Source: Alphaproteobacteria bacterium
GTDB lineage: Bacteria > Pseudomonadota > Alphaproteobacteria > MPNO01
Length of the DNA: 64,000 bases
Direction: 5' to 3'
Assembly: GCA_964291675.2 (NCBI GenBank)
Contig: OZ219865.1
Location: 32,001 to 96,000, forward strand
Below, in pieces: positions 1-64,000 of the stretch. A model generated the notes under the pieces. That model saw only the letters and a list, made by a program, of their open reading frames with translations, did not search any database and was not told the DNA's origin. Positions within the stretch are counted from its first letter, which is position 1. Each line of letters starts with the position of its first letter. Made by a program: the position numbers and the translations under genes.

Positions 1-1
1 C

Positions 2-412
2 GACGTGTTCAACCTCAACCTGTTCGCGCCGCTGCTGCTGGCCCGCGGCTTCGCCGGCGCGCTGAGCCGCGGCAAGGGCACCATCGTCAACATCACCTCG
101 ATCGCCGGGCATACGCGGCATCCCTTCGCGGGCTCGGCCTACGCGACCTCGAAGGCGGCGCTGTCGGCGCTGACCCGCGAGCTCGCCGTCGAGTTCGCCG
201 AGCTCGGCGTGCGCGTCAACGCGGTCGCGCCCGGCGAGATCGAGACCGAGATGGTCGGGCCGGAATACGAGGCGCTGATCCCGCGCATCCCGCTCAACCG
301 CATGGGCAGCGCCGACGAGGTGGCGGCGATCGTCCACCGCATGTGCGACGAGGAGTTCGGCTACGTCACCGGGACCGAGGTCTTCGTCACCGGCGGCCAG
401 CATCTGGTGTGA
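2..412 (+). CDS. Short-chain dehydrogenase/reductase (SDR), 5'-truncated by the window edge
   Basis: IVNITSIAG, catalytic YATSK (YxxxK), VRVNAVAPG and VTGTEVFVTGG motifs. Confidence 0.9.
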   Translation, partial: DVFNLNLFAPLLLARGFAGALSRGKGTIVNITSIAGHTRHPFAGSAYATSKAALSALTRELAVEFAELGVRVNAVAPGEIETEMVGPEYEALIPRIPLNRMGSADEVAAIVHRMCDEEFGYVTGTEVFVTGGQHLV

Positions 413-464
413 CGCGTCCTTGCCCCGGCCATGACGTGGCGGAGACAGGGGCGAGACACCCGGC

Positions 465-977
465 TCAGAACGGGATCGAGATGGCCTCGTGCACGGCGTC
501 GCAGTTGAGCAGCGTCGCCTTCTTGGACGCGATCAGGAAGCTCGCGGCCGCGCGGACCAGCCGGTAGTCGTAGCGCCCGCCGAAGCTGCGCTGGCCGTGC
601 CCGGGGCGGTAGTCGAGCATGACGAAGCGGGCGCTGACCGCGTAGCTCCGGGCGTCCGGGTCCGGCGGCTCGACCAGGACATTGCCGATCGCGTGGCTGG
701 TGCGGCTCGGCGGGATCTGGGCGTGCACCCGGGGGTGGCGCAGCCGGGCGAGGCGGGTCGCCATCAGCTCGCGGTCGTCGAAGAACAGCGAGACATGCTC
801 CCACGGGTCGTCCTGGTCGATCTTCGCCGGCGCCCAGTAGGTGCCGTCCTCGGCGAACAGCGCGATCCAGTCCTCGAACCGGCGGTCGTCCAGGAGCGAG
901 AGCTCGCGGATCAGGAAGCGCTCGACCTCCCGCGTCACCAGGAGCTCGGCGAGCGCCGTATCGGCGGAGCCCCCCAT
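465..977 (-). CDS. Aromatic ring-hydroxylating dioxygenase beta subunit
   Basis: C-terminal 170 aa of ORF 465..2096 (FLIRELSLLDDRRFEDWIALF...YWAP...RLARL...PPSRTSH); ATG at 977 overlaps the alpha-subunit stop (TGATG). Confidence 0.88.
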   Translation of the reverse strand: MGGSADTALAELLVTREVERFLIRELSLLDDRRFEDWIALFAEDGTYWAPAKIDQDDPWEHVSLFFDDRELMATRLARLRHPRVHAQIPPSRTSHAIGNVLVEPPDPDARSYAVSARFVMLDYRPGHGQRSFGGRYDYRLVRAAASFLIASKKATLLNCDAVHEAISIPF

Positions 978-2266
978 CAGCCGCGCGACATCAGCGACAG
1001 CCAGGTCGCGTAGTGGTTGCGCATGGCCACCTCGCTGGTGCCGATCGAGCTCACCCGCCCGGTATTGTGGTCGAGCGTCTCCGGCCCCTCGCGGGCCAGC
1101 AGGATCCATTCGTTGCCGGTCGTGGCCAGCCCCTCCTGCGCCCGGGCGAAGGCCTCGACGTCGTCGGTCTGCACCATCGAGGACGCCGAATGGGTGCCGT
1201 TGAGGATGCGGACCTGCTCGCGGAACATCTGCTCCGGCGCGCCCTTGAGCCTGATCGGGTAGACGAAGATCTCGGTCAGGTCCGCCGCCACCGGGCGGAT
1301 CACCCGGATATGCGGGTTGAGCTCCTGCATCGCCATGTTGGGGTAGAAGATGACGTTGTGCCGCGTCTTGGTCAGGATCTCCCTGGTCCGCTCCCTGCCG
1401 TGCCGCGCCTCCAGCCGGGCAACGTAGTCGAGGTGGATGTCGGAGCTGTTCTCGATCTGCGGCAGCCCGCCCTGCCAGGAATGCCCGTTGGGCAGGGCCG
1501 AGACCCCGAGCGGGTCCATCGACTTGACGCGGCCCCGCTTCTCGAAGAACTCGATGCCGCCCTTGTCCCCCTTGCGCCGGACGAATTGCCGCCCCGACGG
1601 GCGCGACGAGGATTCGTGGCTGTAGGCCGGGTGGTACATGTCGGACAAATTGTCGATCTGGAACTTCCAGTTGCCGCGATACATGTAGCGGTGGACCCCG
1701 CCGCTGATCTCGACCTCGCCGTCGGGCGCGCTCGCCGCGAGGTCTTCGAGGCAGAACACGTTGGCGCCGAGCCAGTCGCGCAGCCCCGGCCCGTCCGGCG
1801 ACAGGTTGGCGAACACGAAGCCGCGGATCCGGTCGACCCGGGCGACGCGCCCCATGCCGTCGCGCACCCGGTCGGGCTCGCGCCCCTCGGGATAGCCCTC
1901 GGGCTGGGTGACGAAGTCGAGGTCGCCGTTCGTGTCGTAGGTCCATCCGTGATACATGCAGACGAAGCGCCTCGCGTTGCCCGCTTCCTCGGCCACCACC
2001 TTCACGCCGCGATGGCCGCAGCGGTTGTAGAGCACGCAGACCTCGCCGTCGGAATGGCGGGTCATGACCACCGGCTGAGCGCCGATCCGCGTGCACAGGA
2101 AGTCGCCGGGCTCCGGCACCTGCGAGGCATGGCCGACATAGACCCAGCTCCGCGCGAAGATGCGCTCCATCTCGAGGTCGAAGATCGCCGGGTCCTGGAA
2201 CACGTCGCGATGCACCCTGGTGTCGGTCACCAGCCGCGACAGATCGCCGCCGCCGTTCTCCAGCAT
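977..2266 (-). CDS. Rieske ring-hydroxylating oxygenase alpha subunit
   Basis: Rieske motif CGHRG...CMYHGW; mononuclear Fe motif NWK...DMYHPAYSH, DD; ATG at 2266 preceded by GGGAGG. Confidence 0.92.
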   Translation of the reverse strand: MLENGGGDLSRLVTDTRVHRDVFQDPAIFDLEMERIFARSWVYVGHASQVPEPGDFLCTRIGAQPVVMTRHSDGEVCVLYNRCGHRGVKVVAEEAGNARRFVCMYHGWTYDTNGDLDFVTQPEGYPEGREPDRVRDGMGRVARVDRIRGFVFANLSPDGPGLRDWLGANVFCLEDLAASAPDGEVEISGGVHRYMYRGNWKFQIDNLSDMYHPAYSHESSSRPSGRQFVRRKGDKGGIEFFEKRGRVKSMDPLGVSALPNGHSWQGGLPQIENSSDIHLDYVARLEARHGRERTREILTKTRHNVIFYPNMAMQELNPHIRVIRPVAADLTEIFVYPIRLKGAPEQMFREQVRILNGTHSASSMVQTDDVEAFARAQEGLATTGNEWILLAREGPETLDHNTGRVSSIGTSEVAMRNHYATWLSLMSRG

Positions 2267-2323
2267 GTCGCCCTCCCGATACAGGCCCGAAACGATCTTG
2301 CGGCTTCGCCCGGGGCGGTTCAA

Positions 2324-2555
2324 CCGTCCTTCGATACGCGCCCTTCGGGGGCTACTCAGGATGAGGAGTGGTGAGTGGGATGCGCAAAGGAGCCCTCATC
2401 CCGAGTAGGCGCGAAGCGCCGTATCGAGGGACCGCGCCCTGGGCCGTCCTTCGATACGCCCGCCTGCGGCGGGCTACTCAGGATGAGGGTTTGGTTTGGA
2501 AGGCCGACACCCACCCCTCATCCTGAGTAGCGGCGAAGCCGCGTATCGAAGGACG
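2324..2555. repeat. Cluster of four REP-like palindromic units in alternating orientation (BIME/REPIN-like)
   Basis: Units at about 2324-2366(+), 2394-2432(-), 2444-2488(+), 2516-2555(-) with consensus CGTCCTTCGATAC-[hairpin]-CTACTCAGGATGAGG and a variable internal GC hairpin. Confidence 0.88.
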
Positions 2556-2583
2556 CAACGGATCGAGGCGAGACGTACACGCC

Positions 2584-3108
2584 CTACAGCGTGCCGCGGA
2601 GCGATTCCAGCCAGTCCCGGCGCGACCGGGCGAGGTCGATGTCGTGGCGCAGCCAGCCGGCGAAATGGCCGGGGTCGTCGCGGTCCCCGAGCTCGAGGTC
2701 GCCGAGACGCGCGATTTCCGCGTCGCAGGTCTCGATCATCCGGTCGGTCTGCGCGCGCTGCTCGTCCGCCGGGAGGTGGTGCAGGAAGCGGATCTTCAGC
2801 GCGAAGGCGAGCCTGCCGACATCGCAGTTGGGCGCGCGGACGGCGCTGCGCAGCAATTCATGCAGATGGGCGCGCCCGGCCTCGGTGATGCGCAGCGCCT
2901 CGCCGTCGCCCTCGCCCTCGACCAGCCCCTCGGTCTTCAACAATTCGATCGAGCTTCCCAGCAGGTCGAGCGAGGGGCCGACGATGCGGCTGGTGAAATC
3001 GCGGACCGCATTGGCGAGCGCGGCATAGCGCCTCGGGCTCTCGCACACCATGCCGAGGGCGGCGAGCCGCACGGCTTCCTTGGGAAGCAGCGAGTGGTCG
3101 TTGAACAT
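2584..3108 (-). CDS. Conserved hypothetical protein, PadR-like winged helix
   Basis: 174 aa; LLKTEGLVEG...LRITEAGRAHL resembles a PadR wing and is followed by helical C-terminal segment; directly downstream of hemA. Confidence 0.6.
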   Translation of the reverse strand: MFNDHSLLPKEAVRLAALGMVCESPRRYAALANAVRDFTSRIVGPSLDLLGSSIELLKTEGLVEGEGDGEALRITEAGRAHLHELLRSAVRAPNCDVGRLAFALKIRFLHHLPADEQRAQTDRMIETCDAEIARLGDLELGDRDDPGHFAGWLRHDIDLARSRRDWLESLRGTL

Positions 3109-3135
3109 CCGGCGGGCCCGGTGCGGTTGCCTCCC

Positions 3136-4347
3136 TCAGGCGGCGAATTTGAGGTCGAGGCGGCCCCACACGTCCTGCAGCGCCGCGACGAGCCGGTCCA
3201 TCGCCTCGTCGTCGTGCAGCGGCGTCGGGGTGAGCCTCAGCCGTTCCGTCCCCTTCGGCACGGTCGGGTAGTTGATCGGCTGGACGTAGATCGCGTGGCG
3301 CTCCATCAGCGCATCCGTCACCTGCTTGCAGCGCACCGCATCGCCGACGAAGACGGGCACGATATGGGACGGCGAGGGCATCGCCGGCAGCCGGGCCTGG
3401 CGCAGCTTCGCCTTGAGCGTGCGGGCGCGCTCCTGGTGGCGCTCGCGCAGCTCGCCGGCCGCGCTCACATGGCGGATGCTGGCCCGTGCGCCGGCGGCGA
3501 TGGCGGGCGGCAGCGAGGTGGTGAAGATGAACCCGGCGGCGTGGCTCCTGATGTAGTCGACCATCGCGGCGGAGCCCGCGATATAGCCGCCGACGACGCC
3601 GAACGCCTTGGCGAGCGTCCCCTGGACGATGTCGATCCGGTGCATCGCGCCGTCGCGCTCGGCGACGCCCGCGCCGCGCTCGCCGTAGAGCCCGACCGCA
3701 TGGACCTCGTCGAGATAGGTCATCGCGCCGTGCGCCTCGGCGACGTCGCAGATTTCCGCGATCGGGGCGAAATCGCCGTCCATCGAGTAGAGCGATTCGA
3801 AGGCGACGATCTTGGGCGCGTCCGCGTCGCACTCGGCGAGCAGCCGGTCGAGATGGTCGACGTCGTTGTGGCCAAAAATCTTCTTCTCCGCCCGGCTGTA
3901 GCGGATGCCGGCGATCATCGAGGCGTGGTTGTCGGCGTCGGAGACGATCACGCAGCCCGGCAGGGTCTGGCCGAGCGTCCCGAGCGTCGCCTCGTTGGCG
4001 ACATAGCCCGAGGTGAACAGCAGCGCGGCCTCGGTGCGGTGCAGCCGCGCCAGCTCCTCCTCCAGCAGGACGTGGTAGTGGCTGGTGCCCGAGATGTTGC
4101 GGGTGCCGCCCGCGCCGGCGCCCACCCGGTCGAGCGCCTCGTGCATCGCCGCCACCACCTGGGGGTGCTGCCCCATGCCGAGATAGTCGTTGCTGCACCA
4201 GACGGTCACCTCCTCGACCGCGCCGGCGGCGTGGCGCGCGGCCCTGGGGAAGGCGCCGGCATGGCGTTCGAGATCGGCGAATACCCGGTAGCGCCCGTCG
4301 CTTCTGAGACGCGCCAGCCGGTCGCAAAAGAATTTTTCGTAATCCAT
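3136..4347 (-). CDS. hemA: 5-aminolevulinate synthase
   Basis: MDYEKFF start, [51 protein letters not shown] (PLP lysine), ERLRLTP. Confidence 0.96.
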
Positions 4348-4378
4348 CGCCCCAGACTCTCTGCCGGGGTCCCGCCGG

Positions 4379-5767
4379 TCAGGCGAGACCCTGCTCGGCC
4401 ACAAAGCGCGCGGTGTCGTCGAGCGCCCGGCCGAACCGGGCGAGCATCTCGTCGATCTCCGCCTCGCCGATGATCAGGGGCGGCGAGAACGCGACCCGGT
4501 CGCCCAGCCCGCGGACGATCAGCCCGTGCTCCTCGGCGCGTCCGGCGAGATAGGCGCCGAGCTTCGCTGCCGGGTCGAAGGGCCGCGCGGTCACCTTGTC
4601 GGCGACCAGCTCGACGACCCCGACCAGGCCGATCCCGGCGATCTCCCCGGTCAGCGGATGATCGGCGAAGGCGGCGAGGCCGTCCTGGAGATGCGGCGCG
4701 GCGCTCGCGACCCGTCCGACGAGATCGATTTCGTCGTAGATCGCCAGCGTCTCCAGCGCCACCGCGGCCGGTACCGGATGGCCGGAATAGGTGAAGCCGT
4801 GGCCGAGCGTCCCGAGCGCGTGGCTCCCCTCGGCGATGCCGCGATAGACCTTCTCGTTGACCTGCACCGCGGCGATCGGCAGATAGCCCGACGACAGCGC
4901 CTTCGCCATGGTCATCAGATCGGGCTCCAGCCCGTAGGTCTCGGAGCCCCACATCCGCCCGGTCCGGCCGAAGCCGCAGATCACCTCGTCGACCACGAAC
5001 AACACGTCGTGGCGCTTCAGCACCTGCTGGATCTTCTCGAAATAGGTCGCCGGCGGCAGGATCACGCCGCCCGCCCCCATGACCGGTTCGGCGAAGAAGG
5101 CAGCGACGGTTTCCGGCCCCTCGGCGAGGATCAGCCGCTCCAGCGACTCCGCGCAGCGCGAGGCGAAGTCCTCCTCGCTCTCGCCATCCTTCCCCTCGCG
5201 CCAGTAATGCGGGCAGTCGGTATGCAGGAAGCCGGGGAAGGGCAGGTCGAACCCGGCATGGTTGCGCGGCACCCCGGTCACGCTCGCCGCCGCGGCGGTG
5301 ATGCCGTGATAGCCGCGCGCCCGCCCGACGATCTTCTTCTTGGCCGGGCGGCCGATGGCGTTGTTGTAGAACCAGATCAGCTTGATGGCGCTGTCGATCG
5401 CCTCCGAGCCGGAGTTGGTGAAGAAGGTCCGCGCCATCGGCACCGGCGCCAGCGCCTTGAGGCGTTCGGCGAGCTCGACCTGGGGCTCGTGGCTGCGCCG
5501 GTCGAAGCCGTGATAGAAGGGCAGGGTGCGCATCTGGCGGCTCGCCGCCTCGGCCAGGCGCTCGTTGCCGAAGCCGAGCGAGACGCACCAGAGCCCGGCC
5601 ATCCCCTCGATATACTCCTTGCCGGTCTCGTCCCAGACATAGACGCCGTCGCCGCGCGCCATGACCAGCGAGCCCTCGCGCTCGTTCTCGACCGCGTCGG
5701 TATAGGGGTGGAGCAGCGCCTGCGGGTCTCGGAACCGGTAAAGGTTCGATCGGGTCGCGGTATCCAT
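4379..5767 (-). CDS. Class III (omega-amino acid) aminotransferase
   Basis: [65 protein letters not shown]. Confidence 0.92.
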
Positions 5768-5780
5768 CGAAAAAATCCGT

Positions 5781-6839
5781 TCAGCCGCCGGTGACGCTCA
5801 TATGGCGCGGCACCGCGGGATCGCGCCGGCGCCGGTCGATGACGAAGTCGTGGCCCTTGGGCTTGCGGCCGATGGCCTCGTCGATCGCCGCCATCAGGAG
5901 GTCGTCGTCCGGGCCGGCGCGCAGCGGCGCGCGAAGATCGGCGGCATCCTCCTGTCCGAGGCACATATAGAGCGTGCCGGTGCAGGTGAGGCGTACGCGG
6001 TTGCAGGATTCGCAGAAATTGTGGGTCATCGGGGTGATGAAGCCGACCCGCCCGCCGGTCTCGCGGCAATGCGTGTAGCGCGCCGGCCCGCCGGTCGAAT
6101 AGTCGCTCTCGTCGAGGGTGAAGCGGCGCCTGAGCGCGGCGCGCACCATCGAGAGCGGCAGGTACTGGTCGAGCCGCGCGTCGCCGCCGATCTCGCCCAG
6201 CGGCATGACCTCGATGAAGGTGAGGTCGTAGCCGCGGCCGCCGCACCATTCGACCATGTCGGAGAGCTCGTCGTCGTTGACGCCCCTGAGCGCCACCGTG
6301 TTGATCTTGACCCGGAGCCCGGCCGCCTCCGCCGCCGCGAGCCCGTCCATCACCTGCTCCAGCCGGCCCCAGCGGGTGATGTCGGCGAATTTCGCGGCGT
6401 CCAGCGTATCCAGCGAGACGTTGATCCGCCTGACCCCGGCGTCGCGCAGGTCGTTGGCGAAGCGCCCGAGCTGGCTGCCGTTGGTGGTGAGCGTGAGCTC
6501 GTCCAGCGTGCCGTCCCCGAGATGGCGGCCGAGGCGCTGGATCAGCCACATTATGTTGCGGCGCACCAGGGGCTCGCCGCCGGTGAGCCTCAGCTTGCGC
6601 ACGCCGCGGCGCACGAAGGCGCTGCACAGCCGGTCCAGCTCTTCGAGGGTGAGCACCTCCGCCTTGGGCAGGAAGGTCATCGATTCCGCCATGCAGTAGA
6701 CGCAGCGGAAGTCGCAGCGGTCGGTCACCGAGACCCGGAGATAGGAGACCCGCCGGTCGAACGGGTCGATCAGCAGCGGCGATTCCGCGCCATTCCCGTC
6801 CCGGCTCGCCGATCCGTTATCTGAAACCCGATCGCCCAT
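5781..6839 (-). CDS. moaA: GTP 3',8-cyclase (molybdenum cofactor biosynthesis), start uncertain
   Basis: [18 protein letters not shown] radical-SAM motif, [18 protein letters not shown]...C second cluster, C-terminal MSVTGG. Confidence 0.95.
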
Positions 6840-6980
6840 CTTCCTGCCGGCGGCATGCGGAGCATCCGCGACGGCCATCGACCGTCGCCTTCGGGAGCGA
6901 AATTAGGTCAAACGCCGCCGCTTGTCATTATCCCGTGTCGAAATCGCCCTCGTTTCCGCTCCGGCGGTACCGCAGGACGG

Positions 6981-7940
6981 TCAATCGATATCGGCGGAGA
7001 ACGGGTGAACCGGCACGTCCCTGGGACGAAACAGGTACCGGGCGAAGATGTCGGCATAGCCGCGATAGGCAAACCCGTTCGCCGGTTCGGATCGCCTGCC
7101 GCACTCTTGCCGGTGGGTCTCCCGCAGGCGGAACCAGGGCAGGTCCGGCCGGCGGTGATGCAGCGCGTGAAAGTTGTTGCCGAGATAGAGCAGGCGCCAG
7201 AACAGCGAGGCCTCGACCGTTGCCGAGCGCGCGTCCCGCCCCGCCGCCGGCCGATGCTCGTTGAACGAGCGGTGCAGGGTGAGGGAGAGGCCGATCAGGG
7301 CGGCGAGGAGATAGACCCATAACGGCATGCCGCAGACCGCCGTAACCCACCACAGGAGCGCCGCCACGAGCGCGAGGTGAGGCCACCATTCGCGCACCGT
7401 GCGGCGTCCGTCCGGCCCCGTCAACGCGCGGAATTCCGTCCACCAGTACCGCGCGACCACGATCGCCGGCCCAACGGACAGACGGCCCGGAAGCGTGTTG
7501 TTGAAGATCATGAGACGACGCACGACGCGCGGCATGCGCCGCCACTGCCCGGCCGTGACGTAGAAGGATTCCGGGTCGGTTCCCGGGTCCGTCAGCCGGG
7601 TCACGCGGTGATGCAGCAGATGCACCCGCCGATAGGCGTGGAACGGCATCCACAAGCCGAGCGGCAGCATGCCGAGGGCGTCGTTGAGCGCACGGTATCG
7701 GGTCGGATGGCCGTGGATCGCCTCGTGCTGAAGCGAATTGTGCCAGGCGACGATGCACCCGAGCGCCGGCGCGGCGATCCACCACGGCAGCAGCGCGGCG
7801 TGCAGGGTGAGCAGCAGCCAGCCGCCGTAGATCGCCGCCGCGACCAGCCAGGTCGGAAGCTCGCCGCGGCGCAGGGATGCGCGCAACGGCCCCGCTTCAT
7901 CGATCGTGCGCGCGGCAACCGTTGAGCCGGGTCCAGACAT
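6981..7940 (-). CDS. Fatty acid desaturase-like membrane diiron protein
   Basis: His boxes QHEAIHGH, HLLHH, EH, NNFHALHH; hydrophobic segments. Confidence 0.85.
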   Translation of the reverse strand: MSGPGSTVAARTIDEAGPLRASLRRGELPTWLVAAAIYGGWLLLTLHAALLPWWIAAPALGCIVAWHNSLQHEAIHGHPTRYRALNDALGMLPLGLWMPFHAYRRVHLLHHRVTRLTDPGTDPESFYVTAGQWRRMPRVVRRLMIFNNTLPGRLSVGPAIVVARYWWTEFRALTGPDGRRTVREWWPHLALVAALLWWVTAVCGMPLWVYLLAALIGLSLTLHRSFNEHRPAAGRDARSATVEASLFWRLLYLGNNFHALHHRRPDLPWFRLRETHRQECGRRSEPANGFAYRGYADIFARYLFRPRDVPVHPFSADID

Positions 7941-7980
7941 TCAGGTTCCTCTGGCGCTCCGCCACGTCGCGGACAGAGCT

Positions 7981-7995
7981 GTGAAAATCCTTCAC
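7981..7995. promoter_or_regulatory. Inverted repeat GTGAA-N5-TTCAC, candidate operator in the divergent AT-rich promoter region
   Basis: Perfect 5-5-5 palindrome between the desaturase and the XRE regulator. Confidence 0.35.
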
Positions 7996-8106
7996 GAAAT
8001 ATGTGCCGCATCCCAAATTGTGATTCAATATGCATCTTGTCACTTTCAAAATAAAATGTTGATATAAGTAACGCCTGTTGATAGGCTGTTGGAAAGGAGG
8101 CGCGCG

Positions 8107-8991
8107 ATGGGACTGACGGTCAACCTGGATCGGCGCGATTTCGCGCGCGCGTTCCGCGACCGGCTGGCGGAGGCGCTGGACCGCGCCGGGATGAACCGTA
8201 CGGAGCTCGCGCGCGCGGTCGGGATCGACCGTTCGACGCTGTCGCTGCTGATGTCGGAGGAGACCGACCGGCTGCCGAGGGCGGACACCGCCGCGGCGAT
8301 CGCCAATGCGCTCCAGGTCAGCCTGGACTGGCTGCTCGGGCTCAGCAACGAAGCCGATCTGGGCGCCGACATTCACCCGGAGACGATGGAATTCGCGCCG
8401 AGCTCGCCCACCCCCCTCGACGAGAGGATCAACCGCTGGATCGAGGAAGCGGTGGGCTACAAGATCCGCTACGTCCCCACCACCATTCCCGATCTCGCCA
8501 AGACCGACGCGGTGTTGCAGCACGAATACCGCGATTTCGCGGTCAAGTCGGCGGACCAGGCCATCGCGCTGAGCCAGCAGAAGCTCGCCTATGCCCGCCT
8601 GCCCGAAACCGACATGGAGATCTGCACGCCGGTGCAGGCGATCACCGGCTTCGCCCATGGCGAGGGGGTGTGGGACGGCCTGGCGCTCGACGACCGGCTG
8701 GACCAGCTGGATCGCCTGATCGTGCTGGTCGAAGAGCTCTACCCCACCCTCAGGCTCTACCTGTTCGACGGGCTCACCCATTACGCGGCGCCGTACACCA
8801 TCTTCGGGCCCCAGCGGGTCGCGCTCTACGCCGGCCAGGTGTACCTGGTGTTCAACACCCGCGAGCACATCCGCGTGCTCACCCGGCATTTCGACGATCT
8901 GGTCCGCGCCGCCGTGGTCAACTCCGCCGAGGCCGGGGGGTATCTGCGCCGGCTGCGCGGCGTGCTGACCGGCGGCGCCGGCCCGGCGTAG
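8107..8991 (+). CDS. XRE-family HTH transcriptional regulator with C-terminal domain
   Basis: MNRTELARAVGIDRSTLSLL...PRADTAAAIANALQVSLDWLLG HTH_3 pattern; AGGAGG RBS. Confidence 0.85.
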   Translation: MGLTVNLDRRDFARAFRDRLAEALDRAGMNRTELARAVGIDRSTLSLLMSEETDRLPRADTAAAIANALQVSLDWLLGLSNEADLGADIHPETMEFAPSSPTPLDERINRWIEEAVGYKIRYVPTTIPDLAKTDAVLQHEYRDFAVKSADQAIALSQQKLAYARLPETDMEICTPVQAITGFAHGEGVWDGLALDDRLDQLDRLIVLVEELYPTLRLYLFDGLTHYAAPYTIFGPQRVALYAGQVYLVFNTREHIRVLTRHFDDLVRAAVVNSAEAGGYLRRLRGVLTGGAGPA

Positions 8992-9014
8992 CGGCGACCG
9001 AGGAGGGCGCGCCG

Positions 9015-9821
9015 ATGCGGTTGGCGAGCTTGCCGATGTACGACCTGCCCGGGAATCGGCGCGCCACGCGGGCCTGGTGGGCGGGGCTCGCCCGCGGGTT
9101 TGCCGCCGCCGGCCTCGACGACGTTCCGCAAGTCCTGACCGAGCCGGCCGATCGGAGCGGCCACTGGCTGGATCGGCGGTTGTTGTTCAGCCAGGCCTGC
9201 GGCCGGAACTATGTGCGCGAGCTGGCCGGGCATGTGCGGCTCGTCGCCACGCCGTGCTACGCCGCCCCGGGCTGCGACGGCCCGCTCTATCGCAGCCTGC
9301 TGCTCGCCGGCGCGGACTCGGAGCTCGATCCCGCGGACGATTTGAGCGGCGCGCGAGTGGCGATCAACGGCTTCGATTCGCATTCGGGCTGGGTCGCGCT
9401 GTGCGCCGCGGTGAGCGCGGCGGGTGACGCTCCCGATTTCGCCGACATCCGCGTGACCGGAAGCCATGCGGCAAGCATGGCAGCGGTCAGGCGCGGCGCG
9501 GCGGATCTCTGCGCCGTCGATTGCGTGACCTTCGCCCTGCTCGAACGGCACGCCCCGGACCGGGTGGCGGGGCTCAAACCCATGGGCCGGACCCCGGCGG
9601 CGCCCGGCCTGCCCTATATCACCGGCGCCGGCACCGGGCCCGCGGAGATCTCGCGCCTGCGCGACGGGTTGAGCCGCGCCCTGGAGGCGCCCGATCTGGC
9701 GAGCGTGCGCGACAGCCTGTTCATCGAGCGCTGCGAGGTGCTTGCCGATTCCGACTATGACCGCGTCCGCGACATGGCGCGGGAGACCGACCGCACGGGC
9801 GGGCAGGGCGCCGGATCGTGA
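9015..9821 (+). CDS. PhnD/SsuA/transferrin-family substrate-binding-like protein
   Basis: ASLPMYD, LFSQACG, ATPCYAAPGC, AINGFDSHSG, TGSHAAS, ADLCAVDCVT; AGGAGG RBS; no obvious signal peptide. Confidence 0.8.
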   Translation: MRLASLPMYDLPGNRRATRAWWAGLARGFAAAGLDDVPQVLTEPADRSGHWLDRRLLFSQACGRNYVRELAGHVRLVATPCYAAPGCDGPLYRSLLLAGADSELDPADDLSGARVAINGFDSHSGWVALCAAVSAAGDAPDFADIRVTGSHAASMAAVRRGAADLCAVDCVTFALLERHAPDRVAGLKPMGRTPAAPGLPYITGAGTGPAEISRLRDGLSRALEAPDLASVRDSLFIERCEVLADSDYDRVRDMARETDRTGGQGAGS

Positions 9822-11269
9822 CGGTACCGATCGAAACCCGCGCGGACTTCACGCTGGAGACCGCCAGACGGGTGGCCTGGGACCGCGAAGGCGTCGAGCT
9901 CGGCGCCAGGGCGCGCGCCGCGATGCGGCTCGGCCGGCAGCGGCTGGAGCGCATTCTCGATCGCGAACCGGACGTAACGATCTATGGCGTGACGACGGGT
10001 CCGGGCCAGCTCGCCCGGAAGCGGCTCACGCCCGAGGAACGCGAACGCTGGGCCGGCGCGTCGCCGGCCCGCATCGCTGCATCCTGGGGCGATCCCCTGC
10101 CCGAACGCGTGGTGCGCGCCATCGTTCTGGCGCGGCTGACCAACTTCGTGGAAGGGCACGCCGCGATATCGCCGGAAATCGCGCTCGGCGTCGCCGCCAT
10201 GCTGGACCAGGACAGCCTGCCCGAGGTCCCGGCGCAGGGTCAGGGCGGGGCGGGCGAAATTCTCGCGCTGAGCCACCTGTTCAGCGGCCTGGCGGAACGG
10301 ATGAAGCCGGCGGCCAAGGACGTGCTGTGCCTGATCAACGGCTCGCCATCCGCCACCGGGCTGGTCGCCGACGCCGCGCTTGTCGCCGACAGGCGCTTCG
10401 AGACGGCGGCGCAGGTCTTCGCCCTGTCCTTCGAGGCCTTCAACGCGCCGCTGGACCATCTCGACCGCGCGCTCGACGGCTACTGGAACAACCCCCACGA
10501 CGGCTGGGCCCTGCTGCGCCTTCGCGAACTGCTGGGCGACGGCCACGGCGGAGAACGGCGCCCCTATCAGGCGCCGGTCAGCTTCCGCATCGTGCCGCGG
10601 ATGCTGGGCCAGGCCCGGCGGGCGGCGAGCATGGCCGCCGAAATCGCCGCGGAGTCGCTCCAGGCGGTGACCGACAACCCGGTCTGGATCGATTGCGTCG
10701 ACGACGACCGTCCCTTCGGTCGCTTCATATCGACAGGCGGCTATCACAACCCGCATGCGGTGCTCGCGATGGACGCGCTGTCCGCCGCATGCGCCAATCT
10801 CTGCGTTCTCGCCGCGCGTCACGGTGCGAAGCTGCTGGACGGCGCCGTCTCGCTGCTGCCCGATCAACTCAACGCTCCCGAGGCCGGCGGCGAAATCGGC
10901 CGCGCCTATATGGGGTGTCTGCCGATGGCCCAGACGGGGTACGAGGAGGAAGCCCGCCTCTACGCTCAGCCCACGCTGCTGCCCGGCGGGGAGTCCGGCG
11001 GCTTCGGTCAGAACGACGTCGCCAGCCCCGTGTTTCTGTCATGGTCCAAGCAGGACCGCGCCGGCAGGTGTCTCGACATGGCGCTCGCCGGTCTCGTGCC
11101 CATCGCGCTCCGCGCCCTCGACGTGACCGACCGGCCGGTTCCGCCGGGGCTGGCCCGGCTCGAGGGCGCCATCCGGGAGCTCGAACCCGACATCGCGCAG
11201 CGCTCGGCCTTCGGCCCCGTGGTGGCCTCGATCGCCGGCGCATTGCGCCGCGACATATATCCGTCATAG
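9818..11269 (+). CDS. Aromatic amino acid lyase (HAL/PAL) family protein lacking the ASG MIO motif
   Basis: IYGVTTGPG, RAIVLARL, LINGS, TDNP motifs; GQGGAGE occupies the GSVGASGD position; GTGA overlap with upstream gene. Confidence 0.82.
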   Translation: MTVPIETRADFTLETARRVAWDREGVELGARARAAMRLGRQRLERILDREPDVTIYGVTTGPGQLARKRLTPEERERWAGASPARIAASWGDPLPERVVRAIVLARLTNFVEGHAAISPEIALGVAAMLDQDSLPEVPAQGQGGAGEILALSHLFSGLAERMKPAAKDVLCLINGSPSATGLVADAALVADRRFETAAQVFALSFEAFNAPLDHLDRALDGYWNNPHDGWALLRLRELLGDGHGGERRPYQAPVSFRIVPRMLGQARRAASMAAEIAAESLQAVTDNPVWIDCVDDDRPFGRFISTGGYHNPHAVLAMDALSAACANLCVLAARHGAKLLDGAVSLLPDQLNAPEAGGEIGRAYMGCLPMAQTGYEEEARLYAQPTLLPGGESGGFGQNDVASPVFLSWSKQDRAGRCLDMALAGLVPIALRALDVTDRPVPPGLARLEGAIRELEPDIAQRSAFGPVVASIAGALRRDIYPS

Positions 11270-11310
11270 CGCGAAGGGAGCGGATGCCGAGGCGGCGAAG
11301 CGGCCGGTTC

Positions 11311-12534
11311 TCAGCCCCTGAGCAGCGCCTGGAGCTTGACCGCCGGGTCGGCGAGCGCGGCCGGGTCGACGATCTTCTCCGCCTGCATCAGCCGCCTGGC
11401 GAAGCGGATGTCGCGCGGGCTGTTGATCGCCGCCGCGCCGTCGATCCTGCCGTCCTTGATGTAGAACTCGACGAAGCTGCCCTCCGCCCGCTCGCCCCTT
11501 GTCACGGTCTCGTCGAACCCGGCGGGCAGGCCCACGAGCTGGATGTTGACGTCGTACTGGTCCGACCAGAACCAGGGGATCTCGCAATAGGGGGTATCCC
11601 CGCCGAGCATCGCCCGGGCGGCGGCGATGCCCTGGTTCTGCGCGTTCTCCCAGGATTCCAGGCGGATATTGCGGCCGAGCAGGCCGTTGGGGTGGTTGGT
11701 CACGTCGCCGGCGGCGAAGATGTCGGGATCGGAGGTGCGGCAGAGCGCATCCACCCTTATGCCGTTGTCGACCTCCAGCCCGGCCGCCTCGGCGAGCTCG
11801 ACGTTGGGGACGATGCCGATGCCGATCACCACGGCGGTCGCCGCCAGGGTCTCGCCGCCGGCCAGCCTGACGCCGCTAACCCGTCCGTCGCCGGTCAGCG
11901 CCTCGACGGCGGCGCCCAGCCTGACATCGACCCCGCGGCCGCGATGGATTTTTAGAAGATACGCCGCGATCTCCGGCGTCAGCGCCCGGGCGCACAGCAT
12001 GTCGAGCGCCTCGACCACCGCCACCTCGGCGCCGAGCATGCGCGCCGCCGCCGCCACCTCCAGGCCGATCCAGCCGCCGCCGATCACCACGATGCTCGCG
12101 CCCTCGCCGAGATCGCCGCGGATCGCCGCGCTGTCGTCGATGCCGCGCAGATAGTGGACGCCGCCGAGCGCCGTCCCTTCGAGCGGGAGCTCGCGCACCC
12201 GCCCGCCGGTGGCGATCAGCAGCTTGTCGTAGGCGAGCGTTTCACCGTCGCCGAGCGAGACGGTCTTCGCCGTCCGGTCGATCCCGGTCGCGGCGACCCC
12301 GCTGCGCAGCTCGACCCCCCAGAGGTCGAACGAGCCTTCCGGCCAGAGATAGCTCGATTCCGCCGGTTCCTTGCCGAGCAGCACCTCCTTGGACAGAGGC
12401 GGGCGCTCGTAGGGCGGGTAGGGCTCCTCGCCGACGACGACGATGCGTCCCTCGAACCCTTCGTCGCGCAGCGTCTTCGCCGCCCAGCCGCCGGCCTGGC
12501 CGGCGCCGATGACGACGATCCCGGGATCGCTCAT
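11311..12534 (-). CDS. NAD(P)H-ferredoxin reductase (GR type)
   Basis: GAGQAG, PYERPPLSK, LLIATG, GGGWIGLE, IFAAGD, RLESW, PWFWSDQY. Confidence 0.93.
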   Translation of the reverse strand: MSDPGIVVIGAGQAGGWAAKTLRDEGFEGRIVVVGEEPYPPYERPPLSKEVLLGKEPAESSYLWPEGSFDLWGVELRSGVAATGIDRTAKTVSLGDGETLAYDKLLIATGGRVRELPLEGTALGGVHYLRGIDDSAAIRGDLGEGASIVVIGGGWIGLEVAAAARMLGAEVAVVEALDMLCARALTPEIAAYLLKIHRGRGVDVRLGAAVEALTGDGRVSGVRLAGGETLAATAVVIGIGIVPNVELAEAAGLEVDNGIRVDALCRTSDPDIFAAGDVTNHPNGLLGRNIRLESWENAQNQGIAAARAMLGGDTPYCEIPWFWSDQYDVNIQLVGLPAGFDETVTRGERAEGSFVEFYIKDGRIDGAAAINSPRDIRFARRLMQAEKIVDPAALADPAVKLQALLRG

Positions 12535-12552
12535 GGAATGGGAGCCCGGCGG

Positions 12553-12873
12553 CTAGCCCGGCACGCCGACCATGATGTCGTCGCCGTCGACCCTGACCTC
12601 ATAGACCTTGAGGTCCTCGGTCACCGGCGGGGTCAGCGCCTTGCCGGTCTTGATGTCGAAGCAGCCGCCATGCAGCGGGCACTCGATGGAGTCGCCCTCG
12701 ACGTAGCCGTCGGCCAGCGAGGCGTAGGCATGGGTGCAGATGTCGTCGGTGGCGTAGAATTCGCCTTCCACGTTGTAGATCGCGATTTCCTTCTTGCCGA
12801 CGATCACCTGGATCGCCTCGCCATCGTCGAGATCGCCGGTCTTGGCGACGGCGTGAAACTCGATATCGCTCAT
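12553..12873 (-). CDS. Rieske [2Fe-2S] ferredoxin of a ring-hydroxylating system
   Basis: CTHAYASLADG...IECPLHGGCFD; start MSDIEF after AGGAAG. Confidence 0.93.
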   Translation of the reverse strand: MSDIEFHAVAKTGDLDDGEAIQVIVGKKEIAIYNVEGEFYATDDICTHAYASLADGYVEGDSIECPLHGGCFDIKTGKALTPPVTEDLKVYEVRVDGDDIMVGVPG

Positions 12874-13112
12874 TCTTCCTGCGCCTCCGTCTAGCCCGAA
12901 TGCGCCGCAACGGCGCGCGGACGCCAGCTTGCGCACCTCGCGGTGCTAACCTTCTGACATGGTTTCGCTTTCCTTCTCCCGCGCTCGGCCGGTCGGGGTT
13001 CAATTCCGCGCCTGCCGGTTTTCCGGCCGCGGCCGGAACGGGGAGCAGGGACGCGCCCAAACTTACCCTTACCGGGCCGCGCGTCAAGTTCCATGCATCC
13101 GCGCTCGAACGC

Positions 13113-14354
13113 CTAGCCCGCCGGTGCGTGATGATCCGACCGGGCGTAGTGCCGCCGGAGCAGGTCGATGCCGTAATCGTTGCCGTTGGGCGTGCGCACG
13201 ATGGTGTGGATGTGGAACCGCGCCGGGTCCGGGTTGGCGAGGAACACCCCCGAGTGGTGGTCGAACTCGATGAAGACGACCGGGCTCTGGATCCGGTAGT
13301 AGAAGGTGGACGCCTCCCCGGTCCCGCCGATCCAGCAGAAATGCGTCTCGGACAGATGCCGTTCGACCTCGTCGAGCCTCGCGTTGAGGGGGCCCGCGGG
13401 GAGCGGCTCGACAAAGCACTCGACGAGGTCGAGCAGGCGGCGCTTCTGCCCGGCGGACAGCGCGTCGCAGGGCAGCCCCTCGTAGGGCACGATCCGGTTG
13501 TCCTGGTACGCCCCGCCGAGATGGAGGTGGTCGGCGAAGTGCCAGCGCCCCGGCGGCAGGTCCTCGCCCCTCATCGAGCGCGACACGAGGGCGCGGCTTT
13601 GCAGCGCCGGGGCGAGCGAGCGCATCAGGGCGAGCCCCCGGTGCTCTTCGTCCTCGAACACGCTCAACCCGGCATGCGGTCCGGCATCGGCATGGGCCGG
13701 CTCGGCGCCCATGAAGCAGGGCGTGAGCACCATCCGCTCGCCGAGCAGGAAACAGTTGAGGGTCAGATGGTGGCCGAAGACCTGCCAACCCCAGGGCTCG
13801 CTCTCCGACGGCGTACCGAACAGGCAGAGCGTGAAGCTCCACTCGCCCAGCACCGCCTCGCCGCCCAGCAACTCGCCCAGAAAGCCGTTGAGGCGCATCA
13901 CCGCGCGGGTCTTGTCCAAGCCGCGCGGGCTCAGCCCGGCGCGCAGCAGGTCGAGCGCGGCGTCGCGCAGCTCCGGTCCGACCTCGTCGAGGCGGAGCCC
14001 GTGATCTTCCAGATGGAGCTCGGTGTTCTGCCAGCGCCGCCACATCTCCGAATCCACCGGGAAATGCGCCCGCGCGCGCTGCTCCCGCGACATCCGGCCC
14101 AGCAGGGCGCGCGCCGCCGCCGTCATCGCCCCGGATGGCGCGCCCGCAGACTCCGGCGAGAACAGCCCGGCCTCGACCGTGCCGTCCACGGTGATCCCGG
14201 TGAACGGGCGTTCGGCCAGCTCGGACCAACCCCTGAGGAGCTCCTGCGCCCGGCCCGCGCGGGTCCGGTTGGCGGTATGCTCGACCGGCGTGGCGCCGGC
14301 GATCCGCGACTGCCCGGGGGCGGGGACGTAGGGTCGGAAATCGGCGCGGCTCAT
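13113..14354 (-). CDS. DUF3500 family protein
   Basis: WGWQVFGHHL, FYYRIQSPVVFIEFDHH, HIHTIVRTPNGNDYG motifs. Confidence 0.82.
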   Translation of the reverse strand: MSRADFRPYVPAPGQSRIAGATPVEHTANRTRAGRAQELLRGWSELAERPFTGITVDGTVEAGLFSPESAGAPSGAMTAAARALLGRMSREQRARAHFPVDSEMWRRWQNTELHLEDHGLRLDEVGPELRDAALDLLRAGLSPRGLDKTRAVMRLNGFLGELLGGEAVLGEWSFTLCLFGTPSESEPWGWQVFGHHLTLNCFLLGERMVLTPCFMGAEPAHADAGPHAGLSVFEDEEHRGLALMRSLAPALQSRALVSRSMRGEDLPPGRWHFADHLHLGGAYQDNRIVPYEGLPCDALSAGQKRRLLDLVECFVEPLPAGPLNARLDEVERHLSETHFCWIGGTGEASTFYYRIQSPVVFIEFDHHSGVFLANPDPARFHIHTIVRTPNGNDYGIDLLRRHYARSDHHAPAG

Positions 14355-14469
14355 CCTGGCTGGTCCCCCGTCTCTCGCGAATGGCGGCCGTTCGGGCCGC
14401 CTGGTTCGGATGATATCGCTTCCGGCACCGAATGGCGTGCCTCCGGGCGTCCCGATATAGTGCGCCGCC

Positions 14470-15708
14470 ATGGCGGGCGAGACGGACTTCGAATGGCCGG
14501 GGGAGGGGGTCAGCCGGGTTCCCTACCGGGTCTATTCGGACGCGGAAATCTACGAGGCGGAGCAGCACCGGATCTTCCGCGGGCCGGTCTGGCATTTCGT
14601 CATGCTGGAGCAGGAGATCCCCGCGCCCGGCGACTATCGCCGGGCGCGGATCGGCGACACCCCGATCGTTGCGGTCCGCGACCGCGGCGGCTCGATCAAC
14701 GCGATGGTCAACCGCTGCGTCCATCGCGGCAATCTGGTCTGCATCGACGAGGCCGGGCGGGCGGACGGGCGGCTCACCTGCGTCTACCACAACTGGACCT
14801 ACGACCTGGCCGGGCGGCTGACCTCGGTCGCCTTCCAGAAGGGGGCGGGCGGCAAGGGCGGCATGCCGGCGGATTTCGACCTCGCCGCCCACCGGATGAC
14901 GCCGCTCCGCGTCGCGGTCTATCGCGGGCTGGTGTTCGTCACCCTGTCGGCGGACACGCCGCCGCTGGAGGACTGGCTCGGCCCCGAGATGCGCGCCAAT
15001 ATCGACCGCGTGCTGGGCCGCGACATGGTGATCCTCGCCAGCTACACCCAGTCGATGGCCAACAACTGGAAGCTGTATATGGAGAACGTTCGCGACTCCT
15101 ACCACGCGAGCCTGCTCCACCTGTTCTTCACCGCGACGCGGATCAACCGGCTGTCGATGGAGGGCGGAATCCGGCTGTCGGAGCGCGGCTGGCACCATAT
15201 CAGCTACTCGATCGCCGCCACCGACCGCGAGGAGCCCGAATACGACCCCGAGAAGCTGCGCGCCGCGGATGACGGCTATGACATCGCCGATCCCCGCGTG
15301 GTGCGCGGCTGGCCCGAATACGAATGCGGCACCACGCTCGCGATCCAGAGCGTCTTCCCCAACTTCGTCCTGCAACAGACGCTGAACTCGATCGCGCTGA
15401 GGGTCTGCGTCCCCAGCGGGCCCGATGCCTGCGAGCTTTCCTGGCGCATTCTCGGCTGCGCCGCCGACAGCGAGGCCGGGCGCGCCGCGCGCATCCACCA
15501 GAGCAACCTGATCGGCCCGGCCGGGCTGATCTCGATGGAGGACGGGATCGTCGGAAGCTGGGTCCAGCAGGGCACGAAGCGCGATCCCGACAAGGCGTCG
15601 ATCGTCGAGATGGGCGGGCGCGACGTGGCGCCCAGCCCGGGCTCGCGCGCCACCGAGGTCTCGGTGCGCGGGTTCTGGCAGGGCTGGCGCGATCTGATGG
15701 AAATCTGA
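14470..15708 (+). CDS. Rieske oxygenase alpha subunit (salicylate 5-hydroxylase/anthranilate dioxygenase-like)
   Basis: WPGEGVSRVPYRVY N-terminus, NRCVHRG...CVYHNW, NWKLYMENVRDSYHASLLH, GPAGLISMED. Confidence 0.9.
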   Translation: MAGETDFEWPGEGVSRVPYRVYSDAEIYEAEQHRIFRGPVWHFVMLEQEIPAPGDYRRARIGDTPIVAVRDRGGSINAMVNRCVHRGNLVCIDEAGRADGRLTCVYHNWTYDLAGRLTSVAFQKGAGGKGGMPADFDLAAHRMTPLRVAVYRGLVFVTLSADTPPLEDWLGPEMRANIDRVLGRDMVILASYTQSMANNWKLYMENVRDSYHASLLHLFFTATRINRLSMEGGIRLSERGWHHISYSIAATDREEPEYDPEKLRAADDGYDIADPRVVRGWPEYECGTTLAIQSVFPNFVLQQTLNSIALRVCVPSGPDACELSWRILGCAADSEAGRAARIHQSNLIGPAGLISMEDGIVGSWVQQGTKRDPDKASIVEMGGRDVAPSPGSRATEVSVRGFWQGWRDLMEI

Positions 15709-15720
15709 CGGGAGGAGCAG

Positions 15721-16578
15721 GTGAGGCTGGTGAGCTTTGCGGCCGAAGGAAGCGAGTCCTTCGGCATCGTCGACGGCGAGGGCGTGATCGATCTCGGCCC
15801 GCGCCTGCCCGAAGCGTCGGGTCTGGCCGACCTGCTGACCGGCGACGGGCGGCGCCGGGCGGAGGCGGCGGCGAAGGGGGCCCGGGCCGATTTCCGCCTC
15901 GACGAGATCGCCTTCCGGCGCCCGGTCCCGTGGCCGGAGAAGACGGTCTGCATCGGCGTCAACTACGCCCGCCGCAACGAGGAGTACGACGATTCGTCGC
16001 TGCCGCCCTTTCCCAGCGTCTTCCTGCGCGTGCCCGACACGCTGGTCGGCCACGGACAGCCGATCCTCCGCCCGCCCGAATCCGAGCAGCTCGACTACGA
16101 GGCCGAGATCGCCGTCGTGATCGGCGAGGGCGGGCGGCGCATCCCGCGCGAGCGCGCGCTCGCCCACATCGCCGGGCTCACCTGCCTCAACGAGGGCTGC
16201 ATCCGCGACTGGATGCGGCACGGCAAGTTCAACGTCACCCAGGGCAAGAATTTCGACCGCTGCGGGTCGGTCGGCCCCTGGCTGGTGACCGCCGACGAGT
16301 TTCCCGGCGGCTATGGCGATTTGAGGGTGACCGGGCGGGTCAACGGCGAGGTGCGCCAGGACGACACCACGGCCAACCTGATTTTCGATTTCGCCTATCT
16401 GGTGAGCTACGTCTCGACCTGGGCGGCGCTCAAGCCGGGCGACGTGATCTCCACCGGCACGCCGACCGGCGCCGGCGCCCGCTTCGACCCGCCGAAGTGG
16501 CTCAAGCCCGGCGACGTCGTCGAGGTCGAGGTCTCCGGCATCGGCACGCTGCGCAACACCGTCGCCGAGGAGGGGTGA
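15721..16578 (+). CDS. Fumarylacetoacetate hydrolase family protein
   Basis: CIGVNY, LDYEAE, NEG.IRDW, GKNFD, PGDVISTGTP. Confidence 0.92.
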   Translation: MRLVSFAAEGSESFGIVDGEGVIDLGPRLPEASGLADLLTGDGRRRAEAAAKGARADFRLDEIAFRRPVPWPEKTVCIGVNYARRNEEYDDSSLPPFPSVFLRVPDTLVGHGQPILRPPESEQLDYEAEIAVVIGEGGRRIPRERALAHIAGLTCLNEGCIRDWMRHGKFNVTQGKNFDRCGSVGPWLVTADEFPGGYGDLRVTGRVNGEVRQDDTTANLIFDFAYLVSYVSTWAALKPGDVISTGTPTGAGARFDPPKWLKPGDVVEVEVSGIGTLRNTVAEEG

Positions 16579-16678
16579 GGGGTGGCGGTGCTCGCAGGGC
16601 CCTTCATGCGGATTTGCCGATAGGTATCGCGCACAAGCAACGATTGGTGCTCGCGCTGGGTTCTGCTATCCGGAGCGG

Positions 16679-16909
16679 ATGAACGCCGACGTCGAGAACC
16701 CGGTGCTCGACCAGCTGCGGGCGACTCGCTCCAAGGTCGACAAGATCGACGACGATCTCGGCTATCTTCGCCAGCGCGTGTCGTCGGTCGAGCGCCACCT
16801 CGCAAACCTGAGGAGTGATGTCGCGCTGGTTCATCAGCGGCTCGATCATCTGAGCGACCGCTGCGAACGCATCGAGCGCCGCCTCGACTTCACCGACGCG
16901 CCCGCGTGA
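16679..16909 (+). CDS. Small coiled-coil hypothetical protein
   Basis: 76 aa, GGAG RBS, heptad pattern ending RIERRLDF. Confidence 0.65.
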   Translation: MNADVENPVLDQLRATRSKVDKIDDDLGYLRQRVSSVERHLANLRSDVALVHQRLDHLSDRCERIERRLDFTDAPA

Positions 16910-17020
16910 ACTGAAGCCGCCGGGTCCCCCAAGCCGTGATGCCCTCGCCCTGCGCGGTAGTCTCACCCGGTAGGGGCCGGCGGAGGGGCGTAACGGCCTG
17001 CCCCGCCGCGCCCCCACCAC

Positions 17021-17160
17021 CGTCATGCCCGGACTTGATCCGGCCATCCATGGGCGGGACAGGAAGAACGGATGTGGCCCGCGTCGGAGGCTAAACCGGA
17101 CCGCAGTGGAACAGGTCCAGCCATGACGAAGGGGGCGTGGAGGGCGCGTATCGAGGGACG
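17021..17160. repeat. CGTC-type REP-like inverted pair plus half-unit of the 2.3-2.5 kb repeat family
   Basis: CGTCATGCCCGGACTTGATCCGGCCATCC ... GGAACAGGTCCAGCCATGACG, then GCGTATCGAGGGACG; same layout at 28228-28342. Confidence 0.75.
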
Positions 17161-17192
17161 CCCGCAGCGACTCAATCTGGGAAGGACATGCG

Positions 17193-18371
17193 CTACGCCA
17201 GCTCCACCACGGCGCCGTCCTTGCCCTTCCCCTGCGCGCGGTAGTGGCCGAGCTTGGCGATCAGCGGCTGGTCGGTGTAGCTGTAGAGGATCGCGTTCTG
17301 CGTGCCGGTATTGACGAAGCGCCGCCAGCGGTGGTTGGGCACGACGAAGAAGTCGTTGCGCGCCCAGCTCATCGCCTCGCCGTCGACCTCGGTGGTGCCC
17401 GCGCCATCGGCGACCCAGTAGATCGTCGACGCGGTATGGCGGAACGGCCGCGTCGCCTCGCCCGGGCGCAGGAGCTGCGCGCGGTAGGAGATGGTGGTGA
17501 ACACCGGCGCGCCGTTCTCCGGGTTGACCAGCTCGACCGCGATTCCCTCGTGCGGGTCGCCGTCATAGCGCGCGAGGTCGTCGAGCGCGCCGCGGATGTC
17601 GACCCCGGAATAGAGGAACATCGGCGAATTGCCCTGGCCGCTGCCGCGGTGATGCGGCGCGAACAGGGGCCGGATGCCGCCGCGGCCGTAGAACCGCCTG
17701 GAGAAGTCCTCCGCCGGGTCGCCGTGCGGCACCGCGTTCTCGGTGTCGCTGCGCGCCCAGGCGCAGCCGAGGAAGTCGATCAGCGGCCAGTCCAGCGTAT
17801 CCGCCCAGATCACCGGGCTGTCGTCGTCGTTGCCGTGCTCGTGCCAGGTGCCGTTGGGGGTGAACACGAGGTCGCCCCGCCTGGGCAGCATCTTCTCGCC
17901 CTCGACGATGGTGTAGCCGCCGCTCTCCGAGATGATCGTCCGGCTGGCGTTCGGCGTGTGGAGATGCGATTCGGCGTCGTCGCCGCGCTTGTAGATCGAG
18001 ATCGCGATGCGCATCGTGTTGGTCACCTTGACCCCGGTCAGCCCGAAGGCCGGGTTGGTCAGCAGCACCGATTGCCGCTCGGTCAGCTCCAGCGGGCAGA
18101 GCTCGGCGAGCTTGAGCAGGTAGGGCTCGATGTCGCCCCAGCGCCAGACATGCGGCTTCGGCGAGGGGTATTCGACCGTCAGGCTGTGCGCCGAGGGGGA
18201 GGGCTGGTCCGCCGAGCCGAGATGCCAGGCCGTCTGGTTGGGCAGGTTCCAGCGCGTGCGGATCCAGATGTCGTTCGCGCGCACCTCCTGGTTGAGCTCC
18301 TCGAGCTCGTTGATGATCAGCTCCAGCTCATGCCTGCGGTCGCTGCCGGCCTGTTCCTTCGCGGTCGCCAT
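17193..18371 (-). CDS. Bicupin, gentisate 1,2-dioxygenase-like
   Basis: HLHTPNASR, GDLVFTPNGTWHEHGN, LDWPL, QLLRPGE, FRHTASTIY, DQPLIAKLG. Confidence 0.85.
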   Translation of the reverse strand: MATAKEQAGSDRRHELELIINELEELNQEVRANDIWIRTRWNLPNQTAWHLGSADQPSPSAHSLTVEYPSPKPHVWRWGDIEPYLLKLAELCPLELTERQSVLLTNPAFGLTGVKVTNTMRIAISIYKRGDDAESHLHTPNASRTIISESGGYTIVEGEKMLPRRGDLVFTPNGTWHEHGNDDDSPVIWADTLDWPLIDFLGCAWARSDTENAVPHGDPAEDFSRRFYGRGGIRPLFAPHHRGSGQGNSPMFLYSGVDIRGALDDLARYDGDPHEGIAVELVNPENGAPVFTTISYRAQLLRPGEATRPFRHTASTIYWVADGAGTTEVDGEAMSWARNDFFVVPNHRWRRFVNTGTQNAILYSYTDQPLIAKLGHYRAQGKGKDGAVVELA

Positions 18372-18493
18372 GTCGGGCCTCCTCGGGCGGGATTGCCGCA
18401 GTCTTCGCCGCATCCCGCGCGCGGTCAAGGACGACGTGGGACGGCTTCCCGGAATATGGGGTAGTCTCTTCCCGGTATTGCCGGAGTGCGGCG

Positions 18494-19540
18494 GTGAAGT
18501 TGCGGGTTCTGTTGTGGTGGTCGCTCAAGCTGGGCACCGCGGTTACTGCGGTCGCGAACCTCGCGCTTCTCGCGCAACACCCCTTCGCGGAGCCCTTCGT
18601 GGATCGGACGGCGGCCGATGCCCGGCTCGCCCTCGACCGGGCGCTTGGCGAACGGCTGACGCCGGAATGGCTCGCCGCCGAGCTCGACGCGGCGGTCGGC
18701 GAACAGGATCTGGACAGGACCGGGCTGCTGCTCGAGCTGGCCGAGGAACGCCGGGTTGCGGTGCCGGAGGAACGGCTGGCCGGGGCCAGGCGATTCGTCG
18801 CGCGGGAAACCGGCCTGCTCGCCCGGGCCGAGCGCTGCGCCGCCTGCGCGATCGATGCCGCGGACTGCCGCACGCCGGAGATGCTGCTCGCCTGCAACAT
18901 ACCGGTCGAGATGACGGTGATCGGCGACGCCAGGGCGTTGCTGGAGGCGGGCGACGACGCCCTCGCCGGCCGTCCGGTCGACCGGCTCGACGTGGCGCTC
19001 GCCGCCGCCGGCATCGGCGCGACCGCCATCGTCCCGCTCACCGGGGGCAGCAGCCTGACCGTCAAGGCCGGCGCCACGACCATCCGGGTGGCGCGCAGGA
19101 TGGGGGTGCTGGGCAAGGGGGTCGCGCGCGCCGTGGCGGAGGCGGCGGACGCGCCGTTCCGCTGGCGGCGGGTCGGCGCGTTCGTCACCACCGGCAGGCT
19201 GGACGAGGTGACCGACGCGCGCCGTTTCCGGCGACTCGGCCGCATCGCCGACGATCTCGGTACCGTGGCGGCGCATGCCGGCCCGGCGGCGACCGTCGCC
19301 CTGCTGCGCCATGTCGAGACCGCCGGGGATGCCGCCACGCTCGCCCGCGTCGCCCGGGTCGCGGGCGACAGGACCCGGAAGGCGGTCGAGGCGCTCGGGC
19401 TGGCCCGGGCGGCGCGGGCGCTGATCCGCTTCTCCGACCTCGTGCTCTGGACCCTCGGCCTGATGGCCGCGCTCGCCCTTCAGCTCCTCGCGTTCCTCGC
19501 GCCGCTTTGCCTGCGCGCGCTCGGCCCCCGGCGACGCTGA
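18494..19540 (+). CDS. Hypothetical membrane-anchored protein
   Basis: 348 aa with N- and C-terminal hydrophobic helices, CAACAIDAADC cluster, coding-like codon use. Confidence 0.65.
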   Translation: MKLRVLLWWSLKLGTAVTAVANLALLAQHPFAEPFVDRTAADARLALDRALGERLTPEWLAAELDAAVGEQDLDRTGLLLELAEERRVAVPEERLAGARRFVARETGLLARAERCAACAIDAADCRTPEMLLACNIPVEMTVIGDARALLEAGDDALAGRPVDRLDVALAAAGIGATAIVPLTGGSSLTVKAGATTIRVARRMGVLGKGVARAVAEAADAPFRWRRVGAFVTTGRLDEVTDARRFRRLGRIADDLGTVAAHAGPAATVALLRHVETAGDAATLARVARVAGDRTRKAVEALGLARAARALIRFSDLVLWTLGLMAALALQLLAFLAPLCLRALGPRRR

Positions 19541-19624
19541 CGGGCGCCCGGCTTCGACCCGGAAGGGAAACCCGTCTATGGTGCCGCCGGCCCGAAGGCC
19601 GTCCCCGAAGAAGGAGCGCCCGCG

Positions 19625-20620
19625 TTGCACAGCCATTCGCCGATCGACATCCACGCCCATTTCTACCCGCCGGAATATCTGCGGACGCTGGCGCGCGACG
19701 GCCACCGCTATGGCGGCGCGTTCAAGACCGGTGCGGAGGGGTTCACGGTCGCCGGCGGGCCGATCTCGATGGGGCCGCTGCCGCAAAAGTTCGCCGACGT
19801 GGATCTGCGGGTCGCCGAGATGGACGAGATCGGGGTCGATATCCACGCGCTCTCGCTGACCGGCCCGATGGTCGATTTCGCCGACGGCGAGGATTCGATG
19901 GCGCTCGCGGCGGCGTTCAACGACGGCTGCGCGGCGGCGCACGAGAAATATCCCGACCGCCTGTTCGGGCTGGCGGCGCTGCCCTGGCACGAGCCGGCGC
20001 TGGCGGTGAAGGAGCTGGAGCGCGCCGCCGCGCTGCCCGGCATAAGGGGGGTGTATTCGATGACCCGGGTGCGCGCGGCGGAGCTCGGCGACGAGGACTA
20101 TCTGCCGGTCTTCGAGGCGATCGACGGGCTCGGCCTGCCGCTCTTCCTGCACCCGGTGCATGTCGTCGACCCGCACAGGCTCGCGCGCTACTACCTCACC
20201 AACCTCCTGGGCAACCCGATCGAATCGGGGATCGCCGCGGCGCATCTGATCTTTTCGGGCACGCTCGACCGCTTCCCCGATCTCGAAATCTGCCTGCCGC
20301 ATGCGGGCGGCGTGTTCCCCTATGTCGTCGGCCGCCTGCAGCACGGCCACGAGGTGCGCCCGGAGATGGCGCATCGCGACACGGGGCCGATGGAATACAT
20401 CAGGCGCTTCCACTACGACACCGTCAGCCATTCGGAGAAGGCGCTCGCCTATCTCATCGACCTGGTCGGCGCCGACCGGGTGATGCTCGGCAGCGACTAC
20501 TGCTTCGACATGGGCTACGAACGCCCGGTCGAGGTGGTGACCGGCCACGGCGGCATCGACGAAGACGCGCGCGAAAAAATCCTGTCGGGGAACGCCAGGC
20601 GGCTGCTCGGCCTAGGCTAG
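19625..20620 (+). CDS. Amidohydrolase_2 family protein (ACMSD/aromatic decarboxylase-like)
   Basis: IDIHAH, LFLHP, LPHAGG, FHYDT, VMLGSDYCFDMG; TTG start after AAGGAG. Confidence 0.88.
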   Translation: MHSHSPIDIHAHFYPPEYLRTLARDGHRYGGAFKTGAEGFTVAGGPISMGPLPQKFADVDLRVAEMDEIGVDIHALSLTGPMVDFADGEDSMALAAAFNDGCAAAHEKYPDRLFGLAALPWHEPALAVKELERAAALPGIRGVYSMTRVRAAELGDEDYLPVFEAIDGLGLPLFLHPVHVVDPHRLARYYLTNLLGNPIESGIAAAHLIFSGTLDRFPDLEICLPHAGGVFPYVVGRLQHGHEVRPEMAHRDTGPMEYIRRFHYDTVSHSEKALAYLIDLVGADRVMLGSDYCFDMGYERPVEVVTGHGGIDEDAREKILSGNARRLLGLG

Positions 20621-21481
20621 GGTCGAGCGGTACCAGTCGGCGATCTCGGCGCCCGACCAGAACACCACGCCGGGCCGGGCGGCCATCTGCTCCAGCATGG
20701 CTTCGAGGTGCTTGATGCGGTGCGGCACGCCGCTGATATAGGGGTGGATGCCGAAGCCCATGAACTTGGCCCGTTCGGCGCTCTCCTCGTACAGCCGGTC
20801 GAACTGGTCCATGGTGCGGCGGTAGAGCTCGGCGCTCTCGTGGTGCTGCAGGAGCATCATCGCGATGTCGTTGAGCTCGACCGAGTAGGGCACGTTGACG
20901 AGGTCGCCCGCGCGGGTGCGGACCAGGGTCGGCTCGTCGTCCCAGACGAAGTCGGCGACATAGTCGAGCCCGGCCTCCTTCAGGAGGTCGGAGGTCTCGT
21001 AGGTCTGGGTGAGGCCCGGGCCGATCCAGCCGCGCGGCCGGGTGCCGGTGAACGCGCCGATCCGCTCGACGGTCTCCTCGATGGTGCGGCGCTCGTCCTC
21101 CAGCAGGTGCATCGGCCCCTGGTGGTAGGTGTGCGGCAAGAACTCCCAGCCGGCTTCGAGCGCGGCCTGCGCCACCCTGGGATAGACGTCGCAGACCGAG
21201 GCGTTGAGCGAGAAGGTGGGCTTGATGCCGAGCCCGTCGAACGCCGCCTTGACGCGCCAGAACCCGACCCGCATGCCGTATTCCTGCCAGCTCCAGTTGG
21301 GGATGTCGGGCACGAACAGGGTCTCGCCGGGAGGCGTCAGCACCGCGCGCGGCATCGGCTTGGCGGTGTCCCAGTTCTCGATGTTGAACACCGGCCAGAC
21401 GACGATCCGCACGCCGTCGGGCAGCGTCAGCTTCTCGCGGTCGACGATGGCGCTGTAGTCGATGCGCTCGCGTGGGTCCAC
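20612..21481 (-). CDS. Polysaccharide deacetylase family protein (PuuE/allantoinase-like)
   Basis: NWSWQEYGMRVGFWR, RPRGWIGPG, VPYSVELND, IHPYISGVPHR. Confidence 0.87.
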   Translation of the reverse strand: MDPRERIDYSAIVDREKLTLPDGVRIVVWPVFNIENWDTAKPMPRAVLTPPGETLFVPDIPNWSWQEYGMRVGFWRVKAAFDGLGIKPTFSLNASVCDVYPRVAQAALEAGWEFLPHTYHQGPMHLLEDERRTIEETVERIGAFTGTRPRGWIGPGLTQTYETSDLLKEAGLDYVADFVWDDEPTLVRTRAGDLVNVPYSVELNDIAMMLLQHHESAELYRRTMDQFDRLYEESAERAKFMGFGIHPYISGVPHRIKHLEAMLEQMAARPGVVFWSGAEIADWYRSTLA

Positions 21482-21529
21482 GGTCTGTCTCCCCTCAATC
21501 CGGGCGCACCCCGCCCCCGGCCCTCGATC

Positions 21530-22837
21530 TCACATCAGGCTGGGCAAGTAGAGCGCGATGCCGGGCGCCATGATCAGGATGATGATCAGGATGAGGTCGC
21601 AGAACAGGAAGGGGATCGCATAGGACGCGACCTCGAACAGCGTGGTGCCGCGCACCATGCCCATCATGATGTAGAGCAGCAGCCCGAAGGGCGGGGTGGT
21701 GGCGCTCATCTCCAGCGACATCAGCACGATCAGCGAGAACCAGATCAGGTCGTAGCCCAGCGTCTGGGCGATTGGGTAGAAGATCGGCACGGTGATCAGC
21801 ATCATCGAGACCTGGTCCATGAACATGCCGAGCAGGATCAGGACCAGGAACATCGCCGAGAGGATCACCAGCGGCGCCACCTCGAACCCGGTGGCCCATT
21901 CGGTGAGCCCGCGCCCGGCGCCCGACATCGACAAGAGCTGGCTGAACACGGTCGAGTTCATCAGGATGAAGAACACCATGCCGACCACCCGGATGGCGCC
22001 GACCAGCGAGGTCTTGAACGCCTGCCAGGTGAACGCGCGGAAGGCGATGGCGAGGATGCACACGCCGACCACCCCGAAGGACGCCGATTCCGACGGCGTC
22101 GCCCAGCCGAGCACGATAAAGCCGATCACCATGAAGACGACCAGCCCCATCGGCAGGATGTTGACCGCGACCTGGTAGAGCTTCTCCTTCCAGGTGGTGG
22201 GCTCGATGTCGTAGCTCGGCGCGGCGTCGGGGTTGATCCTGAGCTGCAAGAGGATCATCGCCGCATAGAGCGCGGCGAGCAGGAAGCCGGGCAGGAGGCC
22301 GGCGATCAGCAGCGCGCCCACGTCGACGCCGGCGATCGAGGCGAGCAGCACGCCGAGCGAGGACGGCGGGATGATCATCGCGAGCCCGCCGGTGCCGAGG
22401 ATCGGCCCCATCGACATGCGCTTGTTGTAGCCGCGCCGGGTCATCTCGGGGACCAGCAGCGAGCCCAGCATGGCGGTATTCGCCATGGTCGAGCCGGTCA
22501 GCGTCGAGAACAGCGAGCCGCCGATCACCGTCAGGAAGCAGAGCCGGCCCGGAACCTTGCCGAGCAGCTTGTCGAGCGCATCGAACACCCGGATGGCGAG
22601 CCCGGTATGGAAGAACAGCGCGCCCATCAGGATGAACATCGGGATGGGCGAGAGCGTGAACGTGGTGATGAGCTGCGGCGCGTTGTCGGCGATCTGGATC
22701 AGGTTCGACCAGCCATTGGCGAAGACGAACATGCCGAGCACGTTGGCGATCAGGAAGGTGAAGGCGACCGGGAAGCCGAGCGCCATGCCCGCCACGACGC
22801 AGCCGAGAAGAATCGCCCCTGCCTCGTACCATTCCAT
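21530..22837 (-). CDS. dctM: TRAP transporter large permease (DctM)
   Basis: IPMFILMG, GGLAMIIPPS, ATPSES, TPPFG; many TM helices. Confidence 0.92.
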   Translation of the reverse strand: MEWYEAGAILLGCVVAGMALGFPVAFTFLIANVLGMFVFANGWSNLIQIADNAPQLITTFTLSPIPMFILMGALFFHTGLAIRVFDALDKLLGKVPGRLCFLTVIGGSLFSTLTGSTMANTAMLGSLLVPEMTRRGYNKRMSMGPILGTGGLAMIIPPSSLGVLLASIAGVDVGALLIAGLLPGFLLAALYAAMILLQLRINPDAAPSYDIEPTTWKEKLYQVAVNILPMGLVVFMVIGFIVLGWATPSESASFGVVGVCILAIAFRAFTWQAFKTSLVGAIRVVGMVFFILMNSTVFSQLLSMSGAGRGLTEWATGFEVAPLVILSAMFLVLILLGMFMDQVSMMLITVPIFYPIAQTLGYDLIWFSLIVLMSLEMSATTPPFGLLLYIMMGMVRGTTLFEVASYAIPFLFCDLILIIILIMAPGIALYLPSLM

Positions 22838-22840
22838 GGC

Positions 22841-23362
22841 TCAGACGCTGTCCTTCACCTCGCCGAGATCGTAGGTGTAGTAGTGGCGCAGCCCGGCGAG
22901 ATACATCAGGAATTCGAGCCCCACCAGCCCGTAGCCGAAGGGCATCGGCAGGAACTGGAGCCAGTACGGCATGTCGATGCCGCGCACGTCGAGATTTCCG
23001 GTCTGGATGGCCTCGATGAAGAGCTCGATCGAGAGATAGGCGAAATAGAACCCGAGCACCGCGCAGACCAGATACACCCCCTTGGCCATGGGCTCGCGAA
23101 CCGCCGGCGGCAGGAAGGTGACCAGCGCCTCGATCGCCACATGCCCCTTCTCGCGCACCAGCCAGGGGGCGGAGCACATCGCCACGTAGAGCAGCGCGTA
23201 CTCCACCACCGAGGAGGTAAAGAGCGGCGGGGTGAACCCGATGGTCCTGATCGACACGTCGATCACGATCATCGTGAAGATGCACGGGATCAGCGCGCAG
23301 GCGATCCACACCAGCGCGCCGACGACCCGCCCGAGCCCCCGGTCGAACGTCTCCAGCGACAC
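22841..23362 (-). CDS. dctQ: TRAP transporter small permease (DctQ)
   Basis: 4 TM helices, DV..R, EYALL, GHVAIE. Confidence 0.88.
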   Translation of the reverse strand: MSLETFDRGLGRVVGALVWIACALIPCIFTMIVIDVSIRTIGFTPPLFTSSVVEYALLYVAMCSAPWLVREKGHVAIEALVTFLPPAVREPMAKGVYLVCAVLGFYFAYLSIELFIEAIQTGNLDVRGIDMPYWLQFLPMPFGYGLVGLEFLMYLAGLRHYYTYDLGEVKDSV

Positions 23363-23393
23363 GGCCGCTCCCGTCCCCGCCGCCCGGACCCCG

Positions 23394-24440
23394 CTATTGC
23401 CTGAGCGCGCGGCCGAGATCGGCCTGGCGGTTGGGCTTGCCCGGGATGTACATCAGCGGCAGCAGCCTGTCGTGGTACTCCGACCGTTCCTTGAGCTGCT
23501 TCCAGATCTCCCGATGCGCGATGTCGAGATAGCGCGCCGCGGCATCGCCCTTGAGCACGATGTCCTTGACGCCGGCCGCCATGACCTGCTTGTCCTCGGC
23601 CTTGCGCTCCTTCTCGATCCAGTGCACCGAGGTGGTCTCGTATTCCTTGGCGAGATCGGTCATCGCGTCCTGCTTCTCGCGCGCCAGCTTGTTCCAGGTG
23701 TCGGCGTGGACCGTCACCACGGTGTTGGTCTGGTAGTAGTTCGGCTGGATGCGGTACTTGATCACCTTGTGCACGCCGAGCGGCACGATCGAGATGTCGG
23801 TGAAGCCGAAGCCGTCGACCGTCCCGCGCTGCAGCGCGGTGAACACCTCGGACGACTTGATGTTGATGGTGGTCGCGCCGAGCGCCCGGAACAGCGGGCG
23901 GTAGGTGCCGGTGGCGCGCATCTTCAACCCGGTCAGGTCGGGCACGCCGTGCTCGTCGAACTTGGGCTCCTTCATCAGATAGGTGTTGTAGGAGGTCATG
24001 TTCTCGCCCCAGGCCAGCAGATGCGCGCCGGCCTTCTTGAGATAGATCTCCTGGAGGATCTCCCACGCCCCGTTGGCGCGCAGCGCCTTGGGGCCCTGGT
24101 TGGCGGCGAGGATCGCGTAGCCCTCGGGCACGGTGCCGATGTAGTAGGCGGTCGGGCTGTGCAGCACGTTGAACTGGCCCCGCCTCAGCGCGGTGACGGC
24201 CTTGCGCGGCGGCACGATCTCCTGACCCCCGAGATACTTGATCTCGACCTTGCCCTTGAGGTTCTCGTTGAGCGGGTTGAGATAGTTGGCCTTGAAGCTG
24301 CGCACCAGGGCGTTGTTCTGGTCGAGCGAGGTGACCGCGTTGAGCTTGTCGGTCATCGCCGCCGCCGTCCCGGCGCCCGCTGCCACGGCGGTGGCCGCGG
24401 CGAGTGCGGTGAGTGCTAATCCTGTCTTCATGTTCCTCAT
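23394..24440 (-). CDS. dctP: TRAP substrate-binding protein (DctP), paralog 1
   Basis: Signal peptide, DLTGLKMR, EVFTALQRGTVDG. Confidence 0.9.
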   Translation of the reverse strand: MRNMKTGLALTALAAATAVAAGAGTAAAMTDKLNAVTSLDQNNALVRSFKANYLNPLNENLKGKVEIKYLGGQEIVPPRKAVTALRRGQFNVLHSPTAYYIGTVPEGYAILAANQGPKALRANGAWEILQEIYLKKAGAHLLAWGENMTSYNTYLMKEPKFDEHGVPDLTGLKMRATGTYRPLFRALGATTINIKSSEVFTALQRGTVDGFGFTDISIVPLGVHKVIKYRIQPNYYQTNTVVTVHADTWNKLAREKQDAMTDLAKEYETTSVHWIEKERKAEDKQVMAAGVKDIVLKGDAAARYLDIAHREIWKQLKERSEYHDRLLPLMYIPGKPNRQADLGRALRQ

Positions 24441-24623
24441 TCCCAGTCCTGGTTCATCCTTGGTTCATCGTATGCGCGCAGGCGCGGCGGGCCGCGTCAA
24501 CGCCCCGCGCTGTCGATACCGACAATGGCCGGCCGGCGCAATGACGGGTTGCAGCCCGATTGCGACCGGTCTCCCTTCCACGCCGTTCTCGAAAATCCGG
24601 GGACGCGGCCTGCCGGCAACCGC

Positions 24624-25658
24624 CTATTTGCGGAGCGCGCGCCCGATATCGACCTGGCGGTTGGGCTTGCCGGGGACGTACATCAGCGGCTTGAGCTTGT
24701 CGTGGTATTCCGACCGCTCCTTGAGCTGCGTCCAGATCTCCTGGTGGGCGATGTCGAGATAGCTCGCCGCCGCGTCGCCCTGGAGCGCGATGTCCTTGAC
24801 CCCGGCGGCCAGCATTTCCTTCTCTTCCTTGGCGCGCCGCGCCTCCAGCCACTTGACCGACTCGGTCTCGTAGGTCAGCGCCTGCTTCTCCAGGAACGCC
24901 TTCTGCTCCTTGGTCAGCGAGTCCCAGACCTTGGGATTGACCGTCAGCACCTGGTTGGTCTGGTAGAAGTTGGGGGTGATCCGGTACTTGACGATCTTGT
25001 GCAGCCCGAGCGCCACCACCGCCACGTCCGGCCAGCCGAAGCCGACGACCGTGCCGCGCTGGAGCGCGGTGAAGATCTCCGACGACTTGATGTTGATCGT
25101 GGACGCGCCGAGCGCGCGGAACAGCGGCCGGTAGGTGCCGGTCGCGCGCATCTTCAGCCCCGTCAGGTCCGGCACGCCGTCGGCGCGGAACTTGGGCATG
25201 ACCATCAGATAGGTGTTGTAGGAGGTCATGCTCTCGCCCCAGGCCAGCAGATGCGCGCCGGCCTTCTTCATGTAGACCTCCTGGAGGATCTCCCAGGCGC
25301 CGTTCTTGCGCAGCGCGCGCGGCCCCTGGTTGCCGGCGAGCAGCGCATAGCCCTCGGGGACGGTGCCGATGTAGTACGCCGTCGGGCAGCTCAGCATGTC
25401 GAACTGGCCGCGCTTGAGCGCGTTGGCGGCCTTGCGCGGCGGCACCACCTCCTGGCCGCCGATATACTTGATCTTCACCGGGCCGTTGGCCGCGTTGCTG
25501 GCGTTCAGATAGGTTTCGATGAAGGCTTTCGCGATGGTGTTGCTGCGCTGCAGCGCGGTCACCGCGCCGAGCTCGTCCTTCGCCGATGCCGTCGACATCG
25601 CCGTCGCCAGCGCCGCCGACGCCGTCGCGAGGGCGATCAGGACCCTGTATGGTTTCAT
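24624..25658 (-). CDS. dctP: TRAP substrate-binding protein (DctP), paralog 2
   Basis: Start MKPYRVL with signal peptide; DLTGLKMR, EIFTALQRGTV; highly similar to 23394..24440. Confidence 0.9.
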   Translation of the reverse strand: MKPYRVLIALATASAALATAMSTASAKDELGAVTALQRSNTIAKAFIETYLNASNAANGPVKIKYIGGQEVVPPRKAANALKRGQFDMLSCPTAYYIGTVPEGYALLAGNQGPRALRKNGAWEILQEVYMKKAGAHLLAWGESMTSYNTYLMVMPKFRADGVPDLTGLKMRATGTYRPLFRALGASTINIKSSEIFTALQRGTVVGFGWPDVAVVALGLHKIVKYRITPNFYQTNQVLTVNPKVWDSLTKEQKAFLEKQALTYETESVKWLEARRAKEEKEMLAAGVKDIALQGDAAASYLDIAHQEIWTQLKERSEYHDKLKPLMYVPGKPNRQVDIGRALRK

Positions 25659-25867
25659 TCCGGTTCTCCCTTCCTGGACCGCGCGGCGGCGGTTCAGCGA
25701 ACGACCGCCGCCGCGCAGTGCGAGACTCCCTTGGATAGCTTTGGTTTTTTCGCCGCCATGCTGGCCAAGCGGCCCGGTTTCGTCAACACCCAAGCGCGGC
25801 TCGATTGCGCCCGATTCGCGGCCTCGCCATAATCCCGGCGCGTGGTAGTCCGCCGGGGAAACAGCCG

Positions 25868-26740
25868 ATGAGCATCGAGATCCTGCCCGTTTCCGACGCG
25901 CTCGGGGCCGAGGTCACCGGCGTCGATCTGGGCGAGCCGGTCGACGGCGACGTGGCGGCGCTGTTGCGCCGCGCCTGGCTCGACTACCAGGTGCTGGTGT
26001 TCCGCGGCCAGGACATCGACCAGCATCGCCAGCTCGCCTTCACCCGGCTGTTCGGCCAGCCCGGCGGGGTGTTCTCGCCGAGGCCGCAGCGCGGGCTCGA
26101 CGGCGAGCCCCTGGAGCCCGGCATCATGATGGTCTCCAACATCCGCCGCGACGGCAAGCCGCTCGGCCTCGCCCATGACGGCGAGATGTGGTTCCACTCC
26201 GACATGTGCTACGACGAGAACCCGCACCAGGCGACGATGCTGTATGCCATCGAGATCCCGCCCGTGGGCGGCAACACGCAGTTCGCCAACATGTACGCCG
26301 CCTACGACCGCCTGCCCGAGGCGACCAGGGAGCGCATAAGCGGGCGCACCGCGCTCCAGATGCACGAATACCACCGCACCGACCGGCCGAGGGTGCGCGA
26401 CGACATGTCGGACGTGCGCCACTTCTCCCACCCGGTCGCCATCTCCCATTCCGAGACCGGGCGCAAGGCGCTCTACGTCAACCGGCTGATGACGGCGCGC
26501 ATCGACGGCATGGACGAGGCCGAGAGCGACGCGCTGATCGACGAGCTTCTGGCCGCCAGCGAGGACCCGGCGATCGTCTACGAGCATGTCTGGCGGGTCG
26601 GCGACCTGGTGATGTGGGACAACCGCTGCGTGACCCACGCGCGCACCGACTTCCCGGAGCACGAGCGCCGCCTGCTGCGCCGCACGACCACCGAGGGCAG
26701 CCGCCCCTTCGAGACCCTTGAGGAATACGCGGCCGCCTGA
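25868..26740 (+). CDS. TauD/TfdA family 2-oxoglutarate/Fe(II) dioxygenase
   Basis: LGAEVTGVDL, WFHSD (HxD), GGNTQFANM, WDNRCVTHAR. Confidence 0.92.
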   Translation: MSIEILPVSDALGAEVTGVDLGEPVDGDVAALLRRAWLDYQVLVFRGQDIDQHRQLAFTRLFGQPGGVFSPRPQRGLDGEPLEPGIMMVSNIRRDGKPLGLAHDGEMWFHSDMCYDENPHQATMLYAIEIPPVGGNTQFANMYAAYDRLPEATRERISGRTALQMHEYHRTDRPRVRDDMSDVRHFSHPVAISHSETGRKALYVNRLMTARIDGMDEAESDALIDELLAASEDPAIVYEHVWRVGDLVMWDNRCVTHARTDFPEHERRLLRRTTTEGSRPFETLEEYAAA

Positions 26741-26746
26741 TCGGGG

Positions 26747-28141
26747 CTAAGACCGCCCCGGCCCCACACCCGCCTCGCCCAGGTCCCAGAACAGCCCGGC
26801 CATGATCGCCAGCCCCTCGCGCGCGACCGGCGCGAGCAGGTGCTCGTCGGGCGCGTGCTGCGAGCAGCCGGGGTAGGAATGCGGCACCCAGATCGTCGGC
26901 AGGCCGAGGATGTCGGCGAACACGTCGTTGGGCAGCGACCCGCCGAGATTGGGCAGCACCGCCGGCGGCGCGCCCGTGGTCCGGGCGATCGAGTCGCTGG
27001 CCCAGCCCACCCAGGGGTGGTCGGGGTCGAGCCGGGTCGCGGGAAACCGCCCGCCCGCAGGCGCCCTGACCGCGACCTCGGAAAAACCCTCGCGGTCGAG
27101 ATGGCGGCGGATGGCGGGGGCGATGTCGTCGGCGTCGGTGCCGGCGACGAAGCGGAGCTGGCAATGGGCGCGCGCGGCGCCGGGGATCGCGTTGACCGGG
27201 TTCTCCGGCGTCCCCGCATGCAGCGCCAGCACCTCGAAGCTGTTCCATCCGTAGACCCGCTCGGCCGGGGTCAACCCGGGCTCGCCCCAGCCCGCATCGA
27301 CCGCCGGGCCGCCGGGACCGCCCGAGAGCTCGAGCCCGGCAAGCGCGCGGCGCACCGAATCCGGCAAGGACGGGCGCAGCTCGGGCACCAGAATGACCCC
27401 GCTTCGGTCGACGATGCTGGCGATCGCCGCGCTCAGCACCGTCGCCGGGTTGGCGAGCGCGCCGCCCCAATTGCCCGAATGATGCGCGCCCTCGCGCAGC
27501 TCGACGGCGAGCTCGACCGGCGCGCCGCCGCGCGAGCCGAGGAAGACGGTCGGCCGGTCCGGGGCGAGGCGGGGTCCGTCGGAGGCGATGAACAGATCCG
27601 CCCCGAGGCGTTCGCCGAGCGCGCCCGCGGCGAGCGCGCGCAGCCCGGGCGAGCCCACCTCCTCGCCCATCTCGAACACCATCTTCATCGAGAAGCCGAG
27701 ACCGCCGCGTTCGGCGATCACCGCCGCGAGCGCGCCGAGATTGACGCTGTGCTGGCCCTTGTTGTCGGCGCTGCCGCGCCCGTAGAGGCGTTCGCCGCGG
27801 CGTGTCAGGGACCACGGCGAGAGCCCGTCCCGCCAGCCCTCGTCGAGACCGCGCACCACGTCGCCATGGGCGTAGGAGAGCAGCGTGAGCGCACCCGGTT
27901 CGCCGCGCTCGGCGAGCAGGAACGGCGGGCCGCCGGGCTCCGGGTTGTCGACGATCTCGGCCGAGAAGCCGAGCGCCGCCAGCGACGGCGCAATCTCGTC
28001 GGCGAGGTAGCGGCCCAGCGTCGGACGGGCCGCGTCCTCCTGGCTGGTCGAGGCGATGGCGATGCGGCGCGCGAGATCGGCCGCGAACCCGCCGCCGTCG
28101 AAATAGGCCTCGGCCCTGGCGATCGCCGCCGCGCGCGTCAT
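26747..28141 (-). CDS. M20 family metallopeptidase/amidohydrolase
   Basis: YAHGDVV, YGRGSADNKGQH, EMGEEVGS, HHSGNWGG, QHAPDEH. Confidence 0.9.
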   Translation of the reverse strand: MTRAAAIARAEAYFDGGGFAADLARRIAIASTSQEDAARPTLGRYLADEIAPSLAALGFSAEIVDNPEPGGPPFLLAERGEPGALTLLSYAHGDVVRGLDEGWRDGLSPWSLTRRGERLYGRGSADNKGQHSVNLGALAAVIAERGGLGFSMKMVFEMGEEVGSPGLRALAAGALGERLGADLFIASDGPRLAPDRPTVFLGSRGGAPVELAVELREGAHHSGNWGGALANPATVLSAAIASIVDRSGVILVPELRPSLPDSVRRALAGLELSGGPGGPAVDAGWGEPGLTPAERVYGWNSFEVLALHAGTPENPVNAIPGAARAHCQLRFVAGTDADDIAPAIRRHLDREGFSEVAVRAPAGGRFPATRLDPDHPWVGWASDSIARTTGAPPAVLPNLGGSLPNDVFADILGLPTIWVPHSYPGCSQHAPDEHLLAPVAREGLAIMAGLFWDLGEAGVGPGRS

Positions 28142-28227
28142 CGTGTTCCCTCCGCCTTCGGGCGCCGCCCATTTTGCATGCCTCCGCCGGATTCTCATCC
28201 CCTCGTTTCCGGCCCTTTCCCCGGTGC

Positions 28228-28342
28228 CGTCATGCCCGGACTCGATCCGGGCACCCACCGGCTCCCGCGGCGAACCGGCATGGATGGCCGGAACAGGTCC
28301 GGCCGTGACGTAGTGGGGGAACGGAGGGCGTATCGAGGGACG
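28228..28342. repeat. CGTC-type REP-like inverted pair plus half-unit, second copy
   Basis: CGTCATGCCCGGACTCGATCCGGGCACCC ... GGATGGCCGGAACAGGTCCGGCCGTGACG ... GCGTATCGAGGGACG. Confidence 0.78.
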
Positions 28343-28424
28343 CTCTCGGCCATATGACGGGCGGGTTTCGGCCCCGCGCCGCCCCGGCTACGCTGGGCCC
28401 GGCAATAGTCTAGGAGGCCGCGCC

Positions 28425-28852
28425 ATGCCGACCGCCGGGAAGTCGCCCGTGATCCCGACGATGCGCTACCGCGACGCCCCCGCCGCCATCGACTGGCTGT
28501 GCCGGGTGTTGGGCTTCGCCCGGCACCTGGTGGTGCCCGGCGAGGACGGCACGATCGCCCACGCCCAGCTCGTCCTCGGCTGCGGCATGATCATGCTCGG
28601 CAGCGTCGCGACGACGCGCACGGGCGGCTGATGGCGGTGCCGGGGCCGAACGGCGCCAACACGCAAGCCGCCTGCCTCGTGGTCGACGACGTGGAAGCGG
28701 TCCACCAGCGGGCGCTCGCCGCCGGGGCGGAGATCGTAACGCCGCTCGAAAACCCGGAATACGGCGGCAGCTTCTTCGCCTGCCGCGACCCCGAGGGCCA
28801 TGTGTGGAATATCGGCTCCTACGACCCGTGGGCGGATCACGAGGGAAAGTGA
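28425..28852 (+). pseudogene. VOC/glyoxalase-bleomycin resistance family gene with a single frameshift
   Basis: N-half (YRDAPAAIDWL...HAQL...IMLGS) in ORF 28425..28631, C-half (VDDVEAVHQRA...YGGSFFACRDPEGHVW) in ORF 28499..28852; one base missing near 28605-28610. Confidence 0.8.
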
Positions 28853-28882
28853 TCGGTGATGACCCGGCGGCACCGAACCTAT

Positions 28883-28897
28883 GTTCGAATTCCGTTC
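28883..28897 (+). promoter_or_regulatory. Candidate alphaproteobacterial LexA (SOS) box GTTC-N7-GTTC
   Basis: GTTCGAATTCCGTTC in the intergenic region about 110 bp upstream of the ATPase start. Confidence 0.5.
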
Positions 28898-29005
28898 TGC
28901 TTCTTCGCGCCGTGGACGCTAGAGAGGTCCGGGCGATCGAATACAGTAGACGAATAACGGGATACCGTATTCGAATGACAAAAGTTCCGCTGGACCGGTT
29001 CTGAA

Positions 29006-30163
29006 ATGGTGGATCGCATACAGGCGAAGAATATCGGACCGGTGCGCGAAGCCGATATCCGTTTTGGCGACCTCACGATATTCGTCGGGCCGCAGGCGAC
29101 GGGAAAGAGCATTTTCCTTCAGCTGCTCAAGCTGTTGGTCGACAGACCGTCGATCCACGCCACGATGCGGCATTTCGGCCTTGCACAGCCGGGCGATGCG
29201 GAAGGTTTCTTCGATCTGTATTTCGGCGAGGGAATGGCGTCGATCTGGCGTAGGTCGAAGAGTCGTTTGGTCCTGGGGAAGGCGAGGAAGCAGACAGACC
29301 TGGCTACCTATGCGCGCCCGGGCAAGTCCAACAAAGCGGAATCGATGTTCTACATCCCTGCACAGCGGGTGATGAGCCTGCGCGACGGGATGACCCGTCC
29401 CTTCACCGACTATCGGGCGGGCGATCCCTTCGTCCTGCGCGACTTCAGCGACAAGCTGCACTGGATCGTGCAATCCGAGATCGGTCTCGACGAGGATGTG
29501 TTTCCGCGCCCGAACCGTTTGGCCGCGGTGCTGCGGAGACCGCTCGAAGAGCACATTTTCGGAGGGTTCGGGCTGCGCACGGATACCTCTGCGCACCAAC
29601 GCCGCCTCGTTCTGAAGTCGGGCCACGGCCGTCCCTTGCCTTATCTCGTGTGGTCGGCTGGGCAACGCGAATTCGTTCCGCTGCTGCTGGGCCTCTACTG
29701 GCTGTTGCCGCCGGGAAAAGCGCCCCGCCGACAGGAACTCGAATGGGTCGTGATCGAGGAACCGGAAACCGGACTGCATCCGAACGGCATCGGCGCGGTC
29801 CTGAACTTCGTCATGGAACTACGGATGCGCGGATACCGCGTCTGCCTTTCCACGCATTCTCCCCATGTCCTCGACATCGTCTGGGCGCTCCGCTTCATGC
29901 AGGACAACGCCGGAATGACGAACGATGTCCTGAGACTTCTGGGCCTCCGCTCGGCAGCGAAGACCCGGCAACTCGCAGACGAAGTGCTTAAGAGCGATTT
30001 CAAGACCTACTATTTCGCGCGAAGCGGGACTGTGCACGATATTTCCGACCTCGATCCGGGCGCGGAAGACATCGCCGAGGGCGGATGGGGCGGGCTCACC
30101 GAGTTCTCCGGCCGGGTGGGCGATATCGTCGCCGAAGTCGCCAACCGCAACGGCGCCTCATGA
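29006..30163 (+). CDS. ABC-type ATPase of the AAA_15/AAA_21 (AbiEii-like) class
   Basis: NIGP, Walker A GPQATGKS, FYIPAQR, signature WSAGQRE, Walker B/D-loop VVIEEPETGLHP, H-loop STHSP; no TM partner. Confidence 0.88.
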   Translation: MVDRIQAKNIGPVREADIRFGDLTIFVGPQATGKSIFLQLLKLLVDRPSIHATMRHFGLAQPGDAEGFFDLYFGEGMASIWRRSKSRLVLGKARKQTDLATYARPGKSNKAESMFYIPAQRVMSLRDGMTRPFTDYRAGDPFVLRDFSDKLHWIVQSEIGLDEDVFPRPNRLAAVLRRPLEEHIFGGFGLRTDTSAHQRRLVLKSGHGRPLPYLVWSAGQREFVPLLLGLYWLLPPGKAPRRQELEWVVIEEPETGLHPNGIGAVLNFVMELRMRGYRVCLSTHSPHVLDIVWALRFMQDNAGMTNDVLRLLGLRSAAKTRQLADEVLKSDFKTYYFARSGTVHDISDLDPGAEDIAEGGWGGLTEFSGRVGDIVAEVANRNGAS

Positions 30164-30639
30164 CCTTCCAACAGGCTGTCGAGGCCGCGTCCGATCCGGT
30201 GAGCGGCAATTTTCGTCCGGGCAAACAGGCCCTGACGAACCAGCACCGAAGACTGGTGACTTGCGCCGATCCGCAACGGCTGACGGGTAGCATCGATCTC
30301 GACGCCGCGCTTGCTGCGGAACGGGCCTACGCTGGCGACCCACGGTGGGACTACGGCCTCGGCTATAGGCCAGTGACAGGACGGGAACAGGCAATATGGG
30401 TCGAAGTCCACTCCGCGACGACAGGCGAAGTTTCGGCGGTCCTCAATAAGCTGCGATGGCTGAAGGACTGGCTAAACGGAGAAGCCGAACAGCTAAGGCG
30501 GCTAACCGACCGGACCGGCGAAGACGTTCGCTATGTGTGGATCGCGAGCGCAGGCGTGAAGATCACAAAGAATTCTCCGCAAGCCAGGAGGCTCAGCCAG
30601 AGCGGCCTTCGTTTGGCGAAAGATCTGGCCTTGCCTTAG
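30160..30639 (+). CDS. Hypothetical 159-aa partner of the ATPase, possible PD-(D/E)XK-like nuclease
   Basis: ATGA overlap with the ATPase stop; PRWDYGLGY...AIWVEVH pattern. Confidence 0.7.
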   Translation: MTFQQAVEAASDPVSGNFRPGKQALTNQHRRLVTCADPQRLTGSIDLDAALAAERAYAGDPRWDYGLGYRPVTGREQAIWVEVHSATTGEVSAVLNKLRWLKDWLNGEAEQLRRLTDRTGEDVRYVWIASAGVKITKNSPQARRLSQSGLRLAKDLALP

Positions 30640-30701
30640 CCATAGCCGGTGAGCGCGTAGGCCGGGACCGCCGGAGCGGCCCCGGCCGGATGCGCGAGCG
30701 C

Positions 30702-31196
30702 TCAGCGCCGGTAGCGGCCGCGCTTGGACAGCAGGTCGTCGATCCTTGCGCGCTGTTCGTCGTTGAGCTTGCCGTAGAGGTCGACGAAGGCGGGGCGGAC
30801 CTCCTGGACCACGCCGAGCGCGGTGACGAGCGCGAGCTCGGCGCGGGCGAGGTGCTGCGGCGCCTGGGCGGGGCGGCCCTCGGCGGCGACGGTCTCGCAG
30901 GCCTCGCCGATCCTGGCGCTGCCGCTCCTGACCGCGCCGGTCAGCGCCTGCCACGGCCCGGCCTGGTCGGGGGTGAAGTCGACGAACGCCTCGACGAAGC
31001 GGATCGTATCGTCGATCCGTGCGTCGCGGCTTGCGCTGCAGATCCGCGACTCCGCATGGCCGCTCCAGCCGTGCCCGCCGCCGCGCCAGCCCCCGTGGGC
31101 GAAGGCGCCGCCCGGCCCGGCGGCGAACAGGGTGACGGCGACCAGCGCGACGGCGCCGAGCGACGATATCGAGACGATCAGGGTTCGGCGTTTCAT
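30702..31196 (-). CDS. Spy/CpxP (LTXXQ) family periplasmic protein
   Basis: Signal peptide, Gly/His-rich linker, FTPDQ and LNDEQRARID motifs; divergent from a two-component system. Confidence 0.82.
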   Translation of the reverse strand: MKRRTLIVSISSLGAVALVAVTLFAAGPGGAFAHGGWRGGGHGWSGHAESRICSASRDARIDDTIRFVEAFVDFTPDQAGPWQALTGAVRSGSARIGEACETVAAEGRPAQAPQHLARAELALVTALGVVQEVRPAFVDLYGKLNDEQRARIDDLLSKRGRYRR

Positions 31197-31366
31197 GGCT
31201 TCGATCCTTTTTCGGTTGCATCGACCGCACCGATATGGCGCCGCCCGTTTGCCCGCGTGTTTCGCCGGAGGGGAAGATTTGTAACGAAGCGTTGCAGGTC
31301 GCCGTGCGGCAACGCCCGGTTACGAATTTCCGCCGCCCCGCCACGGGGCGCCCCTATAGTCCGCCG

Positions 31367-32083
31367 ATGGCCGCGCCGCCCCACATCCTCATCGTCGACG
31401 ACGACCGCGAAATCCGCGACCTCACCGGGCGCTATCTCAGGAAGAACGGTTTCCGGGTGGACAGCGCATCCGACGCGAAGGCGATGGACCGGCTGCTGCG
31501 CGACGGCCGCTTCGACCTGATCGTGCTCGACCTGATGCTGCCGGGCGAGGACGGGCTGTCGATCTGCCGCCGGCTGCGGGCCGCGACCCGTACCCCGATC
31601 CTCATGCTGACCGCGGTGGCCGAGGACACCGACCGCATCGTCGGGTTGGAGATGGGCGCCGACGACTACCTCACCAAGCCGTTCAACCCGCGCGAGCTGC
31701 TGGCCCGCATCCGCGCGGTGCTGCGCCGCTCGGACGGGCAGGGAGCGGTGCGGGAGCCGGAAGAGGGCGCGCTGGTCTTCGCCGGGTGGCGGCTCGATCC
31801 CGCGCGGCGCGAGCTGCGCGACCCGGACGGGGTTCTGGTCGCGCTCACGGCGGGCGAGTTCGACCTGCTGGCGGCGCTCGCCGAACGCCCGCGGCGGGTG
31901 CTGTCGCGCGACCGGCTGCTCGACCTCACGAGGGGGCGCGACGCCCAGCCCTTCGACCGCAGCATCGACGTGCAAGTCAGCCGGCTGCGGCGCAAGATCG
32001 AGCCCGACCCGAAGCAGCCGCAATTCATCAAGACCGTGCGCTCGGGCGGCTACGTCTTCACCCTGGAGGTGGAGCGGCGATGA
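31367..32083 (+). CDS. OmpR-family response regulator
   Basis: ILIVDDD, VLDLMLPGEDG, GADDYLTKPF, DRSIDVQVSRLRRKIE, TVRSGGY. Confidence 0.95.
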   Translation: MAAPPHILIVDDDREIRDLTGRYLRKNGFRVDSASDAKAMDRLLRDGRFDLIVLDLMLPGEDGLSICRRLRAATRTPILMLTAVAEDTDRIVGLEMGADDYLTKPFNPRELLARIRAVLRRSDGQGAVREPEEGALVFAGWRLDPARRELRDPDGVLVALTAGEFDLLAALAERPRRVLSRDRLLDLTRGRDAQPFDRSIDVQVSRLRRKIEPDPKQPQFIKTVRSGGYVFTLEVERR

Positions 32084-33474
32084 CCGGCGCCGTCGCGCGC
32101 GGGCTGCGCCGTCTGTGGCCCGACACCGTGGCGGCGCGCATCGCGGTGATCCTGATGCTGGCGCTGTTCGCCTTTCTCGCGCTCAGCATGCTCGCCTATG
32201 TCCGCGACCGGGCCGATGCGACGCTCCACCTGTTCGCCCATTCGGTGGCCGAGCGGATCGTCGCGACCGTGCGGCTGATGGAGGAGACGCCGGCCGCCGG
32301 CCGCGAGCGGCTGCTCGCATCCATCGACAGCCCGACGCTCGGCGTCGCGCTGTCCCCGGAGCGGCCGTCATTCCCCGCCTCAGAGCCGGGCGTGGAGAGT
32401 TTCGTGCGCCAGCATCTCGTGCCGGTGCTGGCGGGGCGGGAGCTCGTGGTTTCCATCCCCGAAGCCCGTCGCTGGCGCAGGGACCGGCGGCGCGGCGAGG
32501 CCGGACCCGATCTGCTGCCGAGCCGCCGCAAGGCGGTCATCGCGGTCGGGCTCGGCGACGGATCGTGGGCGGTGTTCACCGCCGCGACCGAGATGACCTC
32601 GCTCCGCTGGGCGGCGCGGATGGCGGGCTGGGTGGTGGCCGGCGGGCTGTTCGTGGTGCTGTTCGCCGCCTGGGTCTCGCGCCGGGTGACCCGGCCGGTG
32701 CGCCGCTTCTCCGACGCCGCCGACCGGATCGGCCGCGACCTGTTCGCCGCGCCGCCTCTGCCCGAGACCGGATCGCCCGAGCTGCGCCGCGCCGCGCATA
32801 CCTTCAACCGCATGCAGGACCGGCTGCGGCGGCTGGTCGAGGACCGCACGCTGATGCTGGCCGCGATCTCGCACGATCTCAGGACCGCGCTCACCCGGCT
32901 CCGGCTCCGCGTCGAGTTCATCGGCGACGACGCCCAGCGCGCCCGCGCCGAGGGCGACGTGGCGGAGATGCGGGCGATGCTGGAAGCGACGCTTGCCTTC
33001 GCGCGCGGCGAGGCGGAGGAGGAGGCGCATCGCCCGGTCGACCTCGCATCGCTGGCGCAGACGCTGTGCGACAACGCGGCCGATGCCGGCGGCATCGCGC
33101 GCTATGGCGGGCCGGACCGCCTGGTGCTGAGCTGTCCGCCGGCGGCGATCCGCCGCGCGCTCGCCAATCTGATCGACAACGCCATCGCCTATGGCGGCGA
33201 GGCGGATGTCCGGCTCGCCGAGGACGAACGCGCCGTCCGCATCGCCGTCGCCGACCGCGGTCCCGGCATCCCGGAGGCCGAGCGCGAGACCGTGTTCCAG
33301 CCCTTCCGCCGGCTGGAGGCCTCGCGCAGCCGCGAAACCGGCGGCACCGGGCTCGGCCTCTCCATCGCGCGCAGCGCGGTCAGGCGCTGCGGCGGCGACA
33401 TCGCCCTCGGCGACCGGCAAGGCGGCGGTCTCGAAGCCGTCGTGACCCTGCCCAAGCCGGATGCCGGGCGCTGA
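32080..33474 (+). CDS. EnvZ-like HAMP sensor histidine kinase
   Basis: Two TM helices, AISHDLRT H-box, NLIDNA, DRGPGIP, GGTGLGL; ATGA overlap with the regulator. Confidence 0.93.
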   Translation: MTGAVARGLRRLWPDTVAARIAVILMLALFAFLALSMLAYVRDRADATLHLFAHSVAERIVATVRLMEETPAAGRERLLASIDSPTLGVALSPERPSFPASEPGVESFVRQHLVPVLAGRELVVSIPEARRWRRDRRRGEAGPDLLPSRRKAVIAVGLGDGSWAVFTAATEMTSLRWAARMAGWVVAGGLFVVLFAAWVSRRVTRPVRRFSDAADRIGRDLFAAPPLPETGSPELRRAAHTFNRMQDRLRRLVEDRTLMLAAISHDLRTALTRLRLRVEFIGDDAQRARAEGDVAEMRAMLEATLAFARGEAEEEAHRPVDLASLAQTLCDNAADAGGIARYGGPDRLVLSCPPAAIRRALANLIDNAIAYGGEADVRLAEDERAVRIAVADRGPGIPEAERETVFQPFRRLEASRSRETGGTGLGLSIARSAVRRCGGDIALGDRQGGGLEAVVTLPKPDAGR

Positions 33475-33482
33475 CGCGCGCG

Positions 33483-34346
33483 CTACTTCTCCGCCGCGAT
33501 CGGGTTGGACAGCACGCCGATGCCCTCGATCTCGATCTCGCAGGTATCGCCGGGCTTCATGAAGATCGGCGGCTTGCGCACGAAGCCGACGCCGGCGGGC
33601 GTGCCGGTGACGATGATGTCGCCGGATTCGAGGGAGAAGATCTTGCTGCACTCGTTGACCAGCGTCGCCACGTCGAAAATCATCGACGAGGTGGTCGCGG
33701 ATTGCAGCGTCTCGCCGTTCAGCCGCGCCTCGATCTTCAGCCCCTTGGCGCCCTTGTTGGGCAGCTCGTCGGGGGTGACGATCTCCGGGCCGAACGAGCC
33801 CGATGCGTCGAAGCTCTTGCCGATCATCCACTGCGAGGTCTTCATCTGGTAGTCGCGGATCGACCCCTCGTTGGCGACCGAGTAGCCGGCGACGTGGTCG
33901 AGCGCGCGCGCCTTGGCGATGCGGCGGCCGGGCTTGCCGATCACCGCGACGAGCTCGGCCTCGTAGTCGTGGTGCCTGGACGCCTTGGGCCGCAGGATTG
34001 GCTGGCCGTGGCCGACCAGCGAGGCCGGGGTGCGCAGGAACAGCACCGGGTATTCGGGCGGCTTCATGCCGGCCTCGGCCGCGTGGTCGCTGTAGTTGAG
34101 CCCGACGCAGATCACCTTGCCCGGGTTGGGGACCGGCGGCAGGTAGCTGACCCGCCGCTTGATCGAGCCTTCCGGCGGCTTGCGGGCCGCCCGCGCGGCC
34201 CTCGCCAGCGCCCTGTCGCCGCCCGCCAGCAGACCGATCATGTCCCGCGGCAGGCTCTCGTCCGCGACCGAGAGATCGACGATGCCCCCGTCGGTGTGCA
34301 CGCCAATCGCGCTGCCGCGGCCCTTCTTGAAAGTCACCAAACGCAT
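33483..34346 (-). CDS. Fumarylacetoacetate hydrolase family protein
   Basis: Start MRLVTF; KVICVGLNY, DYEAEL, NEGSIRDYQ, GDIIVTGTPAGVG. Confidence 0.92.
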   Translation of the reverse strand: MRLVTFKKGRGSAIGVHTDGGIVDLSVADESLPRDMIGLLAGGDRALARAARAARKPPEGSIKRRVSYLPPVPNPGKVICVGLNYSDHAAEAGMKPPEYPVLFLRTPASLVGHGQPILRPKASRHHDYEAELVAVIGKPGRRIAKARALDHVAGYSVANEGSIRDYQMKTSQWMIGKSFDASGSFGPEIVTPDELPNKGAKGLKIEARLNGETLQSATTSSMIFDVATLVNECSKIFSLESGDIIVTGTPAGVGFVRKPPIFMKPGDTCEIEIEGIGVLSNPIAAEK

Positions 34347-34390
34347 AGGTCTCTCCTCGCAGTTGCGCCGGATGCCGCAACGGCAGCCGG

Positions 34391-35095
34391 CTAGTTCTCG
34401 GGATCCCCGTCGGTGAGGTAATCCCACATCCGCTCGAAAATCCGGCCCGTGCCGGTCGCCCGCGCCCGGGCGTCGTCGAGCGGTATCTCGACCGGTTCGG
34501 CGTTGCCGCCGACCGCCAGCACGGCAAGCTCGGTGCGCGCGGCCTCCTCCAGATAGAAGGCCATCACGATGCTCTCCTCGACCGTGGCCCCGGTCAGGAT
34601 CGCGCCGTTGCCGCGCATGACGACCGCCCGCGACGGGCCCAGGCAGTCCGCGAGCCGCGCCGCCGCCTCGTCCGAGCGCAGCAGCGCCGGGTCGTCCCAC
34701 AGCGCCGGTCCGGGCGCGAAGTAGCAGCCGAAGCCGTGCCGCGCGCGCGGCACCAGACGGAAGGCCGAGAGCGTCATGGTCTCGCGCAAGAAGGTGCGGC
34801 AGATGCCGTTCACGTCCGCGCGGCGGCGGTAGATCTGCTGGTGGCAGCGCACCTCGCCGAGCACGCCGTCGGGCAGCGCGCCCTCGATCGGCACCACCGA
34901 TCCCGGCTCGCCCGGGCCGATGAGCCCCATCGGCTTCGCCGCGCAGACCAGGAAGCGGTCGCCGTCGAGCCGGGCGCTGACATGGCCGTAGGCGTGGCCG
35001 AGACCGTGCCTCGCGAGCGCCCGCGCCGCCTTGCGCACGCGGATCTGCGTCGCTTCCAGCGGCTCGCCGATGCTGCCGAATTCGGTCTCAGCCAA
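34391..35095 (-). CDS. Class II aldolase/adducin-fold protein (CmtD-like ring-cleavage product decarboxylase)
   Basis: HAYGHVSAR, GVLGEVRCHQQIYRRR, VMRGNGA, IFERMWDYLT; downstream of extradiol dioxygenase. Confidence 0.78.
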   Translation of the reverse strand: MAETEFGSIGEPLEATQIRVRKAARALARHGLGHAYGHVSARLDGDRFLVCAAKPMGLIGPGEPGSVVPIEGALPDGVLGEVRCHQQIYRRRADVNGICRTFLRETMTLSAFRLVPRARHGFGCYFAPGPALWDDPALLRSDEAAARLADCLGPSRAVVMRGNGAILTGATVEESIVMAFYLEEAARTELAVLAVGGNAEPVEIPLDDARARATGTGRIFERMWDYLTDGDPEN

Positions 35096-35131
35096 GAAGC
35101 GCCCTCGCGCCGGATCTGCGACCGCCGGGGA

Positions 35132-35986
35132 TCAGCTCTGGAACTCCGCGATGTCCGGCTTCGAGCCCCACATGCAGAGCGAGGAATCGTCGAACGGGAA
35201 TTGCCGCGGCCGGTAGTCCGGGTCCTCGATCAGCCGCACCCCGTGGGAGTATTCGTAGACCATCCGGTCCGGCCCCTCGAAATAGAGGAAGCGGGCGCCC
35301 GAGGTCGGATGGCGGCCGGGGCCGAAGACGATCCGCACCTGGCGTTCGGTCAGGAAGTAATGCGAGCGCATGATGTCGTCGACGCTCTCGACCTGGAAGT
35401 TGATGTGCTGCACCCCGGCCTCCCTCGCCGGGAACAGGGCGAGGCGGTGATGCACCTTGTCGAAGGACATCAGCGCCGCATCGCCGATCCAGTCATTGGC
35501 GCGGATGTTGAAATGCGCCGTCCAGAACGCCTCGTCGCGCGGCGCGTCGGTGGTCTTGAGCCCGACATGGGAGAATTCCTGGATGCCCGCGTCGCGGCCC
35601 GGGAAGTAGCGTATGCCGCTGTGGAACGGGCGCAGCACGAGGTCGATGCTGTTGCCGGTCGGGTCGCGGAAATTGACGTAATCCGTCACCCGGCGGCGGG
35701 CCGCGTCCTGCGGCGAGCCGCGGGTGACCGCCACCCCGGCGGCGCCGAGCTCGGCGGCGGCACGATCCAGCATCTCGGCGTTCCCCACCTCGAAGCCGAG
35801 GGTGTGGTCGTCGGGCGCGCCGTCGAAATAGCAGATGTTGTGGTCCCGGTCGTCGCCGCGCACATAGGCCGCGCCGTTGTCACGCCGCACCAGCTCGAGG
35901 CCCAGCGTCTCGGTCGCGAACCTCACCGCCGCGTCGATGTCGCCCGTGCCCAGGCGCACATACCGGATGTCGACGAGCTCGATCAT
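35132..35986 (-). CDS. VOC-fold extradiol dioxygenase (CmtC/2,3-dihydroxybenzoate 3,4-dioxygenase-like)
   Basis: IRYVRLGT, FSHVGL, HHRLALFP, QHINFQV, FGPGRHPTSGARFLYFEGPD..VYEYS. Confidence 0.85.
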   Translation of the reverse strand: MIELVDIRYVRLGTGDIDAAVRFATETLGLELVRRDNGAAYVRGDDRDHNICYFDGAPDDHTLGFEVGNAEMLDRAAAELGAAGVAVTRGSPQDAARRRVTDYVNFRDPTGNSIDLVLRPFHSGIRYFPGRDAGIQEFSHVGLKTTDAPRDEAFWTAHFNIRANDWIGDAALMSFDKVHHRLALFPAREAGVQHINFQVESVDDIMRSHYFLTERQVRIVFGPGRHPTSGARFLYFEGPDRMVYEYSHGVRLIEDPDYRPRQFPFDDSSLCMWGSKPDIAEFQS

Positions 35987-36070
35987 GGATCACCTCGCAA
36001 TGCGGCGCTTCTCGCGGACGTCGCCATGATACCCGCGCCCCTTCAGCGTTCAATCCGCTCGGCGCCCGCC

Positions 36071-37204
36071 CTAGACCAGGCGCACCACCTCCCCCGACCC
36101 GGTCCTGCCGAAGCGCCTGAGGAAGCCGAGGGTCGACAGCGTCGGCTCGTCGCTGACGACGAACAGGATCGCGTCCTCGCTGTCCGAGCCGTTGACGTGC
36201 TCGAACCAGGAATTGCCGGGCACGGCGATGGCGTCGAACCGCTGCCAGTCGAGCCGTTCGCCGTCGACGATGGAATGGCCGCTGCCCTCGAAGGGGAAGC
36301 AGACCAGGCTCGCGTTCTGGCGCTGCGCCCGGGTGCGCTCGCCGGGGCGGAGCAGCTGGCCGAAGAAGGTCATGGTGGGGTAGGGGGGCCGGCCCGTCGT
36401 CGGGTCGATATATTCCACCGAGATCGCGTCATACGGGCTGCCCTCGTGGTCGCGGAACTTCTCCAGCAGCTCGCGCGTCGCGTCCCAGCGATAGACATAC
36501 ATCGGCGACGAGCGCCCGGCGCCGCGGCCGTGGTCGACGAAGCGCGGCAGCAGGCCGCCCGTGCCGTAGACCCGCGACGAGTGGTCGTCGGCGAAGCGGG
36601 CCGTCTGCTCGCTCTTCGCGACGCCGTCCTCCTCGTAGCGGTGCTCGAAGCCGGCGGCGTTCAAGACCTCGGTCAGCGGCAGGTCGAGCACGCTGACATT
36701 GACCGCGAAATCGTCGCCGTGGTTGCCGTGGTTGTGCCATGCATCCGCCGGGGTCAGCACCAGGTCGCCCGGGCCGAAGACGATGTCCTCGCCCTCGACG
36801 CCGGTAAAATTGCTGGCGCCCGTCAGCCCGATCCGCACCGCGTTGATCGAGTGCCGGTGCGGCGGCATGATCTCGCGCGGGTCGTTGAGCCGGTAGGCGG
36901 TATAGAGCGTGGTGACCGTCGCCCGCACCGGGGCGAGGCCGGGATTGACCAGGACCACCGAGCGGCGCTCGGAATCGTCCATCGTGATCAACTCGGCCGC
37001 TTCATAGAGAATCGGCTCGATATCTTCGTATTTCCAGACATAGGGCCGCGCCTTCCCGGCCTTCAGGATCTGCGCGTCCTCGTCGTTGTCGGTATCGGTG
37101 CGGACCGCCCAGTAGGGCGCCATGTCGTGCGCGTCGAGCCGCTGGTAAAGCGCATCGAGGCGCGCGTCCCGGTTGGAGCCGGTTGCCGGTTCTGCGGTGG
37201 CCAT
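36071..37204 (-). CDS. Bicupin, gentisate 1,2-dioxygenase-like
   Basis: ERRSVVLVNPGL, PPHRHSINAVR, GDLVLTPADAWHNHGN, LDLPL, QLLRPGE. Confidence 0.85.
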   Translation of the reverse strand: MATAEPATGSNRDARLDALYQRLDAHDMAPYWAVRTDTDNDEDAQILKAGKARPYVWKYEDIEPILYEAAELITMDDSERRSVVLVNPGLAPVRATVTTLYTAYRLNDPREIMPPHRHSINAVRIGLTGASNFTGVEGEDIVFGPGDLVLTPADAWHNHGNHGDDFAVNVSVLDLPLTEVLNAAGFEHRYEEDGVAKSEQTARFADDHSSRVYGTGGLLPRFVDHGRGAGRSSPMYVYRWDATRELLEKFRDHEGSPYDAISVEYIDPTTGRPPYPTMTFFGQLLRPGERTRAQRQNASLVCFPFEGSGHSIVDGERLDWQRFDAIAVPGNSWFEHVNGSDSEDAILFVVSDEPTLSTLGFLRRFGRTGSGEVVRLV

Positions 37205-37245
37205 GGCTTCTCCTCCCAGCCTGTGTTCGCTTGCGGACCCGCGCG

Positions 37246-38067
37246 TCAGACCGCGGTCTCGTGGCGCTCCACGCAGACCGCGACCACCTCGTCGGGGTCG
37301 CGCTTCCACCAGTTGTCGGCGGAGAATATCTCGACTTCGTTCATGCCGTCATAGCCCGCCCGCTCGACCAGCCCGCGGATGCGCGGGATGTCCACCACCC
37401 CGTCGCCCATCATCCCCCGGTCGAACACGCGGTCCCTGGTGTCGGCGAGCCAGTCGTTGACGTGGAAGGCGAGGATGCGCCGGCCGGCGCGGGCGATCTC
37501 CTCGTCGAGCGCCGGGTCCCACCAGACGTGGTAGACGTCCACCGCCACGCCCACCCCCTCGCCGAGCGCATCGCAGAGATCGTTGGCGAGCCTGAGCGTG
37601 GTCACGCAGCCGCGGTCGGCGCAGGTCATCGGGTGCATCGGCTCGATGGCGAGCGCCACCCCGGCGGCGCGCGCCGCCGGCAGGATCGCGGCGATGCCGT
37701 CGGCCACCCGGGCGCGGGCGCCGACGAGGTCCTTCGAGCCCGGCGCCAGCCCGCCCGCGACCAGGACCAGGGCGCGCGCGCCGATCGCCGCGGCCTCCTC
37801 GACGGCCCTCAGATTGTCGTCGATTGCGGCTTGCCAGCCCGACCCGTCCGCGCCGCCGAACATGCCGCCCCGGCACAGCCCGGTGACCGTCATCCCGTGA
37901 TCGCCGAGCAGGGAGACGGCATCGGCGACGCCGCATTCGGCGAGCTTGTCGCGCCACACCGAGATGCCGCGCACGCCGTGGCGCGCGTAGCCCTCGACGG
38001 CCTCGCGCAGGGTCCACTGGTCGCGCGTGGTGACCTGGTTGATCGCGAGCTTCTCGATGCCCGGCAT
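37246..38067 (-). CDS. Sugar phosphate isomerase/epimerase (xylose isomerase-like TIM barrel)
   Basis: LAIEPMHPM, DVYHVWWD, FHVNDW, RGMMGDG, EVEIF. Confidence 0.88.
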   Translation of the reverse strand: MPGIEKLAINQVTTRDQWTLREAVEGYARHGVRGISVWRDKLAECGVADAVSLLGDHGMTVTGLCRGGMFGGADGSGWQAAIDDNLRAVEEAAAIGARALVLVAGGLAPGSKDLVGARARVADGIAAILPAARAAGVALAIEPMHPMTCADRGCVTTLRLANDLCDALGEGVGVAVDVYHVWWDPALDEEIARAGRRILAFHVNDWLADTRDRVFDRGMMGDGVVDIPRIRGLVERAGYDGMNEVEIFSADNWWKRDPDEVVAVCVERHETAV

Positions 38068-39233
38068 CAGGCGGCGATCCCGTATAGCCGCATGGTGTCG
38101 CGCATGCGCCCGGCGGCGAGCTCGGGATCGGGGAGCAGCCCGGCCCGGTCGGCGAGGCGGAAGATCTCGGCGAGGTGGACGGCCGAGCGCGCGCCCTGCT
38201 GCCCGCCCACCATGACGAAATGGTCCTGCAGCCCGCCGAGATAGGCCATGAACACGACGCCTGTCTTGTAGAACCGGGTCGGCGCCCGGAAGATGTGGCG
38301 CGACAGCGCCACGGTCGGCGCGAGGATGGTACGGAAATCCTCCGCCCGGTTGCCCGCCAGCGCCGCGAGCGCGGCCGAGGCGGCCGGCGCGATGGCATCG
38401 AAAATGCCGAGCAGCGCGTCCGAATACCCCTCCTCGTCGCCCTCGATCAGCTCGGGGTAGTTGAAGTCGTCGCCGGTATACATGCGCACGCCGTCGGGCA
38501 GACGGCGGCGCAGCGCGATCTCCTTGTCCTTGTCGAGCAGCGAGATCTTGATCCCGTCCACCCTGGCCGCGTTGGCCTCGATCGCCGCGAGACAGGTCTC
38601 CATCGCCGGCCAGTGGTCGTCATGCCCCCAATAGCCGGCGAGCGCCGGGTCGAACATCTCGCCCAGCCAGTGGACGATGACCGGCTCGGCGACCTGCGAC
38701 AGGATCCGGTCATAGACCCGGGCGTAGTCCTCCGGACCCCGCGCGGCGGCGGCGAGCGCGCGCGAGGCCATCAGGACGATCCGCCCGCCCGCCGCCTCGA
38801 CCGCGCCGCATTGCTCCTCATAGGCCGCGATCACGTCTTCGATGGCGAGATCCGGGTCGGGCGCGACATGGTCGGTGCCGGCGCCCGAGGCGACCACGGC
38901 GCCCGGCGTGTCCCGGGCCTCGGCGACGCTGCGGCGGATCAGCTCGAGCGAGGTCTCCCAGTCGAGCCCCATGCCGCGCTGGGCGGTGTCCATCGCCTCG
39001 GCGACGCCGAGGCCGAGCCGCCAGAGATGGCGGCGGAAGGCGAGCGTGGCCTCCCAGTCGATCGCCGGTTCGAGCCACGGGTCGTTGTCGGCCAGCGGGT
39101 CGGCGACGACATGCGCCGCGGCGAAGGCGACCCGGTTGAACGGGCGCTTCGGCGGTTCGACGGCCGCGCGCGGCGCGCCCATCTCGAAGGGCACGATCCT
39201 GCCGTCGGCGGTCGGCAGGCCGACGGTCGTCAT
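38067..39233 (-). CDS. DUF993 family (DHDPS-like TIM barrel) protein
   Basis: FAAAHVVADP, GVAEAMDTAQRGMGLDW, HWLGEMFDPAL.GYWG, GIKISLLD, MYTGDDFNY. Confidence 0.88.
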   Translation of the reverse strand: MTTVGLPTADGRIVPFEMGAPRAAVEPPKRPFNRVAFAAAHVVADPLADNDPWLEPAIDWEATLAFRRHLWRLGLGVAEAMDTAQRGMGLDWETSLELIRRSVAEARDTPGAVVASGAGTDHVAPDPDLAIEDVIAAYEEQCGAVEAAGGRIVLMASRALAAAARGPEDYARVYDRILSQVAEPVIVHWLGEMFDPALAGYWGHDDHWPAMETCLAAIEANAARVDGIKISLLDKDKEIALRRRLPDGVRMYTGDDFNYPELIEGDEEGYSDALLGIFDAIAPAASAALAALAGNRAEDFRTILAPTVALSRHIFRAPTRFYKTGVVFMAYLGGLQDHFVMVGGQQGARSAVHLAEIFRLADRAGLLPDPELAAGRMRDTMRLYGIAA

Positions 39234-40387
39234 GCCGGCGCCTCCAGCGGCTCGACGTCGATCCAGCGCCGCTCCTCCCAGCTCTGCATCGCGCGCTCGG
39301 CGAGCTGCACGCCCTTGGCGCCCTCCAGCAGGTTCCAGGTGAACGGGCCGTCGTCGTAGAGCGAGCGGATGAACATCTCCCATTCGGTCCTGAAACCGTT
39401 GTCGAAGGAGAGGTCGGCGCCGTACTCCCGCCAGGTGCCGAAGAAGTCGATGGTCTGCGGCTCGTCGGGGTTCCAGACCGGCGAGGGCGTCGCATCGCGG
39501 TCCTGGACGAAGCAGCGCGTCAGCCCCGACACCGCCGCGCCGAGCGCCCCGTCGGCGTGGAAGGTCACCAGATCGTCCTTGCGCACCCGGGTGCACCAGG
39601 AGGCGAAGATCTGGGCGACGGCGCCGCCTTCCAGCTCGATCAGCGCGCAGGACGCATCGTCGGCATCGGCGTCGTAGGGCTCGCCGTCCTCGTCCCAGCG
39701 CCTGTCGAAATTGACCGCGCCCCGGCAGACCACGCTCTTCACCTTGCCGAACACGTTGTCCAGCACGTAGCGCCAGTGCGGCATCATGTCGAGGATGATC
39801 CCGCCGGCATCGGCCTTGCGGTAGTTCCAGGACGGGCGCTGCGCCGGCCGCCAGTCGCCCTCGAACACCCAGTAGCCGAAATCGATCTTGACCGAGAGCA
39901 GCCGGCCGAGGACGCCGTCGTCGATCAGCCGCTTCATCTTGAGCAGGCCGGGGAGGAAGATCTTGTCCTGCACGACGCCGTGGCGGATGCCCGCCTTTTC
40001 GGCGCGGCGCCAGACGTCGAGCGCGTCCTCCAGCGTCGCCGCCGACGGCTTCTCGCAGTAGATGTGCTTGCCCGCGTCGATGGCTTTGCGCAGGATCCCG
40101 GCGCGATGGACGGTGCTCGCGGTATCGAAGAACAGCGGATAGTCGGGGTCCCGGATGGCCGCGTCGAGATCGGTCGTCCACTTGTCGTAGCCGTGCGCCG
40201 CGGCGAGCGCGGCGAGCTTGTCTTCGCTGCGCCCGACGAACAGCGGGTCGGGCACGATCCGCCGCCCGTCGCTCAACGCCACGCCGCCGTCCTCGCGGAT
40301 CTTCTTGATCGAGCGGATGAGGTGCTGGTTGGTGCCCATCCGGCCGCTGACGCCGTTCATCGCCACGCCGAGACGTATGTCGGCCAT
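39230..40387 (-). CDS. Gfo/Idh/MocA family oxidoreductase
   Basis: MNGVSGRMGTNQHL, KHIYCEKP, FGYWVFEG, GGIILDMMPHW. Confidence 0.9.
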   Translation of the reverse strand: MADIRLGVAMNGVSGRMGTNQHLIRSIKKIREDGGVALSDGRRIVPDPLFVGRSEDKLAALAAAHGYDKWTTDLDAAIRDPDYPLFFDTASTVHRAGILRKAIDAGKHIYCEKPSAATLEDALDVWRRAEKAGIRHGVVQDKIFLPGLLKMKRLIDDGVLGRLLSVKIDFGYWVFEGDWRPAQRPSWNYRKADAGGIILDMMPHWRYVLDNVFGKVKSVVCRGAVNFDRRWDEDGEPYDADADDASCALIELEGGAVAQIFASWCTRVRKDDLVTFHADGALGAAVSGLTRCFVQDRDATPSPVWNPDEPQTIDFFGTWREYGADLSFDNGFRTEWEMFIRSLYDDGPFTWNLLEGAKGVQLAERAMQSWEERRWIDVEPLEAPA

Positions 40388-40455
40388 GCGAGCCTCCCGG
40401 TCTGCCCGGCGAAGGATCGCCCATCGGGGCGCGCAGATCAAACCTGGCCTCGGCG

Positions 40456-41262
40456 ATGAGCCTGCCCGAGATCCCCGAATCCGAAGCCGCCGGGCGTACC
40501 GCCGAGATCTATCGCGCGATCCTGGCGGCCACGGGCCTGCCCTCGACGAATCTGGTGTGGCGGCACATGGCGAGCCGTCCCGGCGTGCTCGAATGGGCCT
40601 ATGACGCCCTGGAGGCGGCGTTTTCGGCCGGTGCCTTCCGCGCCCTCGGCGCCGAAATCGCAGCCGCGATGCCGCCCGCCCCGATGCGGCCGCTGGCGGG
40701 ATCGGAGGGCCTGGACCGCGCGACCCTGGAGCGGGCCGCGTCCGTGATGGCGTTCTACAACCGTGCCAACCCGGTCAACCTGGTCGCGCTTTGCGCGCTG
40801 CGCCGCGCGCTGGCGGGCGAAACCTCCGAGGCCGACATCCCTCCGGCATTGCCGGCCGGCGATCGGCTGCCCGCGCTGCCGGCGGTCGCCCGCGACGTGG
40901 ATTCGGAGACCCGGGCCCGCATGGCGTCGATGGCGCGAACGATCAACGATACCGACAGCGCGCTGATGCCGACCGCGCTGCGTCATCTGGCCAACTGGCC
41001 GCCGGTCCTAGCGGCGCTCGACCGCCGGGTCGAGGCGCTCGCGGCCTCGGGCGCGCTCGACGCGGGCGCCGCGGCGATCCTGGAGCGCGCGGAGGCGGCG
41101 GCGCGGCGCATCCCGCTGAAATCCCCCGGGTCGGGAGAGCCGGGGGCGGAGACGAGGGATGCGCTCGAAGCCACGATCGACCTCTTCGTCCGGCCGATCT
41201 CGCGCATGATCGTCGTCGGGCGCGGGTTCGAGGCGGCGATCCGGGCGGCGCCGGACCGGTGA
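40456..41262 (+). CDS. Hypothetical helical protein, DehI (group I haloacid dehalogenase)/AhpD-like
   Basis: [17 protein letters not shown]...[11 protein letters not shown] and an internal repeat [11 protein letters not shown]. Confidence 0.55.
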
Positions 41263-42371
41263 CCGAGCGGGTCGAATGCGCGGTGATCGGGGCCGGGGTG
41301 ATCGGCCTCGCCGTCGCGCGCCGCCTCGCCCTGGCCGGCATCGAGGTGGTGATCCTCGAACGCGCCGAGGCGATCGGCACCGAGACCAGCTCGCGCAACA
41401 GCGAGATCGTCCATGCCGGCATCTACTACCCGACCGGCAGCCTGAAGGCGCGGAGCTGCGTCGCCGGCAAGCACGCGCTCTACGACTATTGCGCGGCGAA
41501 CGGCATCGCGCACCGGCGCTGCGGCAAGATCGTCGTCGCCACCGAGGACGGCCAGGTGGACGAGCTCGCTGCGCTGAAGGAGAGAGCGGCGGCGAACGGG
41601 GTCGACGACCTCGCCTGGCTCACCCCGTCCGAGGTGGCGGAAATGGAGCCGGCGGTCCGTTGCGTGGCGGCGCTGCACTCGCCCTCGACCGGGATCGTCG
41701 ATTCGCACGGCCTCATGCTGTCCTTCCAGGGCGAGGCCGAGGCGTGCGGAGCGATGATCGCCTACCACGCGCCGGTCGCCGGCGGCCGGGTCGAGGACGA
41801 CGGCATCGTGGTCGATGTCGGCGGCGAGACGCCGATGGCGCTGAAGGCGGACCGGCTGGTGAACGCGGCCGGACTCTGGGCGCCCGCGATCGCGCGGACC
41901 GTCGCCGGGCTCGATCCGGCGAGCGTGCCCGGCGACTATCTCTGCAAGGGCAACTACTACACGCTGGCCGGGAGGTCGCCCTTCACCCGCCCGGTCTACC
42001 CGGTGCCCGAGAAGGCCGGGCTCGGCGTCCACGTCACGGTCGATCTCGCGGGGCAGGCCCGGTTCGGGCCGGATGTCGAGTGGATCGATTCGATCGACTA
42101 CGACGTCGATCCGGGCCGGGCGGATGCGTTCTACGCGGCGATCCGGCGCTACTGGCCGGGTCTGCCGGACGGCGCGATCCAGGCGGGCTATGCCGGGATC
42201 CGGCCCAAGCTCCAGGCGCCGGGCGAGCCGGCCGCCGATTTCGTCGTCCAGGGCCCGTCGGTGCACGGCATCGACGGGCTGGTCAATCTTTACGGCATCG
42301 AATCGCCCGGGCTGACCGCCTCGCTCGCGCTCGCCGACATGGTGGCGGAAATTTTGTCGGGCAAGTATTGA
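41259..42371 (+). CDS. FAD-dependent oxidoreductase, L-2-hydroxyglutarate oxidase-like
   Basis: [46 protein letters not shown]; GTGA overlap. Confidence 0.88.
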
Positions 42372-42395
42372 ACCCGCCGATTCGATCCCCACATC
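42367..42395 (+). promoter_or_regulatory. Candidate RpoH (sigma32) promoter of the small heat-shock gene
   Basis: TTGAA-N15-CCCCACAT upstream of Hsp20 resembles the alphaproteobacterial sigma32 consensus. Confidence 0.55.
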
Positions 42396-42487
42396 GATGG
42401 TTGTCGAACGCCTGACGGGTTCGACGAACCCGGCCGACCCCAAGGGTGGCCACACACGCGAATCGCTCAACCAAGGAGGATTCTGAC

Positions 42488-42946
42488 ATGCGCGATTTCG
42501 ATTTCTCCCCCCTGTTCCGCTCCGCCATCGGTTTCGACCGTCTGCCGTCGCTGATCGACACGGCGCTGCGCAGCGACGTCTCGGTCGGGTCCTACCCGCC
42601 CTACAACATCGAGAAGGTCGCCGACGACGCCTACCGGGTCACCCTGGCGGTGGCCGGCTTCGGACTCGACGACCTGACGGTCGAGATGCGCGACGGCCTG
42701 TTGATCGTCAGGGGCGCCAAGCCCGAGGGCGACAAGAAGGCCAGCTATCTCCATCGCGGCATCGCCGAGCGCGCGTTCGAGCGCCGGTTCCAGCTCGCCG
42801 AGCATGTCGAGGTGCGCAACGCCGCGCTCGACAACGGCCTGCTCGCCATCGACCTGGTGCGCGAGGTGCCGGAGGCGCTCAAGCCGCGCAGCATCGAGGT
42901 CAAGGCCGGCGGACCGGCGGTGATCGAGGCCAGGAAGGCCGCGTAG
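42488..42946 (+). CDS. ibpA: Small heat-shock protein Hsp20 (IbpA type)
   Basis: DFSPLFRSAIGFDRL, YPPYNIEK, YLHRGIAERAFERRFQLA, NGLL; AAGGAGG RBS. Confidence 0.93.
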   Translation: MRDFDFSPLFRSAIGFDRLPSLIDTALRSDVSVGSYPPYNIEKVADDAYRVTLAVAGFGLDDLTVEMRDGLLIVRGAKPEGDKKASYLHRGIAERAFERRFQLAEHVEVRNAALDNGLLAIDLVREVPEALKPRSIEVKAGGPAVIEARKAA

Positions 42947-42965
42947 ACCACGGTTTCGGACTACA

Positions 42966-43002
42966 GAGGGGCCGGGCGGTCGCGCCGTCCGGCTCCCTTC
43001 TT
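42966..43002 (+). terminator. Probable intrinsic terminator after ibpA
   Basis: GGGGCCGGGCGG-TCGCG-CCGTCCGGCTCC hairpin followed by CTTCTT. Confidence 0.6.
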
Positions 43003-43128
43003 GACAAAACCGCAAGAGCGCACAAGTTTCTGGCTGCCCCGACCGAACCCATCCAGGAAAGCCCCGGTGAAGCCCCGCTCCGCCCCAGCAACATTTCGGC
43101 GACCGGATCGCGTTGAGGTGCCCGGGCG

Positions 43129-44073
43129 ATGAGTGAAATGCTCCGCATCCGGGACCTCACCAAGCGATTCGGCGCGCTGACCGCCGTCGACGACATCAGC
43201 CTCGCCGTGGACCGTGGCGAGGTGCTCGGCTTTCTCGGCCCCAACGGCGCCGGCAAGTCGACCACGATGAAAATGGTCACCGGCTTCCTGCCGCCGACAT
43301 CGGGGACCGCCGAAATCTGCGGTTTCGACGTCACCCGGGACCCGATCGAGGTCAAGCGCCGGGTCGGCTACCTGCCCGAGGGCGCGCCGCTGTACGAGGA
43401 CATGACGCCGGCGGCCTTCCTCAACTTCGTCAGCGAGGTGCGCGGCATCCCGGCCGCCGAACGGGCCGGCGCGATCGAGCGGGCGGCCGGGCTGATCCAT
43501 ATCGGCGAGGTGATGCTGCAGCCGATCGGCACGCTGTCGAAGGGCTACAAGCGGCGCGTCGGCCTCGCCCAGGCGATCGTGCACGACCCCGAGGTGCTGA
43601 TCCTCGACGAGCCCACCGACGGGCTCGACCCCAACCAGAAGCACGAGGTGCGCGAGCTGATCGCCAAGATGGCCGAGGACAAGGCGATCGTCATCTCGAC
43701 GCATCTGCTGGAGGAGGTCGAGGCGGTCTGCACCCGCGCGGTGATCATCTCGCGCGGCAGGGTCGTGGTCGACGGCACGCCGGACGAGCTGCTCGCCCGG
43801 TCGCGCTACCGCAACGCGGTGAGCGTACGCACCGCGCTCGCCCAGGCCGACGCGGTCTCCGCCGTGCTCCAGTCCGTCGAGGCGATCGAACGGGTCGAGG
43901 CGGGCACCCGGGACAGCCAGAGCGCCGAGCTCGTCGCTTTGCCCGCGAATGGCGCGGTGATCCTGCCGCTGGTGTCGCAGACGCTGCATTCCAACGGGCT
44001 GAGCGTTTACGAGATATCGGTGGAGCGCGGCCGGCTGGACGAGGTGTTCCGCTCCCTCACGGTCGGCGAATAG
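43129..44073 (+). CDS. ABC-2 type exporter ATP-binding protein (GldA-like)
   Basis: GPNGAGKS, LSKGYKRRVGLAQA, LILDEPTDGLDPNQ, STH. Confidence 0.93.
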   Translation: MSEMLRIRDLTKRFGALTAVDDISLAVDRGEVLGFLGPNGAGKSTTMKMVTGFLPPTSGTAEICGFDVTRDPIEVKRRVGYLPEGAPLYEDMTPAAFLNFVSEVRGIPAAERAGAIERAAGLIHIGEVMLQPIGTLSKGYKRRVGLAQAIVHDPEVLILDEPTDGLDPNQKHEVRELIAKMAEDKAIVISTHLLEEVEAVCTRAVIISRGRVVVDGTPDELLARSRYRNAVSVRTALAQADAVSAVLQSVEAIERVEAGTRDSQSAELVALPANGAVILPLVSQTLHSNGLSVYEISVERGRLDEVFRSLTVGE

Positions 44074-44090
44074 GGCGCGGGGAGGGCGCG

Positions 44091-44825
44091 ATGCGGGCAA
44101 CGACTGCGATCTGCAAGCGCGAGCTGATCGCCTATTTCTCGACGCCGCTGGCCTATGTGTTCATCGTCATCTTCCTCGCCTTGACCGGCGCGGTGACGTT
44201 CTATTTCGGCGGCTTCTTCGACCGCGGCCAGGCCGACCTTCAGGTCTTCTTCTCCTTCCACCCCTGGCTTTACCTGTTCCTCATCCCGGCGGTCGGGATG
44301 CGGCTGTGGGCCGAGGAGCGCAAGACCGGGACGATCGAGCTGCTGATGACGCTGCCGGTCTCGACCACCCATGCGGTGCTCGGCAAGTTCCTGGCGTCGT
44401 GGATCTTCGCCGCCATCGCGCTGGCGCTCACCTTCCCGATGTGGATCACCGTCAACTATCTCGGCGCGCCGGATAACGGGGTGATCGTGGCGGGTTACAT
44501 CGCAAGCCTGCTGATGGCCGGCGCGTTCCTCTCCATCGGCTGCTTCGTATCGGCGCTCACCCGCAACCAGGTGATCGCCTTCGTGATCGCCGCCGCCGTC
44601 TGCTTCGTCTTCATGATGAGCGGGCTGGAGCTGGTGCTCGCCGCCTTCAAGGGCTGGGCGCCCGCCTTCCTGGTGGATCTGATCGCCTCGCTCAGCTTCC
44701 TCACCCATTTCGAGGGCATCATCAAGGGCGTGCTCGACATCCGCGACGTCATCTACCTGGTCTCCGCGATGGTGATCTTCCTGTTCGCCAACCGGCTGGT
44801 GATCGATCTCAAGAGGGGAGACTGA
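44091..44825 (+). CDS. ABC-2 type permease (GldF-like)
   Basis: RELIAYFSTPLAY, MRLWAEERKTGTIELLMTLP, LGKF, LTRNQ. Confidence 0.92.
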   Translation: MRATTAICKRELIAYFSTPLAYVFIVIFLALTGAVTFYFGGFFDRGQADLQVFFSFHPWLYLFLIPAVGMRLWAEERKTGTIELLMTLPVSTTHAVLGKFLASWIFAAIALALTFPMWITVNYLGAPDNGVIVAGYIASLLMAGAFLSIGCFVSALTRNQVIAFVIAAAVCFVFMMSGLELVLAAFKGWAPAFLVDLIASLSFLTHFEGIIKGVLDIRDVIYLVSAMVIFLFANRLVIDLKRGD

Positions 44826-44827
44826 CC

Positions 44828-46738
44828 GTGGCCGCCTGGGACCGGCGCAAGCTGGGCGTCGCGGGGCTGGTCCTCGCGGTGATCCTGTTCCTCGCCGTCA
44901 ACATCTTCGCCAACGGAGCGATCAGGAATATTCAGGCCGATCTGACCGAGAAGGGCCTGTATTCGGTCTCGGCGGGGACCGAGAAGGTGCTCGCCGACCT
45001 GAAGGAGCCGGTGACGCTGCGCTATTTCGTGTCGCGCAGCCTGATCGACCTCAGCCCCGGGCTCGGCACCTACTCGCAGCGCGTGCTCGAGCTTCTGCAA
45101 CGCTATGTCGACGCCGCCGGCGGCAAGATCCGCCTCGAGATCGTCGACCCCAAGCCGTTCTCCAACGAGGAGGACCGCGCGGTCGGGTTCGGGCTGCAGG
45201 GGGTGCCGCTCAACGATGCCGGAGAGCTCGGCTATTTCGGGCTCGCCGGCACCAACACCACCGACGACCAGGACGTGATCGGCTTCCTCCAGCCGCAGCG
45301 CGAGCCGTTTCTCGAATACGACCTGACGCGGCTGGTGCACAACCTCGCCCACCCGAAGAAGAAGGTCATCGGGCTGGTCTCCGGCATTCCGATCGACGCC
45401 GATCCCGCGAACCAGTACAAGCCGTGGCGCGTGGTCGAGCAGATCAAGCAGTTCTTCGAGATCAAGAGCCTGGGGCTGGAGCCCGAGATCACCGACGACA
45501 TCGACGTGCTGATGATCGTCCACCCCTTCGGCCTGTCGGACAAGACGCTGTATGCCATCGACCAGTTCGTCATGGCGGGCGGCAAGACCATGGTGTTCGT
45601 CGACCCCTATGCCGAGGAAGGCTCGCGCTCCAACGCGGCGATGCGCCTGCCGCCCGACCAGGGCTCCAATCTGGAGAAGCTGTTCCAGGCATGGGGCGTC
45701 GACTACGTCCAGGACAAGGTGCTCGCCGATCTCGGCCTCGCCCAGCGGGTGCAGGCGGCCGTCGACGCGCAGGGCCGCCCGGTGATCACCAACTACGTCT
45801 CCTGGCTGTCCTTCCCGGCGGACCGGCTCAGGCGGGACGACGTGATCACCGGCCAGCTCGAAGCGATCAACGTCGCCACCGCCGGCTTTCTCGCCAAGGC
45901 GAAGGACGCCGACATCGCCTTCGATCCGCTGATCGTCTCGACCGAGACGTCGGCGCCGATGGATGCGCAGAAATTCCGCTTCCAGCCCAACCCGGCCGAG
46001 ATCCTCAAGGAGTTCGTCCCGGAGGAGGGGCAGCTGACCCTCGCCGCGCGGCTCAGCGGCAAGCTCAAGAGCGCCTTCCCCGACGGCCCGCCGGAGGACA
46101 AGGACAAGAAGGACGAGGCCGACGACGAGAAGGCGCCCGCCAGGCCCCATCTCGCGGAGTCCGCGGATGTCGTCAACCTGATCGTGGTCGCCGACAGCGA
46201 CATCCTGGCCGACACGTTCTGGCTCCAGATCCAGGACTTCTTCGGCCAGCGCATGGTCGTGCCGACGGCCAACAACGCCGACTTCGTGATCAACGCGCTC
46301 GACAATCTGTCCGGTTCGAGCGAGCTGATCGGGCTGCGCAGCCGCGGCTTCTCCGACCGTCCCTTCGACCGGGTGATGGAGATCCAGCGGGCGGCCGAGC
46401 TGCAATACCGCGACCGGGAACGCGCGCTGCTGGAGGAGCTCAAGGAGGTCGAGGGCAAGCTCAAGGACCTGACCACCAAGGAGCAGGAGAGCGCGGCGGT
46501 GATCCTGACCGACAAGCAGCAGCAGGCGATCGCGGACTTCCGGCGCCAGATCATCAAGGTGCGGGGCGAGCTCAGGGACGTGCGCCGGGCGCTGCGCGAG
46601 GACATCGACACCCTCGATGGCTGGATCAAGATCCTCAACATTGCCGCCATGCCGGCGCTGATCGCGCTGTTGGCGATCGGCCTGCTGGTCGCGCGCAACC
46701 GGCGGACCCGGCGGCGCTACGCCGGGTCCCTCGGATGA
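44828..46738 (+). CDS. GldG family ABC auxiliary component
   Basis: ADLTEKGLYSVS, LEYDLTR, YAIDQFVMAGGK, DSD, NADFVINALDNL.G...LIGLRSR; N- and C-terminal TM. Confidence 0.9.
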   Translation: MAAWDRRKLGVAGLVLAVILFLAVNIFANGAIRNIQADLTEKGLYSVSAGTEKVLADLKEPVTLRYFVSRSLIDLSPGLGTYSQRVLELLQRYVDAAGGKIRLEIVDPKPFSNEEDRAVGFGLQGVPLNDAGELGYFGLAGTNTTDDQDVIGFLQPQREPFLEYDLTRLVHNLAHPKKKVIGLVSGIPIDADPANQYKPWRVVEQIKQFFEIKSLGLEPEITDDIDVLMIVHPFGLSDKTLYAIDQFVMAGGKTMVFVDPYAEEGSRSNAAMRLPPDQGSNLEKLFQAWGVDYVQDKVLADLGLAQRVQAAVDAQGRPVITNYVSWLSFPADRLRRDDVITGQLEAINVATAGFLAKAKDADIAFDPLIVSTETSAPMDAQKFRFQPNPAEILKEFVPEEGQLTLAARLSGKLKSAFPDGPPEDKDKKDEADDEKAPARPHLAESADVVNLIVVADSDILADTFWLQIQDFFGQRMVVPTANNADFVINALDNLSGSSELIGLRSRGFSDRPFDRVMEIQRAAELQYRDRERALLEELKEVEGKLKDLTTKEQESAAVILTDKQQQAIADFRRQIIKVRGELRDVRRALREDIDTLDGWIKILNIAAMPALIALLAIGLLVARNRRTRRRYAGSLG

Positions 46739-46766
46739 TCGCGGCCCGGCCCGTGGAGATCCTGCG

Positions 46767-47816
46767 ATGAAGCCCCGTTCGTTCCTGGCGCTCGCCGGGC
46801 TGACCGTCCTGGCGGTGATCGCCGCCGTGCTGGCGGTGGTCGACCAGCCCGCTCTGACCACGCTCACCAAGGGCGAGGAGAAGGTGTTCGAGAGTCTGTC
46901 CGAACGCCTGAACGAAGCCGCCGAGCTGGTCGTCCGGTCCAACGCAGCGACGTTCTCGATCGTCAAGACCGGCGACGGCTGGGGGATGAAGGACCGCGCG
47001 GAATATCCGGTCCATTTCGACAAGGTGAAGACCGCCCTGGTCTCGCTCTCGGAGCTCAGGCTGCTGGAGGGCAAGACCAGCGACCCGGCGCGCTACAAGC
47101 GGCTCGAGGTCGAGGAGCCCGACGCCGAGGAAGCCCAGTCGGTGCGTTTCGAGCTCAAGGACGGCGCCGGCGAGTCGATGGCGTCCGGCCTCATCGGCAG
47201 GCTCAACCCCAACCTGTTCGGCGATGGCGGCGGCGGCACCTATCTGCGGCGCGGCAAGGAGGAACAGTCCTGGCTTGCCGCCGGCGAGGTGACGCTCGGC
47301 AAGACGCGCAACGACTGGCTGGTCCGCGACATCGTCGACATCGCCGCCGAGCAGGTGCGCCGCGCGGTCATCCGCCAGCCCGGCGGGGCCGAGATCGCGG
47401 TCACCCAAGAGAAGCCCGACAGCGGCGAGTACAAGCTCGACGGCGTGCCTGAAGGACGCAAGCTCAAGGATTCGAACGAGGCCAAGAACCTGGCCGGCGG
47501 GTTGTGGCGGCTGACATTCGAGGACGTGAAGCCGGCCGCCGACGTGCCGTTTCCGGAACGGATCAATGTCAGCGTCTACGAGACCTTCGACGGGCTCAGG
47601 GTCCACATCGAGATGACGACGGTCGACAAGGTGGTGTGGGGGCGGTTCTCCGCCACCGCCGAGGGCGCGAGCGGCGACAAGGCGGACGAGGTCAGGAAGA
47701 AGGCCGAGGAGATCACCGCCCGCGCCAAGGGCTGGGTCTACGAGCTCTCCGCCGGCGAGGGCGAGCGGCTGACCACCAGGATCGAGGACATCCTCGAAGA
47801 ACCGAAGAAGAGCTGA
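46767..47816 (+). CDS. DUF4340 family protein
   Basis: N-terminal anchor, EGKTSDPARYKRLEV, TYLRR; usual fourth gene after gldAFG-like genes. Confidence 0.8.
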   Translation: MKPRSFLALAGLTVLAVIAAVLAVVDQPALTTLTKGEEKVFESLSERLNEAAELVVRSNAATFSIVKTGDGWGMKDRAEYPVHFDKVKTALVSLSELRLLEGKTSDPARYKRLEVEEPDAEEAQSVRFELKDGAGESMASGLIGRLNPNLFGDGGGGTYLRRGKEEQSWLAAGEVTLGKTRNDWLVRDIVDIAAEQVRRAVIRQPGGAEIAVTQEKPDSGEYKLDGVPEGRKLKDSNEAKNLAGGLWRLTFEDVKPAADVPFPERINVSVYETFDGLRVHIEMTTVDKVVWGRFSATAEGASGDKADEVRKKAEEITARAKGWVYELSAGEGERLTTRIEDILEEPKKS

Positions 47817-47935
47817 CCGGGCACGCCCCCGGCGGATTTCCCCGGCTCGCGCCCGCCGGGCGGCGGATTGACACCCGCCGGACGGCTCCCGATCATCGCG
47901 CCCGCGCCCGTTCCAACCGCCGGAAGGCTGCCGTC

Positions 47936-49003
47936 ATGAGCGTCCTGCTGCTGCGCCCGGCGGATCTCCAGGGCCTGGTCACGATGGCCGAAGCGATCGA
48001 GGTCATCGAACAGGGCTACCGCGAGGCGGCCGCTTTTCCGGTGATCAACGCGCCCCGTCGGCGCGTCCATTCGCCCTCCGGCGTCCGGGTCAGCAACTTC
48101 CCGGGCGGGGTGCACGGGCTCGGCGTGATCGGCGCGCAGACCCGGGCCGAGCTGGTCGCCCAGACCGAGACCAACCAGAGCTACGGCTTCCGCGGCCCGC
48201 CGGTGCATGTGCTGAGCGACTCGGCGACCGGGGAGCTGCTCGCCATACTGATCGGCGAGATCGACGAGAAGACGCTCGGCCCGACCAGCCTGATGGCGTT
48301 CCGCACCGCGGCGGCGAGCGGCGTCGGGTTCCGCCACCTGGTGCGCCGGGACGCGCGCATCGCCGGGCTGTTCGGCTCGGCCGGGCAGGCGGCCAACCAG
48401 CTCCTCGCCCTGTTGACGGTGCGCGATATCGAGCGGGTCAAGCTCTACAGCCGCGATGCGGAGAACCGGCGCCGCTTCGCCGCCCGATACGGCGCCAGGT
48501 TCGGCGTCGAGATCGAGCCCGTCGCCGCGCCGCGCGATGCCGTCGAGGGCGTCGATGCGATCGTCGTTGCGACCAACACCAACGTTCCCGTCTTCGACGG
48601 CGACTGGCTGGCGCCGGGCCAGCACGTCACCGGCATCGTCGGCTCCAACATCCAGCTCGTCGAAGGCGGGTTCCTCAAGCGCCGGCGCCGCGAGATCGAC
48701 GACCGCACCGCCCGGCGCGCCGACGTGATCGTCGCCAATTTGCGCGAGTCCGTGCTGTCGGAGCAGCAGGGCGACCTGTTCGAGCCCATCGAGCGCGGGC
48801 TGATCCGCGCCGAGGACATTCTCGATCTCGGCGACGTGGCAGCGGGACACGTGCCCGGGCGGACCTCGCGCCGACAGATCACCTATCACAAGAACAACAA
48901 CGGCACCGGCGCGTCCGAGCTCGCCCTGGCCGGGCTGGCGTACCGGCTCGCCCGGGCGGCCGGGCGCGGGGTCGAGATCGACCTCGAACCCGTGACCGTC
49001 TGA
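47936..49003 (+). CDS. Ornithine cyclodeaminase/mu-crystallin family protein
   Basis: FRTAAASG, GSAGQA, VVATN, PGQHVTGI, GRTSRRQIT. Confidence 0.87.
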   Translation: MSVLLLRPADLQGLVTMAEAIEVIEQGYREAAAFPVINAPRRRVHSPSGVRVSNFPGGVHGLGVIGAQTRAELVAQTETNQSYGFRGPPVHVLSDSATGELLAILIGEIDEKTLGPTSLMAFRTAAASGVGFRHLVRRDARIAGLFGSAGQAANQLLALLTVRDIERVKLYSRDAENRRRFAARYGARFGVEIEPVAAPRDAVEGVDAIVVATNTNVPVFDGDWLAPGQHVTGIVGSNIQLVEGGFLKRRRREIDDRTARRADVIVANLRESVLSEQQGDLFEPIERGLIRAEDILDLGDVAAGHVPGRTSRRQITYHKNNNGTGASELALAGLAYRLARAAGRGVEIDLEPVTV

Positions 49004-49029
49004 CCTCCGGCACCCGAGCCTGCCGGCCC

Positions 49030-49770
49030 ATGCCGGGTCTCGATCTCGACGCGTGGCAGGCAGCGGCGGTGCTGCTGTCGGGCACGGTGGCGGGTGCCTT
49101 GCGCGGCTTCTCGGGTTTCGGCGCGGCGCTGGTGCTGGCGCCGGTGGTCAGCCTGATCGTCGGCGCCCATGTCGCGGTCCCGGCCATCATGCTCTCGATG
49201 TTCGTCACCACGGCGCAGCTCATCCCGACGACCTGGCGCCACGTCCGGTGGTCGGACCAGCTCGCCCTGTCGCTGTCCGGCTGCATCGGGGTGCCGGCGG
49301 GGGTGGCGGTGCTGATCCATCTCGATCCCGAGACGATGCGCCGCTCCATCTCCGTCATCACCGTCCTGCTCGCCCTGTTCCTGCTGACCGGGTGGCGCAC
49401 CGGCCATCGGTCAAGCCGCGTCGGGGCGGTGGCGATGGGAGGGCTCGGCGGCGTGCTGTCGGGCTCCACCTCGCTCGGCGGCCCGCCGGTGGTCGCCTAT
49501 CTGCTGGCCGGGCCGGGCAGCGCGGCGCAGACGCGGGCGAGCCTGCTCTACTATTTCGCCTTCACCCAGATGGCGGCCCTGGTCGTGTACTGGCTCGGCG
49601 GGCTGATGAGCTGGGAGGTGGCGGTCGCCGCCGCGGTCGTCGCGCCGTCGCTCGTGGTCGGGGCCTGGATCGGGACCAGGCTGTTCCACCTGGCCAGCGA
49701 ACGGACGTTCCGCCGGGTGGCGCTGGCCATCCTGCTGCTGGTCGGCGTTTCGACCTTCTTCGCCCGATGA
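49030..49770 (+). CDS. TauE/SafE family (sulfite exporter-like) membrane protein
   Basis: LRGFSGFGAAL, GSTSLGGPP; about 8 TM. Confidence 0.87.
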   Translation: MPGLDLDAWQAAAVLLSGTVAGALRGFSGFGAALVLAPVVSLIVGAHVAVPAIMLSMFVTTAQLIPTTWRHVRWSDQLALSLSGCIGVPAGVAVLIHLDPETMRRSISVITVLLALFLLTGWRTGHRSSRVGAVAMGGLGGVLSGSTSLGGPPVVAYLLAGPGSAAQTRASLLYYFAFTQMAALVVYWLGGLMSWEVAVAAAVVAPSLVVGAWIGTRLFHLASERTFRRVALAILLLVGVSTFFAR

Positions 49771-50507
49771 TGCCGCTCGGCCTCGACGTCTGGGAGGTCG
49801 CGCTGGTGGCGACGGCCTTCGCCGCATCCGGCATCGTCCGGGGGTTCGGCGGCGGGATCGGCGCGAATTTCCTCACCGCGCCGGTGCTCGCCCTGCTGGT
49901 CGGACCGCGCGAGGCGGTGCCGATCGTCATGCTGCTCAACATGGTCGGCAACCTCCAGCTCATACCGCAGACCCTGCCCTCGGTGAACTGGCGGGATGGC
50001 TGGCCGCTCTTCTTCTTCCCCATACTGACGGTGCCGCTCGGCGGCTGGCTCCTGTTCACCGTCGACGAGGACGTGATGCGCCGCGCGATCGCGGCGGCGG
50101 CGCTCGCATTCTCGCTCCTGCTGCTCAGCGGCTGGCGCTATCGCGGAGGCCAGCGGATGGGCCTCTCCATCGCCACCGGATCGGTGTCGGGCGTCCTCGT
50201 GGGCTCGGTCTCGCTCGGCGGCCCGCCGGCCTTCCTCTATCTGCTGGCGGGCTCCGGCGACGCCGCGACCAACCGGGCGCAGTTCGTGATGTTCGGTACC
50301 ACCGCCGGGCTCGCCGCGCTGGTCATGTTCACCGCTGCCGGCGCCTATCGGCTCGAAACCGTCCTGTTCGCCGCCTTCCTGACGATCCCGGCGGCGCTCG
50401 GCATCTGGCTCGGCTCGATCCTGTTCCGCCGGGCCAGCGAAGATTTGTTCAGGCGGGTCTGCCTGTGGGGGCTGGTCGCGGTCTCGCTCTGCGTGCTGGT
50501 GCTGTAG
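49767..50507 (+). CDS. TauE/SafE family membrane protein, second copy
   Basis: C-terminal part of ORF 49053..50507 from MMPLG; VRGFGGG, GSVSLGGPP; ATGA overlap. Confidence 0.85.
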   Translation: MMPLGLDVWEVALVATAFAASGIVRGFGGGIGANFLTAPVLALLVGPREAVPIVMLLNMVGNLQLIPQTLPSVNWRDGWPLFFFPILTVPLGGWLLFTVDEDVMRRAIAAAALAFSLLLLSGWRYRGGQRMGLSIATGSVSGVLVGSVSLGGPPAFLYLLAGSGDAATNRAQFVMFGTTAGLAALVMFTAAGAYRLETVLFAAFLTIPAALGIWLGSILFRRASEDLFRRVCLWGLVAVSLCVLVL

Positions 50508-51274
50508 CCCGGATTCTCGCCACGGACACGGTCAGGCCCGTCCTCACGTACGGTTCGGATATTTCAACAGGCTGGAAGAAGACGCGAGGGTTTGCTCATC
50601 GGCTACGCAGCCAAGAGGTTCCCGGTCGGCCCGCGCTTCACCGCTTCGACTTCGCGTCGTACGCATCTCGACCGGATCGCCGGCCCGAGATCCCGCGACC
50701 GACGGCGCGCATCTCGACCGCATCGAACACGGACGCGAGCGCTTGCCGACCGCGGTGTCCCGGATGGAGCGGTTCTCCTCGGCCTGCCGCACGCAGTCCC
50801 GGCCCCGCGACAGGGGGCCCTCGTGAAGCGGAACGTCCCGGCAAATGCCCGGTGCCAGTGGAGCATTATAGCCCGCCGCTCATCGGTTCCCGGTACGGGA
50901 GTACCGGCTCCTCACCGTTCCGATCCAGCGCGGACAGGCGTTACCGCTGCTGGCCTGTCGACGATGTCCGTCCCGTCCGCCTCGTTGACCGCACGCCAAG
51001 CGGCGCGATAGGTTGTCGGTCTCTCATGTTGCCCGTTCTGCATTGCACGCCCGACAGCGGACAAGGAGCGAGAGGCAGACATGCATCGGAACGGCAGCAA
51101 GCCAGCTCGCGGACGTTGCCCTCCGAGACTTGCCAGGTCCGTGAGATTGGCCCGAGACTACCGTATGTTGCGTCTCGCAACCCTTGCGGATGGCACGACG
51201 ACAGCGCCCGTCGGTTGCGCTGCGGGGAGGCCGCCCGTGCTCTTCCGACCGGGGCAGTTCGGCGGGGACTGTCG

Positions 51275-52111
51275 ATGACACAAGAACATACCATTATCGA
51301 CACCGATTTGCGCCGGGCCTATGAGACAGACGGTGTCGTATGCCTGCGCAGGGCTTTCGATCCGCACTGGCTGGGGGTCGCTGCCGACGCCATCGAACAG
51401 GGGCGGGCGAATCCCGGCCCGATGTACATCGACTATTCGGCGGAAACGAAGCCCGGCACCTACTGCACGGATTTCTGGATCTGGCAGCATGTGCCGGCGA
51501 TGCGCGCCTTCATTTTCGAATCGCCGGCGGCCGGGTTCGCGGGTGAGATCATGGACGTCAGCGCCGTGATGCTGGTGACGGACAACTGGTTGGTCCGGGA
51601 AGCCGGGGCGGTCAACCGGGCGCCTTGGCATCATGACGGGCCCTATTTCGACCTGGACGGGAAATGGTGCGTGCTGTGGATGGCGCTTGAACCGGTTGGC
51701 CCCGGCGAAGGCATCGTGTTCCTGAAAGGCTCCCACAGGTGGGGGAGGCTCTTCATGCCGGAGAGCTTCGCAGGCACCGGCCCGAAAGCCGAAGTGCGGG
51801 AACCTTACGAGCGAACGCCCGATTTCGCGCAACAACCGGGGCATTGCGTCCCGGTCGAGTACGCCCTGGAACCGGGCGATTGCGTGGTATTCGATGCTCT
51901 GACCGTCCATGGCGCTCCCGACGCCAAACCGCAAGAGCACAACAGCCGGCGCCTCACCGTTCGCTTTGCGGCAGGCGACGCCATCTATCGACGCCGGGGC
52001 TCCTGGACCCGTGAGATGACGGACTATTTGGAGCGTGAGTACGGCCTGACCGAAGGCGGGTCCTACCGCTGCGATCTGCTACCCATTCTGTGGTCGAGGG
52101 AAGGCGTCTAG
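51275..52111 (+). CDS. Phytanoyl-CoA dioxygenase (PhyH) family 2OG/Fe(II) oxygenase
   Basis: YETDGVVCLRRAF, PWHHD (HxD), WMAL, GSHRW, LEPGDCVVF...TVHGA, RR. Confidence 0.88.
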   Translation: MTQEHTIIDTDLRRAYETDGVVCLRRAFDPHWLGVAADAIEQGRANPGPMYIDYSAETKPGTYCTDFWIWQHVPAMRAFIFESPAAGFAGEIMDVSAVMLVTDNWLVREAGAVNRAPWHHDGPYFDLDGKWCVLWMALEPVGPGEGIVFLKGSHRWGRLFMPESFAGTGPKAEVREPYERTPDFAQQPGHCVPVEYALEPGDCVVFDALTVHGAPDAKPQEHNSRRLTVRFAAGDAIYRRRGSWTREMTDYLEREYGLTEGGSYRCDLLPILWSREGV

Positions 52112-52551
52112 CTGTCCCGCATGCAAAGTTCGTATAGTTATGACTGGCGGGGCCTTGCGGATCGAGCGCAGATTGTGCTGCCGGCGTCCAGGAGGCTGAC
52201 CGACGTGCAGATCGGAAGCGCGCTGGGGGTCACCGACCGGACCGCCGGGAAGTGGCGCAACCGGTTCGCCGAACACCGTCTTGACGGGCTTGACGACGAG
52301 CCGCGCGCCGGCCGTCCGCGGCGCACCGGTGACGATGCCGTGGCGGAGGCGGTGCGCAAGACGCTGGAGGACGAGCCCCGCGACATCGTCGGGCCGTACG
52401 TGGACCCGCCGCAGCACGCCATGGTGCTTTGCGTGGACGGGAAGTCGCAAGTTCAGGCCCTGGACCGCAGCCAGCCGCCGTTGCCTCAGGACACCCGAAA
52501 CCACTGCCGCAAACACTTCATAACGCTACGAACTTCGGAATCAGGACAGTA
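52109..52551 (+). mobile_element. Internally deleted IS630-family element (MITE-like), both ends retained
   Basis: Transposase fragments RAQIVL, KWRNRFAEHRLDGLDDEPRAGRPR, RDIVG.Y.DPP..AMVLCVD.KSQVQALDRSQP, RTSESG; TA-flanked imperfect TIRs CTGTCC...AAGTTCGTA / TACGAACTT...GGACAG. Confidence 0.85.
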
Positions 52552-52584
52552 GCGGCTGACTTCGGGCTGAGTTCGAGTTCTTTC

Positions 52585-53577
52585 TCAGGTGTCGATGGCG
52601 AGACCGGCGCCGGCGTCGCGGGCGACGGCATAGGCATGGGTGGCGATGGCGGTGTCCTGGACACCGGTGCCGGTCAGGTCGCAGACCGTAATCTCGCCAT
52701 CGCCGACCCGCCCGGGGCTGCGTCCCGCGCAGATATCGCCGAGCTCGGTCACGGAAAACCGGTTGTCGACCGCACCGGCGGCCAAAGCCGTCCGCAATTC
52801 GCCCAGCGCCTCCGACTGCCCGCGCCGATCGCAGACGAATCGATCCGCGCGGGCGAGAACGGCCGGTTCGAGCTCGTTCTTTTCTCCGGAGTCCGAGCCC
52901 ATGGCGGTGATGTGCTGACCCGGCCTGAGCCACGCCGCATAGACCAGCGGTGCGCGCGCCGGGGTGGTCGTGAGCACGACGCGCGATTCGGCGACGCAGG
53001 CCTCGGCGCTCGGCGCGACATCGACGGAGCAGCCGAGCGCCGCGCTCATCCTGGCGGCGTAGGCGGCCGCCTTTCGCGCATCCCGCGTCCAGACCAGAAC
53101 GCGATCGAAATCGCGGACCAGATTGAGCGCCCGAAGCTGGAGATCGGCCTGGACGCCCGCGCCGATCACCCCCACCGTGCCGACGCGCGCCGGCGCCAGA
53201 TGTTTCGCCGCGACGGCGCCCGCCGCCGCCGTCCGCACATCGGTCAGGTAGCCGTTGTCGAGCAGGACCGCCTGAACCACCCCGGTCGCCGCGCTGAACA
53301 GGACCATCAGTCCGTTGAGGCTCGGCAACCCCAGCCGCGGATTGTCGAAGAAGCCGGGGCTGACCTTGACGGCAAACCCGTCGAGGCCGGGCACGTAGGC
53401 GGTCTTGACATCGACCTCGCCGTTGGCCGCCTCGATGGCCATGGAAAGCACCGGCGGCATCACGACCGCGCCGCCGGCGAGAGCCGCGAACGCCTCTTCC
53501 ACGATCGAGACCGCTTCGGCGTCGACGGCGACCAGGGCGCGCAAATCGGATTCGGTCAGGACGGCGATTCGCGCCAT
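52585..53577 (-). CDS. eutC: Ectoine utilization cyclodeaminase-family protein EutC
   Basis: GEVDVKTAYVPG, KVSPGFFDNP.LGLPSLNGLM, LDNGYLTDVRTAAAG, AMGSD, DLTGTGVQD; next to ehu genes. Confidence 0.88.
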   Translation of the reverse strand: MARIAVLTESDLRALVAVDAEAVSIVEEAFAALAGGAVVMPPVLSMAIEAANGEVDVKTAYVPGLDGFAVKVSPGFFDNPRLGLPSLNGLMVLFSAATGVVQAVLLDNGYLTDVRTAAAGAVAAKHLAPARVGTVGVIGAGVQADLQLRALNLVRDFDRVLVWTRDARKAAAYAARMSAALGCSVDVAPSAEACVAESRVVLTTTPARAPLVYAAWLRPGQHITAMGSDSGEKNELEPAVLARADRFVCDRRGQSEALGELRTALAAGAVDNRFSVTELGDICAGRSPGRVGDGEITVCDLTGTGVQDTAIATHAYAVARDAGAGLAIDT

Positions 53578-53593
53578 TTCGGCGGCGGTCCGC

Positions 53594-54406
53594 TCAGCCG
53601 GCTTCGAGGACGGCGCTCAGGAATTGTCGCGTTCGTGCGCTTTGCGGGTCGCCGAACAGCCGGTCGGGCGGTCCCTGCTCTTCAATCTTTCCGTCGTAGA
53701 AAAAGCACACGCGATCGGAGATTTCCCGGGCGAAGCCCATCTGGTGGGTGACCATGAGCATGGTCAGATTGTGTTCGGTATTGAGCAGCCGGATGACGTT
53801 CAGCACTTCGCCGATCACTTCCGGGTCGAGCGCCGAAGTGACTTCGTCCAGCAGCATCACTTTCGGGCGCATGGCGAGAGCCCGGGCTATGGCGACGCGC
53901 TGCTGCTGGCCGCCGGACAGGCGCGAGGGATGCTGGTCCTGCTTGTCGGCCAGCCCCACCAGCTCCAGCAGTTCTATGGCCCTTTCCTCCGCTTCCTGCT
54001 TGGGCAGGCCGAGAACCTGGATCGGCGCTTCGATGCAGTTTTGCAGCGCCGTCATGTGGGGAAACAGGTTGAAGTGCTGGAACACCATGCCGATATTCGT
54101 CCGCATCCGGCGAAGATGCCCGGGGGACGCGCGAACCAGCCGGTCCCCTTCGGCCATATGGGTGAGCGGCTCCCTGTCGACGTAGATTGCACCTTCGTCG
54201 ATTTCCTCAAGCGTCATCAGCATGCGCAGAACGGTCGTCTTGCCCGAGCCCGACGGCCCGATGATCGACACCATCTCGTTTGCGGCAACATCGAGATCGA
54301 GCGCGTCCAGAACGGTCAGGGAGCCGTACCGCTTGGTTACGGCGGCGAACCGCACCATGGGGACATCCTCGCCTTCGAGCTGTAACGGCAGGTTGTTTTC
54401 AGTCAT
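53594..54406 (-). CDS. ehuA: Ectoine/hydroxyectoine ABC transporter ATPase
   Basis: GPSGSGKTTVLRMLMTLE, LSGGQQQRVAIARALAMRP, DEVTSALDPE, HNLTMLMVTHQM. Confidence 0.9.
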   Translation of the reverse strand: MTENNLPLQLEGEDVPMVRFAAVTKRYGSLTVLDALDLDVAANEMVSIIGPSGSGKTTVLRMLMTLEEIDEGAIYVDREPLTHMAEGDRLVRASPGHLRRMRTNIGMVFQHFNLFPHMTALQNCIEAPIQVLGLPKQEAEERAIELLELVGLADKQDQHPSRLSGGQQQRVAIARALAMRPKVMLLDEVTSALDPEVIGEVLNVIRLLNTEHNLTMLMVTHQMGFAREISDRVCFFYDGKIEEQGPPDRLFGDPQSARTRQFLSAVLEAG

Positions 54407-54425
54407 CGTGCTCGCCTGCGGATAG

Positions 54426-55097
54426 TTACGATGTCATGCCGAGACGCCGCTTCACCCAGGCTTCGAATTGTCGAAGTCCTCCGGCGGTCGGCAGCGAAAT
54501 AATCAGGAAAATTATGCCCACCAGGGTGTAGGGCTCCAGGTAACGATAGGTCTCCGAGCCCAGCGCGCCGGCCACATGCATCAGCTCCGCCACCCCGATG
54601 ACCGAGAGCATCGGCGTATCCTTGAATATGCCGACAAGGTAGTTTCCCATGCCCGGGAGCGCAGCCGGCAGGGCCTGCGGAATGATGATCCGCGAGTAGG
54701 TCCGGCGCATGCTGAGATTGAGCGCGCGGCAAGCCTCCCACTGGCCCTTCGGAATGCTCTCGATCCCGGCGCGATACACCTCGGAGAGATAGCTCGCGTA
54801 GTGCAGGCCGATCGCGATCATGCCCGCGGTCCAGGGCGACAGGCGGATGCCGAATTGCGGCGCGACGTAGAAAACGAAGAAAATCTGGAGCACCAGCGGA
54901 GTCGAGCGGATAAACTCGACGGATTCCCGAACGCCCAGGGTGAGCGGCTTGTACCGGGTGCGCTGGCCCAGTGCGAACATCAGACCGACGACAAGCGCGA
55001 TCAGATAGCCGATCCCGGCGGCGAGCAGCGTGTTTAGCGTGGCCTCGATCAGCCGCGGCAGGATTTCGAAAGTAAAGTCCCAACGCCAGTCGAACAT
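54426..55097 (-). CDS. ehuD: Ectoine/hydroxyectoine ABC permease
   Basis: WDFTFEILP, EFIRSTPLVLQ, GLHYASYLSEVYRAGI, GNYLVGIFKDTP. Confidence 0.88.
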   Translation of the reverse strand: MFDWRWDFTFEILPRLIEATLNTLLAAGIGYLIALVVGLMFALGQRTRYKPLTLGVRESVEFIRSTPLVLQIFFVFYVAPQFGIRLSPWTAGMIAIGLHYASYLSEVYRAGIESIPKGQWEACRALNLSMRRTYSRIIIPQALPAALPGMGNYLVGIFKDTPMLSVIGVAELMHVAGALGSETYRYLEPYTLVGIIFLIISLPTAGGLRQFEAWVKRRLGMTS

Positions 55098-55110
55098 CGC
55101 GCCGCCTCCC

Positions 55111-55776
55111 CTATGCCCGGCCCAGCTTGCGGGCCATGACCAGTTCGAGCCGCCGCATTCCCGGCGTGATCATGTATCGTGCCATGATGTAATAGATGAT
55201 CAGCGCGATGCCGAACGCTTCGATCGACAGGAATGTCGATCCGTTGATCTGCTTCGCTTCGAACATGAGGTCGCCGACCGAGATCAAGGCGACGAGGGCC
55301 GTCCCTTTCAGGAGCTCGATCAGCAGGTTGCCCCATTGCGGCAGCATGATGAGAACCGCCTGGGGCAGGATGATCCGGCGCATTTTGCTTGCAGGCGGAA
55401 TGTTCAGGGCCAGGGCCGCCTCGTACTGGCCGCGCGGCACGGACTGGATCGCGCCGCGGACCACCTCCGCACCGTAGGCGCCGAGATTCATTCCGACGGC
55501 CACGAACCCCGCGGTGAATTTCTCCAGGGGCAGGCCGAACAGCGGAAGAACGAAAAATATCCAGTACAGCTGCACCAGCAATGAGGTGCCGCGAAAAATT
55601 TCGATGTAGACGATCGCGATGCCCCTGACGACCAGATTCCGGGCGAGCCGCATCAATCCCATCAGCAGGGCAATGGCGATCGCAAGCAGCGACGCCAGCA
55701 CCGTCTGCTGCGCGGTTATCCAGGCCCCGGAGGCGAACCGCGGCCAGTATTCCAGAAGGAAATCAAGGAATGTCAT
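55111..55776 (-). CDS. ehuC: Ectoine/hydroxyectoine ABC permease
   Basis: YIEIFRGTSLLVQLYW, GAYGAEVVRGAI, NLLIELLKGTAL. Confidence 0.88.
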   Translation of the reverse strand: MTFLDFLLEYWPRFASGAWITAQQTVLASLLAIAIALLMGLMRLARNLVVRGIAIVYIEIFRGTSLLVQLYWIFFVLPLFGLPLEKFTAGFVAVGMNLGAYGAEVVRGAIQSVPRGQYEAALALNIPPASKMRRIILPQAVLIMLPQWGNLLIELLKGTALVALISVGDLMFEAKQINGSTFLSIEAFGIALIIYYIMARYMITPGMRRLELVMARKLGRA

Positions 55777-55894
55777 CGGCGCAATGCCCCCCGCGCAGCC
55801 GCATCCTGCGCCCGCGCTGCAAATTCAGCCGATGCCGGAATCCGGCTGCCGGCGCTGGACGCGCAATCGCCGGCAGCCGGAATTCCATGAACCG

Positions 55895-56746
55895 TTACCG
55901 GTTTGCGCATGCGTGTGCCGTGGTCGCGTCGCCAGGCAGTTGCGCGTTGGTGTAACCGTAGGGCTTCACGGCCGCCAACATCTCGTCCGAGCCGAGATAG
56001 CCCTTGAGCGCGGCATTGAACGCCTTCTGCATGGCCCCGTCCGACTGGCGGAACGCGATGCCCACCCAGTTCAGGGTCCATTTCGGCAGCTTCGACGGAT
56101 CGGTCACGGATACCGCTCCGGCCGATTTCTTGGCCAGGTTCAGCGCCGTGAAGTAGGTGACGCCGCCGGCCGCCGCACGTTCTGCCTTGACTGCCGCCAG
56201 TATCTCGGTCGGCCCGGGAACCTGCATGATCTTGTCGGCCGCAATGCCCTGCTTCTTCGCCACGCCGATGATGTTGTACCCGGCGCCGGTGACCAGCGTC
56301 GCCCCGAGGCGCTTGATGTCGGCATAGGTCTGGATGCCCTGGGGGTTGCCCTTGGCGACGATGAAGGCATCGCCGAACACGCCGATCGGGTCGGAGAACA
56401 GCACGTTCTCGCAGCGCTTCTTCAGGATATACATCCCGCCGGTGATGACATCGAACCGGTTCGCCCTGAGGCCGGGGATCAGCCCGCCCCATTCGGTCAC
56501 CACCGGCGAGATCGTCTTGGCGCCCATTTTGTTGAGGACGCCGACGGCGATGGCGTTGGCGAAGCCGAGCGGCTTCTTGTTCTCGCCCGGATAGGCCCAC
56601 GGCACCTCGTTGGCAAAACCGATGCGAACCGGCTTTCCGGCCTTCAGATCGGCAAGCATATCCGCCTGGGCCGCCGGGACCGCAACGGCAGTTGCAAGTA
56701 TTGCGGCGGACAGGCCGACGATCCGTTTCCTCCAATTCCAATTCAT
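55895..56746 (-). CDS. ehuB: Ectoine/hydroxyectoine ABC substrate-binding protein
   Basis: Signal peptide, RIGFANEVPWAY, TEWGGLIPGL...RFD...GMYI...RC. Confidence 0.87.
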   Translation of the reverse strand: MNWNWRKRIVGLSAAILATAVAVPAAQADMLADLKAGKPVRIGFANEVPWAYPGENKKPLGFANAIAVGVLNKMGAKTISPVVTEWGGLIPGLRANRFDVITGGMYILKKRCENVLFSDPIGVFGDAFIVAKGNPQGIQTYADIKRLGATLVTGAGYNIIGVAKKQGIAADKIMQVPGPTEILAAVKAERAAAGGVTYFTALNLAKKSAGAVSVTDPSKLPKWTLNWVGIAFRQSDGAMQKAFNAALKGYLGSDEMLAAVKPYGYTNAQLPGDATTAHACANR

Positions 56747-56847
56747 CGTTTACCTCCTTCGGGTTTTCCGGTGAGTCGCTTCACCGGTGCGCCGGTCCGG
56801 CGGACATGCCGCGAACCGGCGGAACGTCGGACCGCGCCGGCATGCCG

Positions 56848-58026
56848 TCATGCTGCCGACCTCAGACCGACCATCCAATTGCGCAGCCGGTCCAGAAACC
56901 CGAGACAGGCCTCCAGCTGGCTGATCGCAATGAATTCGTCCGGCTTGTGCGCCTGTTCGATGCTTCCGGGTCCGAACAGGACTGTGGACATCTCCGAGTT
57001 CTGGAAATGTCCTGCGTCCGACCCGAATGACGCCACCCGGTCGGAGTTCAACCCGGTCAGGTGTCGGATCAGATCGATCGCCTCCATGTTCCGGCCCTGG
57101 TCGAGTCCCGGCAGCGCGGCGAATATTTCGGTGTCGATTTCCGCGGCGGGACAATGTCGCCGCATTTCCGGCAGGAGATGGCGCGCGGCAAACCTGCGAA
57201 CTCGTTCAATGACGGCCTCGCCGTCGACCCCCGGTAGCGGTCGCAGTTCCCAATCGAACGTGCAGTTGCCGGCGACGATATTTCGTGCGACGCCGCCCTC
57301 GATTGTGCCGACGCTGATCGTCGAATAGGGCGGATCGTATGGCGACTGGGCGTCCGCATCCTTTTCGAGTTCCCGCGCGACACGGCGAAGGAAGTCGATA
57401 TAGCGCGCGGCATACTCGATTGCGTTCACACCCTTCCGCGGATCGGACGCATGCGCTTCGAGACCGCGAATCGCGGTCGTCATCTCGAAGCCGCCCTTGT
57501 GTCCCGAAACGATCTGCATTTCGGTCGGCTCGCCGACAATGGCGATCGCCGGCGCGAACGGCTGTTCTTTCAGCCTGTCCAGCAGGATGGGGGCGCCGCA
57601 GCTGCCGATCTCTTCATCGAACGTGAAGGCCAGATGGAGCGGTCGCTCCAATTCCGACGACACCAAATCGGGCACTGCCGCCAGGGCGCACGCAATGAAC
57701 CCCTTCATGTCCGCCGTTCCGCGCCCGAACAGATATCCGTTCCGGCGGGTCATCTCGAAGGGTGGGGTCTTCCAGTCCTGCCCTGCAACCGGCACGACAT
57801 CGGTATGGCCCGACAGGACAATGCCGCCGTCGGTTTCCGGCCCGATGGTCGCAAAGAGATTGGCTTTCTCGCCCCGGTCGTCGCTGCTGAGCTGCACCGT
57901 CACGCCGAAGCGGTCCAGATAGGCGACGACAAAGTCGATCAGCTCGAGGTTGGAGGCGGCCGATACGGTTTCGAAGCCGACCAATTCGGCCAGCAGGTCA
58001 ATCGTCCGGTCCAGTCGCGCGGTCAT
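56848..58026 (-). CDS. argE: Acetylornithine deacetylase ArgE-like M20 deacetylase
   Basis: From MTARLD; LSGHTDVVP, GRGTADMKGF, FDEEIG, IVGEPT, GPGSIEQAHKPDEF; ATGA overlap with eutB. Confidence 0.85.
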   Translation of the reverse strand: MTARLDRTIDLLAELVGFETVSAASNLELIDFVVAYLDRFGVTVQLSSDDRGEKANLFATIGPETDGGIVLSGHTDVVPVAGQDWKTPPFEMTRRNGYLFGRGTADMKGFIACALAAVPDLVSSELERPLHLAFTFDEEIGSCGAPILLDRLKEQPFAPAIAIVGEPTEMQIVSGHKGGFEMTTAIRGLEAHASDPRKGVNAIEYAARYIDFLRRVARELEKDADAQSPYDPPYSTISVGTIEGGVARNIVAGNCTFDWELRPLPGVDGEAVIERVRRFAARHLLPEMRRHCPAAEIDTEIFAALPGLDQGRNMEAIDLIRHLTGLNSDRVASFGSDAGHFQNSEMSTVLFGPGSIEQAHKPDEFIAISQLEACLGFLDRLRNWMVGLRSAA

Positions 58027-59039
58027 CCGCAAAGTCCGTCGGTTTCCGGCCGATGCCGTTGCGCAATCTCTATCAGCCGGGCGCCATCGACGGCGTTGCC
58101 GGTCAGGACCAGCGCGATCCGGTCCCCCGGGTCGTTCCGGGGACGGTGCAAGAGGGCCGCGATCGGCGTCGCCGCCGCGCCTTCCAGGATCAGCCGCTCC
58201 CGCCAGAAGGCCCAGGCCATCGCACGAGCGATCTGCTCTTCGTCGACCAGCACAATGTCGTCGACCAGATCGCGAACCATGGCGAAGGTGTAACGGTTGT
58301 CCAGCAGGATGCCGCCCTGGAGGCTGTCCGCCAGGCTCTCGACTTCGGGAACGAGAACCGGATGCCCGGCCTGTTGACTGGCATGCATGGCCGCGCCGCG
58401 ATCCATGGAGACGCCGAGGATCCGGCAGTCCGGCCGATGCCGTTTGACCGCGAGGGCGATGCCCGAAATCAGTCCGCCGCCGCTCAACGGCACGATCACC
58501 GAATCGACTTCGTCCAGGTCGTCGACGATCTCCAGTCCGATCGTTCCCTGGCCGGCGATGACGTACCGGTCGTTGAACGGATCGATGACGGACAAACCCT
58601 CTTCGCGTACCAGGCGATGCGCGAGTTCGCCGGCTTCGTCCTGGGAGGCGCCGTGGATGCGCAACTCGCAGCCCGTCGCCGCGAGCGCCTCGATCTTGCC
58701 CGGCGTTACCTGTTCCGACACGCAGACCGTTGCCGGAATGCCGAGCCGACCGGCGACATGGGCGACGGCCCGTCCGTGATTCCCGGTCGAGTAGGTAACG
58801 ACGCCGCGCCGACGCGCTTCCTCGTCCAATGCGAGAATGGCGTTCGCGGCGCCGCGAACCTTGAAGGCGCCGGTATCCTGGAGCGTTTCGAGTTTCAAGA
58901 AGACGGCGGCGTCCGCGCGCCTGGACAAATCCGCCGACGGCAGAAGCGGCGTTCGCCGGGCAATTCCGCTGATCCGTTGCCGCGCGGTCTCCACGTCCGC
59001 CAGACCGATCGTGTCGGCCGCAGGCGCGACGCCGTCCAT
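58023..59039 (-). CDS. eutB: Hydroxyectoine utilization dehydratase EutB-like (threonine dehydratase family)
   Basis: LKLETLQDTGAFKVRGA, STGNHG, PLSGGGLISG, SLADSLQGGI.LDNRYTF. Confidence 0.85.
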   Translation of the reverse strand: MDGVAPAADTIGLADVETARQRISGIARRTPLLPSADLSRRADAAVFLKLETLQDTGAFKVRGAANAILALDEEARRRGVVTYSTGNHGRAVAHVAGRLGIPATVCVSEQVTPGKIEALAATGCELRIHGASQDEAGELAHRLVREEGLSVIDPFNDRYVIAGQGTIGLEIVDDLDEVDSVIVPLSGGGLISGIALAVKRHRPDCRILGVSMDRGAAMHASQQAGHPVLVPEVESLADSLQGGILLDNRYTFAMVRDLVDDIVLVDEEQIARAMAWAFWRERLILEGAAATPIAALLHRPRNDPGDRIALVLTGNAVDGARLIEIAQRHRPETDGLCG

Positions 59040-59497
59040 ACCTAGTTCTCGACCATTGCGCGATGCGTTGCCGCAGGCCGCCGGGCGCATTCGGCGGCCG
59101 GAAACGACACCCTGCAGGAGGCGCCCGCCATATCGACAACGGCGGCCGAGAAACCCATGCAACCTCCCTTCCATGCGATCGGGAACGGTAGCACGCGCCG
59201 ACCAGAGATACAATTCTCCGGTCGCCCGGACCTCCAGACCAAGACAATTGTCGCGTAATCCAGCCGAAATACAGTAGCCGCCTCCCGGCACGGGGCCTTA
59301 ATGATATATATCTGGGGAGCATGGACCGATGGCATGCCGGTCCGGGCGGCCGGTCTTGCGCAACGGCCGGCACGAACCCGGGGTGTGCCCGGCGCCGGGC
59401 CCTCGCACCGTCGCGCGGGACACGATCCGAGTCCGTGTCGGCGCCCGGTGGAGAGTCGTAAACTGGCCGCGCAGGCCCTGATCGAGAGCTTCCGTTC

Positions 59498-60265
59498 ATG
59501 TCCAACGAGCAAGCTGTTATCGACCTGATTTCCGGAGAGGAGGCAGAGCGGTTCGGCGACGCCCCCGCGGCGGAAACGCCTCGGGAGACGCCGTCGCGCC
59601 GCCGCTTTCGTGCCATTCACCGGCTGTTGCGACGCCGGATTGCCATGTTGGACTACCCACCCGGCCAGCGTCTCGACATCGATCGGCTGGCCGCCGAGCT
59701 GAACGTCAGCCGCACGCCGATCAGAAGCGTCCTCCAGCAGATGGAGTTCGAAGGGCTGGTCTCGACGCTGCATGGCGTCGGCACGACGGTGACCGCCATC
59801 GATACCGCCCATCTGCGAGAAGCGGTCGACCTTCGAACCCGACTCGCCGAACTGATCGGGGTTCTCAGCCCGCTTGCGCCCTCTTCGGAGGCGATCGGAT
59901 GGCTGCGAACCGCGCGGCAGGCCTGCGATGGTCTTTACGAAGATCGCGACATTCGCAAGTTTGCGGCCATCGACATGAGACTGCACGATGCGGTCTGCAC
60001 GGTGATCGGCAACTCGCTGCTGCTGAAGACCTACGACGACCTGTACTACCGCACCGCGCGCATGTGGTTCTATTTCCTGCCCAAACTCGACTGGCATCAG
60101 GAAATTGCGATTTTTGCGTCCGATATCGATCAGACCCGTAGCGCAATGATCCGCGGCGACACGCGCGCCGTCGGTTTTCTGGTCAGGAATGCCGTTTCCG
60201 CTGCCGTAATCCGCCTCGACGACCTGATCGCGCAGGCGGAGACCGACACTCTGGAACTCGGATGA
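59498..60265 (+). CDS. GntR family (FCD) transcriptional regulator
   Basis: LDYPPGQRLDIDRLAAELNVSRTPIRSVL...GVGTTV; FCD-like DMRLH, GNSLL. Confidence 0.88.
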   Translation: MSNEQAVIDLISGEEAERFGDAPAAETPRETPSRRRFRAIHRLLRRRIAMLDYPPGQRLDIDRLAAELNVSRTPIRSVLQQMEFEGLVSTLHGVGTTVTAIDTAHLREAVDLRTRLAELIGVLSPLAPSSEAIGWLRTARQACDGLYEDRDIRKFAAIDMRLHDAVCTVIGNSLLLKTYDDLYYRTARMWFYFLPKLDWHQEIAIFASDIDQTRSAMIRGDTRAVGFLVRNAVSAAVIRLDDLIAQAETDTLELG

Positions 60266-61455
60266 GCAAATTCGGCGATTACGTCATTCCGTTTTCCTGC
60301 GACGAATACGCGGCCCGCGCCACGCGTGTCCGGTCCATGATGCGGGATCGCGACCTGGATTTGTTGATTTGTCAGGACCCGGCGAACATGTGTTGGCTGA
60401 CCGGTTACGACAGCTGGTCCTTCTATACGCCCCAGGCGGTCGTTCTCGCTGCGGCCGAGGACTGGTCGATCTGGTTCGGGCGGCCGCAAGACGCCCGGGC
60501 GGCAAGGCTCACGACAATTCTGCCCGACGACAGGATTGCCTGCTTCGACGAAGCGCTGGTCCATCACCCGGAGCGTCACCCGTTCGACGACCTATGCACC
60601 CTGCTGCGCCACCGCGGCTACGGACGGGCCCGGATCGCGGTCGAGATGGATGCGCACTACTTCACGGCTCGGGCGCACCGTCATCTGGTCCGGGGTTTGC
60701 CGGACGCGGCGTTCGAGGACAGCCGGGAACTGGTCAACTGGGCGAAGGCGGTCAAATCGGACGCCGAATTGACCTACATGCGCCACGCCGGGCGAATCTG
60801 CACGGCGGCTCTGGATGCAGCCCTCGCGGTCATGGCGCCGGGAGTGCCCGAGTCGAGGGTTGTCGCGGAGGTCTACAAATCGCAGACCGTCGGGGTGGAC
60901 GGCGTCAGCGGTGACTACACCAGCTTGTGCCCGCTGATTCAGGTCGGCGAAGGCACGAGCACACCGCACCTGACCTGGTCCGAGGCGCCCTTGCCCGACG
61001 ATACCCTCGTCATACTGGAAATCGCCGGCGCCCGGCGGCACTACACGGCGCCGATCGTGCGCACGATTCATCTCGGTCCGCCTCCGCAAGAGATCGCCGA
61101 CCTGGCGAAGGTCATCGTCGAAGGAGTCGATGCGGCGCTCGACATGGCGCGCCCCGGCGCGACCTGCGAGGAGGTCGAGGCTGTCTGGCAGAAGATTCTC
61201 AACCGTAACGGCTTCGAGAAGAAGAGCCGCGTCGGCTACTCCATCGGCCTTGCCTTCCCGCCCGATTGGGGCGAGCGCACGATGAGTCTGCGTCCGGGCG
61301 ATACGACCGTCCTGGAGAGCGGGATGTGTTTCCACTTCCAGTCCGGCGTCTGGCTGGACGCCTACGGCGCGGCGATTTCGGAGTCGTTTGTCGTCACGGA
61401 AGCGGGCGGGGAGCGCCTCTGCGACGTCGAGCGGCGGCTCATCGTCATCGACTGA
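60262..61455 (+). CDS. eutD: Ectoine hydrolase EutD/DoeA-like M24 family protein
   Basis: DPANMCWLTGYDSWSFY, LVNWAKAVKS..E..YM, GDYTS, PHLTW, GYSIGLAFPPDWGERTMSLRPGD. Confidence 0.85.
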   Translation: MSKFGDYVIPFSCDEYAARATRVRSMMRDRDLDLLICQDPANMCWLTGYDSWSFYTPQAVVLAAAEDWSIWFGRPQDARAARLTTILPDDRIACFDEALVHHPERHPFDDLCTLLRHRGYGRARIAVEMDAHYFTARAHRHLVRGLPDAAFEDSRELVNWAKAVKSDAELTYMRHAGRICTAALDAALAVMAPGVPESRVVAEVYKSQTVGVDGVSGDYTSLCPLIQVGEGTSTPHLTWSEAPLPDDTLVILEIAGARRHYTAPIVRTIHLGPPPQEIADLAKVIVEGVDAALDMARPGATCEEVEAVWQKILNRNGFEKKSRVGYSIGLAFPPDWGERTMSLRPGDTTVLESGMCFHFQSGVWLDAYGAAISESFVVTEAGGERLCDVERRLIVID

Positions 61456-61502
61456 CCCGGGAAGCGGCGGCCAGATATCCCGGTCACCGGCCGTCCATCC
61501 GC

Positions 61503-62660
61503 CTATCGGACGATCAGCGTTTCAGGCGTCTCTTGCGTCAGGATCTCGCAGCCGGTGTCGGTCAAGACCGCCGTATTGGAAATGAAATAGTCGGCGCAGT
61601 CGGTGTCGGTGAACCAGGAGTGGAGATGGAACACCATGCCCGTCTTCAGCTCCATGCGCGAGTTCGGCGCAAGCCCCGTGACCATGCTCCCGCCTGTCCA
61701 GCTGGGCGGGAAGCCGATGCCGACCAGATATCCGCAATGGTGGCGCTCGTACCCAGCCAGGCCGCCCGCCCGCGCGACGCCGCGCCATGCGGCATAGGCG
61801 TCGCCGGCCGCAGCGCCCGGACGAATCGCCTCCCGAATCGCCTTCATCCCGCTAATCGCCAGCTCGACCGACCGGTCGATCCCTGCTGGCGGATTGCCGA
61901 GATAGACCAGGCGGCCCATGGGTGCGTGATAGCGTCGGACCGCCCCAGCAAGCTCCAGGAATACGGCGTCGCCGGCGCGGAACGTGTCGCCACGCCAGGT
62001 TGTGTGCTCTTCGCCGAGCCGGCTCGTCGGCCGGATGAAGGGGCCGAAGCCGGGATAATCGCTGCCGGCCAGGATCAGCGCCCGGTGGCAGGCGGCCGCC
62101 ACCTCGCTGTCGGTAGCGCCGTCGCGCACCGCTTCGATCGCAGCCAGCGTCCCCGCTTCCGCCGCCGCGGCGGCCTTGCGGGTGTGCTCGATCTCGAGCG
62201 GCGATTTGATCTGGCGCAGCGCATCCAGCAGCCCGGACGCATCGATCCAGTCAGCATCCGGCAGCTTCGCCTGCAGCGCTTCGGCAACGCGCGGCGTAAG
62301 AAACAGGCTGCGCTTTTCCAGACCCACGCGTGCGTCGGTCGCGCCGAGCTCCCGTAGCGCCCGGACGCCTGCGTCTGCGGGATCCTCATCGTCCGCGTAG
62401 CCGATATGGCGGGCGTTGCGCACCTGATTCTCGACGGTGATCCGCTCCATGGCGCGATTGATCAGGATCGACTCTCCGTCCTGCGTCAGCAGCAACAGGT
62501 GGCAAGCGAAGTAGCCCCAGTGGTCCAGGCCGGTCAGGTAGTAGATATTTTCCGGTACCCCGATAACGAGGCAGTCGAGGCCCGCCTTTCTCATGGCAGC
62601 GGTCGCGTTGTCGCGACGCCGGTCGAACTCGTTCGGCGGGAAAGCCGGTCGATGGTTCAT
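61503..62660 (-). CDS. Second M24 (Xaa-Pro peptidase/EutD-like) hydrolase
   Basis: PENIYYLTG, RQIKSPLEI, EHTTW, RYHAPMGR, CGYLVGIGFPPSW, GMVFHL. Confidence 0.85.
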   Translation of the reverse strand: MNHRPAFPPNEFDRRRDNATAAMRKAGLDCLVIGVPENIYYLTGLDHWGYFACHLLLLTQDGESILINRAMERITVENQVRNARHIGYADDEDPADAGVRALRELGATDARVGLEKRSLFLTPRVAEALQAKLPDADWIDASGLLDALRQIKSPLEIEHTRKAAAAAEAGTLAAIEAVRDGATDSEVAAACHRALILAGSDYPGFGPFIRPTSRLGEEHTTWRGDTFRAGDAVFLELAGAVRRYHAPMGRLVYLGNPPAGIDRSVELAISGMKAIREAIRPGAAAGDAYAAWRGVARAGGLAGYERHHCGYLVGIGFPPSWTGGSMVTGLAPNSRMELKTGMVFHLHSWFTDTDCADYFISNTAVLTDTGCEILTQETPETLIVR

Positions 62661-62765
62661 CGCTCCTCCTCAGGGGAACGCGAGTATGCTGCGCTCGCCT
62701 CCAAGTCGTGCGACCGCCTTTCATACACGGGTCGAGACTTCAGCGCTTTGCACGGCTCCTGCACC

Positions 62766-63010
62766 CGACGAGCCGCGCTCCGGCCGTCCGCGGCGCATCG
62801 GTGACGATGCCGTGGCGGAGGCGGTGCGCAAGACGCTGGAGGACAAGACCCGCGACATCGTCGGGCTGTAGGTAGACCCGCCGCGGCACGCCATGGTGCT
62901 TTACGTGGACGGGAAGTCGCAAGTTCAGGCCCTGGACCGCAGCCAGCCGCTGTTGCCACCGCGTCCCGGCCAGGCCGGGCGGCGCTCTCCGCCCGACTGG
63001 CTGCGCGGAC
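62766..63010 (+). mobile_element. IS630-family transposase remnant, second copy with an in-frame stop
   Basis: 62766-62957 matches 52294-52485 (192 bp, about 10 mismatches by eye) and continues LPPRPGQAGRR. Confidence 0.82.
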
Positions 63011-63112
63011 GCGCTTGCCCGATGTCGCCGCATCGCGCCGCGCGCCTCTCCCGCCCTGTCGGCCGGACGGCGCCGCGCCGGCCATGACGGTGGTGAGAAA
63101 TCCGGGCTGTGG

Positions 63113-63874
63113 CTAGCCGCCCTGCTCGGACATCGGGACGCCGGGCGGCAGCTCGAACAAATCGTCGGGCAGCGACTCGATATAGTCCACCGCCTCGTCG
63201 GTCGAGACGATGTCGGCGTATTTCGCGTTCATGTCGCAGAGATTGATCGCGTGGCTCGCCTCGGAGCGGTCGAAACACCCCTCCTCGACCAGGGTGGTGC
63301 GGAAATTCTCGCTGAACGCATCGAGCACCGAGGCGCGGACGCAGCCGCTCGTGGTCGTCCCCACCATGAGGATCGAATCGGCCTTGAGATTGGTCAGGAA
63401 GGACGATAGCGGGGTGCCGTGGAAGGCGCTCGGCTTGAGCTTCTCGATGACGATGTCCTGCGGCGCGGGTGCGATCTCCGGGTTGATCTGGTTGCCGTCG
63501 AGATTGGCGCGCGGATCGTCGGCCGCGCGCCATTCGCCGGTGCGGCTGTTCTTCCACGCCCAGGACCCGCGGTCCCAGCCGTCGCTCCGCATCGAGGCGG
63601 TGGTGTAGATGACCGGGATGCCCTTGGCCCGCCCGGCTTCCAGCAGGCGCTTGATGTAGCGCATCGACTCCCAGGCCTCCTCGCCGCAGGAGTTCGGCCA
63701 GGTCTTGACCGAATCGAGGATCGGCTCCGGCCGGTCGCCGGTAAAATTGTAGTTGACGTCGATCACCACGATCACCGGCCGTTCGCCGAACCCGGCCCGC
63801 TCGCCGTAGCCTGCCGCGCCGAACACCTGCTTGTCGCGTTCGGTGAGAAACCGGTTCCAGACGGGTTCCTTCAT
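63113..63874 (-). CDS. Isochorismatase family cysteine hydrolase (maleamate amidohydrolase/N-carbamoylsarcosine amidase-like)
   Basis: GFGERPVIVVID, EKLKPSAFHGT, GTTTSGCVRASVLDA, MNAKYAD. Confidence 0.9.
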   Translation of the reverse strand: MKEPVWNRFLTERDKQVFGAAGYGERAGFGERPVIVVIDVNYNFTGDRPEPILDSVKTWPNSCGEEAWESMRYIKRLLEAGRAKGIPVIYTTASMRSDGWDRGSWAWKNSRTGEWRAADDPRANLDGNQINPEIAPAPQDIVIEKLKPSAFHGTPLSSFLTNLKADSILMVGTTTSGCVRASVLDAFSENFRTTLVEEGCFDRSEASHAINLCDMNAKYADIVSTDEAVDYIESLPDDLFELPPGVPMSEQGG

Positions 63875-63981
63875 CGTCTTGCCTCCCCACGCCGGGTTGC
63901 GCCATCATGCGGCCAGAAGCCTAGGCGCGCGAAATCGCCCGCGCAAGCAGGCGGCGCGGACACCGACCGGAGGACACCGCA

Positions 63982-64000
63982 ATGAAGGTCGCCCGTCTCA
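63982..64000 (+). CDS. Start of a CDS running off the window (MKVARL...)
   Basis: GGAGG RBS followed by ATG at 63982; divergent from the isochorismatase gene. Confidence 0.5.

Follow-up and report, generated by a model that had tools for sequence, protein, structure and literature searches.

The locus

The stretch of DNA analysed here (the window) comprises 64,000 nt of an alphaproteobacterial genome (assembly GCA_964291675.2, contig OZ219865.1), and carries a pair of adjacent plus-strand genes, which we call A and B. The features of the locus are:

28836..30700, no strand: high-divergence segment, the putative limits of an exchanged cassette allele, placed by the drop in identity to syntenic relatives
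28853..29005, plus strand: intergenic stretch 5' of A, presumed promoter and leader, containing a 12-nt motif pair and unalignable with syntenic relatives
29006..30163, plus strand: gene A, 385 aa, soluble ABC-type ATPase, PtuA-like, PADLOC PDC-M56A
30160..30163, plus strand: ATGA start/stop overlap (translational coupling), read from the sequence
30160..30639, plus strand: gene B, 159 aa, start ATG at 30160, PADLOC PDC-M56B, putative PD-(D/E)XK-like nuclease effector

The stop codon of A (TGA, 30161-30163) overlaps the ATG of B to form ATGA, and the two coupled reading frames of 385 and 159 aa described in an original prediction, made from the letters of this DNA, can be read directly in the sequence. 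That prediction began the feature at 28879, 127 nt upstream of the start of A, where no plus-strand gene begins. Position 28879 is the end of a 77-aa antisense open reading frame, which we take to be spurious.

The surrounding genes, as annotated in the window, are the unrelated metabolic genes that had been described: upstream lie a VOC/glyoxalase gene, an M20 peptidase, TauD and a TRAP transporter; downstream lie an LTXXQ protein, an OmpR-type regulator, a histidine kinase and aromatic-catabolism-type enzymes. As predicted, no ABC permease adjoins the pair among these neighbours; the nearby TRAP transporter (21530-25793) belongs to a different, ATP-independent class from ABC transporters. 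We found no defence genes next to A and B in the window, where the neighbours are metabolic and regulatory, and no tRNA anywhere in it.

The pair nevertheless differs from these neighbours in composition. Its heavier use of A/T-ending codons, noted previously, is plain in the third-position GC content (GC3) of 0.759 for A and 0.681 for B, versus 0.907-0.963 for 12 neighbouring genes, and overall GC falls to 0.59-0.63 over 29000-30500, versus approximately 0.66-0.75 in the surroundings. The codon usage of the pair is foreign, and the pair looks horizontally acquired; a search around it found no flanking direct or inverted repeats marking an insertion.

Gene A encodes an ABC ATPase with closest structural similarity to PtuA

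A carries the motifs GPQATGKS (residues 28-35), SAGQ (217-220), IEEPETGLHP (250-259) and STHS (282-285), as the original prediction had quoted them, and matches Pfam AAA_21 (1.4e-16) and AAA_15 (1.5e-12). Across 48 sequences the residues G28, Q30, A31, G33, K34, S35, Q120, S217, G219, Q220, E251, E252, E254, H258, T283, H284 and S285 are invariant. Assigning positions by what we take to be the textbook ABC motifs, these include a Walker A (G28-x4-G33-K34-S35), Q-loop (Q120), signature (S217-x-G219-Q220), Walker B and catalytic Glu (E251-E252), D-loop (G256-L257-H258) and H-loop (H284); the feature set from Walker A to H-loop, catalytic Glu included, is complete and invariant in A. NCBIfam and PHROGs gave weak ATPase matches only.

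The AF2 model of A (pLDDT 89.8) has an ABC ATPase fold, and its best Foldseek matches are PtuA of retron I-A and of Septu (1.8e-7 to 1e-6, probability 1.0), followed by Rad50 and SMC heads. A sequence search of the PDB returned an OLD-family ATPase (6p74, 1e-10), and GajA and PtuA at approximately 2e-6 (PtuA 8ee4, 2.4e-6). Judged by Pfam and the model, the 385 residues of A contain no effector domain of their own, and the model has no Rad50-like coiled-coil insert.

The architecture of an ATPase plus an effector, as in Septu and PARIS, had been proposed for this pair and is supported; Gabija has it too. Septu, with the retron PtuAB systems (I-A, Ec78, Eco7, Ec83), shares the stand-alone two-gene layout, ATPase then nuclease, and provides the PtuA chains that best match the model of A. 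The pair differs from Septu in several ways: the structural match between A and PtuA covers the ABC core only (TM-score 0.35-0.45, 12-16% identity), the sequence match is confined to the half from signature to H-loop, A has 385 aa versus approximately 450-550 aa in PtuA chains, and PtuB is an HNH nuclease, whereas B lacks HNH and has a different predicted fold. No Septu model occurs among the 25 listed of the 83 PADLOC families matched. A is likewise of the AAA_15/AAA_21 type found in PARIS (AriA and AriB), matching AriA models at 2e-17 and 1.5e-13, and it matches the PADLOC models for Old (2.2e-11) and for GajA of Gabija (GajA and GajB; approximately 3e-8). These PARIS, Gabija and OLD matches, however, cover just short ATPase stretches around Walker A or Walker B, TOPRIM is neither fused to A nor present in B, and the UvrD-type helicase partner of Gabija is absent from the window.

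Gene B has a confidently predicted fold compatible with a nuclease core

B is a protein of no described family. No Pfam family matched it consistently across 133 family members, and no member of the PD-(D/E)XK clan was matched; B and its 133 relatives gave no HNH family in Pfam at E<=10, and neither A nor B matched TOPRIM or DUF4435 there. NCBIfam, PHROGs and a profile search of the PDB also returned no match for B. These Pfam results agree with the earlier description of the pair as a stand-alone ABC ATPase beside a small partner of no known family that bears no HNH or TOPRIM motif. A weak-evidence search among proteins of 280-2000 aa found no fused forms of B. Two representatives are longer than B: P0210, in which the N-terminal part of A is joined to B, probably by a frameshift; and P0239, in which the C-terminal part of B follows an unrelated N-terminus.

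The two quoted motifs of B, PRWDYG (residues 61-66) and WVEVH (80-84), are both present, and S44, D64, E82, H84 and K97 are invariant in 133 sequences. Judged from these alignments, the conservation of the motif residues of A and B is more than chance. The AF2 model of B is very confident (pLDDT 97.7, pTM 0.92) and predicts a strand (41-46), a strand (65-69), a strand (77-87), a helix (88-108) and a strand (125-134), with an extra helix (47-52) between the first two strands. In the model D64 directly precedes the second of these strands, E82-x-H84 lies inside the third, and K97 lies in the helix that follows.

This predicted order of elements, with D64 before the second strand and E82-x-H84 in the third, fits a restriction-endonuclease-like (PD-(D/E)XK) core without proving it. 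B departs from that superfamily in carrying His for Lys, an invariant K97 on the following helix, and the helix at 47-52, and in giving no significant match by structure, Pfam clan or PDB sequence. Foldseek searches of the model against PDB and BFVD gave no matches at E<=1e-3 (best E 0.063). Weaker matches, with TM-scores of 0.2-0.36, were mostly to PD-(D/E)XK nucleases in two structure libraries: MUS81, FokI, Cdn1, MspI, SwaI, EndoMS, Card1, BamHI, XPF, HamA and Hjc in the first; VRR-NUC, UL24, ERCC4, Mrr and DUF2726 in the second. The nearest named ESM-Atlas cluster, PDDEXK_11, scored 0.77, below the 0.9 line, and serves as a lead only. The suggestion of a PD-(D/E)XK core with His in the Lys position fits the order of strands and helices but finds no significant match (best E 0.06), and the structural check proposed for B yielded nuclease-type matches that are weak, with none at E<=1e-3.

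B could instead be a non-enzymatic adaptor or sensor subunit, with its S-D-E-H-K set binding a ligand or metal and the output provided by A or a host factor. The lack of a significant nuclease match by sequence or fold would suit this, as would replacement of the canonical catalytic Lys and the faster evolution of B, which is 67-70% identical where A is 79-87% identical and has longer end branches, as might be expected of a recognition subunit. We consider an adaptor decidedly unlikely, since the five invariant polar or charged residues occupy PD-(D/E)XK active-site positions, nucleases of that fold predominate among the weak matches from both independent structure libraries, and A has no effector domain to supply the output.

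The pair is catalogued as the candidate system PDC-M56

Both proteins match one PADLOC entry over their full length: A matches PDC-M56A at 2.6e-141 (469 bits; residues 3-380 on profile positions 2-379 of 382), and B matches PDC-M56B at 3.9e-45 (residues 2-157 on profile positions 7-149 of 151), a model also matched by 133 of the 133 members of the B family. By these profile matches the pair is already catalogued, as PDC-M56, a phage-defence candidate. The original prediction had called the module undescribed while naming a match to a named system as grounds for refutation, so that the match to a named PADLOC entry leaves "undescribed" unsupported. What the prediction observed holds, and its interpretation is partly supported.

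PDC-M56 is nonetheless a catalogue entry only, a pair of HMMs for a candidate system. The source preprint describes the class as 145 candidate systems found through "guilt-by-embedding," starting from genes that lie inside BREX, DISARM or type I RM loci (10.1101/2024.01.29.577857). A literature search of main texts found the name PDC-M56 in none, and "M56" is absent from the main text of that preprint (10.1101/2024.01.29.577857). The window pair resembles the entry in adjacency, strand and order and differs from it in no feature of sequence; it differs in having no surrounding defence system, unlike the embedded genes from which the candidates were derived.

NERD domains are members of the PD-(D/E)XK superfamily. 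HEC-02, an ABC ATPase with a NERD-domain protein and a validated Hma-embedded system (10.1101/2024.01.29.577857), likewise couples an ABC ATPase to a small nuclease-related partner. Two HEC-02A models match A, one at 2.1e-9 and the other, spanning residues 1-286, at 6.3e-8; these scores are far below that for PDC-M56A, and B gives no match to the HEC-02 partner or to Pfam NERD.

A and B are strictly linked, and distant relatives lie within defence operons

We scanned for related loci with a 30-sequence alignment. The gene caller used on these loci was home-made and seeded on A and B; it reproduced the Pfam-supported genes of the window but can miss genes, and missed B in the window. In 78 of 79 related loci A is the gene immediately 5' of B, in the same orientation; in the remaining locus the contig offers just 172 nt of upstream sequence. 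The co-occurrence check suggested for the pair thus came out in favour of linkage. Among the 76 loci in which both genes were found, 51 have the 4-nt overlap (43 ATGA, 8 GTGA). The tree of A and the tree of B agree on the subgroups, and show related cassettes across phyla. The family had no match in the phage collection and one in plasmids (CP007054.1). DNA similarity between unrelated genomes is limited to the coding regions of A and B, with no recombinase carried along, and 341 of the 405 neighbour clusters of the related loci are singletons.

A PADLOC run on 20 hand-picked related loci revealed known defence genes flanking or enclosing the pair in 12 (L046, L049, L050, L052, L053, L054, L055, L057, L060, L065, L073 and L075); two gave generic matches only (L041, L042), and six gave no defence match (L020, L024, L040, L043, L048, L062). 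In L073 a type III MTase is followed by A and B and then by a Res-like helicase, with stop and start codons that overlap, and L052 and L055 also have a type III MTase context; DrmMI or a type IIG methylase lies directly 5' of the pair in L053 and L057; the pair sits between cas8e and cas7e in L075; HsdR and PDC-S02 lie upstream in L050; and the pair adjoins DarTG in L046 and a DRT reverse transcriptase in L060. Distant members are thus embedded in type III RM, type IIG/DISARM-like and type I-E CRISPR operons. In the window, and in most loci of the close clade (those with B at least 56% identical), the pair stands singly among metabolic or housekeeping genes, AspRS, PolA, TopA and ribosomal proteins among them, and outside defence islands. 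A defence-island setting, whose enrichment had been proposed as a check, is accordingly seen for distant members but not for the window copy.

Toxin-antitoxin genes are also frequent neighbours (L021, L031, L044/45, L062, L077), and the pair might be a selfish addiction cassette, in which B is a toxic nuclease neutralised by A, with no dedicated anti-phage role, and which persists and spreads since its loss kills the cell. The compact, translationally coupled unit, the restriction of DNA similarity to the coding regions with no recombinase, the insertion sites scattered among housekeeping genes with their mostly singleton neighbours, and the spread across phyla all suit such a cassette. We regard it as unlikely: an ABC ATPase of 385 aa in which no catalytic residue varies would be an atypical antitoxin, and distant members are parts of RM and CRISPR operons whose reading frames overlap. 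Toxin-antitoxin behaviour is moreover compatible with abortive-infection defence, so that an addiction cassette would in part be the same model as defence.

The cassette is far more diverged than its flanks

Comparison of the window with its closest syntenic relative, L017, revealed identity of approximately 90-95% up to about 28820 and of 96% again from about 30720, falling to 52-92% (scored per 100 nt) over A and B; the VOC gene, too, already differs in its last codons. Synonymous divergence (dS) reaches 0.89 in A and 0.98 in B, versus 0.10-0.15 in four flanking genes. We left out one row, M20 against L014 (dN 2.18), as an alignment artefact. The dN/dS ratios are 0.12-0.18 for A and 0.17-0.23 for B, indicating purifying selection, and because these ratios are low we conclude that both genes have been kept functional.

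We considered independent re-insertion at the same site as a cause of this divergence and favour it less, as the five syntenic copies form one clade in the A tree (SH-aLRT 99); the B tree neither supports nor rejects the same clade (support 0). Because the five copies share one A clade, the reading we prefer from these trees is that the cassette's high divergence would reflect exchange of old alleles within the lineage.

Strong purifying selection is also expected of a housekeeping DNA repair or recombination module, in which A would be Rad50/SbcC-like and work with a nuclease in genome maintenance. The Foldseek matches of A include Rad50 and SMC heads, and several close relatives adjoin replication or repair genes (a DinB-type polymerase in L001, PolA in L025, TopA in L027). 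Such a module is nonetheless highly improbable given the foreign codon usage, the patchy cross-phylum distribution with unconserved neighbours, a dS that, inside a single syntenic lineage, is 6-9 times the value for the flanks, the lack of a Rad50-like coiled-coil insert in A, and the RM and CRISPR operons in which distant members are embedded.

A putative ATPase-gated nuclease defence module

We suggest, with a probability of roughly 60%, that the pair, intact and horizontally acquired, belongs to PDC-M56 and acts as an ATPase-gated nuclease defence module. A, a soluble ABC ATPase of the PtuA/GajA/OLD type, would be the sensor and gate; B, made by coupled translation, would be the effector, a small enzyme with a restriction-endonuclease-like core. 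In its putative active site D64 and E82 would hold a metal ion, with H84 in the usual Lys position and K97 contributed by the following helix. By analogy with Septu PtuAB, A probably oligomerises and holds B, and would bind or hydrolyse ATP to restrain B until an invading phage or other mobile DNA is detected. B may then cut nucleic acid, either DNA or, as reported for Septu, tRNA, stopping the invader or the infected cell. Septu is described as cleaving tRNA-Tyr (PMC13096335), and pairs of an ABC ATPase with NERD, PIN or TOPRIM proteins (HEC-01 to HEC-03) are described as validated (10.1101/2024.01.29.577857).

A major class of bacterial immunity consists of pairs of an ABC ATPase and an effector, such as Septu, Gabija, PARIS and HEC-01 to HEC-03, in which the effector sets what gets destroyed. 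To the entry PDC-M56 our analysis adds a PtuA-like ATPase; an effector whose fold is confidently predicted yet unmatched, with five invariant polar residues; inseparable genes; distant members inside RM and CRISPR operons; and one clade found singly amid housekeeping genes, its alleles far more diverged than the flanks. At 544 residues together, A and B are a small, defined target for possibly new nuclease chemistry. Scans restricted to defence islands would miss copies such as that in the window.

A more far-reaching reading, which we offer as doubtful, joins two proposals: that B founds a new family of nucleases cutting RNA, and that alleles of the cassette are under balancing selection. B would derive from the restriction-endonuclease fold with a rebuilt active site, placing D64, E82 and H84 on the sheet and K97 on the next helix, together with S44 and Y65; a PtuA-like ATPase would gate it, and its target would be RNA, for example tRNA, rather than DNA. 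In the lineage of the window, old, divergent alleles would be swapped by recombination at one fixed chromosomal site, and this swapping would be a signature of balancing selection on an immune gene outside a defence island.

The leader of A

The presumed leader of A resists alignment with the syntenic relatives: sliding alignment against L017 and L014 collapses there, with gaps of approximately 75 nt. Consensus scans of 28300-31300, leader included, found no sigma-70 promoter and no intrinsic terminator, and the predicted RNA fold of the leader is not unusual (z -1.64). The leader does contain the 12-nt motif TTCGAATNCNGT, which is absent from 80 of 80 loci; it occurs at 28884-28895 on the plus strand and at 28964-28975 on the minus strand, versus 0.02 occurrences expected over the window as a whole, and 28937-28947 is a near copy of it.

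Identity of the gene pair

The two plus-strand open reading frames of the original prediction are both present as claimed, including their ATGA coupling:

29006-30163, plus strand: gene A, 385-residue ATPase ORF
30160-30639, plus strand: gene B, 159 residues, its ATG start and the stop of A sharing the sequence ATGA

Every motif quoted for the two proteins was found in their sequences; the start proposed for the module, 28879, lies 127 nt 5' of the A start codon, and no plus-strand gene begins there. GC content falls to 0.59-0.63 across the pair. GC3 is 0.759 in A and 0.681 in B, versus 0.907-0.963 in twelve neighboring genes, so the remark that the pair favors A/T-ending codons was right. The pair is preceded by genes for a TRAP transporter, TauD, an M20 peptidase and a VOC protein and followed by those for an LTXXQ protein, an OmpR-type regulator, a histidine kinase and catabolic enzymes. 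No ABC permease, integrase or tRNA was found around the pair in the window.

Pfam assigned only generic AAA_21 and AAA_15 domains to A and had no match for B, for which NCBIfam and PHROGs added nothing. In PADLOC-DB, A and B each had a full-length match to the same candidate system, A as PDC-M56A (2.6e-141) and B as PDC-M56B (3.9e-45). PDC is the label for 145 candidates of one or several genes, all untested, which the PADLOC authors drew from genes embedded in BREX, DISARM and RM loci (10.1101/2024.01.29.577857, the main text of which does not contain “M56”), and passages in two later papers describe most PDCs as lacking validation (PMC12881386, PMC12988326). A literature search under variant spellings of PDC-M56 turned up no publication. 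The pair therefore has a catalogue entry but no description.

A resembles PtuA in its ATPase core

Walker A, the Q-loop, the signature, Walker B with its Glu pair, the following GLH and the H-loop are invariant in all 48 A proteins aligned from related loci, and the C-terminal part is also conserved, including W361-G362-G363. A profile of A matched PDB sequences of an OLD-family ATPase (1e-10), GajA and PtuA (about 2e-6) and the retron Ec78/Ec83 ATPases, all matches being confined to the signature-to-H-loop half. The AlphaFold model (pLDDT 89.8, pTM 0.91) gave 132 Foldseek matches at E<=1e-3, led by PtuA chains of retron I-A and Septu (1.8e-7 to 1e-6) and then Rad50 and SMC heads, with TM-scores of 0.35-0.45 and 12-16% identity. 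We therefore read A as a compact PtuA-like ABC ATPase whose kinship to PtuA runs through the core only.

B is a predicted nuclease

B belongs to a family of 347 clusters at 90% identity, or 864 representatives at 50% identity with E<=1e-3; the few members with any name are all labelled “hypothetical protein.” Across 133 aligned members S44, D64, E82, H84 and K97 are invariant, and F3, G21, A24, G43, D48, W63, Y65, G68, A86, W100, L101, W127 and G149 nearly so. No Pfam family recurred among these 133 even at E<=10, all of them matched PDC-M56B and nothing else of note, and a B profile had no match among PDB sequences.

The structure model of B, which is of very high confidence (pLDDT 97.7, pTM 0.92), has the order strand 41-46, helix 47-52, strand 65-69, strand 77-87, helix 88-108, helix 110-117, strand 125-134. 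D64 immediately precedes the second strand, E82 and H84 lie within the third, and K97 is on the next helix. The original prediction had guessed at a PD-(D/E)XK core with His in the Lys position; the model fits this, with D64 and E82-x-H84 placed as the PD and (D/E)xK of these enzymes, but Foldseek against PDB and BFVD gave no significant structural match (best E-value 0.06, TM-scores 0.2-0.36). The weak matches mostly have the PD-(D/E)XK fold, in PDB (MUS81, FokI, Cdn1, MspI, SwaI, EndoMS, Card1, BamHI, MspJI, XPF, HamA, Hjc) and in BFVD (VRR-NUC, UL24, ERCC4, endonuclease I, Mrr, DUF2726), and the nearest named ESM-Atlas cluster is PDDEXK_11 (score 0.77, graded by the tool as a lead only). 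We infer that B is probably a nuclease with a restriction-endonuclease-like core, so divergent that it would form an undescribed family of its own. Two database proteins contain B in other forms: P0210 joins it to the first ~215 residues of A, probably through frameshift read-through, and P0239 carries only its C-terminal two thirds behind an unrelated helix-rich N-terminus.

The pair is linked and probably mobile

One scan of species-representative genomes yielded 79 loci. In 78, A is the gene directly 5' of B and has the same orientation (the contig of the 79th ends 172 nt 5' of B). Both genes were found in 76 loci, and in 51 of these they overlap by 4 nt; A is split into two ORFs in six (L018, L028, L031, L053, L060, L064). 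At the DNA level the window resembles non-syntenic loci across the two coding regions only: similarity starts at 29003-29063 and never extends past 30615. Since 341 of 532 neighboring genes (up to four per side, from a home-made gene caller) fell in singleton clusters, genomic context is not conserved except in one synteny group, comprising the window, L005/L006, L009, L014, L017 and L036. The family is present on one plasmid and absent from the phage collection.

Trees of A and B (34 rows: the window and 33 of 40 close loci, omitting the duplicate L005, the split A of L018, L028 and L031, and the truncated genes of L026, L035 and L036) contain the same subgroups and clades that cross phyla. 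The cassettes of L015, L016 and L020, from Binatia and Thermodesulfobacteriota, form one well-supported clade in both (SH-aLRT 97-99), which points to transfer between phyla. L005 and L006, both on the chromosome record OZ242200.1, have identical A-B scores and share identical neighbors across 12 kb or more; the region is either duplicated on a large scale or misassembled. L003 has a second, degenerate A-B copy (3238-5887) ~4.5 kb 5' of its intact one.

The cassette diverges more than its flanks

Between the window and L017, its closest syntenic relative, protein identity is 90-99.6% in the flanks, 83.6% in A and 67.3% in B, and the window's B is no nearer to that of L017 than to those of other phyla. 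Nei-Gojobori dS is 0.89 for A and 0.98 for B versus 0.10-0.15 in four flanking genes. The other four syntenic relatives diverge from the window in the same pattern, and sliding alignment places sharp limits at about 28836, within the final VOC codons, and at about 30700. Faster protein evolution fails to explain this divergence because the excess sits in synonymous sites. The most economical reading of the sequences is that old, divergent cassette alleles were swapped by recombination through the conserved flanks, with dS perhaps somewhat inflated by the cassette's different base composition. The A tree groups the five syntenic copies together (SH-aLRT 99); the B tree neither supports nor contradicts this grouping. 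With dN/dS of 0.12 and 0.23, A and B are both clearly kept functional.

Distant relatives often lie in defense operons

Pfam was run on representatives of two genes per side of the pair (130 + 75 proteins). In the 39 loci of the close clade, where B is at least 56% identical, the pair sits mostly amid housekeeping and metabolic genes, with scattered transposases (L004, L007, L013, L015, L018, L022, L028) and a few toxin-antitoxin-type genes (L021, L031, L074); in more distant loci it is often integrated in defense operons. PADLOC, run on 115 neighbors of 20 loci chosen by hand for large or unannotated neighbors rather than at random, matched defense models in 12; six had no match (L020, L024, L040, L043, L048, L062) and two only generic ones (L041, L042).

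Defense genes matched by PADLOC near the pair
L073, 5667-16704: type III methylase (2.6e-179), A-B, Res-like helicase, UvrD/PD-(D/E)XK
L052, L055: type III methylase context
L053: DrmMI or type IIG methylase immediately 5'
L057: type IIG enzyme, A-B, two PDC-S01 genes, HKD-Snf2 protein
L075, 2054-13695: pair between cas8e and cas7e of a type I-E CRISPR-Cas operon
L050: HsdR and PDC-S02 5' of the pair
L046: PDC-M05A and PDC-S05 on one side, DarT and DarG on the other
L060: DRT reverse transcriptase and PDC-M41A
L065: EcoRV-type RM pair
L049: DruE-like fragment
L054: PD-T4-6 at four genes' distance

In L073 the pair interrupts a type III RM-like operon, separating its methylase from its Res-like helicase, and stops and starts overlap on both sides. 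L075 also holds a different AriA/NsnB-like ATPase with a 212-residue partner, between cas3 and cas8e.

Validated pairs of an ABC ATPase with a NERD, PIN or TOPRIM protein exist (10.1101/2024.01.29.577857), and tRNA-Tyr cleavage is reported for the PtuAB of Septu and retron-Eco7 (PMC13096335, PMC12673091). We suggest that the pair is a candidate variant within the known class of ABC-ATPase-plus-nuclease defense modules. By analogy with known ATPase-effector systems, A would form an oligomer that holds B, its nucleotide state would keep B silent until an invader is sensed, and B would then cut DNA or RNA; trigger, substrate, stoichiometry and A-B contact are all parts that we infer. The original observation was confirmed. 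Its interpretation, an undescribed and perhaps different ATPase-gated nuclease system, survives in part: the system is PADLOC's PDC-M56, and the candidate effector, B, is outside every described family.

Other features of the window

Just 5' of the pair, the VOC/glyoxalase gene (28425-28852) is broken into two frames; aligned with the intact 148-residue orthologues in L017 and L014, it shows a 1-nt deletion near 28615. Either the gene is a pseudogene or the deletion is an error of sequencing. The 153-nt leader of A, ~75 nt longer than in L017 and L014, contains two copies of the 12-nt motif TTCGAATNCNGT in opposite orientation (28884-28895 and 28964-28975) and a third, near copy at 28937-28947. 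The motif, with 0.02 matches expected in the whole window and no occurrence in the 80 loci, could be an operator or the remnant of a small insertion. Unrelated to the pair, two tandem paralogous TRAP solute-binding (DctP) genes at 23394-25793 adjoin dctQ and dctM.
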